Source: an uncultured Planctomycetota bacterium (GTDB taxonomy: Bacteria > Planctomycetota > Planctomycetia > Isosphaerales > Isosphaeraceae). From it: a stretch of DNA of 64,000 nucleotides. Below, piece by piece: positions 1 through 64,000 of the stretch. The notes under the pieces are model-generated. The model was not told the DNA's origin. It worked only from the letters and a program-made list of their open reading frames with translations, and did not search any database. Numbering within the stretch: position 1 is the first letter of the stretch; each line of letters begins with the position of its first letter. Both the position numbers and the translations under genes were made by a program. The DNA lies in assembly GCA_963823665.1 (NCBI GenBank), contig CAWGMQ010000007.1, positions 256,001-320,000 on the forward strand. Direction: 5' to 3'.

Positions 1-419
1 GTCAGCATAGTTTTTCACCCAGCTTATGTAACCGGGTGCCCAGCCGTGGACCAGGACGTAGACGTCCTTGCCGTGAAGGAGGCTCGTGTAGTCATTCACG
101 TCGACGAGCGGCTCGAATTCCTGCGTTGCGGGGTTGAAGTAACCGAGTCGCTCGATCGGCGTCAGCGTGGGCGCGGGGGTATCTTTGAGCTTGCGGGCCG
201 TCGTGACGAGGGCGGCGCCATCCGCGCTCGAGCCGTGGGCTCGCGCAGAGCGTGCGCACCGGACATCAAGACCCGTTCCTCGCACTGGAAAACATCGACG
301 TGGATGGATCTGCGGCGTCGTTTTTCCTTCGCAGTGGGCTGCAATCGATCTCGGAGCGACGGACGAAAGTTAGAGCTGACGAGAGCCGTGATGGACAACA
401 CAAGCAGGTCCTGAAGCAA
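1..419 (-). CDS. 5' part of a planctomycete-type secreted protein (LEPR-xLL-like leader, possible alpha/beta-hydrolase domain); frameshifted, runs toward window edge
   Basis: ORF 162..419 contains RRRR...FQCEERVLMS; a shifted frame over ~1-190 reads ...LHGKDVYVLVHGWAPGY, typical of lipase-like folds. Confidence 0.45.
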
Positions 420-530
420 GAAGATGGTTGTTTCCGTCGCGGATTGCCGGTGGCACGTCCGATGTGCGGGTAAACCATATTGCCACGATTCGCCGGCGGT
501 GGCAAATCATTCGGCGTGCCGGCTCGGTGT

Positions 531-1640
531 TTATTCAGTCCGGCGGCGGAAGAGCCAGGTTGCGGCTGAGAGAGTGACGATCGCGAGAATGACAAGGGGC
601 CACAGGCTGCTCTGCACGTCCTCGGCAGGCATTGCTTTCAAGAACACGCCCTTGACGATGACGATGAAATGCCGCACGGGGTTGGCGAGGGTTGCGGTCT
701 GGAGCCAGTCGGGCATGTTTTCAACCGGGCTGGCGAAGCCCGAGAGCAGGACCATCGGCACCATGACGGCGAAGGTGCCGAGGATCGCCTGCTGCTGAGT
801 GAGTGCCAGGGACGAGATGAACAAGCCGATGCCGATGACAGCCAGCAGAAACGCGGTCATCGCGGCGTAGAGGAGCCACAGGGAGCCGGAGAGCGGCACC
901 CGGAAGTAGAGCGTGGCGACGGCGACGACCAGGGAACCTTCGCCCAGGCCGATCAACATGGCAGGGACTGTCTTGCCGACGACGATCTCCGCCGGCGACA
1001 AAGGTGATACCAGCAGTTGCTCGAAGGTGCCGAGCTCGCGCTCGCGCGCCACCGAGAGCGCGGTGACCATCAGGCCTTCGAGCGCGACCAGGATCGCCAG
1101 CAGGCTGGGCACGGTGCTCCAGAGGGCATCCTGGTTGGGGTTGAACCAGACGCGAGCGACGACGGTGCTCGCGGGCGGGGGCGATGCGCCGGCCTGCGCC
1201 AGCTCGGCGTTGTATCCGTCGATGATCGCCTGGGCGTAGCCGGAGAGAATCTGGGAGGTGTTCGAGCTGCGGCCGTCCAGGATGAGCTGGACACCGGCAG
1301 GCTGGCGCGCGGCGAGCAAGCGCGAAAAGTCCTCGCGAATGTGCACGACCATGAGCACGCTCCGCGAGTCGATTGCCGGGGCGAGGTCAGAGTCGGCACT
1401 CAGGTGCTTCACGGATCGAAAGTTGGGCGAGCCCTCGAAGCGGGCGACGAGGTCGCGCGCGTAGATTCCGATATCCTGGTTCAGCACGGCGATGTTGACG
1501 TTCTTGACTTCCTGGGTGGCGGCGTACGCGAAGATCACCAGCTCGATGACCGGTGGCCCGAGGAGGATGAAGCGGCTCTTGGGGTCGCGCCAGATCGCGA
1601 GCAGCTCCTTGACGATCAGCGAGTGAATTCGCAGCCACAT
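531..1640 (-). CDS. ybhR: ABC-2 type exporter permease (YbhR-like)
   Basis: MWLRIHSLIVKELLAIWRDPKSR, ARERELGTFEQLLVSP, NPVRHF motifs; last gene of operon. Confidence 0.88.
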   Translation of the reverse strand: MWLRIHSLIVKELLAIWRDPKSRFILLGPPVIELVIFAYAATQEVKNVNIAVLNQDIGIYARDLVARFEGSPNFRSVKHLSADSDLAPAIDSRSVLMVVHIREDFSRLLAARQPAGVQLILDGRSSNTSQILSGYAQAIIDGYNAELAQAGASPPPASTVVARVWFNPNQDALWSTVPSLLAILVALEGLMVTALSVARERELGTFEQLLVSPLSPAEIVVGKTVPAMLIGLGEGSLVVAVATLYFRVPLSGSLWLLYAAMTAFLLAVIGIGLFISSLALTQQQAILGTFAVMVPMVLLSGFASPVENMPDWLQTATLANPVRHFIVIVKGVFLKAMPAEDVQSSLWPLVILAIVTLSAATWLFRRRTE

Positions 1641-1644
1641 CGAA

Positions 1645-2802
1645 CTACTCCAGCCGCACCCGGGTTTTCCGCCAGAGCGCAAAGAAGAGGGCCGCGGCCA
1701 TTCCCAGGAGCACGAGGCCGTTGGGCACGAGCACGCTCATCACGTCGCCCGCCAGGAACAGGGTCTGGAGGCTCGAGACGAAGTAGCGAGCGGGCAGCAC
1801 GTACGTCAGCAGCCGGATCGGAGGGGCCATGCTGTCGATCTCGAAGATGAATCCCGACAGCTCGAAGGCGGGCAGGAACCCCGCGATCAGCGCCGCCTGG
1901 CTGGCGGCGAACTGGTTGCGCGTGACGCTTGAGATCAACAGTCCAAGGGCCAGCATCACCGCGAGGTAGGCGGCCGAGAGGGCAACCAGCGACACGATCG
2001 AGCCGTTGAAAGGGACGCCGAGCAAGAAGACCGTGACGGACACGGAAAGCACCATGCCCGCCATTCCCAGAGCGAAATAGGGCACGACCTTGCCGATGAT
2101 CAGCTCGCCGCGGCTGATCGGAGTGGCGAGCAGGGCCTCCATCGTGCCGCGCTCCCACTCGCGGGCCACGACGAGCGAGGTCAGGAGCGTGCCGATCAAG
2201 GTGAGCACGATCGCCACCGCGCCGGGCAAGAGGGCGTAGCGGCTGTTGAAGTTGGGATTGAACCAGACGCGGGGCTCGGCGCGAATCAGGGAAGCGGCCC
2301 TGGGCCGATCGGCCAGGCTCTCGTGCGAGGTAGCCTCTTGCTCGAGCCAGTTGGCCCAGAGACCCTGGACGTAGAACTGCACGAGCCCAGCCGTGTTGGG
2401 GTCGCTGCCGTCGACCAGGACCTGGATCGGTGCCGTTTCGCCGCGGCCGAGCCGGTCGGTGAAATCCGAAGCCAGCACGACGACGCCTTTCAGCTTGCCG
2501 GAGACAAGCTCGTCCTCGACCTCCCGGCGGTCACGGGCGACGCGCACGTCGAAGTATCGCGAGTTGCGAAACGAGGCCAGCAGGCTGTTCGCCTCCGGCG
2601 TGGGTTGTTCCACGACGACGCCGACGGGCACGCGGCGCAGGTCAAGCGAAACGCCGAAGGCGAAGATGAACAGGAGCAGGAGCGGCAGCACGCCGGCGAT
2701 CATGAAGCTGCTGGGGTCGCGGAGGATCTGGATGGCCTCTTTGCGGATGAGCGCGGCGATGCGTCGCAGACTGCCGGATGAGCGATTCTCGTCCCGAATC
2801 AT
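1645..2802 (-). CDS. ybhS: ABC-2 type exporter permease (YbhS-like)
   Basis: RIAALIRKEAIQILRDPSS, AREWERGTMEALLATP, PARYFVSSLQTLFLAG. Confidence 0.88.
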   Translation of the reverse strand: MIRDENRSSGSLRRIAALIRKEAIQILRDPSSFMIAGVLPLLLLFIFAFGVSLDLRRVPVGVVVEQPTPEANSLLASFRNSRYFDVRVARDRREVEDELVSGKLKGVVVLASDFTDRLGRGETAPIQVLVDGSDPNTAGLVQFYVQGLWANWLEQEATSHESLADRPRAASLIRAEPRVWFNPNFNSRYALLPGAVAIVLTLIGTLLTSLVVAREWERGTMEALLATPISRGELIIGKVVPYFALGMAGMVLSVSVTVFLLGVPFNGSIVSLVALSAAYLAVMLALGLLISSVTRNQFAASQAALIAGFLPAFELSGFIFEIDSMAPPIRLLTYVLPARYFVSSLQTLFLAGDVMSVLVPNGLVLLGMAAALFFALWRKTRVRLE

Positions 2803-4552
2803 GGGGCGTTCTCCTCGCGGTCGGAGGCTTCGACCAGGGCGATGAAGGCATCCTCGAGCGTCGGCTCGGTTTCGCCCGCACCTTGGACCTGGGCCTTCAG
2901 CTCGTCGGGCGAGCCCTTGGCGATCAAGCGCCCGCGGTAGACCAGGCCGATGCGGTCGCAGTACTCGGCCTCGTCGAGGAAGTGCGTTGTAACCATCACC
3001 GTCACGCCGCGCTCGACCATGCCATTGATGTGCGACCAGAACTCGCGGCGCGTGAGCGGATCGACGCCGGAGGTCGGCTCGTCGAGGAAGAGGACCGGGG
3101 GGTCGTGCATGATCGCGCAGGCGAGGGCCAGTCGCTGCTTGAAGCCCAGGGGGAGCTCGCCGGAGGTCGAGTCGAGCTGGGCGCGGAGATCGAAATCGGC
3201 GACAGCCCGGTCGATCACGTCGCGGCGGCGCGGCCGCTCAAGCCGTAGACGGACGCGAAGAAATGGAGGTTCTGGCGGACGCTCAGATCGCCGTAGAGTG
3301 AGAATTTCTGGGCCATGTAGCCCAGCCGGGCGCGGGCGGTGCCGGCGGCGCGATAGAGATCCAGCCCTGCGACACGGGCTTTGCCGGCGGTCGGCCGCAA
3401 CAGGCCGCACATCATCTTGAATGTGGTGGATTTGCCGGCACCGTTAGGGCCCAGGAGGCCGAAGATCTCGCCGCGGCGGATGCGGAAGGAAATGTGGTCG
3501 GCCGCGGTGAAGCTGCCGAATTGCTTGGTCAGCTCGTCGGCTTCCACCATGGTTGCGGCGCTTTCGTTGCCGTCGCGGTTGGCGTCGGGGGTGCGCGGCG
3601 CGGGGGCGGCCCGGGCCGCCTCGGCGTGAGGGCGACCGCCCACGAGGTCAACAAAGGCATCCTCGAAGCGCGGAGGCGTGGGGCTGATCGTGACGCGATC
3701 ATCGCCGAGATCAGCGGGCCGCGGCGGTTTCGCTCCGTCTGCGAGCAGCAGGCGAACGCTCGAGCCCTGGATGACGCCGTCGATCACCTCGGGGCGGCGC
3801 TGCGCGCGGGCGAGCAGCCGCCGCCGGCCGGCGCCCGCTCCGGCCACCAGGAAGGTGCGGCCCTCCAGGCGGGCGGTCAGCTCGCGGGGCGGACCGTCGT
3901 AGAGCAGCTTCCCCTCACTGAGAAGGAGCACCTCCCTACATCGCTCGGCCTCATCGAGGTAAGCGGTGCTCCAGACCACGCCGATACCGCGGTCGACCAG
4001 CTCGTAGACCATGCGCCAGAGCTCGCGCCGGGAGATCGGGTCGACGCCGACGGACGGCTCATCGAGCAGGAGCAAGGAGGGCGTGCTGAGGAGCGAGCAC
4101 GCCAGACCGAGCTTCTGCTTCATGCCGCCGGAGAGCTTGCCGGCGAGCCGGGTGGTGAACCTCCCCAGGTCGGTGAAGGCCAGGAGGCGCTTGCAGGCAT
4201 CGTCACGTTCCCGGCCGACGACTCCGCGGAGGTCGGCGTAGAGATCGAGGTTCTGCTGAACCGAGAGATCCTCGTAGAGACCGAAGCGCTGAGGCATGTA
4301 ACTGACGGAGCGGCGAAGCAGGTTGAGCTGGGTTTTGGGGTCACAACCGCAAACGGTGAGGCGGCCGGAGTTGGGGAGGAATAATCCGGCGAAGAGACGC
4401 AGTAAGGTTGTCTTGCCGGCACCATCGGGGCCGACCAGGCCGGTGACGCCGCCGGACCGGATGCGCGCGCTCAAGTTGTCGATGGCCGGCGCGGCTGTCG
4501 CTGCGAACCGTTTGGTCAGTCCCTCGGCGACAATCAGCGTCTGGTCGTTCAT
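2799..4552 (-). CDS. ybhF: ABC transporter ATP-binding protein with two NBDs (YbhF-like); frameshift near 3230
   Basis: Walker A GPDGAGKT and [37 protein letters not shown] split across ORFs 3215..4873 and 2799..3410. Confidence 0.88.
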
Positions 4553-5721
4553 TGCTCCTCTCCGGCCGGCGGAGAGGGGAGCAAACTGCGGAGGCGTTCC
4601 CAGAGCGTGCGGGGCCGCTTGCGGTGCAAGTCGAAGGCGACGGTGACAGGCATCCCCTGGCGGAGGCCGCCGTCGGGTTTGTCGACCAGCACGCGCAGGC
4701 GATAGACCAGGTTGGTGCGCAGCTCGCGAGTCTCGACGGTTTTGGGCGTGAACTCGGCGGTCGGCGAGATGAAGCCGACCCGGGCCGGATAAGCCCGGCC
4801 GGGTTCCGAGTCGGTGGTGACACTGCGCCGGCCATGTCGGGGCGAACCAGGCCCAGGTCTCGCTCATTGACATAAGTTCGCACCCATACTGGGCGAGCCA
4901 GGGTCAGGGTGAAGACGGTTTCGCCGGGCTGCACGATGGCGCCGCGCTCGCGTGCGCGGGTGAGGATGATTCCGTCGGCCGGGGCGACCAGGTCGGCATC
5001 CGCCAGCCGGCGCTCCGACTGGATGAGCATGGCTTCCTGCTGACTGAGCGTGGCACGGCCGGCGTCAATATCTTCCTGGCGCGGGCCGATCTCGGCGAGC
5101 CGCAGGCCGGCCTGGGCAAAGTTGACATTGGCCTCGGCGGACCGGACGGCCTGACGGCGTGAGTCGACATCTTCCTTGCTCATCCCGCCGTCGGGCGCGA
5201 GCTCTTCGGCCCGTTTCAAGTTGGCCCGGGCGAGGTCGAGCGTTGCCTGGCGCTGTCGCGAGCTCGGCGCGTGCTTCGGTGATCTCCTCCGGGCGCGAGC
5301 CATGCACCAGCCGGGCCAGGTTGGCGGCGGCGTTGTCGCGGCGGGAGCGCGCCAGCAGCAGCTCGTCCGAGAAGTAGCGTTTGTCGAGCGTGGCGATGAT
5401 CTGACCGGTGCGGGCCTCGTCGCCCTCGTCGACGGCCAGGGTTTCGATTCGCCCGTCAACCTTGAATGCGAGATTGACCTGGCGGACATCGATGTTGCCC
5501 TGGAGGACGAGCTGGGCGTCTTCCTCCGCCGGTGTGTGCGAGAGGACGTACCATAGACCGCCTGCGAGCCCGATAGAAACCAATCCCGCCAGCAGGAGGA
5601 TCGTGAGGCGGCGGTGCCCCCGGCGCGGCGCTTGCTCGGGGGGGTTCTCGGGACGGGGCGCGGCTTCGGCGGCGGGGCGCCGAGGCGCATCGGGTAATTT
5701 CACCACGCTCGCGGCCGTCAT
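4549..5721 (-). CDS. ybhG: HlyD-family membrane fusion protein (YbhG-like); frameshifts near 5250 and 4800
   Basis: N-terminal [60 protein letters not shown] in consecutive frames. Confidence 0.85.
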
Positions 5722-6388
5722 GAGCGCCCCCTTTCCGATCCAGGGGCCGGCGAGGTCGCCGGCCGGTCGGCTCGCAGGCCGTGGAGGAGAAAATCGAGAT
5801 GGGCGCAGGAGCACGGCGGAGCTCATCGAGCGGCCGGTCGTCGTGCGGGCCGAGCGAGTGCTTCCAGAGCGCGGTGAATATCATCGGGCCGATCACGCAG
5901 AAGACGACATGATCGACGTCCACCGGACGAAACTCGCCGTGCTCGATGCCGCGGCGCAGAATCGCGGCGATCAGGTTGATTCCACGATGGGCGACGATAT
6001 CGAGATAAAAGCGAGCCAGCTCGGGAAAGTTGCCGGCCTCGGCGATGACCAGCTTGGGGATCACGCTCGCGGGCGAGGCGATGACGGCCTCCCAGGTTGC
6101 GATCAGGCGCTCGAGCAGGACCGGGGCGGGGATTGGCTCGGCGAGCAAGGCCTCGAGTTGATCAAGGTTCTGGGCGACCGCGCCGCGCACGACCGCCTTG
6201 AAGAGGTCTTCCTTGCTGGGATAGTAGAGGTAGATCGTTCCTTTGGTCACGCCAGCGCGGGCTGCCACATCCTCGAGCCGAGTCGCCGCAAACCCGCGAT
6301 CACGAAAGCATTCCAGCGCCGCGGCCATGATCTCGGCGGGCCGGGCCCCCTTGCGTCGCCGCCAGCGAGTTGGCGCTTCGATCGCCAT
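5718..6388 (-). CDS. TetR/AcrR family regulator; frameshift near 5820
   Basis: HTH GFAATRLEDVAARAGVTKGTIYLYYPSKEDLF; ATGA overlap with the HlyD gene. Confidence 0.88.
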
Positions 6389-6404
6389 ATGTCGCACCTC
6401 TTGT

Positions 6405-6456
6405 AAATAAATTACTGGTCAGTCAATTGCATCTTACTGACTGACGGGTAAGTAAT
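6405..6456. promoter_or_regulatory. Candidate TetR operator / promoter
   Basis: AT-rich patch with imperfect inverted repeat ATTACTGGTCAGTCA (6411-6425) / TGACTGACGGGTAAG (6438-6452) just upstream of tetR. Confidence 0.45.
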
Positions 6457-6641
6457 CAAGGTCTAGCCAGCCGGGCTCGCCGTGCGGATGGGAGCGACGT
6501 TGTAAACGATGACCTGACCCGACGCTTAGATAATCAGCCGACCGCCGCGGTGCCATGCAAGGGGCTGGTGCCGTCGCCCACCAGCCTCCGGGCTCAGCCC
6601 GGACGGCCGCCGTATGCTCCGGGCGATCGAGGAACCCAGTC

Positions 6642-9600
6642 ATGGCCGTCGATCCGCAGGTGCTAGAGCTACTCGACGAGCTCTGCGACTCCGGGTGTAC
6701 TCCGGAGGAGGTCTGCGCCGCCTGCCCCGAGCTGCTGCCCGAGGTCCGCCGTCGCTGGCTACAGATGTGCGCCGTCAAGGCGGACCTCGATGCGCTGTTG
6801 CCGGCGCCGGGGTCCGACGCCGGTCCGGGCGGCGATACCTCCGTTCCGTGGCATACCGGCGACGAGCTGCCGCAGATACCGGGCTATGAGCTGGAGGCCC
6901 TCCTCGGGCGCGGGGGCATGGGCCTGGTCTACAAGGCCCGGCACCTCCGGCTCAACCGCTTCGTCGCCGTCAAGATGCTGATCACCGGCGCCTACGCCGG
7001 GCCGGACGAGCGGGCACGGTTCCAGCGTGAAGCGGAGGCGGCGGCCAGCCTGCACCACGCCAACATCGTGCAGGTCCACGACGTGGGAGACCACCAGGGG
7101 TGGCCGTACTTCACGATGGAGCTGCTCGAGGGGGGCAGCCTGTCCCGGGCGCTGGCCGGCACGCCGCAGCCGGCCCGCCAGGCGGCCGCGCTCGTGGCCA
7201 CGCTGGCCGAGGCCGTTCAGGTCGCGCACCGAGGCGGGATCGTGCACCGCGATCTGAAGCCGGCCAACATCCTGCTGACGGCTGAGGGCACACCCAAGGT
7301 CGCCGATTTCGGGCTGGCGCGGCACTTTGAGGGAGAGCCGGCCTTTACGCTGAGCGGTACTCGGATCGGGACTCCCAGCTACATGGCCCCCGAGCAGGTC
7401 ATCGGGAAGGCGGGTACGATCGGGCCGGCCGTCGACATCTACGCACTAGGCGTTTTGCTCTACGAGATGCTCACCGGCAGGCCGCCGTTCCGAGGCGAGA
7501 GCCCGGCCGAAACCGAGCGGCAGGTCCTCAATCACGAACCGGTATCCCCCGCGCGATTGAACCCGAAGGTCCCGCGCGACCTGGAGACGATCTGTTTGAA
7601 GTGCCTGTCCAAGGAGCCGCAGCGTCGCTACGGCAGCGCCGCGGCGCTGGCTGCCGATCTGACGCGCTTCGGCGAGGGACGGCCGATCGCCGCAAGGCCC
7701 GTCAGCCATGCAGAGCGATTCTGGCGCTGGGGCCGGCGCAACCCGACGGCGGCGGCGCTCTTGGCAACGGCGCTGGCTTCGATGGGGCTCCTGAGCGCCG
7801 GCGGCGTGTGGCTCGCGCAGCAGCGAGCCCGCCACGACGCGGAGATGCGCAAAGACGTCGTCACAGCCGTGGCCCAGGCCGATAGTCTCCGCACAGGGTT
7901 CCACTTCCGCGAGGCGCGAAAGCTGCTGGAACAGGCGCGGCAGCGGCTGGAACCGGCGGAGCCCGCCGACTTGCGCAGACAGGTGGATCAGGCGCGGTCC
8001 GACCTGGAATTGGTTGAGGAATTGGACAAGGCTCGCCTACAGACCAACGCCCCCGTAAAGGGGAGGTTCGAGATAAAGTGGGCCGAGCCGCTGTACGCGG
8101 AGGCCTTCGCGAACGCGGGGTTGGGCGAGCCGGGAGACGACAGCGCGGCGGTGGCGGCACGGGTGCGGGACTCGGCGGTGTGCGCGGACATCGTCGCCTC
8201 CCTCGACGACTGGGCCAGCACGTCCTTGGATCCGGCGCGGCGGGCGTGGTTACTGGCGGTCGCCCGTGGGACAGACCCAAACCCCCTACGGGACCGCCTG
8301 CGCCAGCCGGAGTTGTGGCGGGACGGTCCCGCGCTCACGAAGCTCATCCAGGAGACAAGGCTTGTCGAGAAGGTGCGAGCTGATGAGCTATCCCCGCACT
8401 TGGCGGTCACGCTGAGCCGGATCTTGCTCCAGAACCACCAGGAGGCGGAGCCGCTGCTGACCGCAGCGCATGCGCGTCACCGGCAGGACTTCTGGCTCAA
8501 CTTCCAGTTGGGCTGGACCTTGTGCGGCTCCCGGCGGAGCGACGAGGCGCTGGGCTATTTCCGTGCGGCGATGGCGCTTCGGCCCGATGCCGCCCCGGCC
8601 TACCGCGGCGTCGGCGCGTCCCTCTTTAATATGGGTCGTGTGGATGAGGCCATCGGCTATTTTCAGCAAGCCCTCGACATGGCCCCCGACTATGCCGCGG
8701 CCCATCACGACATCGGGTCTGCCCTGGGCGAGAAGCGCCGGCTGGACGAGGCCATCGACCATTTCCGCGAAGCCATCCGGCTGCGCCCAGAGAGGTCGGC
8801 CGAGACACACACTTTACTCGCGACTGCCCTGCGAGAAAAGGGCCGGCTGGACGAGGCCATCGACCAATATCAGCAAGCCATCCGGCTGGACCCGAGCAGG
8901 TCGGCCAGGGCACACACCGGCTTGTGCGCGGCTATGTACGTCAAGGGGCGTCTTGACGACGCCATAAGTCATGCCCAGGAAGCCATCCGGCTCGACCCGA
9001 AAGGGTCCGCCCGGGCACACATCACCCTCGGCGCTTCTCTGAACGCCAACGGCCGGCCGGCCGAGGCGATCGGCCATTTCCAGGTCGCCGTCCGGCTCGA
9101 ACCCAATTTAGCCCCGGCCCACTTCAGCCTTGCGATTGTCCTGCGGGACAAGGGCCGGCTGGACGAGGCCATCGGCCACTTCGAGCGAGGTCTCGGGCTC
9201 GACCCCAACCTGGCGGTCGCCCGACGTCCGCTCTTCACGTGCCGATACGCCGCCGCCTGCGCCGCGGTCCGGGCTGCGGGTGGCGATGACGCTCGGCAGC
9301 CGCGAGTTGCTGAGGCGGAGCGAGCCGGCCTGCGCCGGCGAGCGCTCGACTGGCTGCTGGCCAACATCGAACTGACGACCGAGCTGCTCAAGCGTGGTAA
9401 GGCGGTCGATTGGTCGCTCGCTGCCTGGCAAACGGAGCCCACCCTGGCCGGCGTGCGTGACTGGGATGCGCTGGCGAAGTTGCCCGACGCCGAGCGCGAC
9501 CAGTGGCAGCGCCTCTGGGCGGACGTGGCAGCACAGGTTGCCGCCGATCCCCTGGGGCAGGGCCGGGCTCAGGCCGCCCGCCGGGAATGGGCCCGGGCCG

Positions 9601-10232
9601 CCGATGGTTACGCACGAGCCTTGAAGCACGGCCCGACGGACGACGGCAACTTCTGGTTCGAGTACGCCGCGGTGCTCCTGCTGTCCGGCGATCGCCCGGG
9701 CTACGAGAAGGCGTGTGCCCACCTTGTGGATCGGTGCGGCAAGGACAAGGGCCTGCGGCCGTACCACGTGGCCCGCGCCTGTACCCTGGCCCCCCACGCC
9801 ATCGCGGACATGTCGCTGCCGGGCCGTTTAGCCGAGAAGGAACTCCAGGCCTCCCGAGAATTCTGGTCATTGACCGAACAAGGGGCCCTGGCGTTCAGGG
9901 CCGGCCGGCTCCAGCAGGCGGTGCCGTTGTTCGAGCAGAGTCTCCAGGCCGAGCAAAAGTCGGGCCGTGCGGTGCTCAACTGGCTGTGGCTGGCCTTGAG
10001 CAATCAGCGCCTCGGGAAGGCCGAGGAGGCGCGACGCTGGCTGGAGAAGGCCCAGGTGTGGCTCGACCAGTACCATGACGGGATGCCGGCCCGGGCCGAA
10101 GAGGAGTTAGGGTTGCACTACCACAACTGGCTGGAAGCGCACGTCCTGCGCCGCGAGGCGGAAGCACTGATTCCGTCCACAGGTCCCCGAAGTGGTCCGG
10201 AAGACCGGGAAGGCGGGGTGGCACGGAAATGA
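6642..10232 (+). CDS. Ser/Thr protein kinase with TM helix and TPR repeats
   Basis: LGRGGMGLV, VAVK, HRDLKPAN, DFG, GTPSYMAPE; repeated GRLDEAIxxFxxAIRLxP units. Confidence 0.92.
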   Translation: MAVDPQVLELLDELCDSGCTPEEVCAACPELLPEVRRRWLQMCAVKADLDALLPAPGSDAGPGGDTSVPWHTGDELPQIPGYELEALLGRGGMGLVYKARHLRLNRFVAVKMLITGAYAGPDERARFQREAEAAASLHHANIVQVHDVGDHQGWPYFTMELLEGGSLSRALAGTPQPARQAAALVATLAEAVQVAHRGGIVHRDLKPANILLTAEGTPKVADFGLARHFEGEPAFTLSGTRIGTPSYMAPEQVIGKAGTIGPAVDIYALGVLLYEMLTGRPPFRGESPAETERQVLNHEPVSPARLNPKVPRDLETICLKCLSKEPQRRYGSAAALAADLTRFGEGRPIAARPVSHAERFWRWGRRNPTAAALLATALASMGLLSAGGVWLAQQRARHDAEMRKDVVTAVAQADSLRTGFHFREARKLLEQARQRLEPAEPADLRRQVDQARSDLELVEELDKARLQTNAPVKGRFEIKWAEPLYAEAFANAGLGEPGDDSAAVAARVRDSAVCADIVASLDDWASTSLDPARRAWLLAVARGTDPNPLRDRLRQPELWRDGPALTKLIQETRLVEKVRADELSPHLAVTLSRILLQNHQEAEPLLTAAHARHRQDFWLNFQLGWTLCGSRRSDEALGYFRAAMALRPDAAPAYRGVGASLFNMGRVDEAIGYFQQALDMAPDYAAAHHDIGSALGEKRRLDEAIDHFREAIRLRPERSAETHTLLATALREKGRLDEAIDQYQQAIRLDPSRSARAHTGLCAAMYVKGRLDDAISHAQEAIRLDPKGSARAHITLGASLNANGRPAEAIGHFQVAVRLEPNLAPAHFSLAIVLRDKGRLDEAIGHFERGLGLDPNLAVARRPLFTCRYAAACAAVRAAGGDDARQPRVAEAERAGLRRRALDWLLANIELTTELLKRGKAVDWSLAAWQTEPTLAGVRDWDALAKLPDAERDQWQRLWADVAAQVAADPLGQGRAQAARREWARAADGYARALKHGPTDDGNFWFEYAAVLLLSGDRPGYEKACAHLVDRCGKDKGLRPYHVARACTLAPHAIADMSLPGRLAEKELQASREFWSLTEQGALAFRAGRLQQAVPLFEQSLQAEQKSGRAVLNWLWLALSNQRLGKAEEARRWLEKAQVWLDQYHDGMPARAEEELGLHYHNWLEAHVLRREAEALIPSTGPRSGPEDREGGVARK

Positions 10233-10480
10233 ACGCCTTCTGAGGCAAGCCGATGTCTTCGACTCGCGAGGCACTGACCGCCGCCGCCGGCTATGGTGGG
10301 ACGGCGGAACCAACTCCTTTTTCAAATGCAAGAGTGACATCCTTCCGGTATTTGAAATGTGCAAAAGGTGAACCGGGGAAGAAATGGCGATGCTTGATTC
10401 GACGAAAGGGGCCGGATAACATCCAGGCTCGTTGTGGTTGTGCGCCTTGATCTTCGTGCCGAGCCAAGGAGACTGGTCCA

Positions 10481-11434
10481 ATGAACGCAGCTTCGGTGAA
10501 TCGCCGGCAGTTTCTGGAAGGCAGTCTTGCGTGCGGCGCATTGATCGGCGCGGGAGTAGCCAGGGGCGCGGTTGTGCAGGATTCTGGCAAACCGGGAGCG
10601 GGCAAGATTGGCGATTTCAAGATTTCCCTGGCGGAATGGTCGTTGCACAAGGCGCTTTTCAGCCACAAGATCGACAACCTCGACTTTCCCAAGATCGCCA
10701 AGGAAGAGTACGGGATCGAAGGGGTCGAGTTCGTGAACCAGTTCTTCAAGGACAAGGCGGATGATTCCGCGTACCTGAAGGACCTCAAGAAGCGCGCGGA
10801 TGACAACGGCGTGACGTGCGTCTTGATCATGATCGACGGCGAGGGAGATTTGAGCGCCGTCGAGCAGGAAGCGCGGATGAAAGCCGTTGAAAATCACAAG
10901 AAGTGGGTCGACGCGGCGGCGGCGCTGGGGTGCCATGCGATCCGGGTGAACACGGGTGGGCATTACAGTCCGACGGAAGTCGGGCCGGTGGCCGAGGCCT
11001 GCGGCTTGTTGACGGACCATGGCGCGAAGAGCCAGATCAAGATCATCTGCGAGAACCATGGGGGGCCTTCGAGCAACCCGGATGCGATGGTTGCCTTGAT
11101 GAAAGCCGTCAACCGGTCAGATTTCGGGACGCTGCCGGATTTCGGCAACTTTCCGCAGGAGGAGGGGAAGTACAAGATTGACATCTACGACGCGATCGCT
11201 CGGATGATGCCGTATGCCAAGGGCGTTTCGGCCAAGAGCTACGACTTCGACAGCTCGGGCAAGGAGACCAAGCTGGACTTCGCGCGGATCATGAAGATCG
11301 TGAGCGATGCGAACTATCACGGCTTCGTGGGAATCGAGTATGAAGGGAGCCGGCTGTCGGAGCCCGAGGGCATCCGCGCCACCAAGAAACTGCTCGAATC
11401 GCTGCGCGGCAGCAATTATGAGCCGAGCGCATGA
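10481..11434 (+). CDS. Sugar phosphate isomerase/epimerase (xylose-isomerase-like TIM barrel) with Tat-like signal
   Basis: NRRQFL leader; CENHGG, TLPDFGNF, GIEYEG. Confidence 0.88.
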   Translation: MNAASVNRRQFLEGSLACGALIGAGVARGAVVQDSGKPGAGKIGDFKISLAEWSLHKALFSHKIDNLDFPKIAKEEYGIEGVEFVNQFFKDKADDSAYLKDLKKRADDNGVTCVLIMIDGEGDLSAVEQEARMKAVENHKKWVDAAAALGCHAIRVNTGGHYSPTEVGPVAEACGLLTDHGAKSQIKIICENHGGPSSNPDAMVALMKAVNRSDFGTLPDFGNFPQEEGKYKIDIYDAIARMMPYAKGVSAKSYDFDSSGKETKLDFARIMKIVSDANYHGFVGIEYEGSRLSEPEGIRATKKLLESLRGSNYEPSA

Positions 11435-11460
11435 GCGCTCCCGGCGTGCATTGACGCTCG

Positions 11461-11838
11461 CTACTCCGTCATCGATCCGATAATGGCCAGGCCAACCGCA
11501 CCGGCGATCACCAGCGCGCCGATCACGACCCCGAGCGCGGGGAAAGTCTTCGACCGATCGCGCTGAAAGAGCCCGGCGATTCCCAGACCGACGCTCACCA
11601 CGGCGAGAAATATGCCACCGATGAACCCCAGAATCAGAATCGCTTCCTGGGGCGATACCTCATCCATGCCTGCCGGATCCGCCGATTCGTCGAGGAGGGC
11701 GGCGAACGCGACGACGGCAACCTCGACCAAGCCGGCAACGCACGCGATCACGAACGAGCTGATTCCCAGGACCGAGTGCTCGGGCTCGTCGTCGTCATCG
11801 TCGTCGTCGTCTTGAAATCTCGACTCGTAAGGATTCAT
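11461..11838 (-). CDS. Small membrane protein with acidic N-terminus
   Basis: Three hydrophobic helices, HSVLGISSF motif. Confidence 0.75.
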   Translation of the reverse strand: MNPYESRFQDDDDDDDDEPEHSVLGISSFVIACVAGLVEVAVVAFAALLDESADPAGMDEVSPQEAILILGFIGGIFLAVVSVGLGIAGLFQRDRSKTFPALGVVIGALVIAGAVGLAIIGSMTE

Positions 11839-11868
11839 CGGCTGGTCCGCAGTTTTGTGGGTCGTTGA

Positions 11869-11946
11869 TCAGACCCGTCGGGTCCAATGGTCCTGATGGC
11901 GTTTCAAGTGGGAGACCGAGATTACGCGAGCGGTTTTTCCGATCCA
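11869..11946 (-). pseudogene. C-terminal remnant of a ParE/RelE toxin
   Basis: Frame reads WIGKTARVISVSHLKRHQDHWTRRV*, resembling the ParE C-terminus (VIAVAHxKRxPxYW), directly after the antitoxin. Confidence 0.55.
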
Positions 11947-12185
11947 CTCGAGCGCCCTTCCAGCCGTCGGCGCACTCGATCTCGAACCACAGACCATGGT
12001 GCCGTCTGGACGGCGCCGGAGTCTATTTCTGCGGAGCGGCGATTGATTTCAACCAGCAATTCCGGGTCGAACGGAAGTTCGCTCTCGTAGCTTCGTGAAG
12101 CGATTAGCGCGTCGACGAGATCCAGGCGTTCTTCTTCTGGTAACGTCAATGCGAGTTGGAGTACTTGTTGGGCCGCGGGGCTCAT
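11922..12185 (-). CDS. Addiction module antitoxin component (TIGR02574-like)
   Basis: MSPAAQQVLQLALTLPEEERLDLVDALIAS...EINRRSAEIDSGAVQTAPW. Confidence 0.8.
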   Translation of the reverse strand: MSPAAQQVLQLALTLPEEERLDLVDALIASRSYESELPFDPELLVEINRRSAEIDSGAVQTAPWSVVRDRVRRRLEGRSSGSEKPLA

Positions 12186-12279
12186 TGATAGTTCGTCCAG
12201 GGAGTCAGGGACCGATGCCAGAACAAACGCCATTTTACTCCCTGCCGCCGGCGGAGTCGAGCGGCCGTCGCGCTGTCGT

Positions 12280-12588
12280 TCAAGCAGGATTGGGGTTCTT
12301 CTGCGGCAAGAGGACGCGGCGAAGTGCCATGCCGGCGTATGCTCCTGCAAAGGCGAAAGGAAGCGCCAGGAGCGATCCGTAATTGCGGTGAAGTGCGATT
12401 CCCTGCGCAGGAATCCACAACCCGACGGCGAGGGCCCAGAGCCACGGCCGGCCGGCGGCGCCCAGGATGCCCGTGACAAGCAAAATGGCCGCCACGGTGA
12501 CGCCGGTGTCATCCCAGTTCGGCCGTGAATCGACGTAGGCGATGCCGGCACCAATGGTCAGCGCGGCCACGAATAGCACTTTGTTCAT
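12280..12588 (-). CDS. Small membrane protein
   Basis: Four hydrophobic segments, YVDSRPNWDDTGV. Confidence 0.75.
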   Translation of the reverse strand: MNKVLFVAALTIGAGIAYVDSRPNWDDTGVTVAAILLVTGILGAAGRPWLWALAVGLWIPAQGIALHRNYGSLLALPFAFAGAYAGMALRRVLLPQKNPNPA

Positions 12589-12679
12589 CCGGAAATACCC
12601 TCGCTCGAGCTGTCATTTAACTTTGCAATGCAAAGTATCTTACCGGCGAGAGCGAGTGAGTCAAGGTGTTGATTAATCG

Positions 12680-14242
12680 TCAGCGCTTCAGCTCGCGCTT
12701 CAGGTTTTCGAGGGACTTGAGCGTCTCGTCGAGTTTGCGCTCCATGACTTCGAGGCGATGCTGCGCGCCGGGATCCGCGATGGGCTTCTGAACGCTCGTG
12801 CCGCGGGCGCGCGGCTCGGTGAAGTAAACCTCGACGCGGCTCCTGTTCTTCAACTCCTCGAAACTGGTGAACGATCCGACGAGCTTCAGTTTTTCCATCA
12901 TCAGGTTCGGGTGCAAAATGTCGTGGATGTACGCTTCCTTCGACACGCCTCGTTGCTTTTCTAGAAACTGATACAACGCGTCGAGGTTCATCCCACATTG
13001 CGACGCGACGCGCCCGGCCTCGGCTTCGACCTCCGCGGCGGTGACTGTGATCCCGCGGCGCTGGCATTCGCGTTCGAGGATCGCTTTGTAGATGAGCACT
13101 TCGAGCTCCTTCGCGCCGTATTTCGCCAAACACTGCTCGACCAGCGCGTTGCGCGCGATGGGTGTATCGTTCACCCGCGCGACGATCGCGGTTGGCTGGT
13201 CTGCGGCTGGCTGCACCGGCATCGGCCGCGGGGCAACCTGGGGCGTATGGCATGCCATACAGTTCTCCCTCGGACTGACTGGACACACGATCTGGTGGTC
13301 TCGCGCCGGCATTGGGGCACCACTCGCTTGCTTCACTTCCCCCGTTTGATTGCGCTGATCGGCCGACATTCCCTTGCCGACGACCGCTAGACCGACGGCC
13401 ACCGCGAGCCCACCAACCATCAGTTTCATCACGCTCATGGAAATACTCCGCGAAACATCCACCATCAGGGCCATCGCGCTTGCCGAGACCGCCTCGGCAG
13501 CCGTCGCCCGACCTTTTGCTTTCACGACCTGAAAGGCAGCTTTGAGTGTGGCTTCCACGAGAGCGGGTGGCGTGGCCGCGAGGCCTCGGCCGGCGGCCAG
13601 CGCCGCGGTGAGTGCGCCAATGGTCGGGGCGAGGCCACGGCGCGACAGCCGGGTTCGAAGCCGAGCGCGGCCGCGTGCCAGGCGGCTCTCGAGCGTGCCG
13701 ACCGGGCAGCCGATCCGGCCGGCCGCTTGCTCGTGCGTGAGACCTTCGACGAGACAGAGCACGATTGCGGCACGGAACGGCGCGGGCAGCCGGGCGAGCT
13801 CTTCGTGGAGGGCCCGCCTCAGCTCGTCATCCTGGCATTCGAGCGGGACCGACGGACACATTCGTTCGGCTGCCCGCTGCTCATGTCGCCGTCGCCGGGC
13901 CGCCGCCGATCGGGCGCAGGAGGCCGTCCGATAGGCGACCTGATGGAGCCAGGCGCCGAGTGAGTCGCGCACCCAGAGCGATCTCGCCCGGCGCACAAGG
14001 ACAAGGAAAGTCGCCTGGAACGCGTCGTCAACATCCTGGCGGTCGCGCAGGATGGAGCAACACGTGCGGAGGACCATCGGGCCGTGCCGCTCGACCAGAA
14101 TGGCGAACGCGGGCTCGGCTGCCTCGCCGCACCGCGACGTGAAACGGTGCAGGAGCTGCCCGTCAGTCAAGTTCCCCATTGTTCCCGAGTCGAATAAAGC
14201 CTGGACGTTGCGGATGACCGCGCCTTGCCGAACTCTTGACAT
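12680..14242 (-). CDS. ECF sigma-70 factor with C-terminal extension (TM, CxxCH, SurA-N-like domain)
   Basis: LVERHGPMV, DAFQATFLVL, region 4 GCPVGTLESRLARGR; TM ~aa275-290; CMACH; IVARVNDTPI...RGITVTAAEVEAE. Confidence 0.88.
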   Translation of the reverse strand: MSRVRQGAVIRNVQALFDSGTMGNLTDGQLLHRFTSRCGEAAEPAFAILVERHGPMVLRTCCSILRDRQDVDDAFQATFLVLVRRARSLWVRDSLGAWLHQVAYRTASCARSAAARRRRHEQRAAERMCPSVPLECQDDELRRALHEELARLPAPFRAAIVLCLVEGLTHEQAAGRIGCPVGTLESRLARGRARLRTRLSRRGLAPTIGALTAALAAGRGLAATPPALVEATLKAAFQVVKAKGRATAAEAVSASAMALMVDVSRSISMSVMKLMVGGLAVAVGLAVVGKGMSADQRNQTGEVKQASGAPMPARDHQIVCPVSPRENCMACHTPQVAPRPMPVQPAADQPTAIVARVNDTPIARNALVEQCLAKYGAKELEVLIYKAILERECQRRGITVTAAEVEAEAGRVASQCGMNLDALYQFLEKQRGVSKEAYIHDILHPNLMMEKLKLVGSFTSFEELKNRSRVEVYFTEPRARGTSVQKPIADPGAQHRLEVMERKLDETLKSLENLKRELKR

Positions 14243-14415
14243 CAGCTCGTCTCCACGTTTGGTGATCGGCCCCCTTCACCCTGAAGTGTAATGTCACGGG
14301 CAGGGCCGGGCAGTCCCGCGGTTTTCGGGATGCAGGCTTTTCTTTCCGAGTATGCGATGGACGATCCCTGCGGCGCCGCTTCAAAATCGTACAGAGGACG
14401 GGCTGGCAACCAGAA

Positions 14416-14823
14416 TCAGCGGCCGGCGGCTTCTGCTGGATTGCCTTGTTCGAGGGCTTTCTTCGCTGGCGATCGCATCTTTTTCACCGTGTCCTGGACG
14501 AGCAAATCGTATCGTGCTCGATTCTCGTAGGTCGGCGAGTACTGCCCTTGCAAGTCTTTAAGCGAGCGCAGCACACGATCGCCGTTGCCCGCCTCGAGTT
14601 CGAGGATCGCCGCGTCGATCAGCTCTTTCGTCGCGCGACCAAACCACGCGTTGGAATTAAACCGCTCGAACGATCCGACCAGGGCGGCGACGCCGAAGGA
14701 GAACAGAATAGCCGCGATCCCCAGGCCAATGCGCAGCCTGCGTCGGTCCTGGAACTCCGAGGCGAGCCAGGCAATCGGTGCAGCGACGACCAGTAGTAAG
14801 AGCAATACCCCGAGAGCGCTCAT
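14416..14823 (-). CDS. Hypothetical membrane protein (cassette-like)
   Basis: Two N-terminal TM helices; 3' end overlaps attC-like palindrome 14404-14454. Confidence 0.7.
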   Translation of the reverse strand: MSALGVLLLLLVVAAPIAWLASEFQDRRRLRIGLGIAAILFSFGVAALVGSFERFNSNAWFGRATKELIDAAILELEAGNGDRVLRSLKDLQGQYSPTYENRARYDLLVQDTVKKMRSPAKKALEQGNPAEAAGR

Positions 14824-14883
14824 TGCTTCGTCTCTTTCGCCGAAAATCGTCGGCCCGCGCAGCGAATGCGCCTGATGCTTTCG

Positions 14884-15354
14884 TCAGTCCTCATCGCTAT
14901 CGGGCAGCCGCGTCATGAACGTGCTATTGGGATCGTCACTGTAACCCTCAATTGGCCCACACGGCTCAAAGCCAAAAGAGGCGTACAGCCGCCTCGCCGG
15001 TTCGAAATGAGCCTTTGAGCCAGTCTCCAAGCTGAGGCGGCGATACCCGCGACGTGTGGCCTCTGCGATGATGCGTTGCAGGATTGTCGACGCGATGCCC
15101 TTTCTCCGGTGTCGCTTCGACGTGCGCATGGATTTAATTTCGCCGTGCTCTTTGGTCAGCTCCTTGAGGGCGCCGCACCCGGCGAGCTCGTCGCCGATCC
15201 AAGCCGACCAGAACGTGATCTCGGACCTTCGCAGTGCTGCTGGATCAAGCGCGTGGACGCTCTCGGGTGGCGAGATGCTTCGCATTTCTCTCAGGTGCTC
15301 CTCGAGAAGAGCGACGACCGCTCCGTCTTCCAAGGTATCGATGCGAATCTCCAA
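14884..15354 (-). CDS. GNAT N-acetyltransferase
   Basis: SPPESVHALD, HGEIKSMRT, RRKGIAS, LSLETGS; TTG start with AAGGAG RBS. Confidence 0.88.
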   Translation of the reverse strand: MEIRIDTLEDGAVVALLEEHLREMRSISPPESVHALDPAALRRSEITFWSAWIGDELAGCGALKELTKEHGEIKSMRTSKRHRRKGIASTILQRIIAEATRRGYRRLSLETGSKAHFEPARRLYASFGFEPCGPIEGYSDDPNSTFMTRLPDSDED

Positions 15355-15379
15355 CCCTTGACTCCTTCGTCTGGTTACG

Positions 15380-15756
15380 TCACTTCCTCGATCTCGCCAT
15401 CCACGACTCGATAATTTCAAACCAGGTCCGAATCGTCGCCCGCCTCGGGAGCGGATACCGCTGGCATGCCTCCCGCCACGCCTCGGAGTCCGAGCGCCCA
15501 GCTTTTCGCAAATCAGCGGTCAGGTAAGCTCGCTCAGTAGCTGCATCATCGAATGGGTGGCGTGCCAATATCTTTTTATGATCGCGGCGTTGTCGATTGC
15601 GTAATGAAGAAGTCCAGCGCGATCGACTTCAACGTGCGGTCGTGCGCCGTCTTCCGAGTAGCCGAACGTAGGTAACTGGTGATCAGGCGCTCCGATCCGC
15701 GCTGCCAGTTCTCGAACTGTGTTCTCGATCTCAGGCAGTCCGGGCACTTTCGCCAC
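15380..15756 (-). pseudogene. Imm63-like immunity protein, internally deleted/frameshifted
   Basis: LAARIGAPDHQLPTFGYSEDGARPHVEVD...HY followed by out-of-frame HPFDD...YPLP. Confidence 0.55.
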
Positions 15757-15762
15757 GCCTGG

Positions 15763-16200
15763 TTAGCCCCGCCTTCGACGTAAATCTGCCGACTCCACGC
15801 CAACATCCAGGCTACCGCAAATGGCTCGCAACTGCGACTCCGGGATCAGTCCATCGTTGCAGCACCGCACGAGGAAGCGGTAAGTCGCCTCCGTGACCGA
15901 GTGACGGGCCTCACGAAGCGCCGCATGGGCGACGCGCCGCGGCGGGTCCGGCGGCCCGTGGATTTCCGGATCGCTCGGGAAAAACGTCTGCGTCCGATGC
16001 TCTGCCACGTACTCGTCCTGCGCCGCCTTGAGCCGGCGGAATCGCGACTCATAGCCGTCGATGATCTCCAAGGCATGCTGGGCTTGAGCGACCCAGAAGT
16101 CGAGGTTGGCCACGTGACCGGCGAGCTGATGCGTGTTGAGGGTAACGAAGCGCGACAACTGGTCGGCGACGATCTTGGCCACATTCTCCGAGAACGACAT
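15763..16200 (-). CDS. Hypothetical protein
   Basis: Protein-like composition, GGAGGG RBS. Confidence 0.75.
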   Translation of the reverse strand: MSFSENVAKIVADQLSRFVTLNTHQLAGHVANLDFWVAQAQHALEIIDGYESRFRRLKAAQDEYVAEHRTQTFFPSDPEIHGPPDPPRRVAHAALREARHSVTEATYRFLVRCCNDGLIPESQLRAICGSLDVGVESADLRRRRG

Positions 16201-16267
16201 GGTCCGCCCTCCCCGCCGGCTACGGCTAAGATCAACGGCGCGCAGCCAGGCGGAATCTTTCAGCCCG

Positions 16268-16606
16268 TCAAGAAATCGCTTGTTGATCTTGGTCAACTCT
16301 TGGAAGCTCTCCTGCCGCCAGCAGGTGCTGTCGATACGCGGCCACGATCTCTTCGACCGTCCGCGCCGCCCAGTGAGCGATCTCCTCATCAAACCGGCGC
16401 AAACGCGCGTCATTGTCATCGCGCCCGCAGGGGGGGACCCGAGCGCAGTCCGATTTGAGGGCACGAATCCTCGCCGCCCGAACCTCCTCGGCCGCCCGTT
16501 CGACGGCCTCTGGTTTCACGCCAGAGCTCAGGATACGCAGCAGGTGTTGCTCCCGACGTTTAAAGCCCTCGCGCTTCTTGCCGTACCACGGAATGTAGTT
16601 GGACAT
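16268..16606 (-). CDS. Hypothetical protein
   Basis: MSNYIPWYGKKRE... helical ORF co-oriented with the array. Confidence 0.55.
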   Translation of the reverse strand: MSNYIPWYGKKREGFKRREQHLLRILSSGVKPEAVERAAEEVRAARIRALKSDCARVPPCGRDDNDARLRRFDEEIAHWAARTVEEIVAAYRQHLLAAGELPRVDQDQQAIS

Positions 16607-16717
16607 CCAGGTCGAGCCTCGCGCTCCCGCTCTGGTCGCGTTGGCTTTCACGAAGAAATTGCGCGGTCTCTCACGCCCCGAGAGCAGTGGCCAGCCGCGG
16701 GCCGACCCGCTGCGCTG

Positions 16718-16981
16718 CTATGCTAGACACATCGGCCGCGGCACGGGTTCAGTTCTGGTATAGCTCCGGACGCCCGCGCCCAGCGACCGGATGAACACCA
16801 AGCCGCCGAAGTCCCGATCTCGTGTCAGAAAGAACCTACCCTCAGCCTGCGCGACCCGCAGCAGCCCGGCGTCCTCGGAGCGCGACATGCCCCTCTCAGC
16901 GGCGGTGGCCACATCGAGGCCGAGATTACGCACGTACTGCACCTTGGCGGCGTACACGTATTGGTCCGCGAGGAGCCTCAC
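16718..16981 (-). pseudogene. DUF5615 PIN-like toxin, C-terminally truncated
   Basis: VRLLADQYV...LLRVAQAEGRFFLTRDRDFGGLVF, then sequence diverges; GTG overlaps DUF433 stop. Confidence 0.7.
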
Positions 16982-17208
16982 GCCGTCTCCGCCAAGCGGA
17001 TGTCCTCGAGCGCGATCAGGTCGATCGCATACAGGATGCAGGCCCGGACGTCCTCCGGAGCCAGGTCCGGGTAATAGTCGCGGCGAATCTCCGCGACGGG
17101 ATTCCCTTCTCGCACCAGTTCCAACACGCTCTGGACCGTGATCCGCGTGCCCGCGGCGCAGGGTTTGCCGAAGTGGATCCGAGGGCTGACTTCGATACGT
17201 TCGTGCAT
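16978..17208 (-). CDS. DUF433 antitoxin
   Basis: IEVSPRIHFGKPCAAGTRITVQSVLEL...YPDLAPEDVRACILYA. Confidence 0.88.
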   Translation of the reverse strand: MHERIEVSPRIHFGKPCAAGTRITVQSVLELVREGNPVAEIRRDYYPDLAPEDVRACILYAIDLIALEDIRLAETA

Positions 17209-17374
17209 GCTTAGACCTCCGGAAACATGGCCTGATCGAAGCACGGCGACCCGCCGGGAAGCAACCGAGGGATAGACTCGCCAACCCGGCAAAGCCGGGC
17301 TTCTTGAACATTGATTGGAGGTCCGGCTTCGCGGAATCCAATCCGTCGTGGTCGGACCTCGCTCGGACGCCAAC

Positions 17375-17860
17375 TCAGTCTGGGCTAAATTTTACCCTGG
17401 TTACCCGGCCACGTTCAAAGTAGACGATCCCCCAGTCGGAATCGCCCGGTCCGGCCGACGCTGGGCGAAACACGAGGGTGCCCTGGATGACGAGTTCGCT
17501 CCCCTTCTGGGATGGATCGAGCGGATTGGCGGGCCAACCTGTCCCGCGCTGGTGGTGGGCCATGATCGTCTCGACATCGGCAGGGGTCATCCCGGCCCTG
17601 ACCTTGAAGAGATCGGCGAAGAAAGAGTCGCGGGTTGGCCACGGCACGAGATGGATCACGACCAGAGAAAGACCGATGGCAGCGAGAGTGACGACGGCTT
17701 TCCTCTGCTGGGCGAGCGGCCGCCAGCGTAGCAGGCCGACTGCGAAGAGGAGGAGGACGAGCAGATAAACCCACCCGGGCGGAGGATAGCCCACGAACAG
17801 TTCGTCGAGGACGAGGACAAATGCGGCCAACGAGGTGATAAAGAGGATCAGCGGTCGCAT
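17375..17860 (-). CDS. Hypothetical membrane protein (cassette)
   Basis: Three TM helices, VRAGMTPADVETIM; ATG begins 5 bp after the attC GTTAGAC. Confidence 0.75.
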   Translation of the reverse strand: MRPLILFITSLAAFVLVLDELFVGYPPPGWVYLLVLLLFAVGLLRWRPLAQQRKAVVTLAAIGLSLVVIHLVPWPTRDSFFADLFKVRAGMTPADVETIMAHHQRGTGWPANPLDPSQKGSELVIQGTLVFRPASAGPGDSDWGIVYFERGRVTRVKFSPD

Positions 17861-17864
17861 TTCA

Positions 17865-17924
17865 GTCTAACGCCCAAATTCTGCGGCTCGCCGAAGGCGG
17901 GTCCGCTGGATCGCTTTGTTAGCC
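17865..17924 (-). repeat. attC-like site
   Basis: Minus strand GGCTAAC...CAGCGGACCCGCC TTC GGCGAGCCGCAG...GTTAGAC, 60 bp imperfect palindrome. Confidence 0.75.
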
Positions 17925-17984
17925 CAGCCGCAGTCACAAATTATCACAAGGCGCCGCAACGGGCCGGGCCGCTGTGGAGCCAGG

Positions 17985-18209
17985 TCAGGCGGCGCCCCCG
18001 TCAGCATCAGCCTCATCAGGCTCCTGATCGGGCGGATTGCTCAGCATGCTGATGATGTGCCGAGCCAGATGCTCCTTGATCTCGCGGTGTCGCGGGAGCG
18101 GCTGGGAGACCCCGGTCGTCTGGTTCCGGTACCAGTCGTGCCGCCCGCCGTGGCGGACCAAGATGCATCCGAACCCCTCAATCGTGCGGACCAGATCAAC
18201 CCGCTTCAC
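17985..18209 (-). CDS. hicA: HicA family toxin
   Basis: MKRVDLVRTIEGFGCILVRHGGRHDWYRN...QPLPRHREI. Confidence 0.85.
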   Translation of the reverse strand: MKRVDLVRTIEGFGCILVRHGGRHDWYRNQTTGVSQPLPRHREIKEHLARHIISMLSNPPDQEPDEADADGGAA

Positions 18210-18397
18210 GGGACCACCAACTCGTCAACCTTGCGGATTCCCGGCAACTCGCCGCTCGTCAGGTCCCGGTACAAGTCGATGAGATGATCCTTCAGATCGT
18301 CCAGGGAGTCGCCCTGGGTCCAGTAGTCGGGATAATCGAGCAAGTATCCGAGGAAGGCATCCCCGTCCCGCCAGTGCACAAACTTGATGGTTTGCAT
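18206..18397 (-). CDS. hicB: HicB-like antitoxin
   Basis: FLGYLLDYPDYWTQGDSLDDLKDHLIDLY; overlaps hicA start. Confidence 0.82.
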   Translation of the reverse strand: MQTIKFVHWRDGDAFLGYLLDYPDYWTQGDSLDDLKDHLIDLYRDLTSGELPGIRKVDELVVP

Positions 18398-18557
18398 AGA
18401 GAGGCTCCGCGGCCGGCGCATCACGGCAGGATTGTACCTCGGGGCGTCGCCCGCGGGCAACCGGCCCGTGGTCGTCGAACAACCAAGCTCAGGGCCCACC
18501 GGTAAGCAGGTCCGAGCGGCAATCCGGCCGGTGCCAACCGGGCCAACCTGATCCGCG

Positions 18558-18803
18558 TCAGGGATTGCCATTGCCCCCGGTGGGCGCGGACACCGGGCCA
18601 TTTACCTCGACCTGGTTGACGAGGAGCAGGTCGACGATGCTGAACTTCTCGTCATCGTGGTAGACGATGACCGTCCGGCCGGACGGTGAGTGCGATAGGA
18701 ACTCGCTGTGGGGGACATGCAGGGCCCGCCCATCGGCCATGTGGATCGTGAAGGGCCGGAAGGGCCGTGCCTGATCGACATTGCGAAGCTGCTCGATGGT
18801 CAT
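18558..18803 (-). CDS. Small planctomycete-type hypothetical protein
   Basis: ARPFRPFTIHMADGRALHVPHSEF. Confidence 0.75.
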   Translation of the reverse strand: MTIEQLRNVDQARPFRPFTIHMADGRALHVPHSEFLSHSPSGRTVIVYHDDEKFSIVDLLLVNQVEVNGPVSAPTGGNGNP

Positions 18804-19022
18804 CGGAGTCCTAGACGGTAGTGCAGATCGCCGCAGCGCGAGCGACGAGGTGATTGTACCACAGGGGGTCTGCCCCATGCGACTCGGCCTGACCGATCGT
18901 TGAGCGATCCTGCCGCCGAGCGTTTCCGAAGCTCAGGGCTCTGCGTGCTCATCGCCGGGCTTCTTGAACATCGATTGGAGGTCCGGCTCCGCGGACTCCA
19001 ATCCATCATGGTTCGCCGGCGC

Positions 19023-19107
19023 TCATGGCAGTGCCAACGCGGCCTTCAGACAGTCGTCGAGTTTCTGTCCCATGGCCGGCGACGAGGACGACGTCACCCC
19101 GGTTCAT
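19023..19107 (-). pseudogene. PemK/MazF toxin with most of its body deleted
   Basis: MNRGDVVLV (N-term) joined out of frame to SPAMGQKLDDCLKAALALP* (C-term). Confidence 0.65.
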
Positions 19108-19355
19108 GGCTCATCCGGGAGATCGTCGTACTCGTCCATGTCCTCCCAACCCGCCTGCTTGCCTGCTTCCCACGCCAAAGCTTGGAGCTCCTCCCCCGTC
19201 CATGGGCTGTCGTCGTACTCATCGTGCTTGAGCCGCTCGTATTCGTCGAGCCGGAGAAATACGAAAGTCTCCCCGGTCCGGGGGCTCACTAGACGGAGCG
19301 AGGCGGTCTCGCAATCCTCGATCGCCTGCCATTGCTGCTCGTTCAGTTCGATCAT
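19104..19355 (-). CDS. Probable antitoxin partner of the PemK remnant
   Basis: MIELNEQQ...GWEDMDEYDD acidic tail; ATGA overlap with toxin remnant. Confidence 0.7.
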   Translation of the reverse strand: MIELNEQQWQAIEDCETASLRLVSPRTGETFVFLRLDEYERLKHDEYDDSPWTGEELQALAWEAGKQAGWEDMDEYDDLPDEP

Positions 19356-19401
19356 TGGGGGGCTTCTCCATACCCGCACCGTACCGCCGCCGCGCTCCGC
19401 C

Positions 19402-19461
19402 GTCCATCGCCGAGGCTCAGCGGTCCGCCGCAGGCGGGGCCGCTGGATCGCCACGTTGGCC
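19402..19461 (-). repeat. attC-like site (degenerate R')
   Basis: GCTCAGCGGTCCGCC GCA GGCGGGGCCGCTG core, GTTGGCC end on + strand. Confidence 0.6.
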
Positions 19462-19516
19462 GGGCCGCCATGGCCTTCATCGCGCCCTGGACCGCTGTTG
19501 GGTGCATCACGTTTGT

Positions 19517-19657
19517 TAGCCCCATTTCTCAACGTACTTCGTGATAACATCAGCCAGGCTCGGACGGCAGAGGGCCGCATATTCCTGAGCCATCCTCCCA
19601 AGCACAGACCCACGAACTCCATCCTCTGGTGGGAGCGGTGGTCGGATCGAACCGCAT
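19517..19657 (-). pseudogene. Internally deleted copy of the gene at 24648-25490
   Basis: 19517-19620 matches 24648-24751 and 19627 onward matches 25461 onward; ~700 bp missing. Confidence 0.75.
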
Positions 19658-19685
19658 AGCACACGGCCCTTCCATGTCAGGCGAG

Positions 19686-20033
19686 TTAGCCGTCAGCGTG
19701 GTCGCCGCGATGCCGGGCCTTGGGCCAACGAATCCGGTCCGGCGCGACACTCGACGGGGGCCAGAGGCGACGGGGCCTCAGCTCAAATGTGAAGAAGTAG
19801 TTGTCGAACGAGACGTCCGTCGGGCCGGCGGCCCAGCCCCGAATACGCTTCTCGACCGCGACCCATCGGCGCCGCCGCCTCAGGATGCTCGGCTTCTCGT
19901 AGCGGTCCAATCGCCTCTTATGCCATTTGGCGTGGGAGATCGGGTGGCCGCCCTCCTCGTGGAGCAGCCTGCGCAACCGCTTGAGGCCATCGGCGAGCGA
20001 TTCACCGCCTGCGATCTCAACTCTGACACCCAT
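19686..20033 (-). CDS. Ribosomal protein bS21-like protein, copy 1
   Basis: MGVRVEIAGGESLADGLKRLRR...KRRLDRYEKPSILRRRRR resembles bS21 (ESxxxALxRF...YEKPS). Confidence 0.6.
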   Translation of the reverse strand: MGVRVEIAGGESLADGLKRLRRLLHEEGGHPISHAKWHKRRLDRYEKPSILRRRRRWVAVEKRIRGWAAGPTDVSFDNYFFTFELRPRRLWPPSSVAPDRIRWPKARHRGDHADG

Positions 20034-20206
20034 GTCGCGCGTCTTGACGGCCGACGCGAAGCCGTGGAAACGGATGACTGAACCCCCCGGGGATGAGCAG
20101 CCTGACTCGAAATCGCCCGAAGTCTTGATTGGCTCTCCATCCGTGGACACGCAAGCTTACCACCCGTGTCCGGCAAGGCCAAGCCGGCTTTCTCCAGCGA
20201 TCGCCG

Positions 20207-20306
20207 GCCTGACGGCTGGCGGCTCAGCGGCCCGGGCCACCAAAGTGAGTTCGTGCGCATCGACGAGTGCTGCGGCGGTTCGGGTCCGCTGCGGCGCCGG
20301 TTAGCC
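20207..20306 (-). repeat. attC-like site
   Basis: GCTCAGCGGCCCG...CGGGTCCGCTG; the upstream ORF TAA (20301-20303) lies in the GGCTAAC box. Confidence 0.65.
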
Positions 20307-20614
20307 GTCGGCGCGCTTCTGATCCGCGACCCACGTCGCAGCGTCATGATAGATCCGCGCCATCGGACAAGGCAGTCGGTCCTCCGCCCTGAGCCATGTC
20401 AGGTGGACCTGCGCCACTCGCCCGGATCCATCCTCGATCGCGAACAGCACGTCATCGCGGTCAGGGCGGCGGCCGATGGCGCGCAGTGGCAAGCCATAGA
20501 GGCAATGGCCCGGCTACAACTCCCGACGCAGCTCCGCCTCGACCGCCTCGACGTGAGACGGCAGATCGAAGGGTTGCCACGGCCCGATCCATTCCACAGC
20601 CAGTCCCCCGCCAT
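20301..20614 (-). pseudogene. Hypothetical cassette gene with in-frame TAG
   Basis: ...ELRREL*PGHCLYGLPLRAIGRRPDRDDVLFAIEDGSGRVAQVHLTW. Confidence 0.6.
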
Positions 20615-20673
20615 GTAACGTCCAAGATCAGCGGCCCGTCGGCAGGCGGGTCCGCTGCAACCGAATCTTAGGC
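20613..20673 (-). repeat. attC-like site
   Basis: ATGTAAC...GATCAGCGGCCCGTC GGCA GGCGGGTCCGCTG...CTTAGGC on + strand. Confidence 0.65.
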
Positions 20674-20878
20674 TCGGCTCGGCCGGGTCCGGAGGATTTC
20701 ACGAGAAGTCTCTTCGGACGCCGGCGAGTAACATTGTAGATCGCCGTGGAGGTCGTCAGGGCCATCGCTGATCCAGGCACGGCCGATGATGCGAGGGGTC
20801 GGGTCGGGCTGCCGGACCGTTTGTCCGGCGAGAATCGCGACCCTCTTTCAGCCCTCAGTGCGACGCAACTTGATCAGG

Positions 20879-22018
20879 TCAGACTTTCGCTGTCGCGAAC
20901 TTCACCACACCTTTTCCGCCGTCTGCCTCGCCGTCGAAGATCGTGAAATAGCCATTCATCAGCGGCAGGCCCAGGATCGCCAACCCCGGCTGCCCCGGCG
21001 TGATCGCGGGCGCAGCGAAACCAGCCTGCTGCGTATTTGCCTGCCAGTAATTGGACGGTGGCACGTCCAGTTTCACGTCGCCGGCATCGCCCTGCAGCAC
21101 GAACGTGATCGTGGGCCACGTGTCGAGCTGCAGATCCGACATCGAAACGAGCTGGCCCTGGTGGATCGCATCAGAAAGTAGCGTCTTCTGCGCGGCCGGG
21201 AACTTAGAGAGGATAGCCGCGAGCAACGGCGGACTCAAATTGAGGCTGTTTGTCCCGCTGTCGATGATCGAATTCGACGGCATGCCTTGCGGGCCCTGTC
21301 TGCGGGCCGCTATCGGAGAAGCGGAGCCGACGATCACGGCCTTGAGGTTCGTGTTGTACCACTGGTCCGACAGCACCTTCACGGATTGGAACGTGCCCGT
21401 ATACAGATCCGTGCTCTCTTCCCCGCCGCCAACGACCATCCAACCGTTGTTGAGCGGGTCGTTCGCGTCACCGGCGCCCACGTGGACGAACGAGCGGCGC
21501 GTGTAGAAGGAAATCCGGTCCGAAACGACGCCCGCGTCGGCGAGCTGCGTCAAGTACGGAACGAGGTCAGTTCTCGTGCCGGTGCGTACCTGCACAGAGG
21601 TGTAATGCTGCTGCGACGTGTCGTCGGGCATCTGGAACGCGTCGTCGAGCGGTGCGTAGGCCAGGCCGAGGATGCCGTCGGTTTCACCGAACATGTCCGA
21701 TGTCGCGTCGTAGGCGACCGCGACATTACCGCCTTGTAGCGTGGCGGCTGCACTGCCAGTGCCAGCGGTTATGGTCGATTTGATGACCGCGCCGGTCCAA
21801 CTGCTGCCGTCGCCGTAGGAATCCGTCTGCGCGAGCTTGGTGGACTGGTCGCCGCTGGCGAAGTCCGGCGTGTACTTCGTCCCGTCGAGGGCCAGCGCGC
21901 TGCTGCCGGTGTCGAGGAGGACGTTCATCGGCTTCTTGGCCGACCCGACAAGAATTACGCCCGTGTAATCACCCTTGGCGAAAACGTTCGTGATCGGGAC
22001 GCGAATGACGGTTGCCAT
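20879..22018 (-). CDS. Pepsin-like (A1 family) aspartic protease
   Basis: Two catalytic motifs LLDTGSS and IIDSGTN, flap SYGDGS, DGILGLAY, AILG...FD. Confidence 0.88.
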   Translation of the reverse strand: MATVIRVPITNVFAKGDYTGVILVGSAKKPMNVLLDTGSSALALDGTKYTPDFASGDQSTKLAQTDSYGDGSSWTGAVIKSTITAGTGSAAATLQGGNVAVAYDATSDMFGETDGILGLAYAPLDDAFQMPDDTSQQHYTSVQVRTGTRTDLVPYLTQLADAGVVSDRISFYTRRSFVHVGAGDANDPLNNGWMVVGGGEESTDLYTGTFQSVKVLSDQWYNTNLKAVIVGSASPIAARRQGPQGMPSNSIIDSGTNSLNLSPPLLAAILSKFPAAQKTLLSDAIHQGQLVSMSDLQLDTWPTITFVLQGDAGDVKLDVPPSNYWQANTQQAGFAAPAITPGQPGLAILGLPLMNGYFTIFDGEADGGKGVVKFATAKV

Positions 22019-22381
22019 GGCGAAATCTCCTTGGGGATTGTTGCGGTCAGCTCGCCTCGGTTGTACGGCGTGACGTATGATCCATGCATACGGTTGTTGA
22101 TCCACGTGAATATCAGGAATGAGGCGAGCAACCCGAAGGCGCGCGACCTGGCCCACTCGATTTCCTGATCGATCCATTTGTCGTCATCCTCTCGCGTTAC
22201 GCCATTCCACAACGCCTTTGCGAAGCTGAGGATCGCGAGCTGCGGAATCCCCTCAGCCAATTGCGAGCGTGCCCATGATTCAGGATCGGGAGCCCCCGCT
22301 CAGCGGAAAACTTCCGTCAGCGAACGGAGTTCGTCAGGGTTCACATCTTCGTCGCGTTGAAATGACATGTTTTGTCTCGTG

Positions 22382-22480
22382 GGCTAACGATTAAGCTCAG
22401 CGCCCCCGTGCGCGAGCGCGAGCTTGGATGATAACGCGACGCGCCGTGGCGGGCCGGCTCCGCTGAATCGCCGGTCAGGC
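22382..22480 (-). repeat. attC-like site
   Basis: GGCTAAC GATTAAGCTCAGCG ... CCGCTGAATCG...GTCAGGC on + strand. Confidence 0.6.
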
Positions 22481-22607
22481 GCGTCCTGGCGCTTCGTCCT
22501 GGGCCCCTACTCGGTGGTGCCTTGGGTGGACCCGGCGGCCTCACGGGCGGGGTTGATGGCTGTGGGACTCGTCCCGTGTCGGTCATCTCCCCTCCGATTC
22601 CTGAGCC

Positions 22608-22673
22608 ACCTAACACCCCAGATCAGCGGCCCGCCGTAGGGCGGGTCCGCCGCACAGCATCGCGTTGTTAGCC
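22608..22673 (-). repeat. attC-like site
   Basis: ACCTAAC...GATCAGCGGCCCGCC GTAG GGCGGGTCCGC...GTTAGCC. Confidence 0.72.
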
Positions 22674-22696
22674 ACTGCGCCGTCTACTTCGAGCAT

Positions 22697-22754
22697 GGCT
22701 AACGGCGAGGTTCAGCGGCTCGCGGAGAGGGTCCGCTACAATCGAATCTTAGTC
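22697..22754 (-). repeat. attC-like site
   Basis: GGCTAAC GGCGAGGTTCAGCGG...GGTCCGCTAC...CTTAGTC; contains the stop of ORF 22749. Confidence 0.7.
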
Positions 22755-23083
22755 TCGGCTCGCCCGGCTCCGGAGGATCTCACGAGAGGTCTCTTCGGAC
22801 GCCGGCACGTAACACTGTAGATCGCCGCGGAGGTCGTCAATGAATAGACGACCACAGTCTCGACACTGGTACATTAATCGGGAAGTCCGGCGGATGGTCT
22901 CCCGAGCCAGATTGCAGGCCGCCGATCGCTCGAGCCGACCGGACACGAGCGCGTCGATGACCTCTTCATCGAGGGAATCGTAGATGGCGAACCAGTCTTG
23001 GTCGGGGATCAGGTGCCCCTTGTGCGGCAAGTCGTCGGTCTGATCTACGATGCTCGCACCGCAAGGGCAACCGATCTTCACAT
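22749..23083 (-). CDS. Hypothetical Cys-motif protein (cassette)
   Basis: VKIGCPCG...QCRDCGRLFID zinc-ribbon-like motifs; start uncertain. Confidence 0.7.
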
Positions 23084-23163
23084 AAACCTCCGCACTTGCT
23101 GCCTGACGCCAGAGATCGGCGGCCCGCCGCATTGCCTCATTCGGCGGGAATCGCGACCCGCCT

Positions 23164-23679
23164 TCAGTCCTCGGTGCGACGCAACTCGATCAGGTATTCG
23201 ACACTCTTTCCGTCTTGGGCTGGGCGGGCAACGAGGGGTGCGGTTGACGTCGCGGCCGAAAAGTCTTCATATCCTTCGGCGGTGACCAGGAGGGTCGTGT
23301 CTGGTAGGTCGACCCGGCGAGTGTCACGCACCAGGGAGCGGTGACCAGCACCCTGGATCTGGCCGCCGAATCGACGGATGTGCCCCGGGGCGGACGTCTT
23401 TATATCGTAGACGAGGCCGCCCTGTACGAGCTTGACCCTGGCACCAACGACGGGCTGGCCGGTTGCTGCGTCCAGGACTTTGTAAATGACCGGGGTGCCC
23501 GCGTCCGGCCCCGACCAAGGCACCGCGGTCCATCGGTCAATAGCCGTGTAGGCCGTGAGCAAGGCGGCGATGAGGATTGGGAGGGCCATGAGAGTTCGCA
23601 GCCTGAAGTTGAGTCGGCCCAGAGCCCGCCGGCTTGGCGGTGCCCGCTCCAGCGGTGCCAATGGTCGCTCGCTATTCAT
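23164..23679 (-). CDS. Membrane-anchored protein with carboxypeptidase-regulatory-like beta domain
   Basis: FRLRTLMAL + TM; VLDAATGQPVVGARV; VTAEGY. Confidence 0.7.
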   Translation of the reverse strand: MNSERPLAPLERAPPSRRALGRLNFRLRTLMALPILIAALLTAYTAIDRWTAVPWSGPDAGTPVIYKVLDAATGQPVVGARVKLVQGGLVYDIKTSAPGHIRRFGGQIQGAGHRSLVRDTRRVDLPDTTLLVTAEGYEDFSAATSTAPLVARPAQDGKSVEYLIELRRTED

Positions 23680-23784
23680 GGTCGCTCCTGGCGGTGGCCG
23701 CGGAGATTGTCACCCGAAGGACCAGCGCGTCCACACGGCTGCCCAACGTGACGGTTCAGAGGTCCGCCGCGGGGCGGGTGCGCT

Positions 23785-23960
23785 TCATCTCGTCAGGTCC
23801 CGATACAGGTCGATGAGATGATCCTTCAGATCGTTCAGGGAGTCGCCCTGGGTCCAGTAGTCGGGGTAATCGAGCAGGTATCCGAGGAAGGCATCCCCGT
23901 TTTGCCAGTGCACGAACTTGATGGTCTGTATAGCGAGGCTCCGTAGCCGGCGCATCACGG
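23785..23960 (-). pseudogene. Truncated second copy of the HicB-like gene
   Basis: Near-identical to 18258-18440; start ATG changed to ATA; ends after LYRDLT; no hicA follows. Confidence 0.75.
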
Positions 23961-24089
23961 ATGAATTGTAGCCCGGGGCGGCGCCATCCGGCAACCGAGA
24001 GAGCCCATCGCCACCCAATCCGTCGCGTTGCTGCTCTTTCCGTCGACGTCAGGCGGCCTGCCGCCAGTCGGGACCGCTGCATCGCCATC

Positions 24090-24530
24090 TTAGACGAGCT
24101 TGTCGCGAACCTTCGCCGATTCCTCCTGCAGGGCATGTCGGGCTCCGAGGATGAAGCCCTCGTCAACCCCGCCCGAATCGCACCTCGGGCACAGCTCGAC
24201 GGTGATCCAGGAGATCTCGTCGCCACCCAGGAAGTTTGGGGCGTGCTTGATCTCAGTGATCGCCCCACTCGGGTCTCGCACTCGCCACGTTCCGGAGGAA
24301 ACCAAATCGTCGAACCTGTCGAATTCCGCCGCGTCGTGATCCTGGTCCGAAGCAGCCCGAGCGGTGAAGTCCTTGCAGAATTCGATGAACTCACGGATCC
24401 TGCGCTCAAGCGGCACGCCGGGCACGGAGAAAGCCGGGCGGAAGGTACCGAACCAGGTCCCCTGGTGCTCGAATACCTCGGTGATATCACCGACAACGAT
24501 AGGGCCGTGATCGAGTTGGAGATCCATCAA
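24090..24530 (-). CDS. Hypothetical protein (cassette)
   Basis: GGAGGTGG RBS; starts just after attC 24550-24610. Confidence 0.65.
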   Translation of the reverse strand: MMDLQLDHGPIVVGDITEVFEHQGTWFGTFRPAFSVPGVPLERRIREFIEFCKDFTARAASDQDHDAAEFDRFDDLVSSGTWRVRDPSGAITEIKHAPNFLGGDEISWITVELCPRCDSGGVDEGFILGARHALQEESAKVRDKLV

Positions 24531-24549
24531 TCCACCTCCGACGCCCGCC

Positions 24550-24610
24550 GTTTAACCACAAAGATCAACGGCCCGCCGCCGGTCGGGTCCGCTGCGTCGC
24601 CATGTTAGCC
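24550..24610 (-). repeat. attC-like site
   Basis: GTTTAAC...GATCAACGGCCCG...CGGGTCCGCTG...GTTAGCC. Confidence 0.68.
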
Positions 24611-24647
24611 CACGCCACTCCATGATTTCATCGCCTCGTTAAACGAA

Positions 24648-25490
24648 TTAGCCCCATTTCTCAACGTACTTCGCGATTACATCAGCCAGGCTGGGACGGC
24701 CGAGGGCCGCATATTCCTGAGCCATCCTCCCGAGCAAAGACCCACGAACTCCTTCGTCTGTCCAGTGATGCCAGTAGGCTTCACGAAGGTACGCCAAAGC
24801 GGTGCCATGGAAGCCCCGTCTGCTCGCTTGCTCCGCTGCAGTGACGTAGTGTTGGCAAGGCGTACGATAACGATCAGTCGAAGGAATAGCAGTGTCCTCA
24901 AACTGGTTCCTTGGGGCCAAGACTCCGATACCATCCATGGTCTGCAAATGATGCCAGCCATCTGGAATCACCGGCATAATGTCAACTCCGTTGCCGTCCG
25001 GACCGTAGCGGGCCGTGTTCTGGCCTGACTCCGGGCCGACGCCAAGGCGCTCGCTGAGCAACCTAATGCCGCGGACGGACTCCTCGTCCAACTCCGCGTA
25101 ATCCGGAGCACTCGACACGAGGTTGCTGAAGCCGTCGGTTGTATCGGCTCCGAGCAGGAAGACGCCGCGTGCGTCCATCGGACACAGCTGACCCATGGGG
25201 TAGTCCGACTGGTCCAACTCCGGTGCATGAACTGCATAACCGTAGTGCACCCCATCGACTCCCATAGTGCCCACGGGGAAGAACTCCGCCGGAGTCTGGT
25301 GGTACCTGAGCTCGGCGGCGCCGAAGCGAAAGCCGCCGAATGCATCGTCGAAGAAACAAGATATGTTTAGCTTGCTCTTAGATTCGTGCCACGCGATCAG
25401 AACTAACTCAACGAAGGCCGGAGGGACGGCAAAACCGAACGCGTCCGAGAGAGACTGCTTGGTGGGAGCGACTGTCGGATCGAACCGCAT
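24648..25490 (-). CDS. Hypothetical protein, possibly SMI1/KNR4-like immunity fold
   Basis: FGFAVPPAF, YHQTPAEFFPVGTMGVDGVHYG; GGAAGG RBS. Confidence 0.7.
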   Translation of the reverse strand: MRFDPTVAPTKQSLSDAFGFAVPPAFVELVLIAWHESKSKLNISCFFDDAFGGFRFGAAELRYHQTPAEFFPVGTMGVDGVHYGYAVHAPELDQSDYPMGQLCPMDARGVFLLGADTTDGFSNLVSSAPDYAELDEESVRGIRLLSERLGVGPESGQNTARYGPDGNGVDIMPVIPDGWHHLQTMDGIGVLAPRNQFEDTAIPSTDRYRTPCQHYVTAAEQASRRGFHGTALAYLREAYWHHWTDEGVRGSLLGRMAQEYAALGRPSLADVIAKYVEKWG

Positions 25491-25518
25491 AGCACACGGC
25501 CCTTCCATGTTAGGGGAA

Positions 25519-25866
25519 TTAGCCGTCGGCATGGTCGCCCCGATGCCGGACCTTGGGCGAACGAATCCGGTCCGGCGCGACACTCGACGGGGGCCAGAGC
25601 CGACGGGGCCTCAGCTCAAATGTGAAGAAGTAGTTGTCGAACGAGAGGTCCCGCGGGCCGGCGGCCCAGCCCCGGATACGCTTCTCGACCGCGACCCATC
25701 GGCGCCGCCGCCTCAGGATGCTCGGCTTCTCGTAGCGGTCCGATCGCCTCTTATGCCATTTGGCGTGGGAGATCGGGTGGCCGCCCTCCTCGTGGAGCAG
25801 GATGCGCAACCGTTTGAGGCCGTCGGCGAGCGATTCACCGTCTGCGATCTCGACCCTGACACCCAT
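25519..25866 (-). CDS. Ribosomal protein bS21-like protein, copy 2
   Basis: MGVRVEIADGESLADGLKRLR...YEKPSILRRRRR; near-identical to copy 1. Confidence 0.6.
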   Translation of the reverse strand: MGVRVEIADGESLADGLKRLRILLHEEGGHPISHAKWHKRRSDRYEKPSILRRRRRWVAVEKRIRGWAAGPRDLSFDNYFFTFELRPRRLWPPSSVAPDRIRSPKVRHRGDHADG

Positions 25867-26040
25867 GTCGCGCGTCTTGACGGCCGACGCGAAGCCGTGG
25901 AAACGGATGACTGAACCGCCGGCGGGATGAGCAGCGTGACTCGAAATCCTTCGAGGTCTTGATTGGCTCTCCAGCTCTGGACACAGAAGCTTACCATCCC
26001 TGCCCGGCAAGACCAAGCCGGCTTCCTCATGCGATCGCCG

Positions 26041-26098
26041 GCCCAACAGCTGATGGCTCAGCGGCGCCGCGTGTGTCCGCTGCAGCGGCGGGCTCGGC
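26041..26098 (-). repeat. attC-like site
   Basis: GCCCAAC...GCTCAGCGG...TCCGCTGCAGC. Confidence 0.55.
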
Positions 26099-26116
26099 GA
26101 CTGGCGTGAACCGGAA

Positions 26117-26521
26117 CTACTTGACGACGGCCGTTTCCCAGCCGTCGTATTCGCCCCCCAGAGACCGCGCCATCTCGTCGAAACCTGCTCCAATCGCCTC
26201 GATCGCCGCGAGATCAGGCACCATCGACTTGGTGCCGAGGCATAACCAATTCGGGCCCTGGGCCGCTCGGTCGACTCTCGCACCAAAGCCCTTCGCTCGA
26301 ATCTTATCGGCAATGTTCAGCGCTGCCTCCCGAGTGGGCAGGTATATGAAGAACTCAATGGAATGTGGCTTTGACAGGTCACTTCCAGCCTCTCTGAGTT
26401 GCGCGAGAACGAGTGCGTCGCCGCTTTTCGGCTCTGGGGATGCCCGATAACCCTTGATAGCGTAAATGACGGCGATCAGGATGAGGAAGGCAAGCAAGAA
26501 CGGCCAACGTGACCTCTGCAC
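26117..26521 (-). CDS. Membrane-anchored RraB-like domain protein
   Basis: GSDLSKPHSIEFFIY...GGEYDGWET. Confidence 0.78.
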   Translation of the reverse strand: MQRSRWPFLLAFLILIAVIYAIKGYRASPEPKSGDALVLAQLREAGSDLSKPHSIEFFIYLPTREAALNIADKIRAKGFGARVDRAAQGPNWLCLGTKSMVPDLAAIEAIGAGFDEMARSLGGEYDGWETAVVK

Positions 26522-26545
26522 GGCTCGACCTCCGGACGCTGCATT

Positions 26546-26935
26546 TCACTTCAATCGCACTAACCCACCTTTTCGACGGATCAGGTTCTTGTAGTCCCAC
26601 TGGACGTCCCGCGCCTCGGCCAACCAGTGCCCAAGCTGCTCCGTGTCAACTTGATCGACAGCAGTGTATCGAGCTTCAGCGGCTTTGAAAGTCCCTTCCT
26701 TTTTCAGTCCCTTCTCCTTGAAAGACTGGCCACTCCAGAAGAGTAAGCGGACACAGTTCTTGAGCTTGCTGTACCCAACGACAGGATTCCCCTCGAGAAA
26801 CCATACAGGATGGGCGTGCCAAATCTTGTTCTCCGCCTCGGGAAGACCGTGATCAATCTGTTCGGCAAGCAGTCTACAAATCGCTCGATCGCTCAGCGCC
26901 TGTGACTCATTGTACGCCGTCGTGTCCGAGTGCAT
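26546..26935 (-). CDS. DUF1801 domain protein
   Basis: AENKIWHAHPVWFLEGNPVVGY...RLLFWSGQSF...QWDYKNL. Confidence 0.85.
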   Translation of the reverse strand: MHSDTTAYNESQALSDRAICRLLAEQIDHGLPEAENKIWHAHPVWFLEGNPVVGYSKLKNCVRLLFWSGQSFKEKGLKKEGTFKAAEARYTAVDQVDTEQLGHWLAEARDVQWDYKNLIRRKGGLVRLK

Positions 26936-27149
26936 GCGATCTCCTCATGCTCGAGTAGGGAGCAGGTTCTCCGCGTGGACGCTCGCCATTTGTTGCGGTG
27001 CGCGGGGCAACTGCATGGCGTTGTTCAAGTATGCCGCTTGCGCGGCAAACCAATCAGTCTCCGCTCGCGTGAGGTGAGAACGCGCGATCGACCGAATTCT
27101 CGTCGATTCAGAGCGCCCTAGCAATGCCCGCGAGAAAAGGGCCGAGAAA

Positions 27150-27255
27150 CAGTCCGCGCTTGGGAACAAGGATCCCGCCCTCCCAGCGCGATCGCTCCGC
27201 GGTTCATGGGGGAGATAGAAGCGGACCCAGTGTATTGGCGGAAGCGAGTTGGGAA
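27150..27255 (+). repeat. Direct repeat of the 3' end of the HTH antitoxin gene at 33021-33125
   Basis: CTTGGGAACAAGGATCCCGCCCTCCCAGCGCGATCGCTC...GTGTATTGGCGGAAGCGAGTTG occurs at both sites. Confidence 0.85.
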
Positions 27256-27378
27256 GCGCACTCTCCCTCGAGAGTCTCTGAAGGGCGTTGCCTAAGAGGC
27301 GAAAGTTTGACTCGAAGCTCGCCATCATTCAAGCGTCTCTCGCCGCATGACCGCGAAAACGATCGGCTCCGGTCTCGC

Positions 27379-27801
27379 TCACATCCGCTCCCTGCCACCA
27401 GCCATCGCTGCCAGTGTGTCATTGAGCCGCTTCAGCGCGCCGAGGTACCGCTTCGCCGCTTCGTCCTTACTGATCCCCAGCACCCGGGCAGTCTCGGCGC
27501 GGCCGAGCTTTCCGAAGTGTCTCAAGTGCAGGACCTCTCGGTCGATCGGGTCAAGGCTCAAGAGCGCCTGTTGCACATCCCGCGATCCCTCGTCCGTCAA
27601 GACCAGCGGGCTTTTCAAGAAGCTGTCATCGCGCGCTCCCATCTCAAACGACGAGTCATAAGCCAGCAAGCTTTCAACTTCGGCGCGGAGAGCGGGTTCG
27701 CCGCCACACGCTGCGTCCAGAAAGGCGGCGCGTTCTTCTTCGGGCAGCTCGGCCGCTTCTGCGAACAAGGTTTTCACGCGAAGGCTATCTCGCTCAGTCA
27801 T
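27379..27801 (-). pseudogene. Chimera: Ser/Thr kinase N-terminal leader joined to a sigma-70 region 4
   Basis: LFAEAAELPEEERAAFLDAACGGEPALRAEVESLL, then LDPIDREVLHLRHF...ETARVLGISKDEAAKRY; no kinase domain. Confidence 0.6.
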
Positions 27802-27847
27802 GAATCTGCTACCCGCTCGAGAAATGAAGCGTCCGTTCCATCGTCTC

Positions 27848-28398
27848 TCAAGGCAAGCTTTCGCCCAGCCGCCGCGCCAGCCACGCCCGGGCAAACCGCC
27901 ATTCGCGCTTCAATGTACTTTCCGACTCGCCAACCACATGTGCCGTTTCCTCGATGCTCAACCCCGTGTAATAACGAAGCTCGACGATCTCCGCTACCCG
28001 CGCGTGCTCCGCGTGAAGCTGCTGGATCGCCTCATCCAGCGCGAGCAGATCGCTGGAGGGTGCTTCGACCCAGACCAGACCTTCGGCCAGCTCAATGCGA
28101 TGAGACTTCCCCCCGCGCTTCAAACTGGCCCTGCTCCGTGCATGTTCGATCACGATTTCACGCATTGCCTGCGCCGCGGCGCCGAAGAAATGGCGCCGAT
28201 TGTCCCAGCCAGGATCCTCGCCCCGGACCAGCCGTAGATACGCCTCGTGGACCAGCGTCGTCGCCCCGAGTGCCTGCCCGGCGCCACCCCAGTCGTGAGC
28301 GCTCGGGCCAGCCGCCGCAACTCCGCGTAAAGAACCGGCAACAATTCCGCCGCCGAGTGCTTTGCTGCGGCTGGTATTTCATCCTCTCGCTGCGTCAT
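27848..28398 (-). CDS. ECF sigma factor (TIGR02999-like); frameshift near 28270
   Basis: AELLPVLYAELRRLA; AMREIVIEHAR; VELRYYTGLSIEETA...REWRFARAWL. Confidence 0.82.
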
Positions 28399-28889
28399 GA
28401 ACGAAAAATCTTCACCATGATTGGCACTCGGCCCGCGCGGTTTTCAAATCACCGCAATCAGAATATCTATCGTGCTTGCATTGTATCATGTCGTCAAGCC
28501 ATCTTAAACTGTGCAAACTGCCCAATTTAATGAGAATACGTCAAAAATCGCGTCCGAACAAGATGGTCGGGTAAATCGCTCGCTCTTTCTCGGGGCGCGG
28601 CGCTCTCCCCCGCGGCTGACCGGACATGGCGAGGAGGTTCAAAAAAACTTTCGCGTTTTTTTTGGCCCTCGGTCGGCGCATTTTTCAGATGAATATATAG
28701 CCGGCCGAACAATCGCGGCTCATGGGCGAAAGATTCGCTCGCTCGAGCGACCTTGCGGGGGCTCTGGCCCTCCGGAAATGTTGTGCGCGCGAGATGCCCT
28801 GACCGGGCGCTCGACCGGCCACCTCCTGCGGAAACCTCGATGAAACGCAACTGGCCCCGCGCGGGGCCCCTCAACAGGAAGATGACACC

Positions 28890-31252
28890 ATGACGAGCCC
28901 CAAGTCCCTCGCCGAGAAGCTTTCCGGGCTGAATCTTCGGTTGCGTCTCCGCGAGCCGCCCGCGGGCATGATTGTCCGCGTCGAGCCGACCGCCAGTTCC
29001 ACGCCGCCGCCGAGATCTCGCGGCTGGAAGAGCGCTGCATGCTGTCGGTCACGCTGGGCCTGACCAAGCTCGATTCGAGCGCACCGGACCTTCCCACCAT
29101 CCCGCCGGCATGGACCACATTTCCCGCCGCGAGCCCTTCCTTGACCTACGTGACGGGCAGCGACAACATAGATTCGCAGGTGATGTCCCTGGCGAATGAG
29201 GCGACCATCCCCAAATCGGTCACAATCACCAACGATAATCCGACACAATGGATTTATCCGATATTACTCGGAGATAACGCTTTCAGCTACAACGGCGGGC
29301 GGTATGATACGACCGACCCGGGGCTCCAGGATTACAGGGTCTACGTCGGCTACTCCGTGAACAACCAGTATTACGAAGGCGTGGCACCGGGATGGAGCAT
29401 CACATTCAACGTACCCGAGGCGCTCTGGGATGCGGGAACGATTCAACTCGTCACCGACACTCCGCAAACCGAGAGTTCGTTCTTTAGCCCCGGAAACCCA
29501 TTCAATTTCAATGGTTCCAGCGACCCGAGCAACCCAGCCGCCGCGAACACGAACGGGGGTGCGAACGTAGCCGTGCAGACGGTTCCGGGTGGCGGAGCGC
29601 TGCTCCTCTATCACGGTGGGCCCAAGGCCGGGATACCCGGCATTGCCACGAGCGCTCCATCGCAGCTCCTGGAATTCACAATAAGGGACGTGTCGCAAAA
29701 CACGGTCCCGGACGCTCCGGGCAACTTTCCAACCGCCGTTGATATCGATATATCCTATTTGAATGCCATGTACCTTCCGGTTGCCATGGAAACGGTATTA
29801 CCAGCACCAAACCAGAGCGCTCCCAGGGCAGGTTATATAGGGACGCTCACCACCTTGGCGTCCTTCGAGAATTCATTGACTCAGTTTGTGACGGGAAGCG
29901 ACCTGGGTGGCTATTTTTATGATGCGCCCGCGGGCATGGGCTGGCCGCAGTTCAATCTCACGCCCTCCGGAGTCACCTCAGGTGCGCTCATCAAGATTCC
30001 TGGAGGCGCCAATATCTTTGCAGAAAGTGCCGCCACAAGCATCTACAAGGTCAACGACTCCGATGCCCCGAGTCCATCGTTGACATCGAGCCAGCAGACC
30101 AGCGTCACGAACGCCGCAAACAACAACTATGCGGTTCAAGAAATTACCGACCTGTTCTTCGGATGGGCAGAGTTTTATGAGGATCACAAGGCAGAATTGG
30201 GCGACAAATACATCGCGCCCAACAAAGAGCTAGCCGATCTCCTCAAATCCGCGGCAGATGATCCCGAGGGTATTCAAGCACAAGATGGCATCGTGCCTTT
30301 CAAGATTCGGACTGCCAAGAGCGGCGCATACGATGAAGCACACGCCCTGAAGTTTGCAACACTCGTATGGAAGGCCATGTGGATCATGAGTAAGGATGAT
30401 GTGCCGAAAAAACCCGGCCTGCCTGCAACGATCAGTTACGAGCCGAGGTACATCGTCGCCAAGGACTTGAAGTTTAGCGTAAGCACGAAGTATCCAGGGC
30501 TCCCCGATCTTTCCGGCTTTACCCCGAAGGTTCTCAAGGAGCTAAAGGCAATGACAAGCGCCAGCAGCAATCCGCCTGTCGCTGCTCCCAATCTGAAGCC
30601 ACGGACGAACATCTATAAAATTGAGGGAGACGACGTCATATTGAACGTTCCCGCAAACTCCGCCGGGAATAAAGACACCACCTACCGCTTCTACTACTTC
30701 CCGCCCAAACCAAACCAACCAGAGCTCCAGGCCACTTCGCAATTGACCGGTCCGGCGATCATCGGAGATCTGGTTGCTGATTTTCAAGATATTCCAACTC
30801 CACCCAACGTCATTGTGCCCTGGTTGGTACACAAAGACAAAAACCCAAAGCTGGACAACAACGGCAGTGTGTCCGGCGGCAGCCAAATGGCCGCTGACAA
30901 CAGACAAGCGATCACCAGTAACGTGATCATTCCATTATTATATGGTGCGACCGCGCCCATGGACCCGCCGTACCCGACTCCCCCAACGCCCGGTAACCCC
31001 AAAACCGACTTGTCAGCCCAGTACAACCTCGATCCCCTGGTATGGTTCGTTCATGACGGCATGAACTGGCCGGTGACGACCATTCAGAATGGTGTGCCTA
31101 CGACCACATACCCGTCGATTACCGCCTATGCCTTCTCCGTCGACGACGGAGTTGGCAACATCAATGTGGCCACTGCCACCGGTTTTGAGGTTTCCGCGGG
31201 AGGTCCCCTCGGGCTTACCAATACCACCGTCTTCCAGGACAAAGATCCATAA
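28890..31252 (+). CDS. Secreted protein with GH64/thaumatin-like beta-1,3-glucanase features; 5' frameshift
   Basis: Leader RLEERCMLS in frame upstream of 29039; DIDISYLNAMYLPVAME and YAFSVDDGVGN resemble GH64 motifs. Confidence 0.6.
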
Positions 31253-31295
31253 GTCGCGCCGGCGTGCTTCTCCGGTCGCCCCGTCACAAAAAAGG

Positions 31296-31490
31296 AGAAA
31301 CCGGGACGAGGGGAAACTGGGACGCGGAGGAGGGGGAAACTGGGACGCGATTAATATTGTGAACCCAAAACGGTCCGCGTCCCGGTTTCACTCCCCCGCG
31401 TCCCGGTTTCACTCCCCCCGGTTTCACTCCCGGCGTCCCGGTTTCACTCCCGGCGTCCCGGTTTCACTCTCCGTCCCGGTTTCACTCTCC
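31296..31490. repeat. Tandem/inverted short repeats (REP-like)
   Basis: 3x AAAC(C/T)GGGACG on the left and about 6x CCCGGTTTCACTC on the right, which are partly reverse complements. Confidence 0.8.
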
Positions 31491-31675
31491 GAGCGCCATC
31501 GGCGCGGTAGAACGCGACGTGGTGAGATTGATCATCCTGTGAAACGAGCGCTATTCCGATGAAGCGAAACGAAGGATGCGCGCGAGCCACTTCCCGAGCC
31601 AGATGATCTCGAGCGGCGGGCGCGAGTCGGTCCGATTCTGAGATATCAAGCTGACATTGCAGCATTCGCACCAGG

Positions 31676-32359
31676 TCAATAATAAATGAACTCAAGCCGA
31701 GGAAGTTGTTTCCGCAACTCATCGATTGCTTCCTCGCTGACATCGGTTCCCTTTAACCAGAGGGATCTGAGACGGGTTAGTCCCTTCAAATGGCGCAGTC
31801 CGGCGTCGGTAATTCTGTTGTTCTCGATGTGCAGGTGTTCGAGATGCACCAATCGTCCGACGTGGATCAGTCCCGCGTCAGAGATCGACGTTCGGTTCAG
31901 GATCAGGGACTTGAGTCGGCTCAAGTGCGCCAATCGCACCATTCCCGCGTCCGAAATCGCCGACCCCCAGAGGTTCAGATCTTCGAGACTCGAAAGATTG
32001 GCAATTTGAGAAAGTTCTGCGCCGGGCCCCTGCGCGTTACACAGCGTCACGAGCGTCACGGTGTCGAGACAGTCGATACCGAGCGAGTCGACGACCCAAG
32101 CCGGCCATTCGGGGGTCCGTTCATACAGTGAGTACTTCCGTTGCCAACCGTACGCTACCCATCCGCCCGCATGCTCAATCGAAAGCACTGCCTCGTGCTG
32201 GATCCGAGCGCTTTGGGCAAGCCCGAATGCGCACATGCCTACGGCCAGAACGGCGACAGCCAGTCCGCGTACGCTGCACCTGGCATACCGGCGCCACGAA
32301 GGAGGCACGGGCGCGTTATTCAAGGGGACGTCAGTCGACCGAGGAATGCTGGACCTCAT
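31676..32359 (-). CDS. Leucine-rich repeat protein
   Basis: LxxLxLxxTxISDAGL repeats after CSVRGL + TM leader. Confidence 0.85.
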   Translation of the reverse strand: MRSSIPRSTDVPLNNAPVPPSWRRYARCSVRGLAVAVLAVGMCAFGLAQSARIQHEAVLSIEHAGGWVAYGWQRKYSLYERTPEWPAWVVDSLGIDCLDTVTLVTLCNAQGPGAELSQIANLSSLEDLNLWGSAISDAGMVRLAHLSRLKSLILNRTSISDAGLIHVGRLVHLEHLHIENNRITDAGLRHLKGLTRLRSLWLKGTDVSEEAIDELRKQLPRLEFIYY

Positions 32360-32588
32360 CTCGTATCGCCTGGTCGCGTCATTCGGCGACTGTGTGCACG
32401 AACTGAGAAAATGGCCGCTCCTGGCGAACTCTGTATAACAGTTCAACGGGCGAGCGCCTAGCTGCGGTGAATGACGTCACATACCCGTTCGCCGGCAGGT
32501 CGGGAGTTGCGCTGAAATGTGCCTTTCATGCCACTCAATGGTATAAATCGATCGTGCTGTCGACTCGGGAAGGCGCGGGAGTAAGTGG

Positions 32589-33143
32589 GTGCATGAGTTC
32601 AATCCGGAGAAGTGGTCGAGGTTCGTCCGGTTCCCAGCCTTCAACCGCGACTGGGAGCGCCTCGGCTTGGACGAGGACGACCTCCGATCACTTGAACTCA
32701 TGATCCTCCAGGAAGAGGGGGTCACAATGAATGAACGGCGCGGCAATAGAACCATGACCCACGCAAAGAAGCGAAGGTCCGAGCCTCAGCGTTCTCGCGC
32801 ACAGAAGCTTTCGCCCGCCGGTGCGCGGATCGTCTCGGCCTTTGAGGAGGCAATCGACGCGATGAGAGGCGGCGAACCATCGGAACGACGGCTTACGGTC
32901 CGCACCTACCATGCCGAGTTCGTCCGCCCCGCATATGGCCCCGATGATGTGCGCCGGGTGCGCAGTCTTCTGCGAATGAGCCAGGTCGTCTTCTCGCGGT
33001 TTCTGGGTGTCGAGCCGAACACCGTCCGCTCTTGGGAACAAGGATCCCGCCCTCCCAGCGCGATCGCTCGGCGGTTCATGGGAGAGATTGAAGCGGACCC
33101 GGTGTATTGGCGGAAGCGAGTTGCGAGAAGTCTTGTTGACTAG
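32589..33143 (+). CDS. HigA-like HTH antitoxin (from ~32754) preceded in frame by a truncated RelE/HigB toxin N-terminus
   Basis: FVRFPAFNRDWERLGLDEDDLRSLELMI (toxin start); MSQVVFSRFLGVEPNTVRSWEQGSRPP (XRE HTH). Confidence 0.75.
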   Translation: MHEFNPEKWSRFVRFPAFNRDWERLGLDEDDLRSLELMILQEEGVTMNERRGNRTMTHAKKRRSEPQRSRAQKLSPAGARIVSAFEEAIDAMRGGEPSERRLTVRTYHAEFVRPAYGPDDVRRVRSLLRMSQVVFSRFLGVEPNTVRSWEQGSRPPSAIARRFMGEIEADPVYWRKRVARSLVD

Positions 33144-35314
33144 GGCTGGCCTGGCGCGCGTCGCCGCGCAAAAGGGCACGAGGCGCCAGCCACCTTTCAG
33201 GGGATTTCACACTAAAGCGAGGGGCGACCGCCTGGATGCGGGAATCGCGCTGGGCGTTTTTGCCGACTTTTTAGCCGCATCGCGCTCGAACCGGGGGGTT
33301 CGATCGAGTTCGTCGTTGCATCCGTTGCAAGCCGCATAAAAATCCCAGATTTTCTAGTCGGCGAAATGGCCGAATCGCGAAAGTGGACCCATCATATTAG
33401 TAGCTCAATCTCGATCGTCGACACCGGAGTCGGCGCGAGGCACAACACCCATGTCTCTGGAACCGGGAATGAGTGCTTCGTTTGCTCGAGCGCGTGCTCG
33501 AGGATCTCAGCTCGGCCTGACCACGCCTCTGCCGTCGGAAAAACGGCGCCGGACTGCGCTCGCAAAGGGGGATCGGTGCGCGACGAAATCCCCCCGAATT
33601 TTGAGCTGCGCCGAGCGTGGGACAGATCTGGACCACGGTGAGGGTGAGTTTTGTTCGGGAGGGCCGGGCAATCATGGAGCGGGACCGGTGGCGTTATCCT
33701 CTTTGGCTCTCAGCATTTCCGTGCAGCTTCAGGGCGTACCGGCCAGCCATCGGCGCGGGGTCAAGACAGCGAGCAAAATGAGACTTTTTTGGGGTCAAGA
33801 GTCCCATTTCGTCCCATTTTGTCCCATTCACTTATGTTGATCTAGATCATGCGGAACATGTCTCGAAAGCCGGAGCGAGGAATGTGAAAGGGGAGACCTT
33901 GCACGGGAGAAACTGACCGGAACAAACAGCGGGCGGGAGCAATCGGATCGATGACCGGAGGATGTCGTGAAAGCGTGGCACGTCGACTTGCGTTTTTTTG
34001 TCGAACGATCCTAACTCAGTTCACGTGGCTGGGAATGCGTAACTTGGAATTAGAGTGAAGGTTGGATCACGAAAACACTCATGAACGGTGACTTGACAAC
34101 CTGGCTGAAATGCGCGAACGAACCCGAGCTTCGTCCCGTTGGGGCGGGAGACATGGCCAGGGTGCGGCCGACAGGTGTGTCGGCCCGAGGGTGGCTGGCC
34201 CGCCGTTTTGGGAGGAGCGCGGCCGACGATCGATGCCGCTGGGTTCTCGGAGTCGGAGGGAGTTATCATTCGGCCACGTGTTCACAATTAACAAAGAAAT
34301 CGCGCAAAGCCGTATGTAGTGATGTTGCAACCGTATCGATTCAGTGTATGCACTTTTTTTGGACGCTTTTATTGCCGATCGCTGAAACCGGTCGCATATT
34401 ATATGTAGGGCAGAGTTTACGAACGCGCGATGCTGGCGCGATGGGCGGCTCCCCTTTGCTTTCCTATCTTCTCGTCGATCTCTACTCATCGTGAGAATTC
34501 GAGCACCAAGTGCAATCCAGTGCGAGCTAGTGCAATGGGCAAAGAGGCTGAGATCAAAACCGAAACCCAGGCAGGCTTGGCCGTTGCGCGAGACGACTCC
34601 ATCGCCCTGGCGGCTTCGCCGCGCAATCGGTCGAGAGCGGGGTTCGCTGCCCGGAATCAGAACCGGGAGCAACGGCGAAGAGCTTCCGTTTTTGATATCA
34701 TTTGTGATCATTCTGCTCCATGGGGCAAGACGCTGGTGGATCGACCCAAGCCTTTTTCGCATGTCCACTTGCAGAGGGCGGCCGGCCCGGATTCGGGGGA
34801 TGGAGCGCTTCGCCGGCCGCGCCGTGGCGATTTTGGACCAAAGCGACTTGGTCGCGGGCGAGGCTTCGGCCGCGAATTCAGACCATGGCTCGCCATCTCG
34901 ACCGAGCGGGTGCGTTCCCTTAACCCTTGTGGGATAAGGACGCGAGACGAATATACAAAACGAACTGGTCGGTCGGGGTGGACGGCTGGACATACGATTC
35001 GCCTGGCACTTGCGTTGGGGAAAATGAATCGCCTTCGGGCGTCGGCCAGCGAACCGCCCGGCCACGCGCGATATTTCTTAACGTGATGCGTCAGTTGATC
35101 GAGCGCACGATGACGCGAGTGCAATCCGGTGGCCGGATCAGAGCCGAAACATGGCGCGCAGCGGCTCGGTGCCGGGGTTGACCTGAAACGAGTTACGTCG
35201 TATGGTACGCACCCACGCGACGGTGCACGAGCCCGTAACGCAGCCGATGATTGTGTCTCATCCGTGTACGATCTATCCAGTTCCAGGTGCAGGATGCGCG
35301 GCCTGGCGTGAGGG

Positions 35315-36271
35315 ATGGAACCCTTGAAGATCGATCGCACGCACATTCTGGTTCTGAACTACAACGGCCGCGCGCTGCTCGAGGAATGCTTGCCAAGCAT
35401 CATCGAGGCGGCTGCGCAAGCGCCCGTTCCGTGTGCTGTCACCGTGGTCGATAACAGCTCGACGGACGGATCGCGCGAGCTGGTGGCGCAGCGCTTTCCG
35501 TCGGTCGGATTCGTGTGCGAACCGAATCACGGCCTGGCGTCGTTCAATCGGGTGCTCGAGCGCTTGCAGGAACCCGTGGTCTTGCTGCTCAACAACGACG
35601 TGAAGCTCGATGCGAAAGCGGTCGGGCCGCTCTTGCGCGTTTTCGAGAGCCATGACGATATTTTCTTTTCCGCTCCATGCTGCTGGACGTTCGACGGCCG
35701 CACCTATGAAGGGATGCGGACGCGGGTGCGCAGCCGGTACGGGCTGATCCAGGGGATGAGCAGGGTGCCAGGATTTGCGGGGGTGATCGACCGCGAGGAC
35801 CTGACGGCCGCGGCCGGGCCGGTGCTGGCGATCGATCGGCGGCGGTTTCTCGACCTGGGTGGGTATGACCCGATTTATTTCCCGGGGCGGATCGAGGACC
35901 TCGACCTGGGATTCCGGTCGTGGATGGCGGGCTATCGCGGCTACTACGTGCCGGAATCGCTGGCGTTCCACAAGGGCTTCGGCACGTTCGAGCCGCGGCT
36001 GGGGAAGGCGGAATGTGACCTTCTGGCGAGCCGCAACACGCTGATCTTCATGTGGAAGAACCTGGGGGGAGCCCGATTGCTGCTTCACTTCCTGTGGCTG
36101 CCGATTCGGCTGGGGGTGTCTTTGCTTCTGGGGCGGCCTGGGTTCGTGCGGGCGTTCTTGGGGGCGCTTTCGCGCATGCGACAGGTGATTGAGGGGCGTC
36201 GAGCGCTTGCGGTCGGGCAGGGGGGATGGACGAGGCGGCAAGAGGCCTTCTTCCGGCGTTTCGAGTGGTGA
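35315..36271 (+). CDS. Glycosyltransferase family 2
   Basis: ILVLNYNG, VVDNSSTDGS, LLLNND, EDLDL. Confidence 0.9.
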   Translation: MEPLKIDRTHILVLNYNGRALLEECLPSIIEAAAQAPVPCAVTVVDNSSTDGSRELVAQRFPSVGFVCEPNHGLASFNRVLERLQEPVVLLLNNDVKLDAKAVGPLLRVFESHDDIFFSAPCCWTFDGRTYEGMRTRVRSRYGLIQGMSRVPGFAGVIDREDLTAAAGPVLAIDRRRFLDLGGYDPIYFPGRIEDLDLGFRSWMAGYRGYYVPESLAFHKGFGTFEPRLGKAECDLLASRNTLIFMWKNLGGARLLLHFLWLPIRLGVSLLLGRPGFVRAFLGALSRMRQVIEGRRALAVGQGGWTRRQEAFFRRFEW

Positions 36272-36324
36272 GTGCTGGAGGCCGACCCACGGACGGGTGG
36301 TCTCGAGGGGCATGGAGGCGTTTG

Positions 36325-37408
36325 ATGGCGGGCCGGGCATTCCACCTTGTGATCGACGCCCGGCCGCGCAGGCGCGCGCGGCCCGCTGGCGACCGAGGTT
36401 GTGCTCGGAAAGAGCGTGCTCGGTCATCTGCTGGAAGTCGCCGACGGAATCGCACCGCCCGAGGAGACGCTGACGATTCACGCGCGCGAGGACGAACACC
36501 CGCGGCTGCGCGAGCTGGCGAGGCGATCGGTGAGCCGAGGCGTGCAACTCGTGTGCGGGCCGCCTCGTGCGGATGCGGCGGTGCTCAAGACGGATTGCTA
36601 CTACGATGCGAAGCGGCTCAGGCGGGTGCTCTTGCGCGGCGGGTCGCCGGAATCGGCGGTGCTGTGGCGGCTGGACCGGCCGGAAACGCTGGCGGTTGCC
36701 GAGGAAGAGCTGCTCAGGCGTCGCACGTACCAGCCGCTGGGAAAGTACTGGGCGTTTCCGCTGGCCGAGCGATTGGCGGAATGGCTCAAGCCGACCGCGG
36801 TGCGGCCCAACGCGGTGACGATCGCCAGTGCGGGCCTCATGTTTTCGGCGGCGGCGATTGCGGCTGGCGGCTTCTCGGGCGCGATCGCCCGCATGTCGAT
36901 GGCGTTTTGCCTGGCGGCGGGTCTGGTGCTCGACACGGCCGACGGGCGGCTGGCGCGACTGCAGGGGACGAGCTCGGCCTTCGGACGATGGCTCGACCAG
37001 GTGCTGGACGAGCTGGTCGACATGGTGTTGCACGCGGCCATCGCCTGGGCGGCCTTTTGCCGCGATGGGCATCCAGGCTGGCTTCTGCTGGGCACCCTCT
37101 ATGCGTCGTCAAAGTATTTGTTTCAGGTTCAGTCGCTGCTGGGCGAGGAGCTTGAAAGCGAGCTGGGACGAACTGCCGCGACCGGCGGATCCGGTCGTCT
37201 AGCCGGCGACACGGCCGGGCTCGCTGTCCGGCTGCGGGAAGGGCTGGCTGCTTTGGTGCATCTGATCGGTCACGCCGATCTGCGGTGGCATCTCTGGATT
37301 GTGCTGGCGCTTCTGGGCCGGCTCGACCTCGCACTCGCAGGCTACGCGGGTTACTTCGCGCTGCGGGCTTCAGGCGGTGCGTTGCGAAAGGGGGTGCGGT
37401 ATGCGTGA
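36325..37408 (+). CDS. CDP-alcohol phosphatidyltransferase family protein; frameshift near 36375
   Basis: PNAVT; DTADGRLARLQGTSSAFGRWLDQVLD signature. Confidence 0.88.
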
Positions 37409-38370
37409 GCCGCGCCTTTCTGTCTTGATCGTGGCCAAGAACGAGGCGCATAACCTCGCCGATTGCTTGCGCGGCGAGCTGGGCCGACGAGCGGGTGGTG
37501 GTGGTTGACTCCGCGAGCCGGGACGCCACGCGCGAGATCGCCGAAAAAATGGCGGACGTTGTGATCGTGCGCGCATTCGACGACTTTGCCAGCCAGCGCA
37601 ACTGTGCTCTCGAGGCGGCTTCCGGCGACTGGGTGCTCTCGATCGACGCCGATGAGCGCGCGACGCCGGCCCTGGCCGAGGAGGTGCGGCGGGTGATCGG
37701 CCAGACGACCAATCGCGAGCGCGGATACCGGGTGCCGATCCGGAGCGTGATCCTGGGGCGTCGCTTCGCGTATTCGGGAACGCAGCACGACTTGCCCCTG
37801 CGGCTGTTCCGGCGCGACAGCGGGCGCTGGGTGGGGCTGGTGCATGAGACGGTCGAGCTGGAGGGCGCCTGCGGCACGCTCGAGAACGCACTCGGGCATC
37901 ATACGCTGCCGAACGTGCAGGAGTTTCTGGGCAAGCTCGATCATTACACGACGCTGGAAGCCCGGAGAGCGATCGAGGAGCGGCGCCGGTTCCGGACCAG
38001 CGACGTGACGCTACGACCAGTGTGGACATTCTTGAAGCTTTATCTATTCAAACAAGGATTTCGTGACGGGGTGGAGGGATTCCTCTTCTGCGCGCTTTCT
38101 GGAGTATCGGTGGCGGTGCGGGCGTGGAAGGTTCGCGAGCTCATTGCTCAGGGGAGGGCTGAGGAAAAGCGGGCCGTGTTGGCGAATTTCGAGCTGGAAG
38201 GTTCGGCGTTTTCTGTTGCCCGACGGTTTTGTGACGGCGACGGCCGGGACGGACCCCCCCTGGCCCCCCCTTCTAGAGGGGGGGAAACTTGGCGCAACAT
38301 TCCCGCCGGGAAATCTCCGCTCCCTCCGGTGCATATTTTCAACAGCCCAGCGCAAGGGAGGGCCTCATGA
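37401..38370 (+). CDS. Glycosyltransferase family 2 (WaaE/KdtX-like); frameshift near 37475
   Basis: LSVLIVAKNEA, FASQRN, IDADE, VHE, GFRDGVEG. Confidence 0.85.
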
Positions 38371-39065
38371 TTGCGGTGCATGAGGCCGTAGTGGGCCGTC
38401 GCTTTGATGCGCACTGCGGGCGATTCAAACGTGAGGTTGCACAGGACGACCCGCGGCTCGAGGCGATTCTGGCGCTACTCGGGCCGCTTGAGGGCCGGCG
38501 GGTGCTGGATCTGGGGTGCGGCAAGGGGCGATTTGCGCGGAGCTTGGTGGCGCTGGGAGCGGAGGTGGTCGGGCTGGACCTCTCCGCGGGGATGCTAGCT
38601 GAAGCGCACGGGCTGTTGAGGGTGCGGGGCTCGGCGCGCCGGCTTCCGTTTGGCGGCGGGAGATTCGACGCGGTGGTGGCGGTCGAGGTTTTCGAGCATC
38701 TGGCGCCTGGGTCGATCGGTCGCGTGTGCGGAGAGGTTCTGCGCGTGCTCGGGCCGGGGGGAACGTTTGTGGTCATCGACAAGAACGCGTGGTCGTGGAA
38801 TGCCCGCCGTCCGTGGCTGCCGAGCCTCGCCGTGAAATGGATCGACGAGCGGCGGGGCCTGTGGATGTACGGGCCGGGGGATCCGGTGCGGGAGCGTTGG
38901 TTCGCTCCGCGGGCGCTCGAGCGGCTGCTGCTGCGGTGGTTTCCCGTGGTGCGAGTGCGGCATCTTCTTTCCCGGGGCGAAGCAGGGCGGTTTCCCTTTC
39001 AGTGGGTGCCGGCTTCGCGGCTCCTCGTACTGTGGGCGGCGACGGCGCCGGGAGGGAAAGCGTGA
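38367..39065 (+). CDS. Class I SAM-dependent methyltransferase
   Basis: VLDLGCGKG, GLDLSAGML, LPF...FD. Confidence 0.88.
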   Translation: MIAVHEAVVGRRFDAHCGRFKREVAQDDPRLEAILALLGPLEGRRVLDLGCGKGRFARSLVALGAEVVGLDLSAGMLAEAHGLLRVRGSARRLPFGGGRFDAVVAVEVFEHLAPGSIGRVCGEVLRVLGPGGTFVVIDKNAWSWNARRPWLPSLAVKWIDERRGLWMYGPGDPVRERWFAPRALERLLLRWFPVVRVRHLLSRGEAGRFPFQWVPASRLLVLWAATAPGGKA

Positions 39066-40561
39066 CCGAGCTATCCTCGCACAAGCTGGCGTCGCTTCCA
39101 CTGCTCTTGTGGAAGACTCCGCCGGGACTGGAGCTGATACTCGCGCAGGAGGGAGTGCCCTTCGAGACCGTGAAAGACCCGCATCCGCTTTCGTTTCGCG
39201 CGGGGCGGTTTGTGCTGTTCGACGGGCAGGCGGTGACGGCCGGGTCGATGCATCCGCTCCTGGGTCCGGCGCATGTTTTGATTGACGTCGACGACTTCCG
39301 GCGCGGGGAGAGCGCCGATCCTTTCGCGGCGATTGTCGATTGCAGCACGGGGATTGGCTCGTGGACCTTTGGCGGTTTCACGGTTTGCGAGCGCGTGGCC
39401 CGGTACGCCAAGGGCTGGCTGAGGCGGCGCTTGATTGGCCGGCTGCGCGACGCGGTGATCGGGGCGGGTGGCGTCTGGATGCGCGTTTCTCCGTTCCCTT
39501 ACCCATATCGCTCGGGTTTCAGTTTCCGGGCCGATCTTGATGAATCGGTGCCTGAGGACTACCACCGGTTTGCCGCCGCGCGGGGAGCGCTTGGGCCGTG
39601 CAGCACGCATTTTGTCAGCACGTATGCCTACACACATCATCAATCGGTGCTGGACGACTTGAAGCGGCATGACACGCAGTCGCACGGACATTTCCATCAC
39701 GTTTATCGCGACGCGGAATTGAATCGGGTGAACCTTGAGCGGGCTCACCGGATCCTGTGCGGCTCCGGGTTTGAGCCGGTGGGGTTTGCCGCACCACACG
39801 GTCGATGGAACGCCAGCCTGGACGGACAGCTCGAGGACCTGGGTTATCTCTACTCCTCGGACTTTCAGATCGGCTACGACGATCTGCCGTTTTATCCGTG
39901 GCGGGGCGACCGATTCTCGCGGGTGCTGCAAGTTCCGGTTCATCCGGTGTGCGAAGGGCTGTTCGTGGAGGCCGGAGTGGAGGAGCCGGAGCTGATTGGC
40001 GAGTATTTCCGCCAGGTGATTTGCTCGCGGCTGGATGCCGGCGAGCTGGCCGTCATTTACGGCCATCCCGAGCGCCGGCTGGGCCGGATGCCCGAGGTCA
40101 TGAAGGCGATCGCCGGCGCGGTCGAGGGGCGGACGCTGGTGTGGCGAGCGTCGTTTTCGGAGCTGGCGCGGTGGTGGCGGTGGCGTGCCGAGCGGCGATG
40201 GCTGGTGATTCCGCGCGAGGACGAGCGCGTCGAGATCCAGTTCGACGAATGGGACACCGAGTATGCACTTGCCGTGGACATTCAGCGCGGCACGTTCCAG
40301 TGTTCGGTACCGGTCACGGGCCCGCGGTTGTCGCTCTGGTCTGCGCGAGCTGGTGTACGAGCGCCGCGAGCCGGGCGAGGATTCTCTGCAATTTCCGGCG
40401 ATCGGGGCTCGGCGCGCTTTCTCTCAAGCGCGCGGTCAAGGCCGCGATCGACTGGGAGACGGTGACGCCGCTCGACCAGATTCCGCGGTCGTCGATTCCC
40501 GAACCGCGTGAAGCGGGGCCTGAGGTGGTGGAAGCTCAAGCGAGCGGGGGTTTATTCATGA
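39062..40561 (+). CDS. Polysaccharide deacetylase-like protein; 3' frameshifts
   Basis: FRADLD, QSHGHFH, GFAAPHG, YSSD, YGHP. Confidence 0.78.
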
Positions 40562-41685
40562 CCCTTTCAGGGACGACAATGGTCGTGGAAGAAGCGGGCT
40601 CGACGGCCGAGTGGCTGGAGGCCCACTGCCGTGGCCCGCTCGCGCCGGGAGACGTGATCCTACATGCGCCTTCGTTCGCCTTTCAGACGCCGGGCGGGGG
40701 CGAGAACCAGTTGATCCAGTCCGGCCGGCACGTGGAAGAGCTGGGAGTTCCGGTGCGACTGTTCTGCGCATGGATGGACCGTCTGGAATGCGCGCGGCTG
40801 CTTCATCTCTTCGGAATGTCGCGCGAGGGGCTCGAGCTGGCGCGGGTGGCCAGGGCACGCGGAATCCCGGTCGTGCTCTCGCCGATCTGCTGGTACGAGC
40901 CGCGCGCGATGGCGGCACTCGAGCCCGAGCCGATGCGCAAGGTCGCGAGCCTGGCGGGCTGGGGGCTGCGGTCGGTCTTGCCGGGAACTCCGAGCTGGCG
41001 ACTCAAGCTTCTCAAGATGGCCGACGCGGTTCTGCCGAACTCCCGGTGCGAGGCGAACCAGCTCATGCGTCTGTTCGGCGTGAGCGCGGAGCGGATTCAC
41101 GTGGTGCCCAACGGGGTGCTGCCGGTCTTTTGCCGGCGCAGCCGGACGAGTTCCATCGCCGATTCGGGGCGTTTCCGTTTGTGCTCTCGGTGGGACGGAT
41201 CGAGCCGCGGAAGAACACGCTGGGGTTGATCGAGGCGGCGCGGCGGCTGGAGCTGCCGATGGTGGTTGCCGGCGAGGCTCCTGCGGGGTTCGATCGATAT
41301 GAGGCAGTCTGCCGGCGTGCCGCGGGCGATCGAACGATCTGGCTGGGGCGGCTCGAGCATGACGATCCACTGCTGGCCTCGGCATACGCGGCGGCGCGGG
41401 TCTTTGCACTGCCTTCGTGGTTCGAGACGCCGGGACTGGCCGCGCTCGAGGCGGCGCTCGGCGGGCTGTGCGTTGGTGATCACGCCGTACGGGGCCACGC
41501 GGGAGTACTTCGGCGATTTCGTCCAGTACGCACGGCCTGGCCGGCCAGGCGAGATTGAGCGGGCGCTCGAGACGTGCTGGGAAAACGGTGCGCATCCCGG
41601 TCTGGCGAAGTGGGTCGAGTCGCGATACCTTTGGCCGCGGGTGGGCCAGATGATAGCGGAGGTTTATGAAGCGGTTGGCCGCTAG
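40558..41685 (+). CDS. Glycosyltransferase family 4; frameshifts near 41140 and 41465
   Basis: GGGENQ, VVPNGV, VGRIEPRKN, PSWFETPGLAALEA. Confidence 0.85.
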
Positions 41686-43018
41686 TCCCAAGCCTGTTCG
41701 CACTGGACGGTACCGCTACAGCAAGCTGCGGTGGCGCGTGCTGGTCCACGCGTTCGACTTCTTCGGAAGTCTGGCGATGGCGATCGTCCGCAGATTCTGG
41801 CAGGCAGGACCGTTTGAGCGGCCGCGGCGGATTGTTCTGGTGCAGCTCGACCATCTGGGTGACGCGGTGCTCTCGACGCCCTTGATCGCCGAGCTGCGGG
41901 CTGCGTACCCCGAGGCGACGATCGACGTGCTGGCCTCGCCCAGCAATCACGAGGTGTTCGAGGGCGACCCGAACGTCAATCGGGTGCACGTGGCCGAGCG
42001 AACCTGGTTCGAGCGAAGTCCGGAGCGCTGGGGGCTGATCACGGCGGTGTGGGGCCTGGGCCGGTCGCTGCGGGAGCACCGATACGACCTGGGGATCGAC
42101 GTGCGCGGCGACGTGCTTTCGGTGCTGGTGCTTGCGCTGGCGCGAGTTCCGCGGCGGGTGGGCTGGTCGATGGGGGGCGGATCGTTCTTGCTCACGGACA
42201 TCACCGCGTGGAAACCAGGGCGGCACGAGGTGCGCTCGCGGCTGGCGCTCCTGGGAAGACTGGGAATCATCCCCGATGAGCGCGCCCGGGTGGACGTGAC
42301 GGTGCGTGACGAGGACCGTATCGCGATCGCGCGGCGGCTCGCCGAAGCCTGGCCGCGGCGGATGGTGCGGCGCTCGGAGGCGTTCGTGCGCGTGGCCGGG
42401 CGCGAGCGCGGCTCTCTGGCACGTGCGGCGCGAGTCTGGTCGTCGACCGATTCGATTGCCGAGGAGCCCGACTGGCTGCACGCCGATCGCTTTTCGGCTC
42501 TTCCGCCGCTCCTGGCCGTTCACCTGGGTGCCGGAAATGCGGCGAAGCGGTGGCCGGCGCGGGCGTGGAAGCTGCTGGTGGAGCGTTTTCTCGCGACTGG
42601 CTGGCGGGTGGTGGTCGTCGGTGGGATTGATGACATCCCGCTTTCGAGCTTGCTCGAGCCGCATGAATGGCTGCGCGACTGGACGGGCAGCATGACCGTG
42701 GCGCAGACGACCGCCTTCCTCGAGCGGGCTGATCTCTTCATCGGCGCCGACTCGGGCCCAGCCCACCTGGCGGCCTCGGCGGGCACGCTCTCGGTGATCC
42801 TGTTCAGCGGGACCAATCAGGCGAGGCAATGGCGGCCGTGGTCGCGGCATTCGCTGGTCATGCGGCATCGGGTTTCTTGCCACCCATGTCACCAGAAGGT
42901 CTGTCCGCTCGAAGGCCATCCCTGCATGGCGGGGCTGCATCCGGACCGGGTTTATCGAGGGGCGATGCGGTGGTGGAAGCGCACGCACCGGGCGGAGTCA
43001 CCACATGCGCCGTTGTAA
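41666..43018 (+). CDS. Glycosyltransferase family 9 (heptosyltransferase-like)
   Basis: DHLGDAVLSTP, KRWP, FIGADSGPAHLA, CHPC. Confidence 0.9.
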   Translation: MKRLAASPKPVRTGRYRYSKLRWRVLVHAFDFFGSLAMAIVRRFWQAGPFERPRRIVLVQLDHLGDAVLSTPLIAELRAAYPEATIDVLASPSNHEVFEGDPNVNRVHVAERTWFERSPERWGLITAVWGLGRSLREHRYDLGIDVRGDVLSVLVLALARVPRRVGWSMGGGSFLLTDITAWKPGRHEVRSRLALLGRLGIIPDERARVDVTVRDEDRIAIARRLAEAWPRRMVRRSEAFVRVAGRERGSLARAARVWSSTDSIAEEPDWLHADRFSALPPLLAVHLGAGNAAKRWPARAWKLLVERFLATGWRVVVVGGIDDIPLSSLLEPHEWLRDWTGSMTVAQTTAFLERADLFIGADSGPAHLAASAGTLSVILFSGTNQARQWRPWSRHSLVMRHRVSCHPCHQKVCPLEGHPCMAGLHPDRVYRGAMRWWKRTHRAESPHAPL

Positions 43019-43232
43019 GGACGTGGATTGGCGGGGGTGGGTCACCCTGGCGTGGGTGATCTTCTGGGGCGGCGTGTATTGCAACATGGCGGTTCGGGCG
43101 CGCGGCCAGCGCGTGCTGGACTGGTTCAGGCCGCGGCAGGCTCAGGTCTCGAAGCTGGCTACCATGAGCGGACAAGATCGGGAGTCAGAAGATCGGCTCG
43201 CGGCGCCTTCTGGATCGACAGCTCGTCAATGA
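43005..43232 (+). CDS. Small membrane protein
   Basis: DWRGWVTLAWVIFWGGVY hydrophobic segment, overlaps GT9 end. Confidence 0.5.
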   Translation: MRRCKDVDWRGWVTLAWVIFWGGVYCNMAVRARGQRVLDWFRPRQAQVSKLATMSGQDRESEDRLAAPSGSTARQ

Positions 43233-45066
43233 TTGTGCCGTCCGCGGTCCAGGCGCGATAGGTGAGGCGGCTCGAGGGCGGGTCAATCTCGAAGGTTTGA
43301 TAGGTCGAGACGCCGGAGCGACTCACTTCAACGTAGTCGCGCTCGGTGGTTTCGACGAATTTGTCGCCGGAAACCGCCATCAGGTAGATCGTGCCGCCGG
43401 CGGGTGCGCTGGCGCGAGCGTGGGCACGGAGAGGGTGGGTTCTCTGGTAGGCGTGGTCGTGACCCTGGAGGACGAAATCGACGTGGTGCTTATCGAAGAC
43501 CGGCACGAAGCGCTGGCGCAGGGCTGGCAGGTCTCGCCAGGGATGGGACGGGTAGATCGGGTGATGGAGCATCACGAATTTCCAGGATGCGCAGGTGCGG
43601 GCGAGGGTTGCGTCGAGCCAGTCTGCCTGTGCTTTGGCGGCGGCGGGGTCGTAGGCGGCGAGTGTGCTGTCGAGCACGGCGAAACAGGCGTCGCCGGTTT
43701 CGAAGTGGTAGACGAGGCCGGTGGCGATTCCGGCCGGGCCGTTGCCAGGGAGCTCGAAGAACGCGCGATAGAGCCGGGGCCCAGCATCGAGATACTCGTG
43801 GTTGCCGACGCAGGGCATCAGCGGCACGCGGTCGAAGACACCGGCGGCGCGGAGGAAGAAGTGATCCCAGTTGGTGCGCTCATTGCCGCGGTCGACGAGG
43901 TCGCCGGCGAGCAGAATGAAATCGGTGGCGGGGTTTTTGCGATGAGCGGCGGCGAGCAGACGGCCCCAGCTCTCGAGGCCGGTCTGGGCATCGCCCAGGT
44001 AGAGGAAGCTGACTCCGGCTTTGCGGGCGGGCGCGGTCTTGACGGTGTGCCAGGGTCCCCAGTGCGCGGGGGTGCCGTCGCCCAGGGAATAGCGGTAGAC
44101 GGTATCTGGTTCCAGCCGATCGACGGCGACGCGGTGGCGGCGGATGACGGGGTCGTTGAGCAGGTTGGGAACTTCGACGGCGGTCGACTCGCCGCAAACG
44201 ATTCGCAGGAGGTGGGGATCGTCGCCGCCGTTCGCGGGCTCTCGGGCCAGCCGGACGCAGGTTGCTTCGACGGCCGGCGACGTCGTCCAGGTCCAGACGA
44301 GCCCGGTCGCCGGGTTGGCGCCGTAGGAGATTGCGACCTGGGTCGGTTGTTCGTGGGCGACAGAGTGGGTTTTCCAGACCCGGCCCGTGGCCAGGAGCGT
44401 GCTGTGCCGGTTGCCGTGAGCGGGCTGGAGCAGAATGGCTCCGGACAGCTCGGGGGGAATCGACTTGAATGGCTTGTACACATCGCGGGCCGCGCTGCCT
44501 CCCGGAGCGGCAGGCGCGAGATTCCAGGCTGGAGCGGAGAGGGGGTCGAAAGTCACATGAAGCGGCTTGTGTGCAGGGTTGGGGTCTCGCCCCGGCGCGG
44601 GCCTGACAAAGACGACGTAGTGGGCGATTGCGGTGCGGTCGAGACCATTGACGCCCAGGCCGACGGGTCCGGTCGGGAACCTCTTGCGATAGATTTGCCA
44701 GGAGGTGTCGCCCGTCTCCAGGATAAGGTCCGTGGTTTGAAAGCCCTGGTCGGTGAGCCAGAAGGGGATCGACGCGACGGGGGCGGCGACATCGACGATG
44801 ACCGGCCTGTCGACATTGAAGCGCAGATATCCGCGCGCGAGCGCTGCGCGTTCGCCCGGTTGAAGACGGGCGAGCAGGTCTGGGCCGCGGGTGGCGAGCG
44901 CGGTCAGCTCGCGCTCCGAGCACGAGCGGCTGAGCCTCTGGCCGATCGAGCGCATCGTCACGGCGGAGGGGGGCAACGGGCCGGGGTAGGGCGAAGCGGC
45001 GTGGGCGAGGAATGCCGCCGCGATGAGGATCAGCCGGATTCGGCCGGACCGGCTCGTGGCTTCCAT
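43159..45066 (-). CDS. Purple-acid-phosphatase-like metallophosphoesterase with FN3 domain
   Basis: GDAQ, GDLVD, GNHE, HHP, GHDH motifs; signal peptide. Confidence 0.9.
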   Translation of the reverse strand: MEATSRSGRIRLILIAAAFLAHAASPYPGPLPPSAVTMRSIGQRLSRSCSERELTALATRGPDLLARLQPGERAALARGYLRFNVDRPVIVDVAAPVASIPFWLTDQGFQTTDLILETGDTSWQIYRKRFPTGPVGLGVNGLDRTAIAHYVVFVRPAPGRDPNPAHKPLHVTFDPLSAPAWNLAPAAPGGSAARDVYKPFKSIPPELSGAILLQPAHGNRHSTLLATGRVWKTHSVAHEQPTQVAISYGANPATGLVWTWTTSPAVEATCVRLAREPANGGDDPHLLRIVCGESTAVEVPNLLNDPVIRRHRVAVDRLEPDTVYRYSLGDGTPAHWGPWHTVKTAPARKAGVSFLYLGDAQTGLESWGRLLAAAHRKNPATDFILLAGDLVDRGNERTNWDHFFLRAAGVFDRVPLMPCVGNHEYLDAGPRLYRAFFELPGNGPAGIATGLVYHFETGDACFAVLDSTLAAYDPAAAKAQADWLDATLARTCASWKFVMLHHPIYPSHPWRDLPALRQRFVPVFDKHHVDFVLQGHDHAYQRTHPLRAHARASAPAGGTIYLMAVSGDKFVETTERDYVEVSRSGVSTYQTFEIDPPSSRLTYRAWTADGTIIDELSIQKAPRADLLTPDLVRSW

Positions 45067-45150
45067 GACACGAGGTCCCGAAAGTGAAAAAGCCTTCGGC
45101 GTATGCGGCCGAAGGCCATTGAGAGCACGCGACAGGTCACCGGGAAATCA

Positions 45151-45393
45151 TCAGTTCGATTCGACCGGAGACCGACCCCTGGCGAGGTTGTTGACGAGGT
45201 TGGCGGCATCCGTTGCACGCGCGAGATCAGAGTATTTTGCCACTGGCGCTGAATGCGTTTCGTCGCTGTAGACACCGACAACGGTGTACAGACCGTGCAT
45301 CTCGCCCGTGATGGCCCTGGAAAATAGACCCGACCGGATCAGAGAAGCCATGTTCTGCTGCCACAGTTGGGTTTCGGCCAGTTTCGCGGTCAT
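45151..45393 (-). CDS. Small hypothetical protein
   Basis: MTAKLAETQLWQQNMASLIRSGLF..., protein-like with its own long upstream region. Confidence 0.7.
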   Translation of the reverse strand: MTAKLAETQLWQQNMASLIRSGLFSRAITGEMHGLYTVVGVYSDETHSAPVAKYSDLARATDAANLVNNLARGRSPVESN

Positions 45394-46015
45394 GGCGAGC
45401 CCCTTGAGTATGAAAGAAGACGCCATCCATGGACGAATCGAACGATATTGAACAGCAACACTTGAACGGCCAGGCGGATCAGAGCAAATCAATTTCCTGC
45501 GTCACCGCTTGGCCGAGTAGAAATCGAGTCTTACGAGGATTGCGATTCCTTCGCGGGCCGGATTATCCTCAATCGTTCCCCTATTGGTATAGACGAGCTT
45601 CGAATCAACATGGTTCATCACCCGTCAAACGATCGATTCACTCCGCATTCCCGCGCCGGATTCTTCATCCGCTATGATCGTCAGCGTGTCGACACGCGAC
45701 TCTCGTCGCAAGTTCATTCGCCGCGATCACTCCAGTATGGGGCAAAATTGGGGCCGTTCGTAAAAAATGAGAAAGTTCCGCAAAAATCGCGTTTCCGAGC
45801 CTGGGCTCGTGCCCAGGAGTTAAGCCACCCTGCTTCGATTGCAAGCAGCACAGTTTGCGTTTGAGAGCCGACTAGTGCAAGTGCGTCGTCGGTTATCCAC
45901 GCAATCCCATCTACTCAATAGTGCGTGCATGTAACCGTCAAAGTCAAGGGCGGGTAGACGGATTTTCAAATTGTTGTGGAATTGAAACAAGTACGTTGGA
46001 GGCATGGGGATCGAA

Positions 46016-47014
46016 TCATCCAAGAGATTGGGAGGTCAGTGCATCGCGGGCGATGGCGAGGGCACCGTGGACGACGACGGACTCGCCGAGGGTGGCGGGG
46101 ACGATGTCGTAATGTCCGCGGAAGGGTGGGAACACCTCGTCGTCGGTGAGTTTCCTGATCGGGTCGAACCAGTCCTGTTCGCCGATCAGGGAGACTCCGC
46201 CGCCGATCACGATGCGGCTTGGGGCCAGCAACGCGATGACCTGGGTCAGGGCGAACGCAAAAGAGGCACGTGCTGCTGCCAGAATGGCGGTCGCGTCGGG
46301 GTCGCCGGCGGCGGCGGCTTCGGCGACGAAGGCGGCGGTGATCTGGGTGGGGTCGCCGTGAGCCCGGGTGAGTACGAGCCAGTCCGGTTGCTGTCTCTGG
46401 AATTTTTGCACGGCGAGCTCCTTTGCGGCGGCGGCGATTGCCCAGCCGGAGGCGACGAGCTCGAGCTCGCGTACGGTGACGTCGGAGCCTCGGGAGTGAG
46501 GGACTCGAAGGTGACCGATCTCGGTTGCTCCGAGGCCGGCGCCGCGGTAAATGCGGTCATCGATGACGAGTGCGCCGCCGATGCCGCTGCCAACTGTTAT
46601 ATAGAGGAGGGGTGAATGGCCACGCCCGGCGCCAAACCGGAACTCGGCGAGGCCGGCTGCGTCTGCGTCGTTTTCGATGACGGTGGCGGGGATTTGGAGG
46701 TGTTCGCGGATCCAACCGGCCAGCGGGAAATCGTCCCAACCTTCAATCTGGTAGGATTTTTGGACGCGGCCACGAGCGGAATCAACCGGGCCGCCGAAGC
46801 CGATGCCGGCGGCCTTGATTTCATCACGTGCGAGACCGGCTTGCTGGAGCAACGGCCGGAAGGCGGTTTTGATCTGGTCGAGGATGCCGGCGGCGCCGCG
46901 GTGGGGGTCGACTTGGAGTCGGTCGAGTGCCCGGAGGGTTCCATCACCCGGCCCGATCCCGAGCTGGAGCTTGGTGCCGCCGATCTCGATGCCCAGGAGC
47001 GGGGGTTGACCCAT
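46016..47014 (-). CDS. ROK family sugar kinase
   Basis: GIEIGGTK, GIGFGGPV, ENDAD, GSGIGG, EIGH. Confidence 0.9.
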   Translation of the reverse strand: MGQPPLLGIEIGGTKLQLGIGPGDGTLRALDRLQVDPHRGAAGILDQIKTAFRPLLQQAGLARDEIKAAGIGFGGPVDSARGRVQKSYQIEGWDDFPLAGWIREHLQIPATVIENDADAAGLAEFRFGAGRGHSPLLYITVGSGIGGALVIDDRIYRGAGLGATEIGHLRVPHSRGSDVTVRELELVASGWAIAAAAKELAVQKFQRQQPDWLVLTRAHGDPTQITAAFVAEAAAAGDPDATAILAAARASFAFALTQVIALLAPSRIVIGGGVSLIGEQDWFDPIRKLTDDEVFPPFRGHYDIVPATLGESVVVHGALAIARDALTSQSLG

Positions 47015-47666
47015 GCGCTTCAGCGAGCTCCTGCTGGCGCTCCTTACCTGCGGCTGCTCCTGCTCCGGCTCCGTTAAGTGAGGCCTCCTTGGCGGAGAAT
47101 CGGCGGAAGAGGTCGTCGATGATCCAGTGGAAGACAACCTGGTGGAGCGATTCGACGATTCCCATGTCGTCGATGGCGGCGTGGAGGTTGTGATGGGCGA
47201 GCGATTTGAGCTTGCCGCCTGAGAAGCCGGTGATACCGACGGTCGTGAGGCCGTGGTCATTGGCCCAGGCGACGGCCTTCAAGATATTGGGGCTGTTTCC
47301 CGAGCCCGAGATAGCGAGGAGGACATCGCCGGGCGAAGCGAGGGTTTTGAGCTGCTCGAGGAAGATGCGGTCATAGCCTTCGTCGTTGGCCCAGGCCATG
47401 ATGCCGGCGGTGTTATCGGTCAGGCTGAGGACTTTGAGCCGTTTCTGGTTTTCGAAGTCGCGGAGGGTGCACTTGGCGAGATCTTCACAGAGGTGCGACG
47501 CATTGGCCCCGGAGCCGCCGTTGCCGATGATGAAGACGAACCGGCCGTGATCGTAGGCGGTTTCGACGAGCTCAGAGACCTTCTCAATCTGGGCCGGATC
47601 GAGCTTCTCGATTTCACGGCAGACCACGGACATATATTCGGAAACGCCGAGTTTTGCACCGAGCAT
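46944..47666 (-). CDS. gmhA: SIS-domain phosphoheptose isomerase
   Basis: GNGGSGANASH, AWAND, ISGSGNSPNI, ESLH; near GT9; 3' end uncertain. Confidence 0.75.
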   Translation of the reverse strand: MLGAKLGVSEYMSVVCREIEKLDPAQIEKVSELVETAYDHGRFVFIIGNGGSGANASHLCEDLAKCTLRDFENQKRLKVLSLTDNTAGIMAWANDEGYDRIFLEQLKTLASPGDVLLAISGSGNSPNILKAVAWANDHGLTTVGITGFSGGKLKSLAHHNLHAAIDDMGIVESLHQVVFHWIIDDLFRRFSAKEASLNGAGAGAAAGKERQQELAEAHGSTPAPGHRDRRHQAPARDRAG

Positions 47667-47988
47667 CAGTATTTCACCTGGAACGGAATGGGGCCCTGGT
47701 TGTGGGTGATTCGCTGGAGAGATCATACCCGAGTTCGAGTCGAACGGTAAAGTCGAGGGGCGGGGGTGTGGGATTGGGGGCACATCTGGGGAGGGAAGTT
47801 GTTGCGCCGTTCAAGGGCGGTTGCGCGCAAGGATGAGCGAAGAGTGGCGCGTAGCGAGGTGGGGGTCTGAGTGGCGGCTTCCGATGTTTTTGTGACATAA
47901 TGCGGTTGTATCCTGCGCACGCTCGCGATGCAGACCGCGATCCTTCGATGGATGGGGAATCACGGGGGAAGATTGGCGCGGAGACCGC

Positions 47989-49194
47989 ATGATGCCGACG
48001 AGACTGACGAAACTCCACGTGTCGAACTATCGGGCGCTAGCGGACGTGGACTTAGCGCTTGGTCCAATCAACGTGCTCTTCGGGCCCAACGGCACCGGAA
48101 AGTCAACGCTGCTCGACACGATCTGGTTTGTTCGGGATTGCGCAATTCGTGGTGTCGAAGCCGCATCAAATGCACGCGATCACGGAATAGGCTTGCTGTA
48201 TGACGGCGCGGCGGAGGGCAGCTCGATCGCTGTCGCGCTCGAGACGGAAGCGGCGCGATACGAGCTCGCGCTCGAATTCTCCGCGGGCCGCATCGAGCCT
48301 ATGGCCGGGGAGCGCCTGGAGTCGATCGTTCGTGGCAAGAAGCTGATCCAGCGTGTTGCTGGAACCGGTCGAGCCGACTTTTTCCACGTGGAGCTGGGGC
48401 AATCGGCGAACTTTGAGCTTCGCGAGCCGGAGAAGCTGAGTCTTGCCAGGTACCTCGACTACACTCGCTGCGACGAAGCGGCCGATATGGACGGCATTCT
48501 CCGGCACGTTCGGAGTTATCACTCGCGGTCGTTTCACGTTTATCAGTTAAAGAAGTATGGGTCAGAGAGCGGGTATGAGACCACGCTTTGGTCGTTTGCG
48601 AACAACTTGTGGTCGGTCATCCGCAACCTCGAAGCCAAGCGCCGCCTCGACGATCGGTATGAAACGATTCTCAGCTACATGCGGAAGGCGTTCCCTCGCT
48701 CATTCGAGGATATCGTCATCGAGCAGACGGGGCCGAACTCGCTCTATGCGAAGTTCATCGAAAAAGGTCGGCGACAGCCAATTCTGGCATCAGGCGTCTC
48801 GGATGGCCACATCCAATTGCTAATCCTTCTCACCGCGCTCTTTTCTGAAGGTCGGGACCGTTCCTCTTTTCTCCTGATCGACGAGCCGGAGACCTCGCTG
48901 CACCCTTGGGCCTTGGCGGTCTTCGCCGAGGCGATGATCGAGGTCGCTCAGCAGTGGAACAGGCAGATTCTTCTAGCCACGCACTCGCCCGTTCTGATTA
49001 GCCAGTTCGACCCCGACTCGATTCTGAGTGTCGAAACACGCGACGGCCGCGTGAGCGTCGCGCGATTAAGCGAGATTCCGGGGATCCAAGACCTGCTTGA
49101 GCAATACGCCGCTGGATCGCTCTTCATGAGTGAAATGATCGCGAGCCAAAATGCCGATCAGGTTACCCACGGCACGCCCAGAGGGGATGGGTGA
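47989..49194 (+). CDS. AAA_21/AbiEii-type ABC ATPase
   Basis: VSNYRAL, GPNGTGKS, SDG, LLIDEPETSLHP, ATHSP. Confidence 0.9.
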   Translation: MMPTRLTKLHVSNYRALADVDLALGPINVLFGPNGTGKSTLLDTIWFVRDCAIRGVEAASNARDHGIGLLYDGAAEGSSIAVALETEAARYELALEFSAGRIEPMAGERLESIVRGKKLIQRVAGTGRADFFHVELGQSANFELREPEKLSLARYLDYTRCDEAADMDGILRHVRSYHSRSFHVYQLKKYGSESGYETTLWSFANNLWSVIRNLEAKRRLDDRYETILSYMRKAFPRSFEDIVIEQTGPNSLYAKFIEKGRRQPILASGVSDGHIQLLILLTALFSEGRDRSSFLLIDEPETSLHPWALAVFAEAMIEVAQQWNRQILLATHSPVLISQFDPDSILSVETRDGRVSVARLSEIPGIQDLLEQYAAGSLFMSEMIASQNADQVTHGTPRGDG

Positions 49195-49973
49195 TGAGTG
49201 AGGGCGGAGAGATCTCCGAGTGGCCTTTCCACAAGTTTGCGCTGTTCGTCACTGGCGATGGCGAGCGGGATTTCCTGCCGCTACTGGTCCGCCTTCTGGA
49301 GACGGACGGACATTGTCTTTTCCGTGTCGTCCACCAATTGGGCCAACGCAGTCCGATCCGCTCGAAGGCAAAGTCGTTGGAGATGGTCGGCCGGGGCAAG
49401 GAGATTCCCGATAAGGATGAGGAAATTGGGCTGAAAGCCCGTAAGTACCTCGCCGAGGGATACCATTACGTCGTGCTCATCGACGACCTCGAACATGCGC
49501 GGTCCGAGATGGCAGAGGCGGTGTATGATCGATATCGACGAGCCTTTGATGTGATGCTCAGCCCGCTCGGTCTCCAATCCAAGGCGTCGGTTCACTTCCT
49601 GGTCAACATGCTCGAAGCTTACTATTTTGCCGACGCGCAGGCTATAAACCGTGTGCTCGGCACCCAACTCGTGGATTTCGAGGGTGACGTCGAAACAATC
49701 CCTCTCCCGAAGAACCAACTCAAATCGCTTGCTTCCTCATTAGGGAAGGGGAGAAGTTTCGATGAAGTTAAAGACGGAAAGGCGATCATGCAGCAGCTCG
49801 ATGTCGCCAAGGTCCTCTCGCGACCGGAGACCTGCCGCTCGCTGAGGACGGCGTTCGCCTGGTGCAGTCGAGCAATGGGGATGCGGCCGACCGAGCGATT
49901 TCGCCTTGTCGACGGGTCGCTCTTTCCGGTCACCGCCGTGCAGCTCGATTCGCTCGCGCCCGTCTCCGGCTGA
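49191..49973 (+). CDS. DUF4276-like (TOPRIM-fold) protein
   Basis: LFVTGDGE, LIDDLE, MLEAYYFAD, PKNQL; coupled to the ATPase. Confidence 0.7.
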   Translation: MMSEGGEISEWPFHKFALFVTGDGERDFLPLLVRLLETDGHCLFRVVHQLGQRSPIRSKAKSLEMVGRGKEIPDKDEEIGLKARKYLAEGYHYVVLIDDLEHARSEMAEAVYDRYRRAFDVMLSPLGLQSKASVHFLVNMLEAYYFADAQAINRVLGTQLVDFEGDVETIPLPKNQLKSLASSLGKGRSFDEVKDGKAIMQQLDVAKVLSRPETCRSLRTAFAWCSRAMGMRPTERFRLVDGSLFPVTAVQLDSLAPVSG

Positions 49974-50130
49974 GAGCTGAGAGGCTGCGCAAACGCCTCA
50001 TTCGCCAGTTGCCGACCAATGCGGTTTATCGCCAGCCGAGCTACAACGTTGATCATCTGGCGATGAGCGCCGTAGACTTGCACCGACCGAGTCTGATCGC
50101 CTCCTCATCGCTTCGAGGTGCGAACCCGTC

Positions 50131-53100
50131 ATGCCGATTTACACGCGTCAGTATGCCGAGGTCTTTGAGAACGCACGGGCGGCCGAGGATGCGGTCCGGC
50201 GGTATCTCACGCTCGTGGAGACTGACCTGCGGGAGACGTCGCTCTTGGCGATGGCTTCCTGGCAGGACGCGGGGATTCCTCGTGATCTCTGGAAGCCGGC
50301 GCTGCCGAATCTGTTCCGGGTGGCGGCGGGGCTTCAGGAGCCGTCGTTCGGGCGGTGGAATGGCATGCTGCACGCGCTGCGCGAGGCGCTGGCCTGCGTG
50401 GGGACGACAAGCGAGGCGGCACGGTCGCCCAGTGCGCTCATCGCCATTCTCGACTGGCTGCGGACCCCGGCCGAACTGGAGGCGATCGAATCGCTTCGGG
50501 CGCTGGCGCCGCTGCTGCACTACAGCCTGCCGGCGCGGGCGAGCCGGTGGGATGCGATCAGCCTTTCAGTCTGCCTGCGCAATCGGATCGCCCACGACGC
50601 GGCCGGGGACGAGGCGTGGTGGGCCGCGATCGTCCCCATGGTACGCTCTCTCTCCGCTTCCTTTGCGGCTGTGCCGCCATGCCTCGAACGCGAGGGGCTG
50701 GTTTATCCCCAGCCGTGGTTCCTCGAGAGGCAGGGGATCTGGCATGCCTTCAGCGGCATCCGCGGGGAATACGCTCTCTTTTCCTCCATCGGCGGACAAT
50801 CGCTCCGGGTTTCGCTCAACGAGACGGAGCTGATCGATGCGTTCCAGCAGTTGCTCGGCCAGGCCGAGCTTCAGCAGTCTTCGTTTCGAGAGCTGATGAA
50901 GCGACTCGCCCCGGAGGAGCACAAGGGGGTGCTCGTCGGCGACTTTTTGCTCGGTCCGCCGGCCGCGGAAGGGGGGTTTGCGGTCGTGCACCGCGGCTAC
51001 CAGCTCAGCATCGAGCGAAAGGTTGCTCTCAAGGTCTTCCCGGATGCGCTCACGCAGTCGAAGCGGGCGCTCTTGCGGAGGGAAGCCGAACGGCTGGGTG
51101 CGTTCAATTCGCCGGAGATCGTCCGGCTGATCGGCTTCTACGAGGAGATTCCCTGGACCGCACCGCGCGAGATCAGCCTGACGGGTGAAGCATGGTTCGA
51201 GGCGCTCAAGAAGGGATCCGGATTCAAAACGTTCCTGGCTATGGAGTGGGTCGGCGGCGAGGATCTTGCGGCGGTCATCGACCGTCCGGCCGCGAATCGG
51301 CCCCCGATCGACGTTCTGATCGGCTGGTTTGAGACGAGCGCCCTTGCGCTGGCGAAGGTGCATGCCGCGGGGCTGACCCATATGGATGTGACTCCGAACA
51401 ACATCCGGGTCACGCCCGAGGGGCAGATCAAGCTGATGGATTTCGGGATCGCGCGCAGCGAGACCGAGCGCCAGGACTTGATGACCCGCACGAGACTGGG
51501 CGTCGGCACGCCGGCCTACATGGCTGCGGAGCAATTTGACGACCAGGGCAACCGTCAATCGGATGTTTATTCGCTTTGTGCCACGTTTTATGAGTCGTTC
51601 ACCGGCCGCCGGCTGTATGACCACGATCGGATCGACCTTCAGGAAGTGAATCGCCGGAAGCGGGAGGGAATCGCGCCTGAGTCACCTCGGAGCATTCGGT
51701 CCGAGATTCCGTGGGAGGTCGAGACGCTTCTTCTCGGGGGCTTGCATGTCGAGCCGGGGCTCCGGCCCACGAGCCGGCAGGTCGCCGACGATTTGCGGCG
51801 AATCATCGAGAATCGGCCGATCAAGTACCGGCGGCCGCCGCTGCATCGCCGGGTGCGGCTGTGGTATCGCCGGCACCAGGCGGCGGTTCGGGTGGCGGCG
51901 CCAGCCTTGGCTGGGCTGTTGTTCGTGGCGATCGTGCTTGGGGTTTTCTGGCGGGGAGCTGAGAGGCGATCGGGCGAGCTGGGGAAAGAGGTTGGCACGC
52001 TTGCAAAGAAGGCGGAATCCGAGTCAAAACGGGCGGAAACGGAGGCCGGGAGGGCGAAAGACCAGGAACGGCTCAAGTTCTTGCAGCAATACATCGCCGA
52101 TATGAGGCTGTTGCCGGGGTGGTGGAAGGACGCCCGCGTGGACCTCATTCGCGACCGATTACGGCCGTATGCCACCGCGGCCACCTACGATCCTCGCGGG
52201 TTTGAGTGGTATTACTGGGACCGCCTGGTGAGCGCGGCAAGCGCGACTTGGAAGCCCGAGGATCGGACCCGTTCGCTCGACTGGTCTGCTGACGGCAAGA
52301 CGCTCTATGCGGCGGACGTGAAAGGGCGGGTACTCGCCTGGAACCGCGCAACCGCGGAGAGCCGGCAGGTTCGCGGCGCGGGCTCGGGTGCGATCGCGGT
52401 GACCTCCGCTCCGAGCGGTTCGAAGCTTGCGATCACGACTGCTGCGATCAGGCGCACGGCGGGCGAGCCGCCGGAGTCGTCGTCGATCGAGATCATTGAC
52501 ACGGAGACGGGCGGCGAGCTGCGCAAGATCACGACACGGGGGTTTGGCTTCCGAGCCGCGGCGTTCGGCCCGAACGGCCGGCGAATCGTGACGAGCGATG
52601 TCGCGACCAATCTTTGGGTGTGGGATGCCGTGAGCGGGAAGCCCGAGGTCGACCTGGTGCACAACCCGAACGCACGCCGGGACTTGACGAACCCGATGGA
52701 GGTGCTTGGCGCCCACGACCCGCATCAAGGGCCGGTGCACGCGCTGGCGTTCAGTCCGGTCGATGCGACCGTGGTTGCCAGCGGCGGCGACGATGGGGCG
52801 ATCGGGCTCTGGAACACTCGAACCGGGCGGCACCTGGGATGGCTCGGCGAGCGACGCGGCAGTGTGGCCTCAGTCTCCTTCAGCCGTGACGGCACGAAGC
52901 TGGTGAGCCACTCGCTGCCAAGACCGGCCGGTCAGTTCCATCGCGTGGCGATCCCCGCGGAAATCGACGTCTGGCGAGTGCAATCGCATGAGCGGATTCG
53001 GCGGATTGAACTGGCCGATGAGTACGAGGGTATCACGTCCGACGGGTTCTCGATTCGCAAGGGGAACTTTCGCGCCGACTTCGTGGGAGACGATCGTTTG

Positions 53101-56100
53101 ATCGCCGCGGCGATCGGGAACGTGGTTCGGGTCTGGGATCTCGCAACGGGGTTCGTCGTCAAAGAGCTTAAAGGGCATACCGCGACGATCAACGCCCTGC
53201 GCGCCTCGCCTGACGGCGTGCTCGTGGCCAGCGCGGACGCGGGCGGCGAGGTGCGGATCTGGAACCTGAACGAATCCGAGGAGATGGAGACAATCCGGCA
53301 ATTCGAGGGGCCGGCCCGCTCCGTCGCGTCATCTTCCGCTGCCGGCGAACGCCTGGTGGCGTTGTATGAGTCACCGGGCAGCACGTCATCGAACGGCACG
53401 GTCGATCCGAGCGAAAGCCGCAATCTATATATCTTCAACCGGTCGGGTGGGGCTGAAGCGCCGCCCGAGAGGGGAAGCGGTTACTACCTCGGCACGGCCC
53501 AATCGCCGGCAGGGGGCCGCATTGCCACGTTTGACATGCTCAAGGAAGAGATCATCGTGTGGGAAACTGCGAATGGAAAAGTGATCCGGGTTTTTCCCGT
53601 GAAGCGAAAGGAAGAGGAGCCGAAGGGCAGGAACCGCGGGGGCTCACGTGAGAAAACGGACGTGCGTAGTTTGGCGTTTCGCGATGAAAAAGATTTGTAC
53701 GCGGTGACGGGCGAGGGGCTCTGGCGATTGCGGGTAGACTCGGGCGCTCTTGAGACGGTCGCGGGCCTGGCGGTCGGCTCGTCTCCGAAAGAGGCGACAC
53801 CCGACTTGCTTGTCCTCGAAGACGCGGTGATGGCGCTTTGCTTTTCACCAGACGGACGGATGGCCGCAGCGGGCACCGGTGGGAGGCAGGTGATCGTTTA
53901 CGATGCGGGCACATGGAAGGAGCTCGCGCGGTTGCGCGGCCATTCGCGTGGGATCACCGGGATCGCGTTCTCGAGTGATGGCCGGCGGCTCGCCAGCAGC
54001 AGCGGACGATATTTCCGGCTGGGGGCGGCGGAAGCGAACGACCGGCCGGGCGAGGTGATCGTGTGGGACACGACGACCTGGGAGGACTGCCTGCGACTGA
54101 CTCATCCCGACGCGTCTGAGTTTGCGGGGGTCGCATTCGGCGATCGCGATCGCACGCTCTTCGCCGCGGCGAATCCCGTAACAGTTAGCCCGGGCAAGCT
54201 TCCCCGCGGCGAGATTGTGCGCTGGGTGAGCACGGCCGGCGTCGCGCGGATCGCGGCAGCGGCCAATGCCGCGCGTTCGACGGCCGATTCGGCCGCTCGA
54301 GTGCGTCTCCGCGAGAGCAAGCCTGTTGGATTGCCGCCGGCTTCAACCAAGCTGTCGCGTTCGGGCGAGACAAAGCCGCTCGAAGGGGCCGTATTCCGCT
54401 CACCCGGCATGTTCATGGGCATCGCCGGCGTCACCGGCTTCACGTCGGTGGCGGTTCATCCAACCGGCGAGCTGATCGCCGCGGCAACGATCATCAGCCG
54501 GCTGATACTCTGGGATGCTCGAACTCAGGAGGTTGTGGCGGAGGCCGTTCTTCCGCCGGTTTCCTGGCCGGGATACGAGATCACGTTTAGCCCGGACGGC
54601 TCGCACTTGATCTGCACCATCGGTGACGACGCGTTCGTCCGGTCGATTCCAGGCCTGGGCGAGGCAAATTTCGAGGACGCCGCGCTGAACTTGAGACCGG
54701 AGATCGCGGCGACGATACGCCGGATCAAGATCGGCGGCGAGACGGTTCCTCTCCGACCCGCCTACTCGATGGAGGGTGCTTCACCGTTCAGCCGGGACGG
54801 CCAGCTCCAGGCGCTGGCCACGCGGGGAGACTCGCCCGCCCTCGAGGTCATTTCGGTGCCGAAGAAGTCGAAGTTGTTTTCGGTGCCGCTTGCAGGCCCG
54901 CCGATCCAAGTTGGCGTCTCGGCTAATGGCAAGGTCGCTTATGCCGTCACCCGGCCCAGCGTCGCCAAGGGAGGCGCCTGTGCCGGCCTCGGCGCTCGAG
55001 CGATGGGAGGTTCCGGGCGGGAAACCGCTCGGGGTTACCAAGGGCATGATGAACCTGGTCGCGCTGTCTCCGGATCTGGAACGATCGCTTGAGATGGCGA
55101 ACGGGATCGAGCTGTATGCGCGAACTATCCACGGGGCAGCGTGCGGCGGCACCGTTTGCCACCGAGGCGGGTTTTAGGGGGGTCGCGTTTTTCCCGGACG
55201 GCGAGCACGTGGCGACGTTCGGAGGTCAGAACTGGACGAAGGTATGGAAGATATCCACTTTGCTAAAGATCCCTGAGAACTTGCTGTTCCGCGCGGTGGG
55301 AACGCTGCTCGTCGCGCCTGACGAGAAGACGATTGCCTACGTCGATGCGTACGGCTGGCCCGCGCTGTACGACGTGGCGCGGCACCGAGCGAGCAAGCTG
55401 GCTCTCGACACCGCGCCGCGGGTTGGGGCAGCGAAGGCCGGCTCACGGCCGCGAACGCGCGGAAGCGACAATGCTGCACGTATGCATGGGCTGGTGCCAT
55501 GGCACTTCACGCCCGACGGACGAACGCTCGTGGCTGCTGCGTTCGCCGGAAGCGCACGCGCGAATCCGACGGCGTTCGACGTGAATCGCGGGGTCGAGGT
55601 TCCGATCGAAACGCTGCCCGAGGACGTCCGCCCGCCCGGTGCTCCCGCGGGCCAGAGCTTCCGGGGGTTCTTGCTTGCGATGCACGCAGCGTCCGACTCG
55701 AAGATGTTCTACTTGCTCCAGAGCATGCAGCAAGGCGCACCGCGAGGGGTTCGGAGCGAGCCGCCGTATCTGCTGTGGGATGGGGCCCAATCGCATACCG
55801 TACCGGCCCTGGGCGAGACGGCAGGCGGATTGAAGTTGCCGTGCTTCAGTGAGCGAGGCACTTTCGTGGCGGGTTTGCTGCCGGGAATCCGCCGGCGCAC
55901 CAAAGGCGCGGTCGAGCAGTCGGGCCCGGCGGTTGTCGTCCTTTCGACGAGCGACGGCAAACTCGTTTCGCGAATTCCATGCGGAAGCGATGATGTGATC
56001 TCGCTTCGGTTCACAGGCGCCGAGGACGCGCTGTTATTGCACCAGCGAGTTACGGGCAAGGCGACGGCGCTGGGGGAATTCTCACTGGCCGCGTTTGATC

Positions 56101-56990
56101 CCAGGAGTGGACGCGAGCTAAATCGACGCGCCGGCCTCCGGACCACTTTCCTGGCAGTGTCGGACGACGGAGGGCGTCTGGCTTCGCCGGTTGAGGGTGC
56201 GATCTTGATTGAATCGCCCGCAACGAAAACCGAGCTTGGGCGGATCGCGTTTGACGACTGGCCGATGCAACCCGTTGCCTTCCTGGCGGCCGGCACGAAG
56301 CTGATCACTACGGGAGCAAACGGGGCGATCCGGCTCTGGGACAGCTCGGGCCGTCCGATCGCGGTTCCGCGGCTCCAGGAGGTCGTTCCAATCGTCGAGC
56401 CGGTTGCACCCGCGACCAAGGCGAACGTGCCCGTGCCAAGGGCTCCGGCCGCACCGCGGCGACCAGCAACGGCGAAAGCTGGAAAGCCGAGCCAAGCGCG
56501 ACTGGCCGACGAGCTGAAAGAGATGGCCGTGCGTCTCAATGGTTCGCCGCAGGGCGCCTACCGTGGGCGGTTTCCCGCGCTCGCGGCCGGGTGCGAGATG
56601 CTGGCCTCGAAACTGGCGGCCGGTGAGACTCCCACGGCGGATATCGCCAAGGAGATGGAGCGGTTTATCAAAGATGCGAAGGACCTGAAAGAAGAAGGAG
56701 GGAAGCACTCGCCCTTCAAGGACTTCAACACGACGTACACGGATCGCAGCGGGCGCAGCGGACTGCCCGGATACAAGGCCAAGTTCTTTCACGAGGCGCG
56801 TGATCTCTTCGGCAAGACTATGTCCCGATCAAGAGAGACGCCCATCCTGTACGGGCAGCGGCTGTTCGCGGAGATGATCATGACGCTCGAACGGCAGATC
56901 GAGGACCTCACGGGCAAGCTGCCGGATTCGTCGCTGCTGGAGGAATGGCGAAAGGCGGGGCCAGAGAGCGGTGACAAACCGGGAGGGTGA
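50131..56990 (+). CDS. Giant protein: HEPN-motif N-domain, Ser/Thr kinase, TM helix, WD40 propellers, helical tail; two frameshifts at ~54960-55120
   Basis: LRNRIAH; AEGGFAVV, VALK, HMDVTPNN, DFG, GTPAYMAAE; GH...WD repeats; ORF 54776..55177 bridges 50131..55092 and 55089..56990. Confidence 0.82.
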
Positions 56991-57073
56991 TTTCGCGTTG
57001 GCGGGACGCTCAGATATTTCCGGGCGCCAGGGTTTGACCGGAACACCAGAGACAACGTCCAGGATGGCGGTAA

Positions 57074-59005
57074 ATGGCGAAATCGCGTGGCACGGGTGAT
57101 TGGCTGTTACTCGAGGAGAAGCTGGAGCGAGGCGACCCTTCGTTCGTGGACGATCTGCGATCGTTTCACGACGCCGAGGTCCTGGCCGGGTTTGCCGCTC
57201 GCTGGTTTGGGGACAAGCGGCCGGCATCGCGGCGCGTGATGCTGGAATACCTCGATCGTCCGCTGAACGCCTTTCGGCATGAGGCGCTGGTGAAGCGGCT
57301 CTTCAAGGCGGCCGAGGCTGCCGGCGATGATGAGGTCATGGCGCGGTTCCTGGTGCTTTTCGACCGCTCGGTGCGCCGGGAGGAGTGGCGGAGGCGGCAC
57401 GTGGAATGGGCGAAGGTCAAGACGGAAGCGGCCGCGCAGGAACTCATGGCTCACTGGCGTGCCCTGGGCTTTGACAGCGTTCAATCCTTCAACTGGCAGC
57501 GCGGGACGATCCAGATTCGCGGTGACTGGCACGAGGTGCGTCTTGGGATGCCTACACGCACCGCGATGCCGCGCGACGAGATGAAGCATCGAAATCCTCG
57601 CACGGGCGAGCTGATTTCGGACATCAACACGCGGCTCCAGAAGTGGTTCGGAAATCATCGCGTGGGAGAGCCGGTTCCACGCCGGGTGCAAAAGCTGATC
57701 GAGCGGCTGCGTCTGTTCTCGGTGGCCACGCGGCAGTACTTGAGGCGCAGGGCCTGGCGCTACTTCCGGCGAATGGGCAAGACGAACCCGCAGCGGTACG
57801 TCGCGGCCATGTCGCGGGCGCTGGAGCGATACACCGATGGCGACGTTGCCGACGGACTCGCGCTGATTGATAACTGGGGTCTCATGCATGCGCTTTTTCA
57901 TCGGAGCGAGATTCTGACGGCAAAGCCGGGAGGGTGGGTTCCGACCGAAGGGCGCTCGCTTGCAGAGCTTTCACCCGCGCCGATCTACGAACGGCTGTGG
58001 GAGCAGGCGCCGCGGGCTCTTGTCGAGTTGCTGTTTGCCGCGCGGTGCCGGCCAGTGAGGCAGTGGGCCGTCCAGATGATTCGCCGGCATGATGGCGCCC
58101 GCGCGGCCGTCAAGCTCGACGAGCTGATCGGTCTGCTCGCTCATGAAGAGGCGGACGTCGTGGCGCTGGCGGTCGAGCTTTTCCGGGAGATGAAGGGCAT
58201 CGACACGCTTGCTGTCGATCAGTGGATAGAGCTGGTCGAGAAGGCTAACCCCTCGGTGCTTGAGTGGATCGTCGAGCTGCTGGAGAGGTTCTTCGATTCC
58301 GAGCGGGTGACGCTTGCGCAGGTGGTCAGGCTTGCGCGATGCCGCAGAGTGCCCGTTGCGCGGGTGGGTTTGAAGTGGCTCTCGAACAAGGTGCCGCAGC
58401 ATGCGGCGGCCGACACCTTGCTGCTGGGTCTCACGGAGGCGGAGTGTGAGCCGCTGCGCGGGCAGATCGTGCGATTGGTCAGGGAACGACTGGCGGCAAC
58501 CACGCGGTTCGATCCAAGCTGGGTGCTCGAGTTTCTGGATAGCCGGCATGCCGACGTGCGCGCCGAAGGGATCGAGTGGTTCCGGTCGGAATCGCGTGCT
58601 CGCGACGACGTGACGATCTGGCCACGGCTGATGGAAACTCCCTACGACGATGTGCGCCTGTTCTTGATCTCGGCGCTGGAATCTCGCGTAGGCGGGCGCG
58701 ACGTCGACCGCGCGGTATCTCACGGGTTGGATCCGGAGGCGTTGCGGCTGCTCTGGGCGTCGGTGCTCCTGAACATCCAACGGGGTAGCCGGGCCAAGCC
58801 GACGGTCGTGCGGCAGCTCGTGCGGGCGATGAAACGCAGGCCGGCGGATGCGGAATTGGTCTTGCCGATTCTGGCTGTGGCGCTGCGATCGTCCCGCGGG
58901 CCTGAGCGCCGGGTGGGGCTGGCGGCGGTGGCGGAACTGGTCGAGGGGGATGTGCAGACGACGAAGGTACTCGCCGCGATTTTTCCGGAGTTGAAGTTAC
59001 TGTGA
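57074..59005 (+). CDS. ARM/HEAT-repeat-like protein, retron-associated
   Basis: 643-aa all-helical Leu/Arg-rich ORF, FSVATRQYLRRRAWRYFR, LDSRHADVR; first gene of the RT locus. Confidence 0.8.
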   Translation: MAKSRGTGDWLLLEEKLERGDPSFVDDLRSFHDAEVLAGFAARWFGDKRPASRRVMLEYLDRPLNAFRHEALVKRLFKAAEAAGDDEVMARFLVLFDRSVRREEWRRRHVEWAKVKTEAAAQELMAHWRALGFDSVQSFNWQRGTIQIRGDWHEVRLGMPTRTAMPRDEMKHRNPRTGELISDINTRLQKWFGNHRVGEPVPRRVQKLIERLRLFSVATRQYLRRRAWRYFRRMGKTNPQRYVAAMSRALERYTDGDVADGLALIDNWGLMHALFHRSEILTAKPGGWVPTEGRSLAELSPAPIYERLWEQAPRALVELLFAARCRPVRQWAVQMIRRHDGARAAVKLDELIGLLAHEEADVVALAVELFREMKGIDTLAVDQWIELVEKANPSVLEWIVELLERFFDSERVTLAQVVRLARCRRVPVARVGLKWLSNKVPQHAAADTLLLGLTEAECEPLRGQIVRLVRERLAATTRFDPSWVLEFLDSRHADVRAEGIEWFRSESRARDDVTIWPRLMETPYDDVRLFLISALESRVGGRDVDRAVSHGLDPEALRLLWASVLLNIQRGSRAKPTVVRQLVRAMKRRPADAELVLPILAVALRSSRGPERRVGLAAVAELVEGDVQTTKVLAAIFPELKLL

Positions 59006-59029
59006 GTTCGTGTGATGATTTGAACCTCA

Positions 59030-59267
59030 ATGATCTCGCGGGCGGCCGGGTCGGGAACCGAGAACCTGAATGCTGCGGCGTTCCGCCGCGGCCGACATTG
59101 GCCCAGCCTTTGCGTCCCCGAGGCCGTTGTTCTTTCGCTGCCGGTGCACCGTCGCCGTGGCACTGAGCCGACGGACGGTCTGCCACAGCGACGGTGCACC
59201 GGCAGCTCGGTGAACGACCTCGGTCCGTGCCTCGAAGTCGGTCCGGCCCGGCCGCCCGCGGGATCAT
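59030..59267 (+). ncRNA. Putative retron msr-msd RNA
   Basis: 25-nt inverted arms 59030-59054 / 59243-59267 (two G-U pairs), small hairpin 59072-59092, long hairpin 59137-59206 with a perfect 19-bp base; in the only large gap of a retron RT operon. Confidence 0.8.
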
Positions 59268-59298
59268 CGTCCTTTCTGCTGCGGAAGAACATTTCAGC

Positions 59299-60994
59299 AT
59301 GAATCTGACGCTTCAATATCGGAGGCGAAGTGCGATCACGGAGGTGCCGGAGGGTCTGGATGTCACGCTGGCGCCGAACCTGCGGCGCGACCGCGTGAGC
59401 TTCGAAGGGACACTCCGGCATCCGGTGCGGTTTCGGGAAGCGATGGGGGCGCTGCACGACGTGGTGGTGAGCGACTTGCGATACCAGCCGCGCGACAAGA
59501 CGGCTTACGAGGCATACAAAGCCGAGCAGCGGAATCGCGAGGCAGGAATTCGCCGTCAGGTGGAGTCGCAGGAAAGAGCGGCGATTCTCAAGCAAGCGTT
59601 GCCCGAGTTGCCTGAGGGTTATGTCGCGGACCTCGAACGGCGCTACCGAAAGCTGCGCAAGAGCTACTGGGGGGCGCGGCAGAAGTACTCGAATTACCTG
59701 AGCCGGCACGATCCGGAACTCTGGCGGCTGCTCTTTCCGTGCGACCCGGTGATCACGGTGGCGCCGGATTGCCTCTTTTTCGAGTGTTTCAGCGCGGACG
59801 AAAGCAGCTACGGCTGCTTGACCGTGGAGCGCGCGGCGTTCGAGCGCGAGCGCGACGTCGCGCTCGGGACGACGAATGTCGATTATTCGTGGGCCTTATA
59901 TGAGCACTTTCAGAAGCTGCGGAGCTATCGCGAGACGCGGTTTGCGATTGATCCTTCTGGGTTCGAGGTCGCGGTTGACCAGGCCGGCGATTATCGCGAG
60001 GAGAAGATTGACTTGCCGGGGGGTTGGCTGCGCGGGTTCATGCAGCTTCAGGCGGCCATGAGCTTGCCGATGCGCAGGGTGGGGATTTCGCGTGAAGGGC
60101 TTTATTCGATCCTGGCGTTTCTCAGGCGGCACCGGGCGGCGAAGAGCCCGCGGGCGCTGCGGTTTGAGCTGGAGCGCGGGCGGCCGCCGGCGATCGTGCT
60201 GGAGCCGTGGGAAGAGCGGATCACGCTGCACGGAACTGCTTATGGCGGCCCGCGCGACGAGACGATTCGCGTCTGGGGGCGCGACCGGCTGCGCCCTGGG
60301 ACGCCTGCTGCCGCTACTGGACGAAGCGGAGGTTTATCTGCTGGGTACCGGTCTGCCGAGCTTCTGGTCGATTCGGATGGGAGAGATGCGGCTGCTTCTG
60401 GGGCTTTCGGGCTGGACGGCCAACGACTGGACGGGCACCGCTGCGCTTGATCAGCTCGGGCCGCCGGCCGATCCGAGCGATGCGCTGCTGGGCGACATCG
60501 CGGCGACGTTCGAGAAGTCGCCAGCCTTGACGTTCAGCCAGATTCGTGAGCGAACCGGGGCTGCGCCGGCGTTTGTCGCGGCGGGGTTGTGCCGGCTGGC
60601 CTCGCTGGGGCAGGTCATTCACGATTTGCACGCGGGCCTGTATCGATGGCGGCAGGTCATGCCGGTGGCACTTTCTCTGGATGAGCTTGGGCCCGAGAGC
60701 CCGGAGACGGTGGCGGGTCGCGAACTGTATTACCGGCGGACCGTGCGGGTTGACCGCGATGTAAAGCGGGGCGACGGCCTGCGCATTCTTGAGGGCGAAT
60801 CGGGAGGGCGGGTGGTCTCGCTGTTGCTTGATGCGGATTGGCGAATGGTGCGCGGGCGCTGCACGTGCTCGCACCATTTCACAGGTGGGATGCGACGTGG
60901 GCCGTGCCGGCATTTGCAGGCGCTTCGCCTGGCCACGACTGGGGCGAAACAAGCGTCGAGCGTCGAGGCCTGGTTCCAATCGTTTTTCCAGTAA
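59299..60994 (+). CDS. SWIM zinc-finger protein, retron-associated; frameshift near 60295
   Basis: DPVITV...FFECFSADESSYG, GTTNVDYS, GWLRGFMQLQ; C-terminal CTC-x12-CRH SWIM motif. Confidence 0.82.
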
Positions 60995-61005
60995 CAGGGC
61001 AGGGC

Positions 61006-62594
61006 ATGGGCTGGTTCGCGCGGGTGTTGCAATGGTTATTGGGGGGCCGCGATCGCGGGGCCAGCCGCGGTGCTGGCGCGTCGCCTGCGGTCGAGGCGGA
61101 CCCGTACTTCGCCGGGTCGCCCGCGCCGGTCATCAAGAAGTCGAAGAACTTCGAGCTTGATGCGGGTGCGTTCTTGCCGATCGCGCGTGAAGAGATTATC
61201 GGAACGGCGCGCGGGCGGAATCTGCTGGCGAATCCGTGGTTTGGAAGGCGTGATCAGATTCCGCCCGTTAGCGATCGGCGTACGGTGCTCATTGACCGCG
61301 CGATGGTGACTCAGGGGCTGATCACTCCGGAAGAGCTGGCCGAGATTCACAGCGCCGGCGAGGAGATGGAGCGGGTCAGGCCGAGCATCGCTGGTACGGA
61401 GCATCAGGCAGCGCTCGCGGGCTCTGCGGCGGTCGAGGCTGAGAATGAGGCCCGCTTGCGGCTCAAGGCTTTGAAGAAGGAAGAGGCTGCGCGGCGGCGA
61501 GAGGAGCGTCAAGCGGCGATTGCGCATCGGCGAGCGACCGACATCGTTTTTCTGGGCGCGGGGTTTCGGCGCAATTGCACGACCGACAGAGCGATCTCGA
61601 TCGTCTGGCCGCGGAGGGGCTGCCCTCGCTGAGCACGCCTGGGGAGCTGGCGGCGGCGCTCGGGCTTACGATTCCGCGCTTGCGCTGGCTGGCTTTCCAC
61701 AGCGAGGCGGCGACGGTTTCTCACTACATCCGGTTCACGATACCGAAGCGCAGCGGCGGCACGCGCACGCTGGCGACGCCGCACCGCACGATGGCGCGAA
61801 TGCAGCGCTGGATCTTGACCGAGATCGTGTCGAAGCTGCGGGTGGAATCGCATGCTCATGGTTTTGTGACCGGGCGCAGCATCCTGACGAATGCTCGCGA
61901 GCACGCGAACCGGGCGATTGTGGTGAATCTGGATTTGAAGGATTTCTTTCCGAGCATCGGGTTTCCGCGGGTGAGAAGTGTTTTCAAGAGCGCCGGATAT
62001 TCGCCGGCCGTGGCGACGATTCTGGCGCTCCTTTGCACGGAGTGCCCGCGACGGGCGATTGAGTACGACGGCGTGCGGTATTTCGCGGCGACCGGGCAGC
62101 GCGGGTTACCGCAAGGGGCGTGCACGAGCCCGGGGCTTTCAAACCTGGTGGCGAGGCGGCTGGACCGGCGTCTGGGCGGGCTCGCGGGCAAGCTGGGTAT
62201 CAGCTATTCGCGGTATGCAGATGATTTGACTTTTTCCGGCAATGGCGAACTCGAGGGGCGCGTCGGGTACTTGATGGCACGAGTGCGGCATATTGCGGAC
62301 GATGAAGGCTTCGCCGTGAATGAGGCTAAGAGCCGGGTGTTGCGGCGCAATACGGCGCAGATGGTGACGGGCCTGGTGGTGAACAGCCGGCCTGGGGTTG
62401 CCCGGGCGGAGGTGCGGCGGCTGCGGGCGATTTTGCATCGGGCGCGGACGGAAGGATTGGAGCGCCAGAATCGGGAGGGGCGGCGGGATTTTGTTGCCTG
62501 GCTGCGCGGGAAGATTGCGTTTGTGGCGATGGCGCGGCCGGAGGTGGGGGCGAAGCTGCTGGGTGACCTACAGAGTGTGCTGGGGAGGAGCTGA
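61006..62594 (+). CDS. Retron-type reverse transcriptase (Mx162-like, long N-terminal extension); frameshift near 61557
   Basis: IPKRSGG, AHGF, NAREH (region X NAxxH), LDLKDFFPSI, LPQGACTSP, YADD, VTGLVVN (region Y VTG). Confidence 0.93.
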
Positions 62595-62641
62595 GCTTTG
62601 AGAAGCCCTGCCCGATCTATCGCGACGGATAGCGCGAACGC
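62595..62641 (+). repeat. 47-bp imperfect direct repeat, copy 1 (copy 2 at 63952-63998)
   Basis: 40/47 identical by manual alignment, including ACGGATAGCGCGAACGC. Confidence 0.8.
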
Positions 62642-62706
62642 TCGGGCAGGGTCACAGATCGATCCGTCAGATGAAGGACGACGGCGTCAACGGGGAGCGC
62701 GGGGAT

Positions 62707-62916
62707 TTACTTGCTTTTATGACGACGACCGCCAATTAGCAGCAGGCCACCCGAGAGCAAGGCGATGGCACCCGTCGCCAAGCTGGGATCCATCTCAGGG
62801 GCCGTCGATCTTGCAACGGCCGTGGCCGAGCAAGCGCTCAGAACGAGTACAAATCCAACGGCCCATGAAACCGTTGGCAAAGCCTTTGGGGCCCACTTTG
62901 GCGAATCTGGCTTCAT
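62707..62916 (-). CDS. Tiny secreted protein with PEP-CTERM/VPEID-like sorting tail
   Basis: AAGGAGGT RBS; signal-like helix; APEMDPS + TM + RRHKSK. Confidence 0.65.
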   Translation of the reverse strand: MKPDSPKWAPKALPTVSWAVGFVLVLSACSATAVARSTAPEMDPSLATGAIALLSGGLLLIGGRRHKSK

Positions 62917-63637
62917 CGACAATACCTCCTTGGTAATTGAGGGGAACTCCGGGGGCAATGCGCCGCGGACGTGTGTTCATCATGATACTGCATCAAAACT
63001 GAAACCTGAGCCCAACATAAGCAATTGTTCTAGAACGTTCAACATGCTCGCACAGATTTCGGATCCGAACGAATCAGGACGGAGCGCAGAGGTCCTTGAT
63101 GTGGTGCCGGGGCGGTGGCGCACATGCGATTTCGACATCGCGGGAGGCTTCGCACGTGTCGCGCGTTGTCGAGGTAGGCACGGGCTCCCTCGTGCCGGTC
63201 TTGCCGCAACAAGTCTTTGAGGATGTAGCGTCTGCCAGCGGGTTCTACGAGGTCAAGCTCGCGGGCGGAATCTCGAGGCTGATGCTCGAGGACGCAAACC
63301 AGCCTCTAACAGAAGCGAACGAAGGAAACGATGGGGGAGACAATTCAACGGCATTCGTGATTCCTGGTATCATCACAAGCCGACGAATTACTCTCGTGGG
63401 GAGTCATCGGCCAATGTCTGATTCGGTTCGAGTGCTGCTGGACTCATTCGATGCTCTCTCGGAGACTGAACGCGCGGAGGGCTCGCGACGATGAGGTTCA
63501 CGGTCACGAAAGTCGTCGACGGCGCGTTCAGCTCCGATGAAGTTCGCCGGCTCACCCATTCGCCTTCGCAGGATGGAATCAGGAGCGGGGGTCAGAAATT
63601 CGTGTTATGCCTCAATAACGAGGACAGGACGGGGGCG

Positions 63638-63940
63638 TTAGCGGCGTGGTGCCGCTGACTTTGAGCCGCGGCGCGGCGCCCGCGCCAGAAACGCCGACGG
63701 AGCGATGGCGAAGTGCTCGGCGAGCTTGAGGACCTGCCCCTTGGTGAGGGAGCGTGCGCCGGAGAGGACTGCCGAGATGGTGGACTGCGCGATCCCGACC
63801 GATTTTGCCAAGTCCGTCTGGCTGAGACCGCCCGCTCGCATCAGCTCGCGAAGTACGTCGGACTCGGAGACATCCGCGATCGGGACGTGCGCCTCGTCGT
63901 AGCCGGCGATCAGGTCGGTCAAGACGCCGACGTAGTGCCG
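63638..63940 (-). pseudogene. HigA-like HTH antitoxin lacking its N-terminus
   Basis: YVGVLTDLIAGYDE...LSQTDLAKSVGIAQSTISAVLSGARSLT; upstream frame hits TAG inside the 47-bp repeat. Confidence 0.7.
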
Positions 63941-64000
63941 GGTCGAAACTGGCTTCGAAAAGCCCTTCCTGATGTTTCGCTACGGATAGCGCGAACGCCA

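Follow-up and report, generated by a model that had tools for sequence, protein, structure and literature searches.

A PCNA-like clamp fold is predicted in the SWIM protein of a planctomycete type XIII retron

The first retrons ever discovered belong to type XIII, and the original myxobacterial msDNA dates from 1984. What the msDNA of such a system might do, and with which protein it might act, is the question raised by a locus in the window, the 64,000-nucleotide stretch of contig CAWGMQ010000007.1 analysed here. In the literature searched we found no experiments on type XIII systems and likewise no function or mechanism. A preliminary description of this DNA had seen three co-oriented genes with a structured RNA, had proposed an Mx162-like type XIII defence system of a planctomycete, and had suggested a PADLOC run and a retron RT phylogeny as checks.

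The HEAT gene, retron ncRNA, SWIM gene and reverse transcriptase (RT) gene follow each other in series, with the three genes co-oriented on the + strand at 57074-62594 (Table 1). Each of the three proteins is matched by a PADLOC type XIII model (RT_XIII, SWIM_XIII and HEAT-ARM_XIII), which confirms the type assigned in the preliminary description. RT_XIII is the top match among the 68 families matched, with 481.7 bits versus 359 for the next model, and the SWIM gene covers SWIM_XIII model positions 1-287 (E 2.6e-119) and then 291-506 (E 2.4e-55). The best RT models in the profile search are all retron RTs, and the retron motifs noted earlier are in place: region X (NAxxH, here NAREH, ~61890), YADD (~62214) and region Y (VTG, ~62364). 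The RNA has a1/a2 inverted repeats, msr and msd stems, and a putative priming G. In Mestre et al. 2020 (PMC7736814) type XIII corresponds to clade 10 and comprises Retron-Mxa1/Mx162, Mxa2/Mx65, Sau1/Sa163 and Nex2/Ne144. The locus has in common with type XIII retrons a clade 10 RT (RT_XIII) with a long N-terminal extension, an msr-msd ncRNA, an upstream HEAT/ARM gene, and a cluster-114 protein with a winged helix, a CxCx12CxH SWIM finger and the DEDE motif (Dx7Dx4E..D..E). It is a type XIII retron, a system type already catalogued, and in itself an ordinary member of that type; its four parts are all there and are conserved as a set. Neither Pfam nor NCBIfam has a family that reaches its cut-off on the HEAT or the SWIM protein, and a search for a sigma-70 promoter-like site found none.

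Table 1. Features of the type XIII retron locus, in positions of the window
Feature	Position	Strand	Remarks
HEAT/ARM alpha-solenoid gene	57074..59005	+	643 aa, intact; PADLOC HEAT-ARM_XIII E 3.8e-190
Retron ncRNA (msr-msd)	59030..59267	+	a1/a2 inverted repeats 59030-59054 / 59243-59267
Predicted branching (priming) G	59062..59062	+	first unpaired base past the a1/a2 stem; putative position
msr hairpin	59072..59092	+	9 bp, nearly invariant; homologue comparison
msd hairpin template	59137..59206	+	26-bp stem with free sequence; conserved 18-nt loop 59163-59180
Predicted clamp-winged helix-SWIM gene	59299..60994	+	two frames; ~565 aa in orthologues
Type XIII retron RT gene	61006..62594	+	two frames; RT_XIII E 6.4e-145

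Two of the genes are broken in this copy, near 60295 in the SWIM gene (a 2-nt deficit against intact orthologues) and near 61554 in the RT gene (a 1-nt deficit). Two frameshifts within 5.2 kb of coding sequence could mark a decaying pseudo-locus, which we consider very unlikely. In the same assembly two frames are also needed to read rpoB, ileS and a second dnaE, while rpoC, dnaE and dnaN are whole, and at 3 breaks per ~17 kb at least two in 5.2 kb have P = 0.23. The pieces have no in-frame stops, their identity to intact orthologues is 67-73% in the RT core and either side of the break in the SWIM gene and up to 55-59% in the variable RT extension, and every motif and the ncRNA stems are intact. 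Given the broken rpoB and ileS of this assembly, both frameshifts are probably assembly errors, and in the organism itself the retron is probably whole. Programmed frameshifting was rejected, as the orthologues are single-frame and a further error-rich assembly, L039, lacks a different single nucleotide a few bases off. Small fractions of the window's words occur in five DNA sequencing runs from soil or rhizosphere, with no RNA run among those listed; of four such runs, no listed piece spans either break.

The gene set is conserved, as the preliminary description had expected of the ARM and SWIM neighbours. Among informative GTDB loci the HEAT gene is the immediate upstream neighbour in 60/63 and the RT lies downstream in 58/66, and an orthologous RT is retained elsewhere in 7/7 tested genomes with an unlinked RT. 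The spread is patchy (17/300 genomes of the phylum, 19/36 in the window's own family). In a quick RT tree, with SH-aLRT support only, a midpoint root and retrons only (L197 and the L006 group II RT left out), the window RT falls in a 99%-supported clade, apart from the subtype with a giant WD40/HEAT and a SWIM-WGR protein. The tree largely follows host taxonomy, and the nearest named RTs are from Isosphaeraceae. The planctomycete host of the preliminary description thus stands, whereas its defence role finds no echo in this tree or in the flanks: the flanks show no excess of PADLOC hits (12/251 genes vs 7/138, Fisher p = 1.0), and neither does a post-hoc defence-specific subset (7/251 vs 1/138, p = 0.27).

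Myxobacterial genomes carry an orthologue of the window locus together with a second type XIII locus, which has a giant WD40/HEAT gene and a longer SWIM protein of the WGR-bearing class. Judging by its ncRNA, this second locus (L206/L211) is probably of the Mx162 subtype. In Myxococcus it has a different RT class (441 vs 286 bits), a different HEAT partner and no match to the window's ncRNA model, which suggests a sister subtype. The window locus, judged by sequence, is thus probably a sister of the myxobacterial WGR-bearing subtype, the latter probably Mx162-type, so that 'Mx162-like' holds for the type and probably not for the subtype. The sister subtype shares the RT and the SWIM protein with the window subtype and differs in the HEAT partner. 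Unlike its SWIM protein, that of the window has no WGR, and the ~185-aa N-terminal RT extension is specific to the window subtype. Location and copy number of the ncRNA vary among loci; it lies between the HEAT and SWIM genes in 13/55 informative loci, as in the window, rather than before the RT (34/55).

The RNA at 59006-59298 folds at z = -8.47, with 0/200 shuffles equally good, and in 15 homologues 33 of 49 predicted pairs are changed on both sides; Rfam has no family at its cut-off within the window. The 25-nt a1/a2 repeats continue inward with CCGA at 59058-59061, which pairs with 59238-59241 (conserved pairing columns 45-48/247-250), and the branching G was located by the rule of PMC6868368. 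The predicted msDNA would be ~120-130 nt long, copied leftwards from ~59237, with both ends putative. In its msd hairpin the length is fixed and the loop is conserved; the stem sequence varies freely. The span is 67-75 nt in 70/84 copies, a conservation that is partly biased because the copies were collected with a single profile. Stem identity is 0.35 versus 0.31 expected from composition, i.e. near-random, and the loop motif is found in 56/84 copies against a shuffled mean of 1 and is common to the window subtype and the myxobacterial sister subtype. Phage-derived, spacer-like stems were also considered: 22 nt of the window's stem have no exact match in viral contigs, a weak test, and stem acquisition is unsupported because between close relatives the stems change step by step and in a compensated manner.

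For the SWIM protein the intact orthologue P0001 was modelled, which is 71% and 67% identical to the window's two pieces. Residues 35-373 of the model form a PCNA-like two-domain clamp fold with a helical insertion at 60-145, followed by a winged helix (~390-453) and then by a beta-sheet with the SWIM finger (~480-550). VIA aligns the clamp fold to PCNA at Z 15.7 and rmsd 2.8 Å over 214/245 residues, and its 38 best matches are clamps or processivity factors. Foldseek finds PCNA at E 1.5e-6 and viral PCNAs as well, and the fold matches include 9-1-1 subunits. We suggest from these models that the first ~370 residues are folded like a sliding clamp, the main structural feature of the protein and one missed by the preliminary description. 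Its two-domain fold is shared with PCNA, 9-1-1, beta-clamp and herpesvirus UL42-type processivity factors. However, it is only 6-15% identical to known clamps, and differs from them in the ~85-residue helical insertion, an N-terminal beta extension, a helix that replaces the interdomain loop in the model alignment, and the fusion to a winged helix and a SWIM finger. Of the conserved basic residues (R46, R207, R244, R278, R284, R323, R327, R329, R449 and R451) several would lie on helices facing DNA, if placed by PCNA topology. No clamp loader gene was noted at the locus, and a clamp homodimer prediction (two copies of orthologue residues 25-378) scored 0.00, which speaks neither for nor against a dimer. 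The SWIM CxCx12CxH, at ~60860-60913, is followed by 26 residues, and neither piece matches Pfam WGR, so the earlier view of a SWIM protein without WGR is correct.

Five acidic positions are conserved in 134 sequences: D148 (98%), E161 (100%), D166 (100%), D194 (95%) and E233 (91%). Mestre et al. (PMC7736814) call the 'DEDE' region transposase-like or transposase-derived (DDE/IS256-Mutator) and file type XIII under putative nucleases. In the window-type protein this motif falls within the modelled clamp fold, and its place in the part that aligns with PCNA (Z 15.7) argues against an RNase H-like transposase fold. No RNase H-like or other nuclease chains are among the SWIM-protein fold matches listed.

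The HEAT/ARM protein (AF2 pLDDT 90.8) has an N-terminal half rich in conserved Arg, Lys and Trp, with a beta-ribbon insertion at ~103-158, and a C-terminal half of generic HEAT repeats. Its fold matches are generic HEAT/ARM solenoids only (best Z 11.4), which barely cover the N-terminal half. Fold searches recognised no enzymatic toxin fold in the SWIM or HEAT protein, in agreement with the preliminary description.

Clamp-SWIM and HEAT pairs are also found with no RT, one of them within the window's own genome, and such SWIM + DUF6493/DUF7824/DUF7825 pairs are widespread in Actinomycetota and Planctomycetota. Their SWIM protein has full-length homology to that of the window (hhalign 99.95%, 443 columns) and lacks the helical insertion. 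The partner, presumably helical-repeat, is a large downstream protein of ~1000 aa from a family different from the window's HEAT, and no RT or ncRNA is nearby. Because these RT-less pairs with a DUF6493 HEAT exist, the clamp fold does not require msDNA.

Our best reading, held tentatively and with slightly less than even confidence, is that the clamp protein holds the msDNA, as a rod of DNA, within a surveillance complex; we infer all of its binding, release and arrest steps. The RT would copy the ncRNA into branched msDNA, whose ~26-bp duplex rod would be held by the clamp/winged-helix protein irrespective of sequence, with specificity supplied by the conserved msd loop. The HEAT protein would scaffold this msDNA-clamp assembly with the RT. 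The complex would serve as a DNA-structure sentinel, in which the msDNA, as a decoy duplex or primer-template junction, occupies the clamp-HEAT pair. The pair would be set free when phage proteins cut, bind or modify the msDNA; having no enzyme of its own, it would then bind replication or repair intermediates or partners and arrest replication. The clamp fold, the conserved basic residues, the hairpin length, the shared loop motif, the gene order, the retention of unlinked RTs and the patchy spread are in favour of the surveillance complex. The lack of an enzymatic toxic domain in the partners and of defence enrichment in the flanks, the RT tree by host taxon, the correlation with 16S and possible domestication reported by Mestre et al. 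(PMC7736814) and the RT-less pairs speak against it, and a shared fold by itself shows no function. Other retron types are msDNA-gated defence systems, according to PMC12916289 and to published abstracts.

The same host-tracking tree, undistinguished flanks and co-retention of genes despite tolerated unlinking would suit a domesticated DNA-stress system, in which clamp and HEAT form a bacterial 9-1-1-type sensor of breaks, gaps and stalled forks and the msDNA, as a regulatory ligand or a sink, sets the sensor's threshold. This reading, which we find rather unlikely, also draws on the 9-1-1 subunits among the fold matches, the widespread RT-less pairs, the WGR on sister-subtype SWIM proteins, the PARP, Macro and ADP-ribosylglycohydrolase genes upstream of one sister locus, and a search of viral contigs that found no SWIM-protein relatives. 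However, a core function would not usually be confined to ~6% of the phylum genomes sampled and come in several paralogous subtypes per genome, dnaN of the host genome is intact, and an Mrr nuclease gene is inserted within one locus (L098).

It is less probable still that the real effector is the clamp-fold protein itself, acting as a cryptic enzyme, with the five acidic residues forming a metal site on the clamp scaffold, e.g. of a structure-specific nuclease inhibited by msDNA. Clamp-fold proteins are not known to be catalytic, and this counts against it. Four of the residues (D148, E161, D166 and D194) would lie on one edge of the inter-domain sheet by PCNA topology; this edge coincides with the PCNA peptide-binding face, therefore their conservation may mark a partner pocket. 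The RT-less paralogue keeps D148, E161, D194 and E233 but not D166. The near-invariance of the residues and the filing under putative nucleases by Mestre et al. (PMC7736814) favour an enzyme.

Beyond the surveillance complex, we regard as unlikely, too, that type XIII msDNA, the original myxobacterial one included, is a self-made decoy replication junction. The fixed-length duplex, the free looped end and the RNA-DNA hybrid would then be a clamp platform on which the PCNA-fold protein sits loader-free, and together with the HEAT scaffold it would trap phage clamp-binding or clamp-loading proteins or act as a 9-1-1-like checkpoint. If true, this retron would act by replisome mimicry and not by a toxic enzyme.

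For a bacterial accessory system, a two-domain clamp fold of the PCNA type would in itself be unusual, and in the literature searched we found nothing relevant on a clamp fold in retron partners or on the DUF6493 pair. Replacing the 'transposase-like DEDE' label by the predicted clamp allows specific tests of type XIII function: basic helix residues versus acidic residues, ring versus monomer, and, as the msd stem is conserved in length and not in sequence, stem length versus stem sequence versus loop. Searching PDB sequences with the alignment of SWIM proteins yielded winged-helix matches alone, all of them weak (E at least 0.01). In the ESM Atlas the RT extension has a sole match, a hypothetical protein (0.83), and the N-terminal half of the SWIM protein falls in 'SWIM zinc finger family' clusters without Pfam.

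The order of HEAT gene, structured RNA, SWIM gene and RT, all co-oriented, is confirmed by three PADLOC type XIII matches and by the folding of the RNA. The RT scores 481.7 bits with RT_XIII vs 359 with the second-best PADLOC model and carries NAREH, YADD and VTG, as expected from the retron motifs noticed earlier. The SWIM motif (CxCx12CxH) is followed by 26 residues, which agrees with the short tail of about 25 first described. Compensatory change is found in 33 of the 49 predicted ncRNA pairs across 15 homologous RNAs. G59062, the first base unpaired past the a1/a2 stem, is likely the priming G, since the rule in the accessible part of PMC6868368 points to this position. Type XIII is an already known group (a broad one with 26 planctomycete members, according to the available part of PMC13712802); membership of the window locus is near certain, and it thus adds one more member.

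Features of the locus (window positions) and of the modelled SWIM-protein orthologue P0001 (residues)
Feature	Position	Strand	Details
HEAT gene	57074-59005	+	643 aa; PADLOC HEAT-ARM_XIII, E 3.8e-190
HEAT-SWIM intergenic gap with retron ncRNA		+	293 nt; folding z = -8.47
ncRNA a1/a2 repeats	59030-59054 / 59243-59267	+	
ncRNA inner hairpin	59137-59206	+	26 bp
SWIM gene	59299-60994	+	one frame change; PADLOC SWIM_XIII, profile 1-287 and 291-506 on two pieces
RT gene	61006-62594	+	one frame change; PADLOC RT_XIII, E 6.4e-145
Helical hairpin inserted in first clamp domain	~60-145		P0001 model
Winged helix, C-terminal to clamp	~390-453		P0001 model
Beta-sheet bearing SWIM finger	after winged helix		P0001 model

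Intact orthologues have 2 nt more than the window's SWIM gene near 60295 and 1 nt more than its RT gene near 61554. Six replication, transcription and translation genes were checked in the same genome: three of them (rpoB, ileS and a second dnaE) each fall into two frames, and rpoC, dnaE and dnaN are whole. At this rate of three breaks per ~17 kb (dnaN left out) at least two breaks in 5.2 kb have P = 0.23 and are thus unremarkable. Of the ten nearest relatives, seven have a SWIM gene in a single frame; in the other three assemblies it is broken at different places, and two of these show additional breaks within the locus. We regard both frameshifts as probably assembly errors, and a true pseudogene as improbable. 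The assembly (16.46 Mb, 12 contigs) is very large for a planctomycete, and the Ser/Thr kinase-WD40 gene at 50131-56990 shows an apparent split near 55090, probably one more assembly frameshift.

The structure of the intact orthologue P0001 (565 aa; identity to the two pieces of the window gene 71% and 67%) was modelled from an alignment of 134 sequences with pLDDT 87.9 and pTM 0.84. Archaeal and eukaryotic PCNA top the VIA-align search of 48,161 chains (Z 15.7, rmsd 2.8 Å, 214/245 aligned, model residues 35-373). Rows 1-38 are PCNA, 9-1-1, beta clamps, T4 gp45 and herpesvirus processivity factors, after which the score falls to Z 7.7 for ZSWIM8, over the SWIM part; Foldseek concurs on the clamp fold (E 1.5e-6). 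As modelled, the SWIM protein is therefore a clamp-fold protein; our literature search found no publication on this fold in retron partners. Conserved basic residues include R46, R207, R327 and R329, and R449 and R451 in the winged helix; given the PCNA topology, they would face the DNA. Several beta-clamp matches begin at model residue 8-10, corresponding to clamp residue ~50, which hints, as a lead only, that the N-terminal strands fill the place of a neighbouring domain and could cap the ring interface.

The 93 ncRNA profile matches, with hits below 160 nt and three duplicate loci removed and the window added, gave 84 copies. The main hairpin spans 67-75 nt in 70 of them, with 26-27 bp and a 17-19-nt loop where pairing is complete, a uniformity that selection with a single profile may exaggerate. 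Six others have interrupted stems scored 55-57, five are at 79-88 and three are unresolved. Stem-middle identity between copies is 35% vs 31% expected from composition (56 copies), the loop motif occurs in 56/84 vs a mean of 1 in shuffled copies, and copies of one genome often have unrelated stems. The msd hairpin is ruler-like in its behaviour. A longer class of 87-88 nt, with ~8-9 bp of extra stem, is seen in three copies at loci L039 and L090. Two to three copies per locus occur in L036, L037, L041, L039, L093, L105, L107, L108, L113 and L119, placed 5' of the SWIM gene, 5' of the RT or in tandem, with stems usually different within a genome.

Gene order was surveyed in the best 80 of 582 confirmed GTDB loci, picked by similarity to the SWIM subtype of the window, from Planctomycetota, Verrucomicrobiota and Myxococcota. 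HEAT and RT prove to be conserved neighbours of the SWIM gene: the former lies immediately 5' in 60/63 loci with enough flank, the latter 3' in 58/66. Both flanks are present in 55 loci: 34 of these have the ncRNA in the SWIM-RT gap, 13 in the HEAT-SWIM gap like the window, two at both positions and one in two copies before SWIM; in five it was not detected. Seven genomes in which the RT is not adjacent were searched for one: G034, G035 and those of five among the eight GTDB loci without RT. Each has, at another place, an orthologous RT bearing the N-terminal extension of the subtype. In G035 (L067) it lies 22 kb from HEAT-ncRNA-SWIM and in G356 (L193) it is likewise distant; no ncRNA was detected beside either, so these RTs must act in trans.

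In a quick retron tree the window RT falls in a 39-row clade (SH-aLRT 99), which sorts largely by host taxon, and is nearest to Isosphaeraceae. The distribution of the family is patchy: 19/36 genomes of the host family (E <= 0.001, all paralogues counted) and 17/300 of the phylum; no relative of the SWIM protein was found in the viral contigs searched. A second, unrelated retron-like RT of the window's own genome (L053:8129-9499, contig C7, ~519 kb) has no type XIII partners nearby.

The label 'Mx162-like' holds only at the level of type XIII. Myxobacterial genomes carry a second type XIII locus, which we take to be the Mx162 type, with a giant WD40/HEAT gene, a longer WGR-class SWIM protein and a different RT class; the window locus is thus its sister subtype, and one that is present in Myxococcus too (L146). 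Stems of the second locus are 29-34 bp, and the loop motif is common to both. In an Archangium genome (L207:3009-4018, also L212) four tandem ncRNA copies stand array-like 5' of its RT; in L207 the flanks and 26-nt loops are near-identical, and the 29-bp stems all differ.

A full-length SWIM homologue without RT (hhalign 99.95%, 443 columns) occurs in the window's own genome and other planctomycetes; it lacks the helical insertion, has a DUF6493/7824/7825 gene of ~1000 aa next to it downstream, and has neither RT nor ncRNA near it. Relatives in ESM Atlas are mostly from Actinomycetota. One such pair is L052:8174-12843 (contig C3, partner of 1038 aa); L054, L055 and L056 resemble it. In one reading, a clamp-SWIM and helical-repeat module may have existed first and the retron core may have been added to it later.

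Our literature search found no functional study of type XIII; the accessible part of PMC6868368 gives no function for myxobacterial retrons, and those of PMC8632793, bioRxiv 2020.06.21.156273 and PMC12916289 add nothing on type XIII. From the computed folds, conservation and co-retention we tentatively suggest, as the likeliest reading, how binding, trigger and output might proceed. The RT would make msDNA as a decoy duplex of fixed length, which the clamp/winged-helix protein would hold, with specificity supplied by the msDNA loop and the HEAT protein as a scaffold. Phage proteins disturbing the msDNA would free a non-enzymatic pair, which would arrest replication.

A rival reading, a domesticated DNA-stress sensor, seems rather unlikely. 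In its favour, Mestre et al. (PMC7736814), in the part available, report that type XIII correlates with 16S and raise possible domestication; defence genes are not enriched in the flanks (12 of 251 ORFs vs 7 of 138 in control, PADLOC, E <= 1e-15), as scanned in 30 hand-picked long loci (270 ORFs less 19 shadow ORFs over core genes) and 20 regions chosen arbitrarily from four genomes of planctomycetes. We give slightly less weight still to a cryptic metal-dependent enzyme built on the clamp scaffold. The same part of PMC7736814 characterises the family by a Dx7Dx4E..D..E motif and suggests transposase ancestry; its residues D148, D156, E161, D194 and E233 sit within clamp domain 1. The HEAT protein (AF2 model, pLDDT 90.8) matches generic HEAT/ARM solenoids, with a best Z of 11.4, within the range expected of helical repeats; no enzyme fold was recognised by these matches, which cover residues 304-643 and barely probe the N-terminal half, rich in conserved Arg, Lys, Trp and Asp and with a beta-ribbon insertion. 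The value of the find lies in the clamp-fold re-annotation, the hairpin ruler and the RT acting in trans; with these, the oldest known retron type can be tested directly for its function.

At individual loci, Mrr, RM, TIR or PARP/Macro/ARH genes lie close by. An Mrr-type (type IV) restriction gene lies between SWIM gene and RT (L098:8929-9912), and Macro domain, WGR-PARP and ADP-ribosylglycohydrolase genes stand immediately 5' of another type XIII locus (L045:9610-12796), with similar genes, judged from ORF starts only, in L044. In the window a HigA-like HTH antitoxin gene (match below cut-off) lies at 63638-63922 (-), with a near-duplicate ~1.2 kb further along the contig (L058).

What the first reader, a model, noticed from the sequence alone, without database searches (positions are those of the whole stretch)
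59030..59267. Unannotated msr-msd RNA inside the operon, 1.7 kb from its RT
Seen: ATGATCTCGCGGGCGGCCGGGTCGG (59030-59054) pairs with CCGGCCCGGCCGCCCGCGGGATCAT (59243-59267) over 25 bp with two G-U pairs. They enclose a short hairpin GCTGCGGCG-TTC-CGCCGCGGC (59072-59092) and a long hairpin with a perfect 19-bp stem (59137-59155 / 59188-59206), extended inward by GTGGCA/TGCCAC. This matches the a1/a2 + msr stem + msd stem plan. Only 11 bp separate the SWIM stop from the RT start, so the usual RT-proximal position is unavailable. Inference: G near 59055 is the 2'-5' branching residue and msDNA is templated from roughly 59110-59240.
Basis: partly seen in the sequence, partly recalled or inferred. 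Interest (0 to 1): 0.85.

Follow-up and report, generated by a model that had tools for sequence, protein, structure and literature searches.

The report
Relocated, sometimes multiplied retron template RNA
This is the template RNA gene of a known kind of bacterial reverse-transcriptase system (a type XIII retron); in one branch of planctomycetes it sits one gene upstream of its usual place, and some relatives carry two or three different copies, so one enzyme may make several different small DNAs.

Summary
59030-59267 is the msr-msd RNA gene of a type XIII retron (HEAT-ARM, SWIM, RT). The family has 153 distinct copies in the loci fetched. It covaries (17 of 28 pairs change on both sides) and follows one RT subclade (106 of 112 loci). 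msr stems tolerate G-U, while msd stems tolerate A-C, which is G-T in the copied DNA. Correction: the likely branch G is 59062, opposite G59237; 59055 is not conserved.

The ARM-SWIM position is confined to one planctomycete clade; all 52 loci outside it keep the RNA beside the RT. 15 of 92 complete loci carry two or three copies with similar frames and different msd stems, which points to a move by duplication and loss. A SWIM homolog models as a PCNA-like clamp fold. This locus has one copy. Its SWIM and RT genes each carry a frameshift, probably assembly error, since rpoB is broken too. No msDNA or transcript was shown. Earlier scan notes reported two-RNA type XIII retrons and the clamp fold on other DNA.

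The parts
57074..59005 (+). HEAT/ARM-repeat accessory protein, 643 aa, intact
   Evidence: PADLOC HEAT-ARM_XIII PDLC02922, E 3.8e-190; ORF
59030..59061 (+). a1 arm (outer part 59030-59054, inner part 59057-59061)
   Evidence: inner pairs covary across homologs
59062..59062 (+). predicted 2'-5' branching G, first unpaired base after a1, opposite G59237
   Evidence: invariant in 19 of 19; contexts GAGA 112, GAGC 30, AAGA 7 of 151, but that anchor required AG by construction; role inferred from PMC6868368 and the Millman preprint
59072..59092 (+). msr stem-loop, highly conserved, rich in G-U pairs
   Evidence: 99.5% of cells paired; G-U 204 vs A-C 2 in 90 sequences
59093..59117 (+). 3' part of msr and probable msr/msd overlap (conserved motif at about 59111-59117); no consensus stem found
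   Evidence: the RT stop point here is inferred
59118..59223 (+). msd hairpin: conserved basal stem 59118-59128/59213-59223, sequence-variable long stem 59137-59162/59181-59206, conserved apical loop
   Evidence: basal stem A-C 25 vs G-U 1
59105..59237 (-). predicted msDNA (about 121-133 nt; 3' end uncertain between 59105 and 59117)
   Evidence: inference from branch geometry; folds as one long DNA hairpin at about -51 kcal/mol; not observed
59237..59267 (+). opposing G59237 and a2 arm (59238-59267)
   Evidence: G at this column in 145 of 151; pairing
59299..60994 (+). SWIM protein (PCNA-like fold, winged helix, CxCx12CxH finger at 60860); frame broken near 60295
   Evidence: PADLOC SWIM_XIII in two frames, E 3.6e-119 and 1.1e-55; fold from intact homolog L002
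61006..62594 (+). type XIII retron RT with long N-terminal extension; YADD at 62214, region-Y VTG at 62364; frame broken near 61556
   Evidence: PADLOC RT_XIII best hit, E 3.1e-143; RVT_1

Best explanation
The element is the msr-msd template RNA of this operon's type XIII retron. It is transcribed on the + strand, probably within the ARM-SWIM-RT message, and cut out (inferred). The a1/a2 arms pair. The RT, made from a gene 1.7 kb away, binds the msr stem and primes from the 2'-OH of G59062. It copies from G59237 back through the msd hairpin to about 59105-59117, giving a 120-135 nt branched msDNA (inferred from retron biochemistry, not observed).

Sequence and covariation show that the msDNA frame is fixed while a 25-bp perfect duplex varies freely in sequence. 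I infer that RT-msDNA assembles with the SWIM protein, whose clamp-like and winged-helix domains could hold that duplex without reading its sequence, on the ARM scaffold. The complex most likely acts as a DNA bait or sensor. I put anti-phage or toxin-antitoxin-type sensing at about 0.45, a non-defence stress or DNA-maintenance role at about 0.35, and other roles at about 0.2.

The upstream position most likely arose by duplication of the RT-proximal RNA in one planctomycete clade, followed by loss of either copy. The confidence given is for identity as the cognate msr-msd, not for the downstream role.
For: Operon identity. Structure beyond chance.

Covariation on 90 sequences under 80% identity: 94.5% of cells paired vs 84.4% shuffled; 17 of 28 pairs with double changes; score 0.334 vs 0.151 shuffled and at most 0.094 when slid. 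A copy's arms pair with each other, not with another copy's (a1/a2 median score 37.5 vs 13; msd 48.5 vs 11.25).

Strand asymmetry: msr stem G-U 204: A-C 2; msd basal stem G-U 1: A-C 25; variable stem 22: 50 in 136 of 151 parsed copies.

Linkage: the RNA is present in 106 of 112 unique loci with RT at 55% identity or more, and in 1 of 55 below. It is absent from 10 of 10 SWIM-only loci with 600 nt held on both sides. An RNA-motif-only scan returned 94 loci, 87 with an ARM, SWIM or RT hit nearby. In L092 the ARM and SWIM genes are inverted and the RNA stays with the RT. This genome holds one copy. The other retron-like RT in the genome (L084) is RT_other-type with no RNA hit.

Position on the tree. 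Clamp fold: Z 18.2, rmsd 2.9 A over 221 residues to PCNA.
Against: No msDNA or transcript was observed. SWIM and RT are frameshifted in this assembly, and the window copy is the only one of 151 with an extra A after the branch G, so this locus could be decaying. The profile was built from these loci, so hits among them are partly circular. Shuffle controls and wobble counts ignore relatedness. The tree is a quick one (SH-aLRT only). Loci were sampled by best hits and an exact motif, so frequencies are not population estimates. 7 of 94 motif loci show no retron gene in the DNA held; L220 has about 4.5 kb upstream and 3.3 kb downstream without one. The clamp fold comes from a model of a homolog (mean pLDDT 77.6), and binding to msDNA is untested. 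Only 3 of 26 loci showed defence-gene hits in their flanks (longest ORFs only, no baseline), which gives little support for a defence role.
Confidence: 0.9

Rival explanations
1. The RNA is a real msr-msd, but this particular locus is a decaying pseudo-retron: SWIM and RT are truly broken and no msDNA is made here.
For: One frameshift each in SWIM (2 nt short against homologs) and RT (1 nt short), plus the unique extra A in the RNA. The same-genus genome G001 has no RNA match and only a partial SWIM match (84% complete).
Against: rpoB is also split across frames in this assembly; rpoC and valS have long open frames, so 1 of 3 essential genes tested is broken. There are no in-frame stops, ARM is intact, YADD and the zinc finger are intact, and the RNA stems are perfect. 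SWIM is broken in 5 of 72 homologs, four in MFD-titled and one in an ont-titled record, which I recall or read as long-read assemblies.
Confidence: 0.15
2. The element is a cis-acting structure (terminator, attenuator or REP-like palindrome) that tunes ARM vs SWIM expression and is not an RT template.
For: It fills the gap between two genes, and GC-rich genomes carry palindromic repeats (a different one lies at 62595-62651).
Against: It is single-copy in 16.5 Mb. It is the same family whichever gap it occupies. It follows the RT when the other genes invert or SWIM is missing (L092, L099). There is no U-tail terminator at it. The msd stems show DNA-strand wobble bias, and weak structural relatives sit at the RT-proximal site of distant type XIII loci.
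Confidence: 0.04
3. Extra copies in relatives are neutral by-products of duplication or retrotransposition; only one copy per locus works, and the position has no consequence.
For: 77 of 92 complete loci manage with one copy. Multi-copy state is scattered (9 changes on the tree, at least 4 forced). RT-less msDNA-like repeats are reported in Nannocystis (one sentence and two reference titles in PMC6868368).
Against: In 20 within-locus pairs the frame is 92% identical and the msd stem only 58%. The three units of L203 each keep their own arms and paired, different stems and score 120-154 bits. Both arms must have changed together, which implies selection on each copy. I did not test stem pairing separately for every extra copy.
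Confidence: 0.35

Closest known systems
Retron type XIII, RT clade 10 (Mestre et al. 2020, PMC7736814; Retron-Mxa1/Mx162, Mxa2/Mx65, Sau1/Sa163, Nex2/Ne144)
   Same: RT with N-terminal extension, SWIM/winged-helix protein, HEAT-ARM gene in front, msr-msd with a1/a2 arms and opposing G residues. The priming context GAGC, listed for Mx65 in PMC6868368, occurs in 30 of 151 copies.
   Different: The RNA lies between ARM and SWIM, not next to the RT. There is no separate WGR gene or second ARM gene. Relatives carry up to three different RNA copies. Myxococcaceae-type loci score only about 20-30 bits with my model, so they are related but not the same sequence family. The SWIM N-terminal part models as a clamp fold, not the transposase-like origin that paper suggested.
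UG27 reverse transcriptase ncRNA arrays (bioRxiv 10.64898/2026.09.22.753630, passages read)
   Same: One RT with two accessory proteins and several RNA units with a conserved frame and a variable central hairpin, some in neighbouring intergenic gaps.
   Different: UG27 is not a retron, lies in prophages, and has longer arrays and demonstrated cDNA. Here there are 1-3 units, each with retron a1/a2 arms, and the motif was not found in viral contigs or plasmids.
Engineered retron arrays (bioRxiv 10.1101/2023.07.17.549397, search listing only)
   Same: By title and listing, arrays of retron templates.
   Different: Synthetic; the copies here are natural.

Membership tests
Retron type XIII | RT of clade 10 with YADD, region X histidine and region Y VTG | tested here: met
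   RT_XIII is the best PADLOC hit (476 bits vs 359 for the next). YADD at 62214, HAHGF at 61851, VTG at 62364. Region X is not a literal NAXXH. Placement is by HMM, not against the reference tree.
Retron type XIII | Linked protein with C-terminal SWIM finger CxCx12CxH and winged helix | tested here: met
   Motif at 60860; finger in 65 of 67 intact homologs; winged-helix matches at residues 392-455 of the homolog model.
Retron type XIII | Dx7[D]x4Ex30-32Dx37E motif in the SWIM protein | tested here: met
   D148, D156, E161, D194 and E234 are invariant in 51 of 51. The last spacing is 38-39, not 37; a strict pattern matched 32 of 67.
Retron type XIII | HEAT/ARM gene in front of the SWIM gene | tested here: met
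   PDLC02922, E 3.8e-190
Retron (general) | ncRNA with a1/a2 arms, opposing unpaired G residues, short msr hairpin(s) and long msd stem | tested here: met
Retron (general) | ncRNA contiguous with the RT gene | tested here: not met
   1738 nt and one gene apart. It is contiguous in 57 of 92 relatives and in both places in 8, so I read this as a derived arrangement, not as exclusion.
Retron (general) | RT-dependent 2'-5' branched msDNA is produced | not testable with these tools
   Needs bench work; no RNA holder was listed.
Published type XIII RNA families (Firmicutes, Ne144, Mx162, Mx65) | Match to one of the published covariance models | not testable with these tools
   The models are not held and the supplement of PMC7736814 could not be read. 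No Nannocystis exedens locus was retrieved.
Anti-phage retron | Toxic effector and/or defence-island context | tested here: inconclusive
   No known toxic domain in ARM or SWIM by Pfam; defence hits near 3 of 26 loci, without baseline.
PCNA/beta sliding clamp | Two-domain clamp fold | tested here: met
   Homolog model residues 35-374 vs PCNA: Z 18.2, rmsd 2.9 A, 221 aligned, 7% identity; Foldseek E 1.2e-7.
PCNA/beta sliding clamp | Closes into a ring around duplex DNA | not tested
   No complex prediction was obtained.

The most novel reading that the evidence does not exclude
This subclade is a natural multi-template retron. Its RNA gene is repeatedly duplicated and repositioned within the operon. 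The copies keep the RT-binding frame but diversify a 25-bp duplex, so one RT makes several different msDNAs. A PCNA-fold partner holds them as interchangeable DNA baits, which broadens what the system senses.
Probability: 0.3. Interest if true: 0.75.

Novelty: new variant of a known kind. Interest (0 to 1): 0.45.

Why it matters
Type XIII contains the first retrons ever found, yet I found no paper giving its function. This work supplies a base-level model of a widespread type XIII RNA family (branch G, template limits, which stems act as RNA and which as DNA) and intact loci in cultured strains for testing. Two practical points follow. De novo searches limited to a few hundred bases upstream of the RT would miss this RNA in 27 of 92 complete loci. 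Natural two- and three-copy loci would show how one RT serves several templates and which part of msd can be swapped freely, which bears on retron-based editing. The identification of a single msr-msd in a type XIII operon is by itself ordinary.

Tried and rejected
Rfam: nothing near threshold.

G59055 as branch point: rejected.

Sigma-70 promoter scan of 56900-62800: 0 sites, 0.9 expected; uninformative for this host.

Expression and frameshift check: no RNA holder listed; 4 of 5 listed DNA runs were laid and their contigs cover neither break nor the RNA.

Conserved fourth gene: none upstream (51 candidate ORFs, largest cluster 3) or downstream (49, largest cluster 3).

Plasmids and viral contigs: no match.

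Ne144 comparison: a scan with a Nannocystaceae RT returned 43 loci, none from N. exedens; 18 of them were searched with the model, best 29 bits.

Experimental census (PMC10849725): 17 type XIII rows, no planctomycete, and no ncRNA motif text in the readable supplements. One file was too large, so a tested Sandaracinus member of this family is not excluded.

Careful tree: unfinished after three runs, so only the quick tree is used.

Clamp-domain dimer prediction: no verdict, the job never ran.

Rows dropped: 6 of 96 sequences before alignment A3; 35 duplicate and 2 truncated copies of 188; 15 of 151 not parsed for the variable stem; 23 duplicate RT loci of 190 and 75 of 167 incomplete or RNA-less loci before the tree, 6 of which served as outgroup.

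Literature searches without a paper on this position, natural multi-copy retron RNAs or a clamp fold in type XIII: (open-access library only).

Full report
Observation. The 261-nt region folds far better than shuffles (z -9.4, 0 of 200) and holds the only two perfect stems of 14 bp or more in the window. Rfam has no match.

Context. The flanking genes are a type XIII retron: HEAT-ARM 57074-59005, SWIM 59299-60994 and RT 61006-62594 (PADLOC E 4e-190, 4e-119 plus 1e-55, and 3e-143). The window lies in a 16.5-Mb, 12-contig assembly. The closest named relatives of the proteins are planctomycetes, mostly Isosphaeraceae. SWIM and RT each change frame once, near 60295 and 61556. rpoB is also frame-split in this assembly, rpoC and valS are not, and SWIM is intact in 67 of 72 homologs. 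Assembly error is therefore the likelier cause, but the public contigs laid do not cover the breaks.

The family. I fetched 80 loci by SWIM, the best 80 of 565 by RT and 94 by an RNA motif alone. They hold 188 copies, 153 distinct, 151 with full flanks. Among 167 unique RT loci the RNA occurs in 106 of 112 with RT identity of 55% or more, and in 1 of 55 below. Of the six misses, four are cut by contig ends (L020, L091, L094, L120), L117 has a divergent copy (48.9 bits), and L008 shares its record title with L202, which holds two copies on another contig. None of 10 SWIM-only loci has it. 87 of 94 motif-found loci have a retron gene in the DNA held; some of these loci are two views of one contig. 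A covariance model finds one copy in this genome and matches in 12 of 61 genomes searched including this one. It also gives weak hits at the RT-proximal site of distant type XIII loci (17-49 bits).

Structure. On 90 sequences, 94.5% of cells pair against 84.4% in shuffles, 17 of 28 pairs show double changes, and slid registers collapse. These controls do not correct for relatedness, and the structure was drawn from these sequences. A copy's arms pair with each other and not with another copy's. The a1/a2 helix runs inward to A59061-U59238, leaving G59062 opposite G59237. A59061 and G59062 are invariant in alignment A1 (19 of 19), while the base at 59055 is G in 48 of 151. Unpaired G residues on both strands right after the helix are the retron hallmark (Millman preprint 10.1101/2020.06.21.156273, passages), and GAGC is the Mx65 context (PMC6868368, passages). 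So 59062 is the better branch candidate.

A strand test separates the two halves. A stem used as RNA tolerates G-U on the sense strand, whereas a stem used as the copied DNA tolerates sense-strand A-C. The msr stem shows 204 G-U and 2 A-C; the msd basal stem shows 1 and 25; the variable stem shows 22 and 50, against 215 and 87 for a1/a2. This is indirect evidence that msd acts as complementary DNA. The predicted product is 121-133 nt and folds as one long hairpin.

Position and copy number. Of 92 complete loci, the order is ARM-SWIM-RNA-RT in 55, ARM-RNA-SWIM-RT in 22, RNA in both gaps in 8, tandem upstream in 4, tandem downstream in 2 and triple upstream in 1. On a quick RT tree all 27 upstream-only and all 8 both-gap loci fall in one planctomycete clade of 40 (SH-aLRT 98), together with 5 downstream-only loci. 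All 52 loci outside it are downstream-only. The simplest reading is an RT-proximal ancestor, a duplication into the ARM-SWIM gap, and repeated loss of either copy. I did not run a formal test of this order. Copies in one locus are each other's first- to third-nearest relatives in the frame in 19 of 20 pairs (median 92% identity) but differ in the stem (58%). That points to repeated recent duplication or homogenisation of the frame with fast stem change. Sampling was by best hits and an exact motif, so these fractions are not population frequencies. The ARM stop lies 28-103 nt before the branch G in 11 single-copy upstream loci, which leaves little room for an intergenic promoter; co-transcription and processing are inferred.

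Partner proteins. A model of the intact SWIM homolog from L002 (mean pLDDT 77.6) matches PCNA clamps over residues 35-374 (Z 18.2, rmsd 2.9 A), followed by a winged helix and the zinc finger. An earlier scan note prompted this test. The acidic motif that PMC7736814 likened to transposases is invariant and lies inside this fold. Ring formation and DNA binding are untested. A sequence-blind holder for a fixed-length, variable-sequence duplex fits the msd pattern, but this is inference. Defence context is weak: 3 of 26 loci have PADLOC hits in their flanks (no baseline). PMC7736814 also notes largely vertical inheritance of type XIII.

Comparison with print. PMC7736814 (passages and outline; supplement unreadable) defines type XIII and its RNA families, and its models may already cover this RNA. 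PMC13712802 (passages and supplement term search) counts 26 planctomycete type XIII RTs and scanned 10 kb either side with those models, without describing position in the passages I saw. PMC10849725 (passages, table rows) lists 17 type XIII rows, none from a planctomycete. bioRxiv 10.1101/2024.07.21.604473 (passages) added nothing on this. The nearest analogue for multiple templates is UG27 (10.64898/2026.09.22.753630, passages). Eight searches found no paper on the upstream position, natural multi-copy retron RNAs or the clamp fold; the library lacks most subscription papers. Unchecked notes of this scan report a two-RNA cyanobacterial type XIII retron, a free-standing type XIII RNA and the clamp fold on other DNA; none matched this sequence.

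Verdict. The element is real and correctly identified in kind, with the branch G corrected. It is a variant arrangement of a known retron type. The single locus is unremarkable and may carry assembly errors; the mobile, multi-copy RNA and the clamp-fold partner are what make the family worth testing.

Noticed in passing
L203:4440-5315; also L011, L017, L177, L202, L205, L211, L239, L255: Tandem complete msr-msd units (three in L203), each with its own arms and a different msd stem.
   Followed up: yes
L092 (same contig as L175): ARM and SWIM are inverted relative to RNA-RT; the RNA stays with the RT.
   Followed up: partly
L099:4063-7990; L223; L224: RNA and RT without a detected SWIM gene (L099 keeps ARM).
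   Followed up: no
L220:4485-4672; L188; L199: Strong family copies (132-156 bits) with no retron gene in the DNA held; possible free-standing RNAs acting in trans.
   Followed up: partly
L008:6717-9554: Type XIII RT fused to four GYF_2 domains; its ARM gene and two RNA copies appear on another contig of the same record (L202).
   Followed up: partly
L005:6090-7709; L033; L062: WGR plus PARP-catalytic gene directly after the RT in three loci.
   Followed up: partly
L025, L046, L048, L050-L052, L054, L057, L064, L068: SWIM homologs with no RT, ARM or RNA hit nearby: an RT-free branch of the clamp-fold protein.
   Followed up: no
G000:C7:519467-520501 (L084): A second retron-like RT in this genome, best hit RT_other/outgroup, with no copy of this RNA.
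   Followed up: partly
window 62595-62651 and 63952-63998: A palindromic repeat pair (47 nt, 85% identical), one copy directly after the RT stop; REP-like or terminator-like.
   Followed up: no
window 50131-56990: Large Ser/Thr kinase plus WD40 gene that seems to continue across a frame change near 55090; probably another assembly indel.
   Followed up: no
window 62707-62958 (-) and 63638-63922 (-): A small hydrophobic protein with a C-terminal sorting-like tail (resemblance recalled, no Pfam hit above cut-off) and an HTH_3 protein that may be an antitoxin.
   Followed up: partly
G000:C3:1630335-1633986: rpoB is split across two frames in this assembly.
   Followed up: yes
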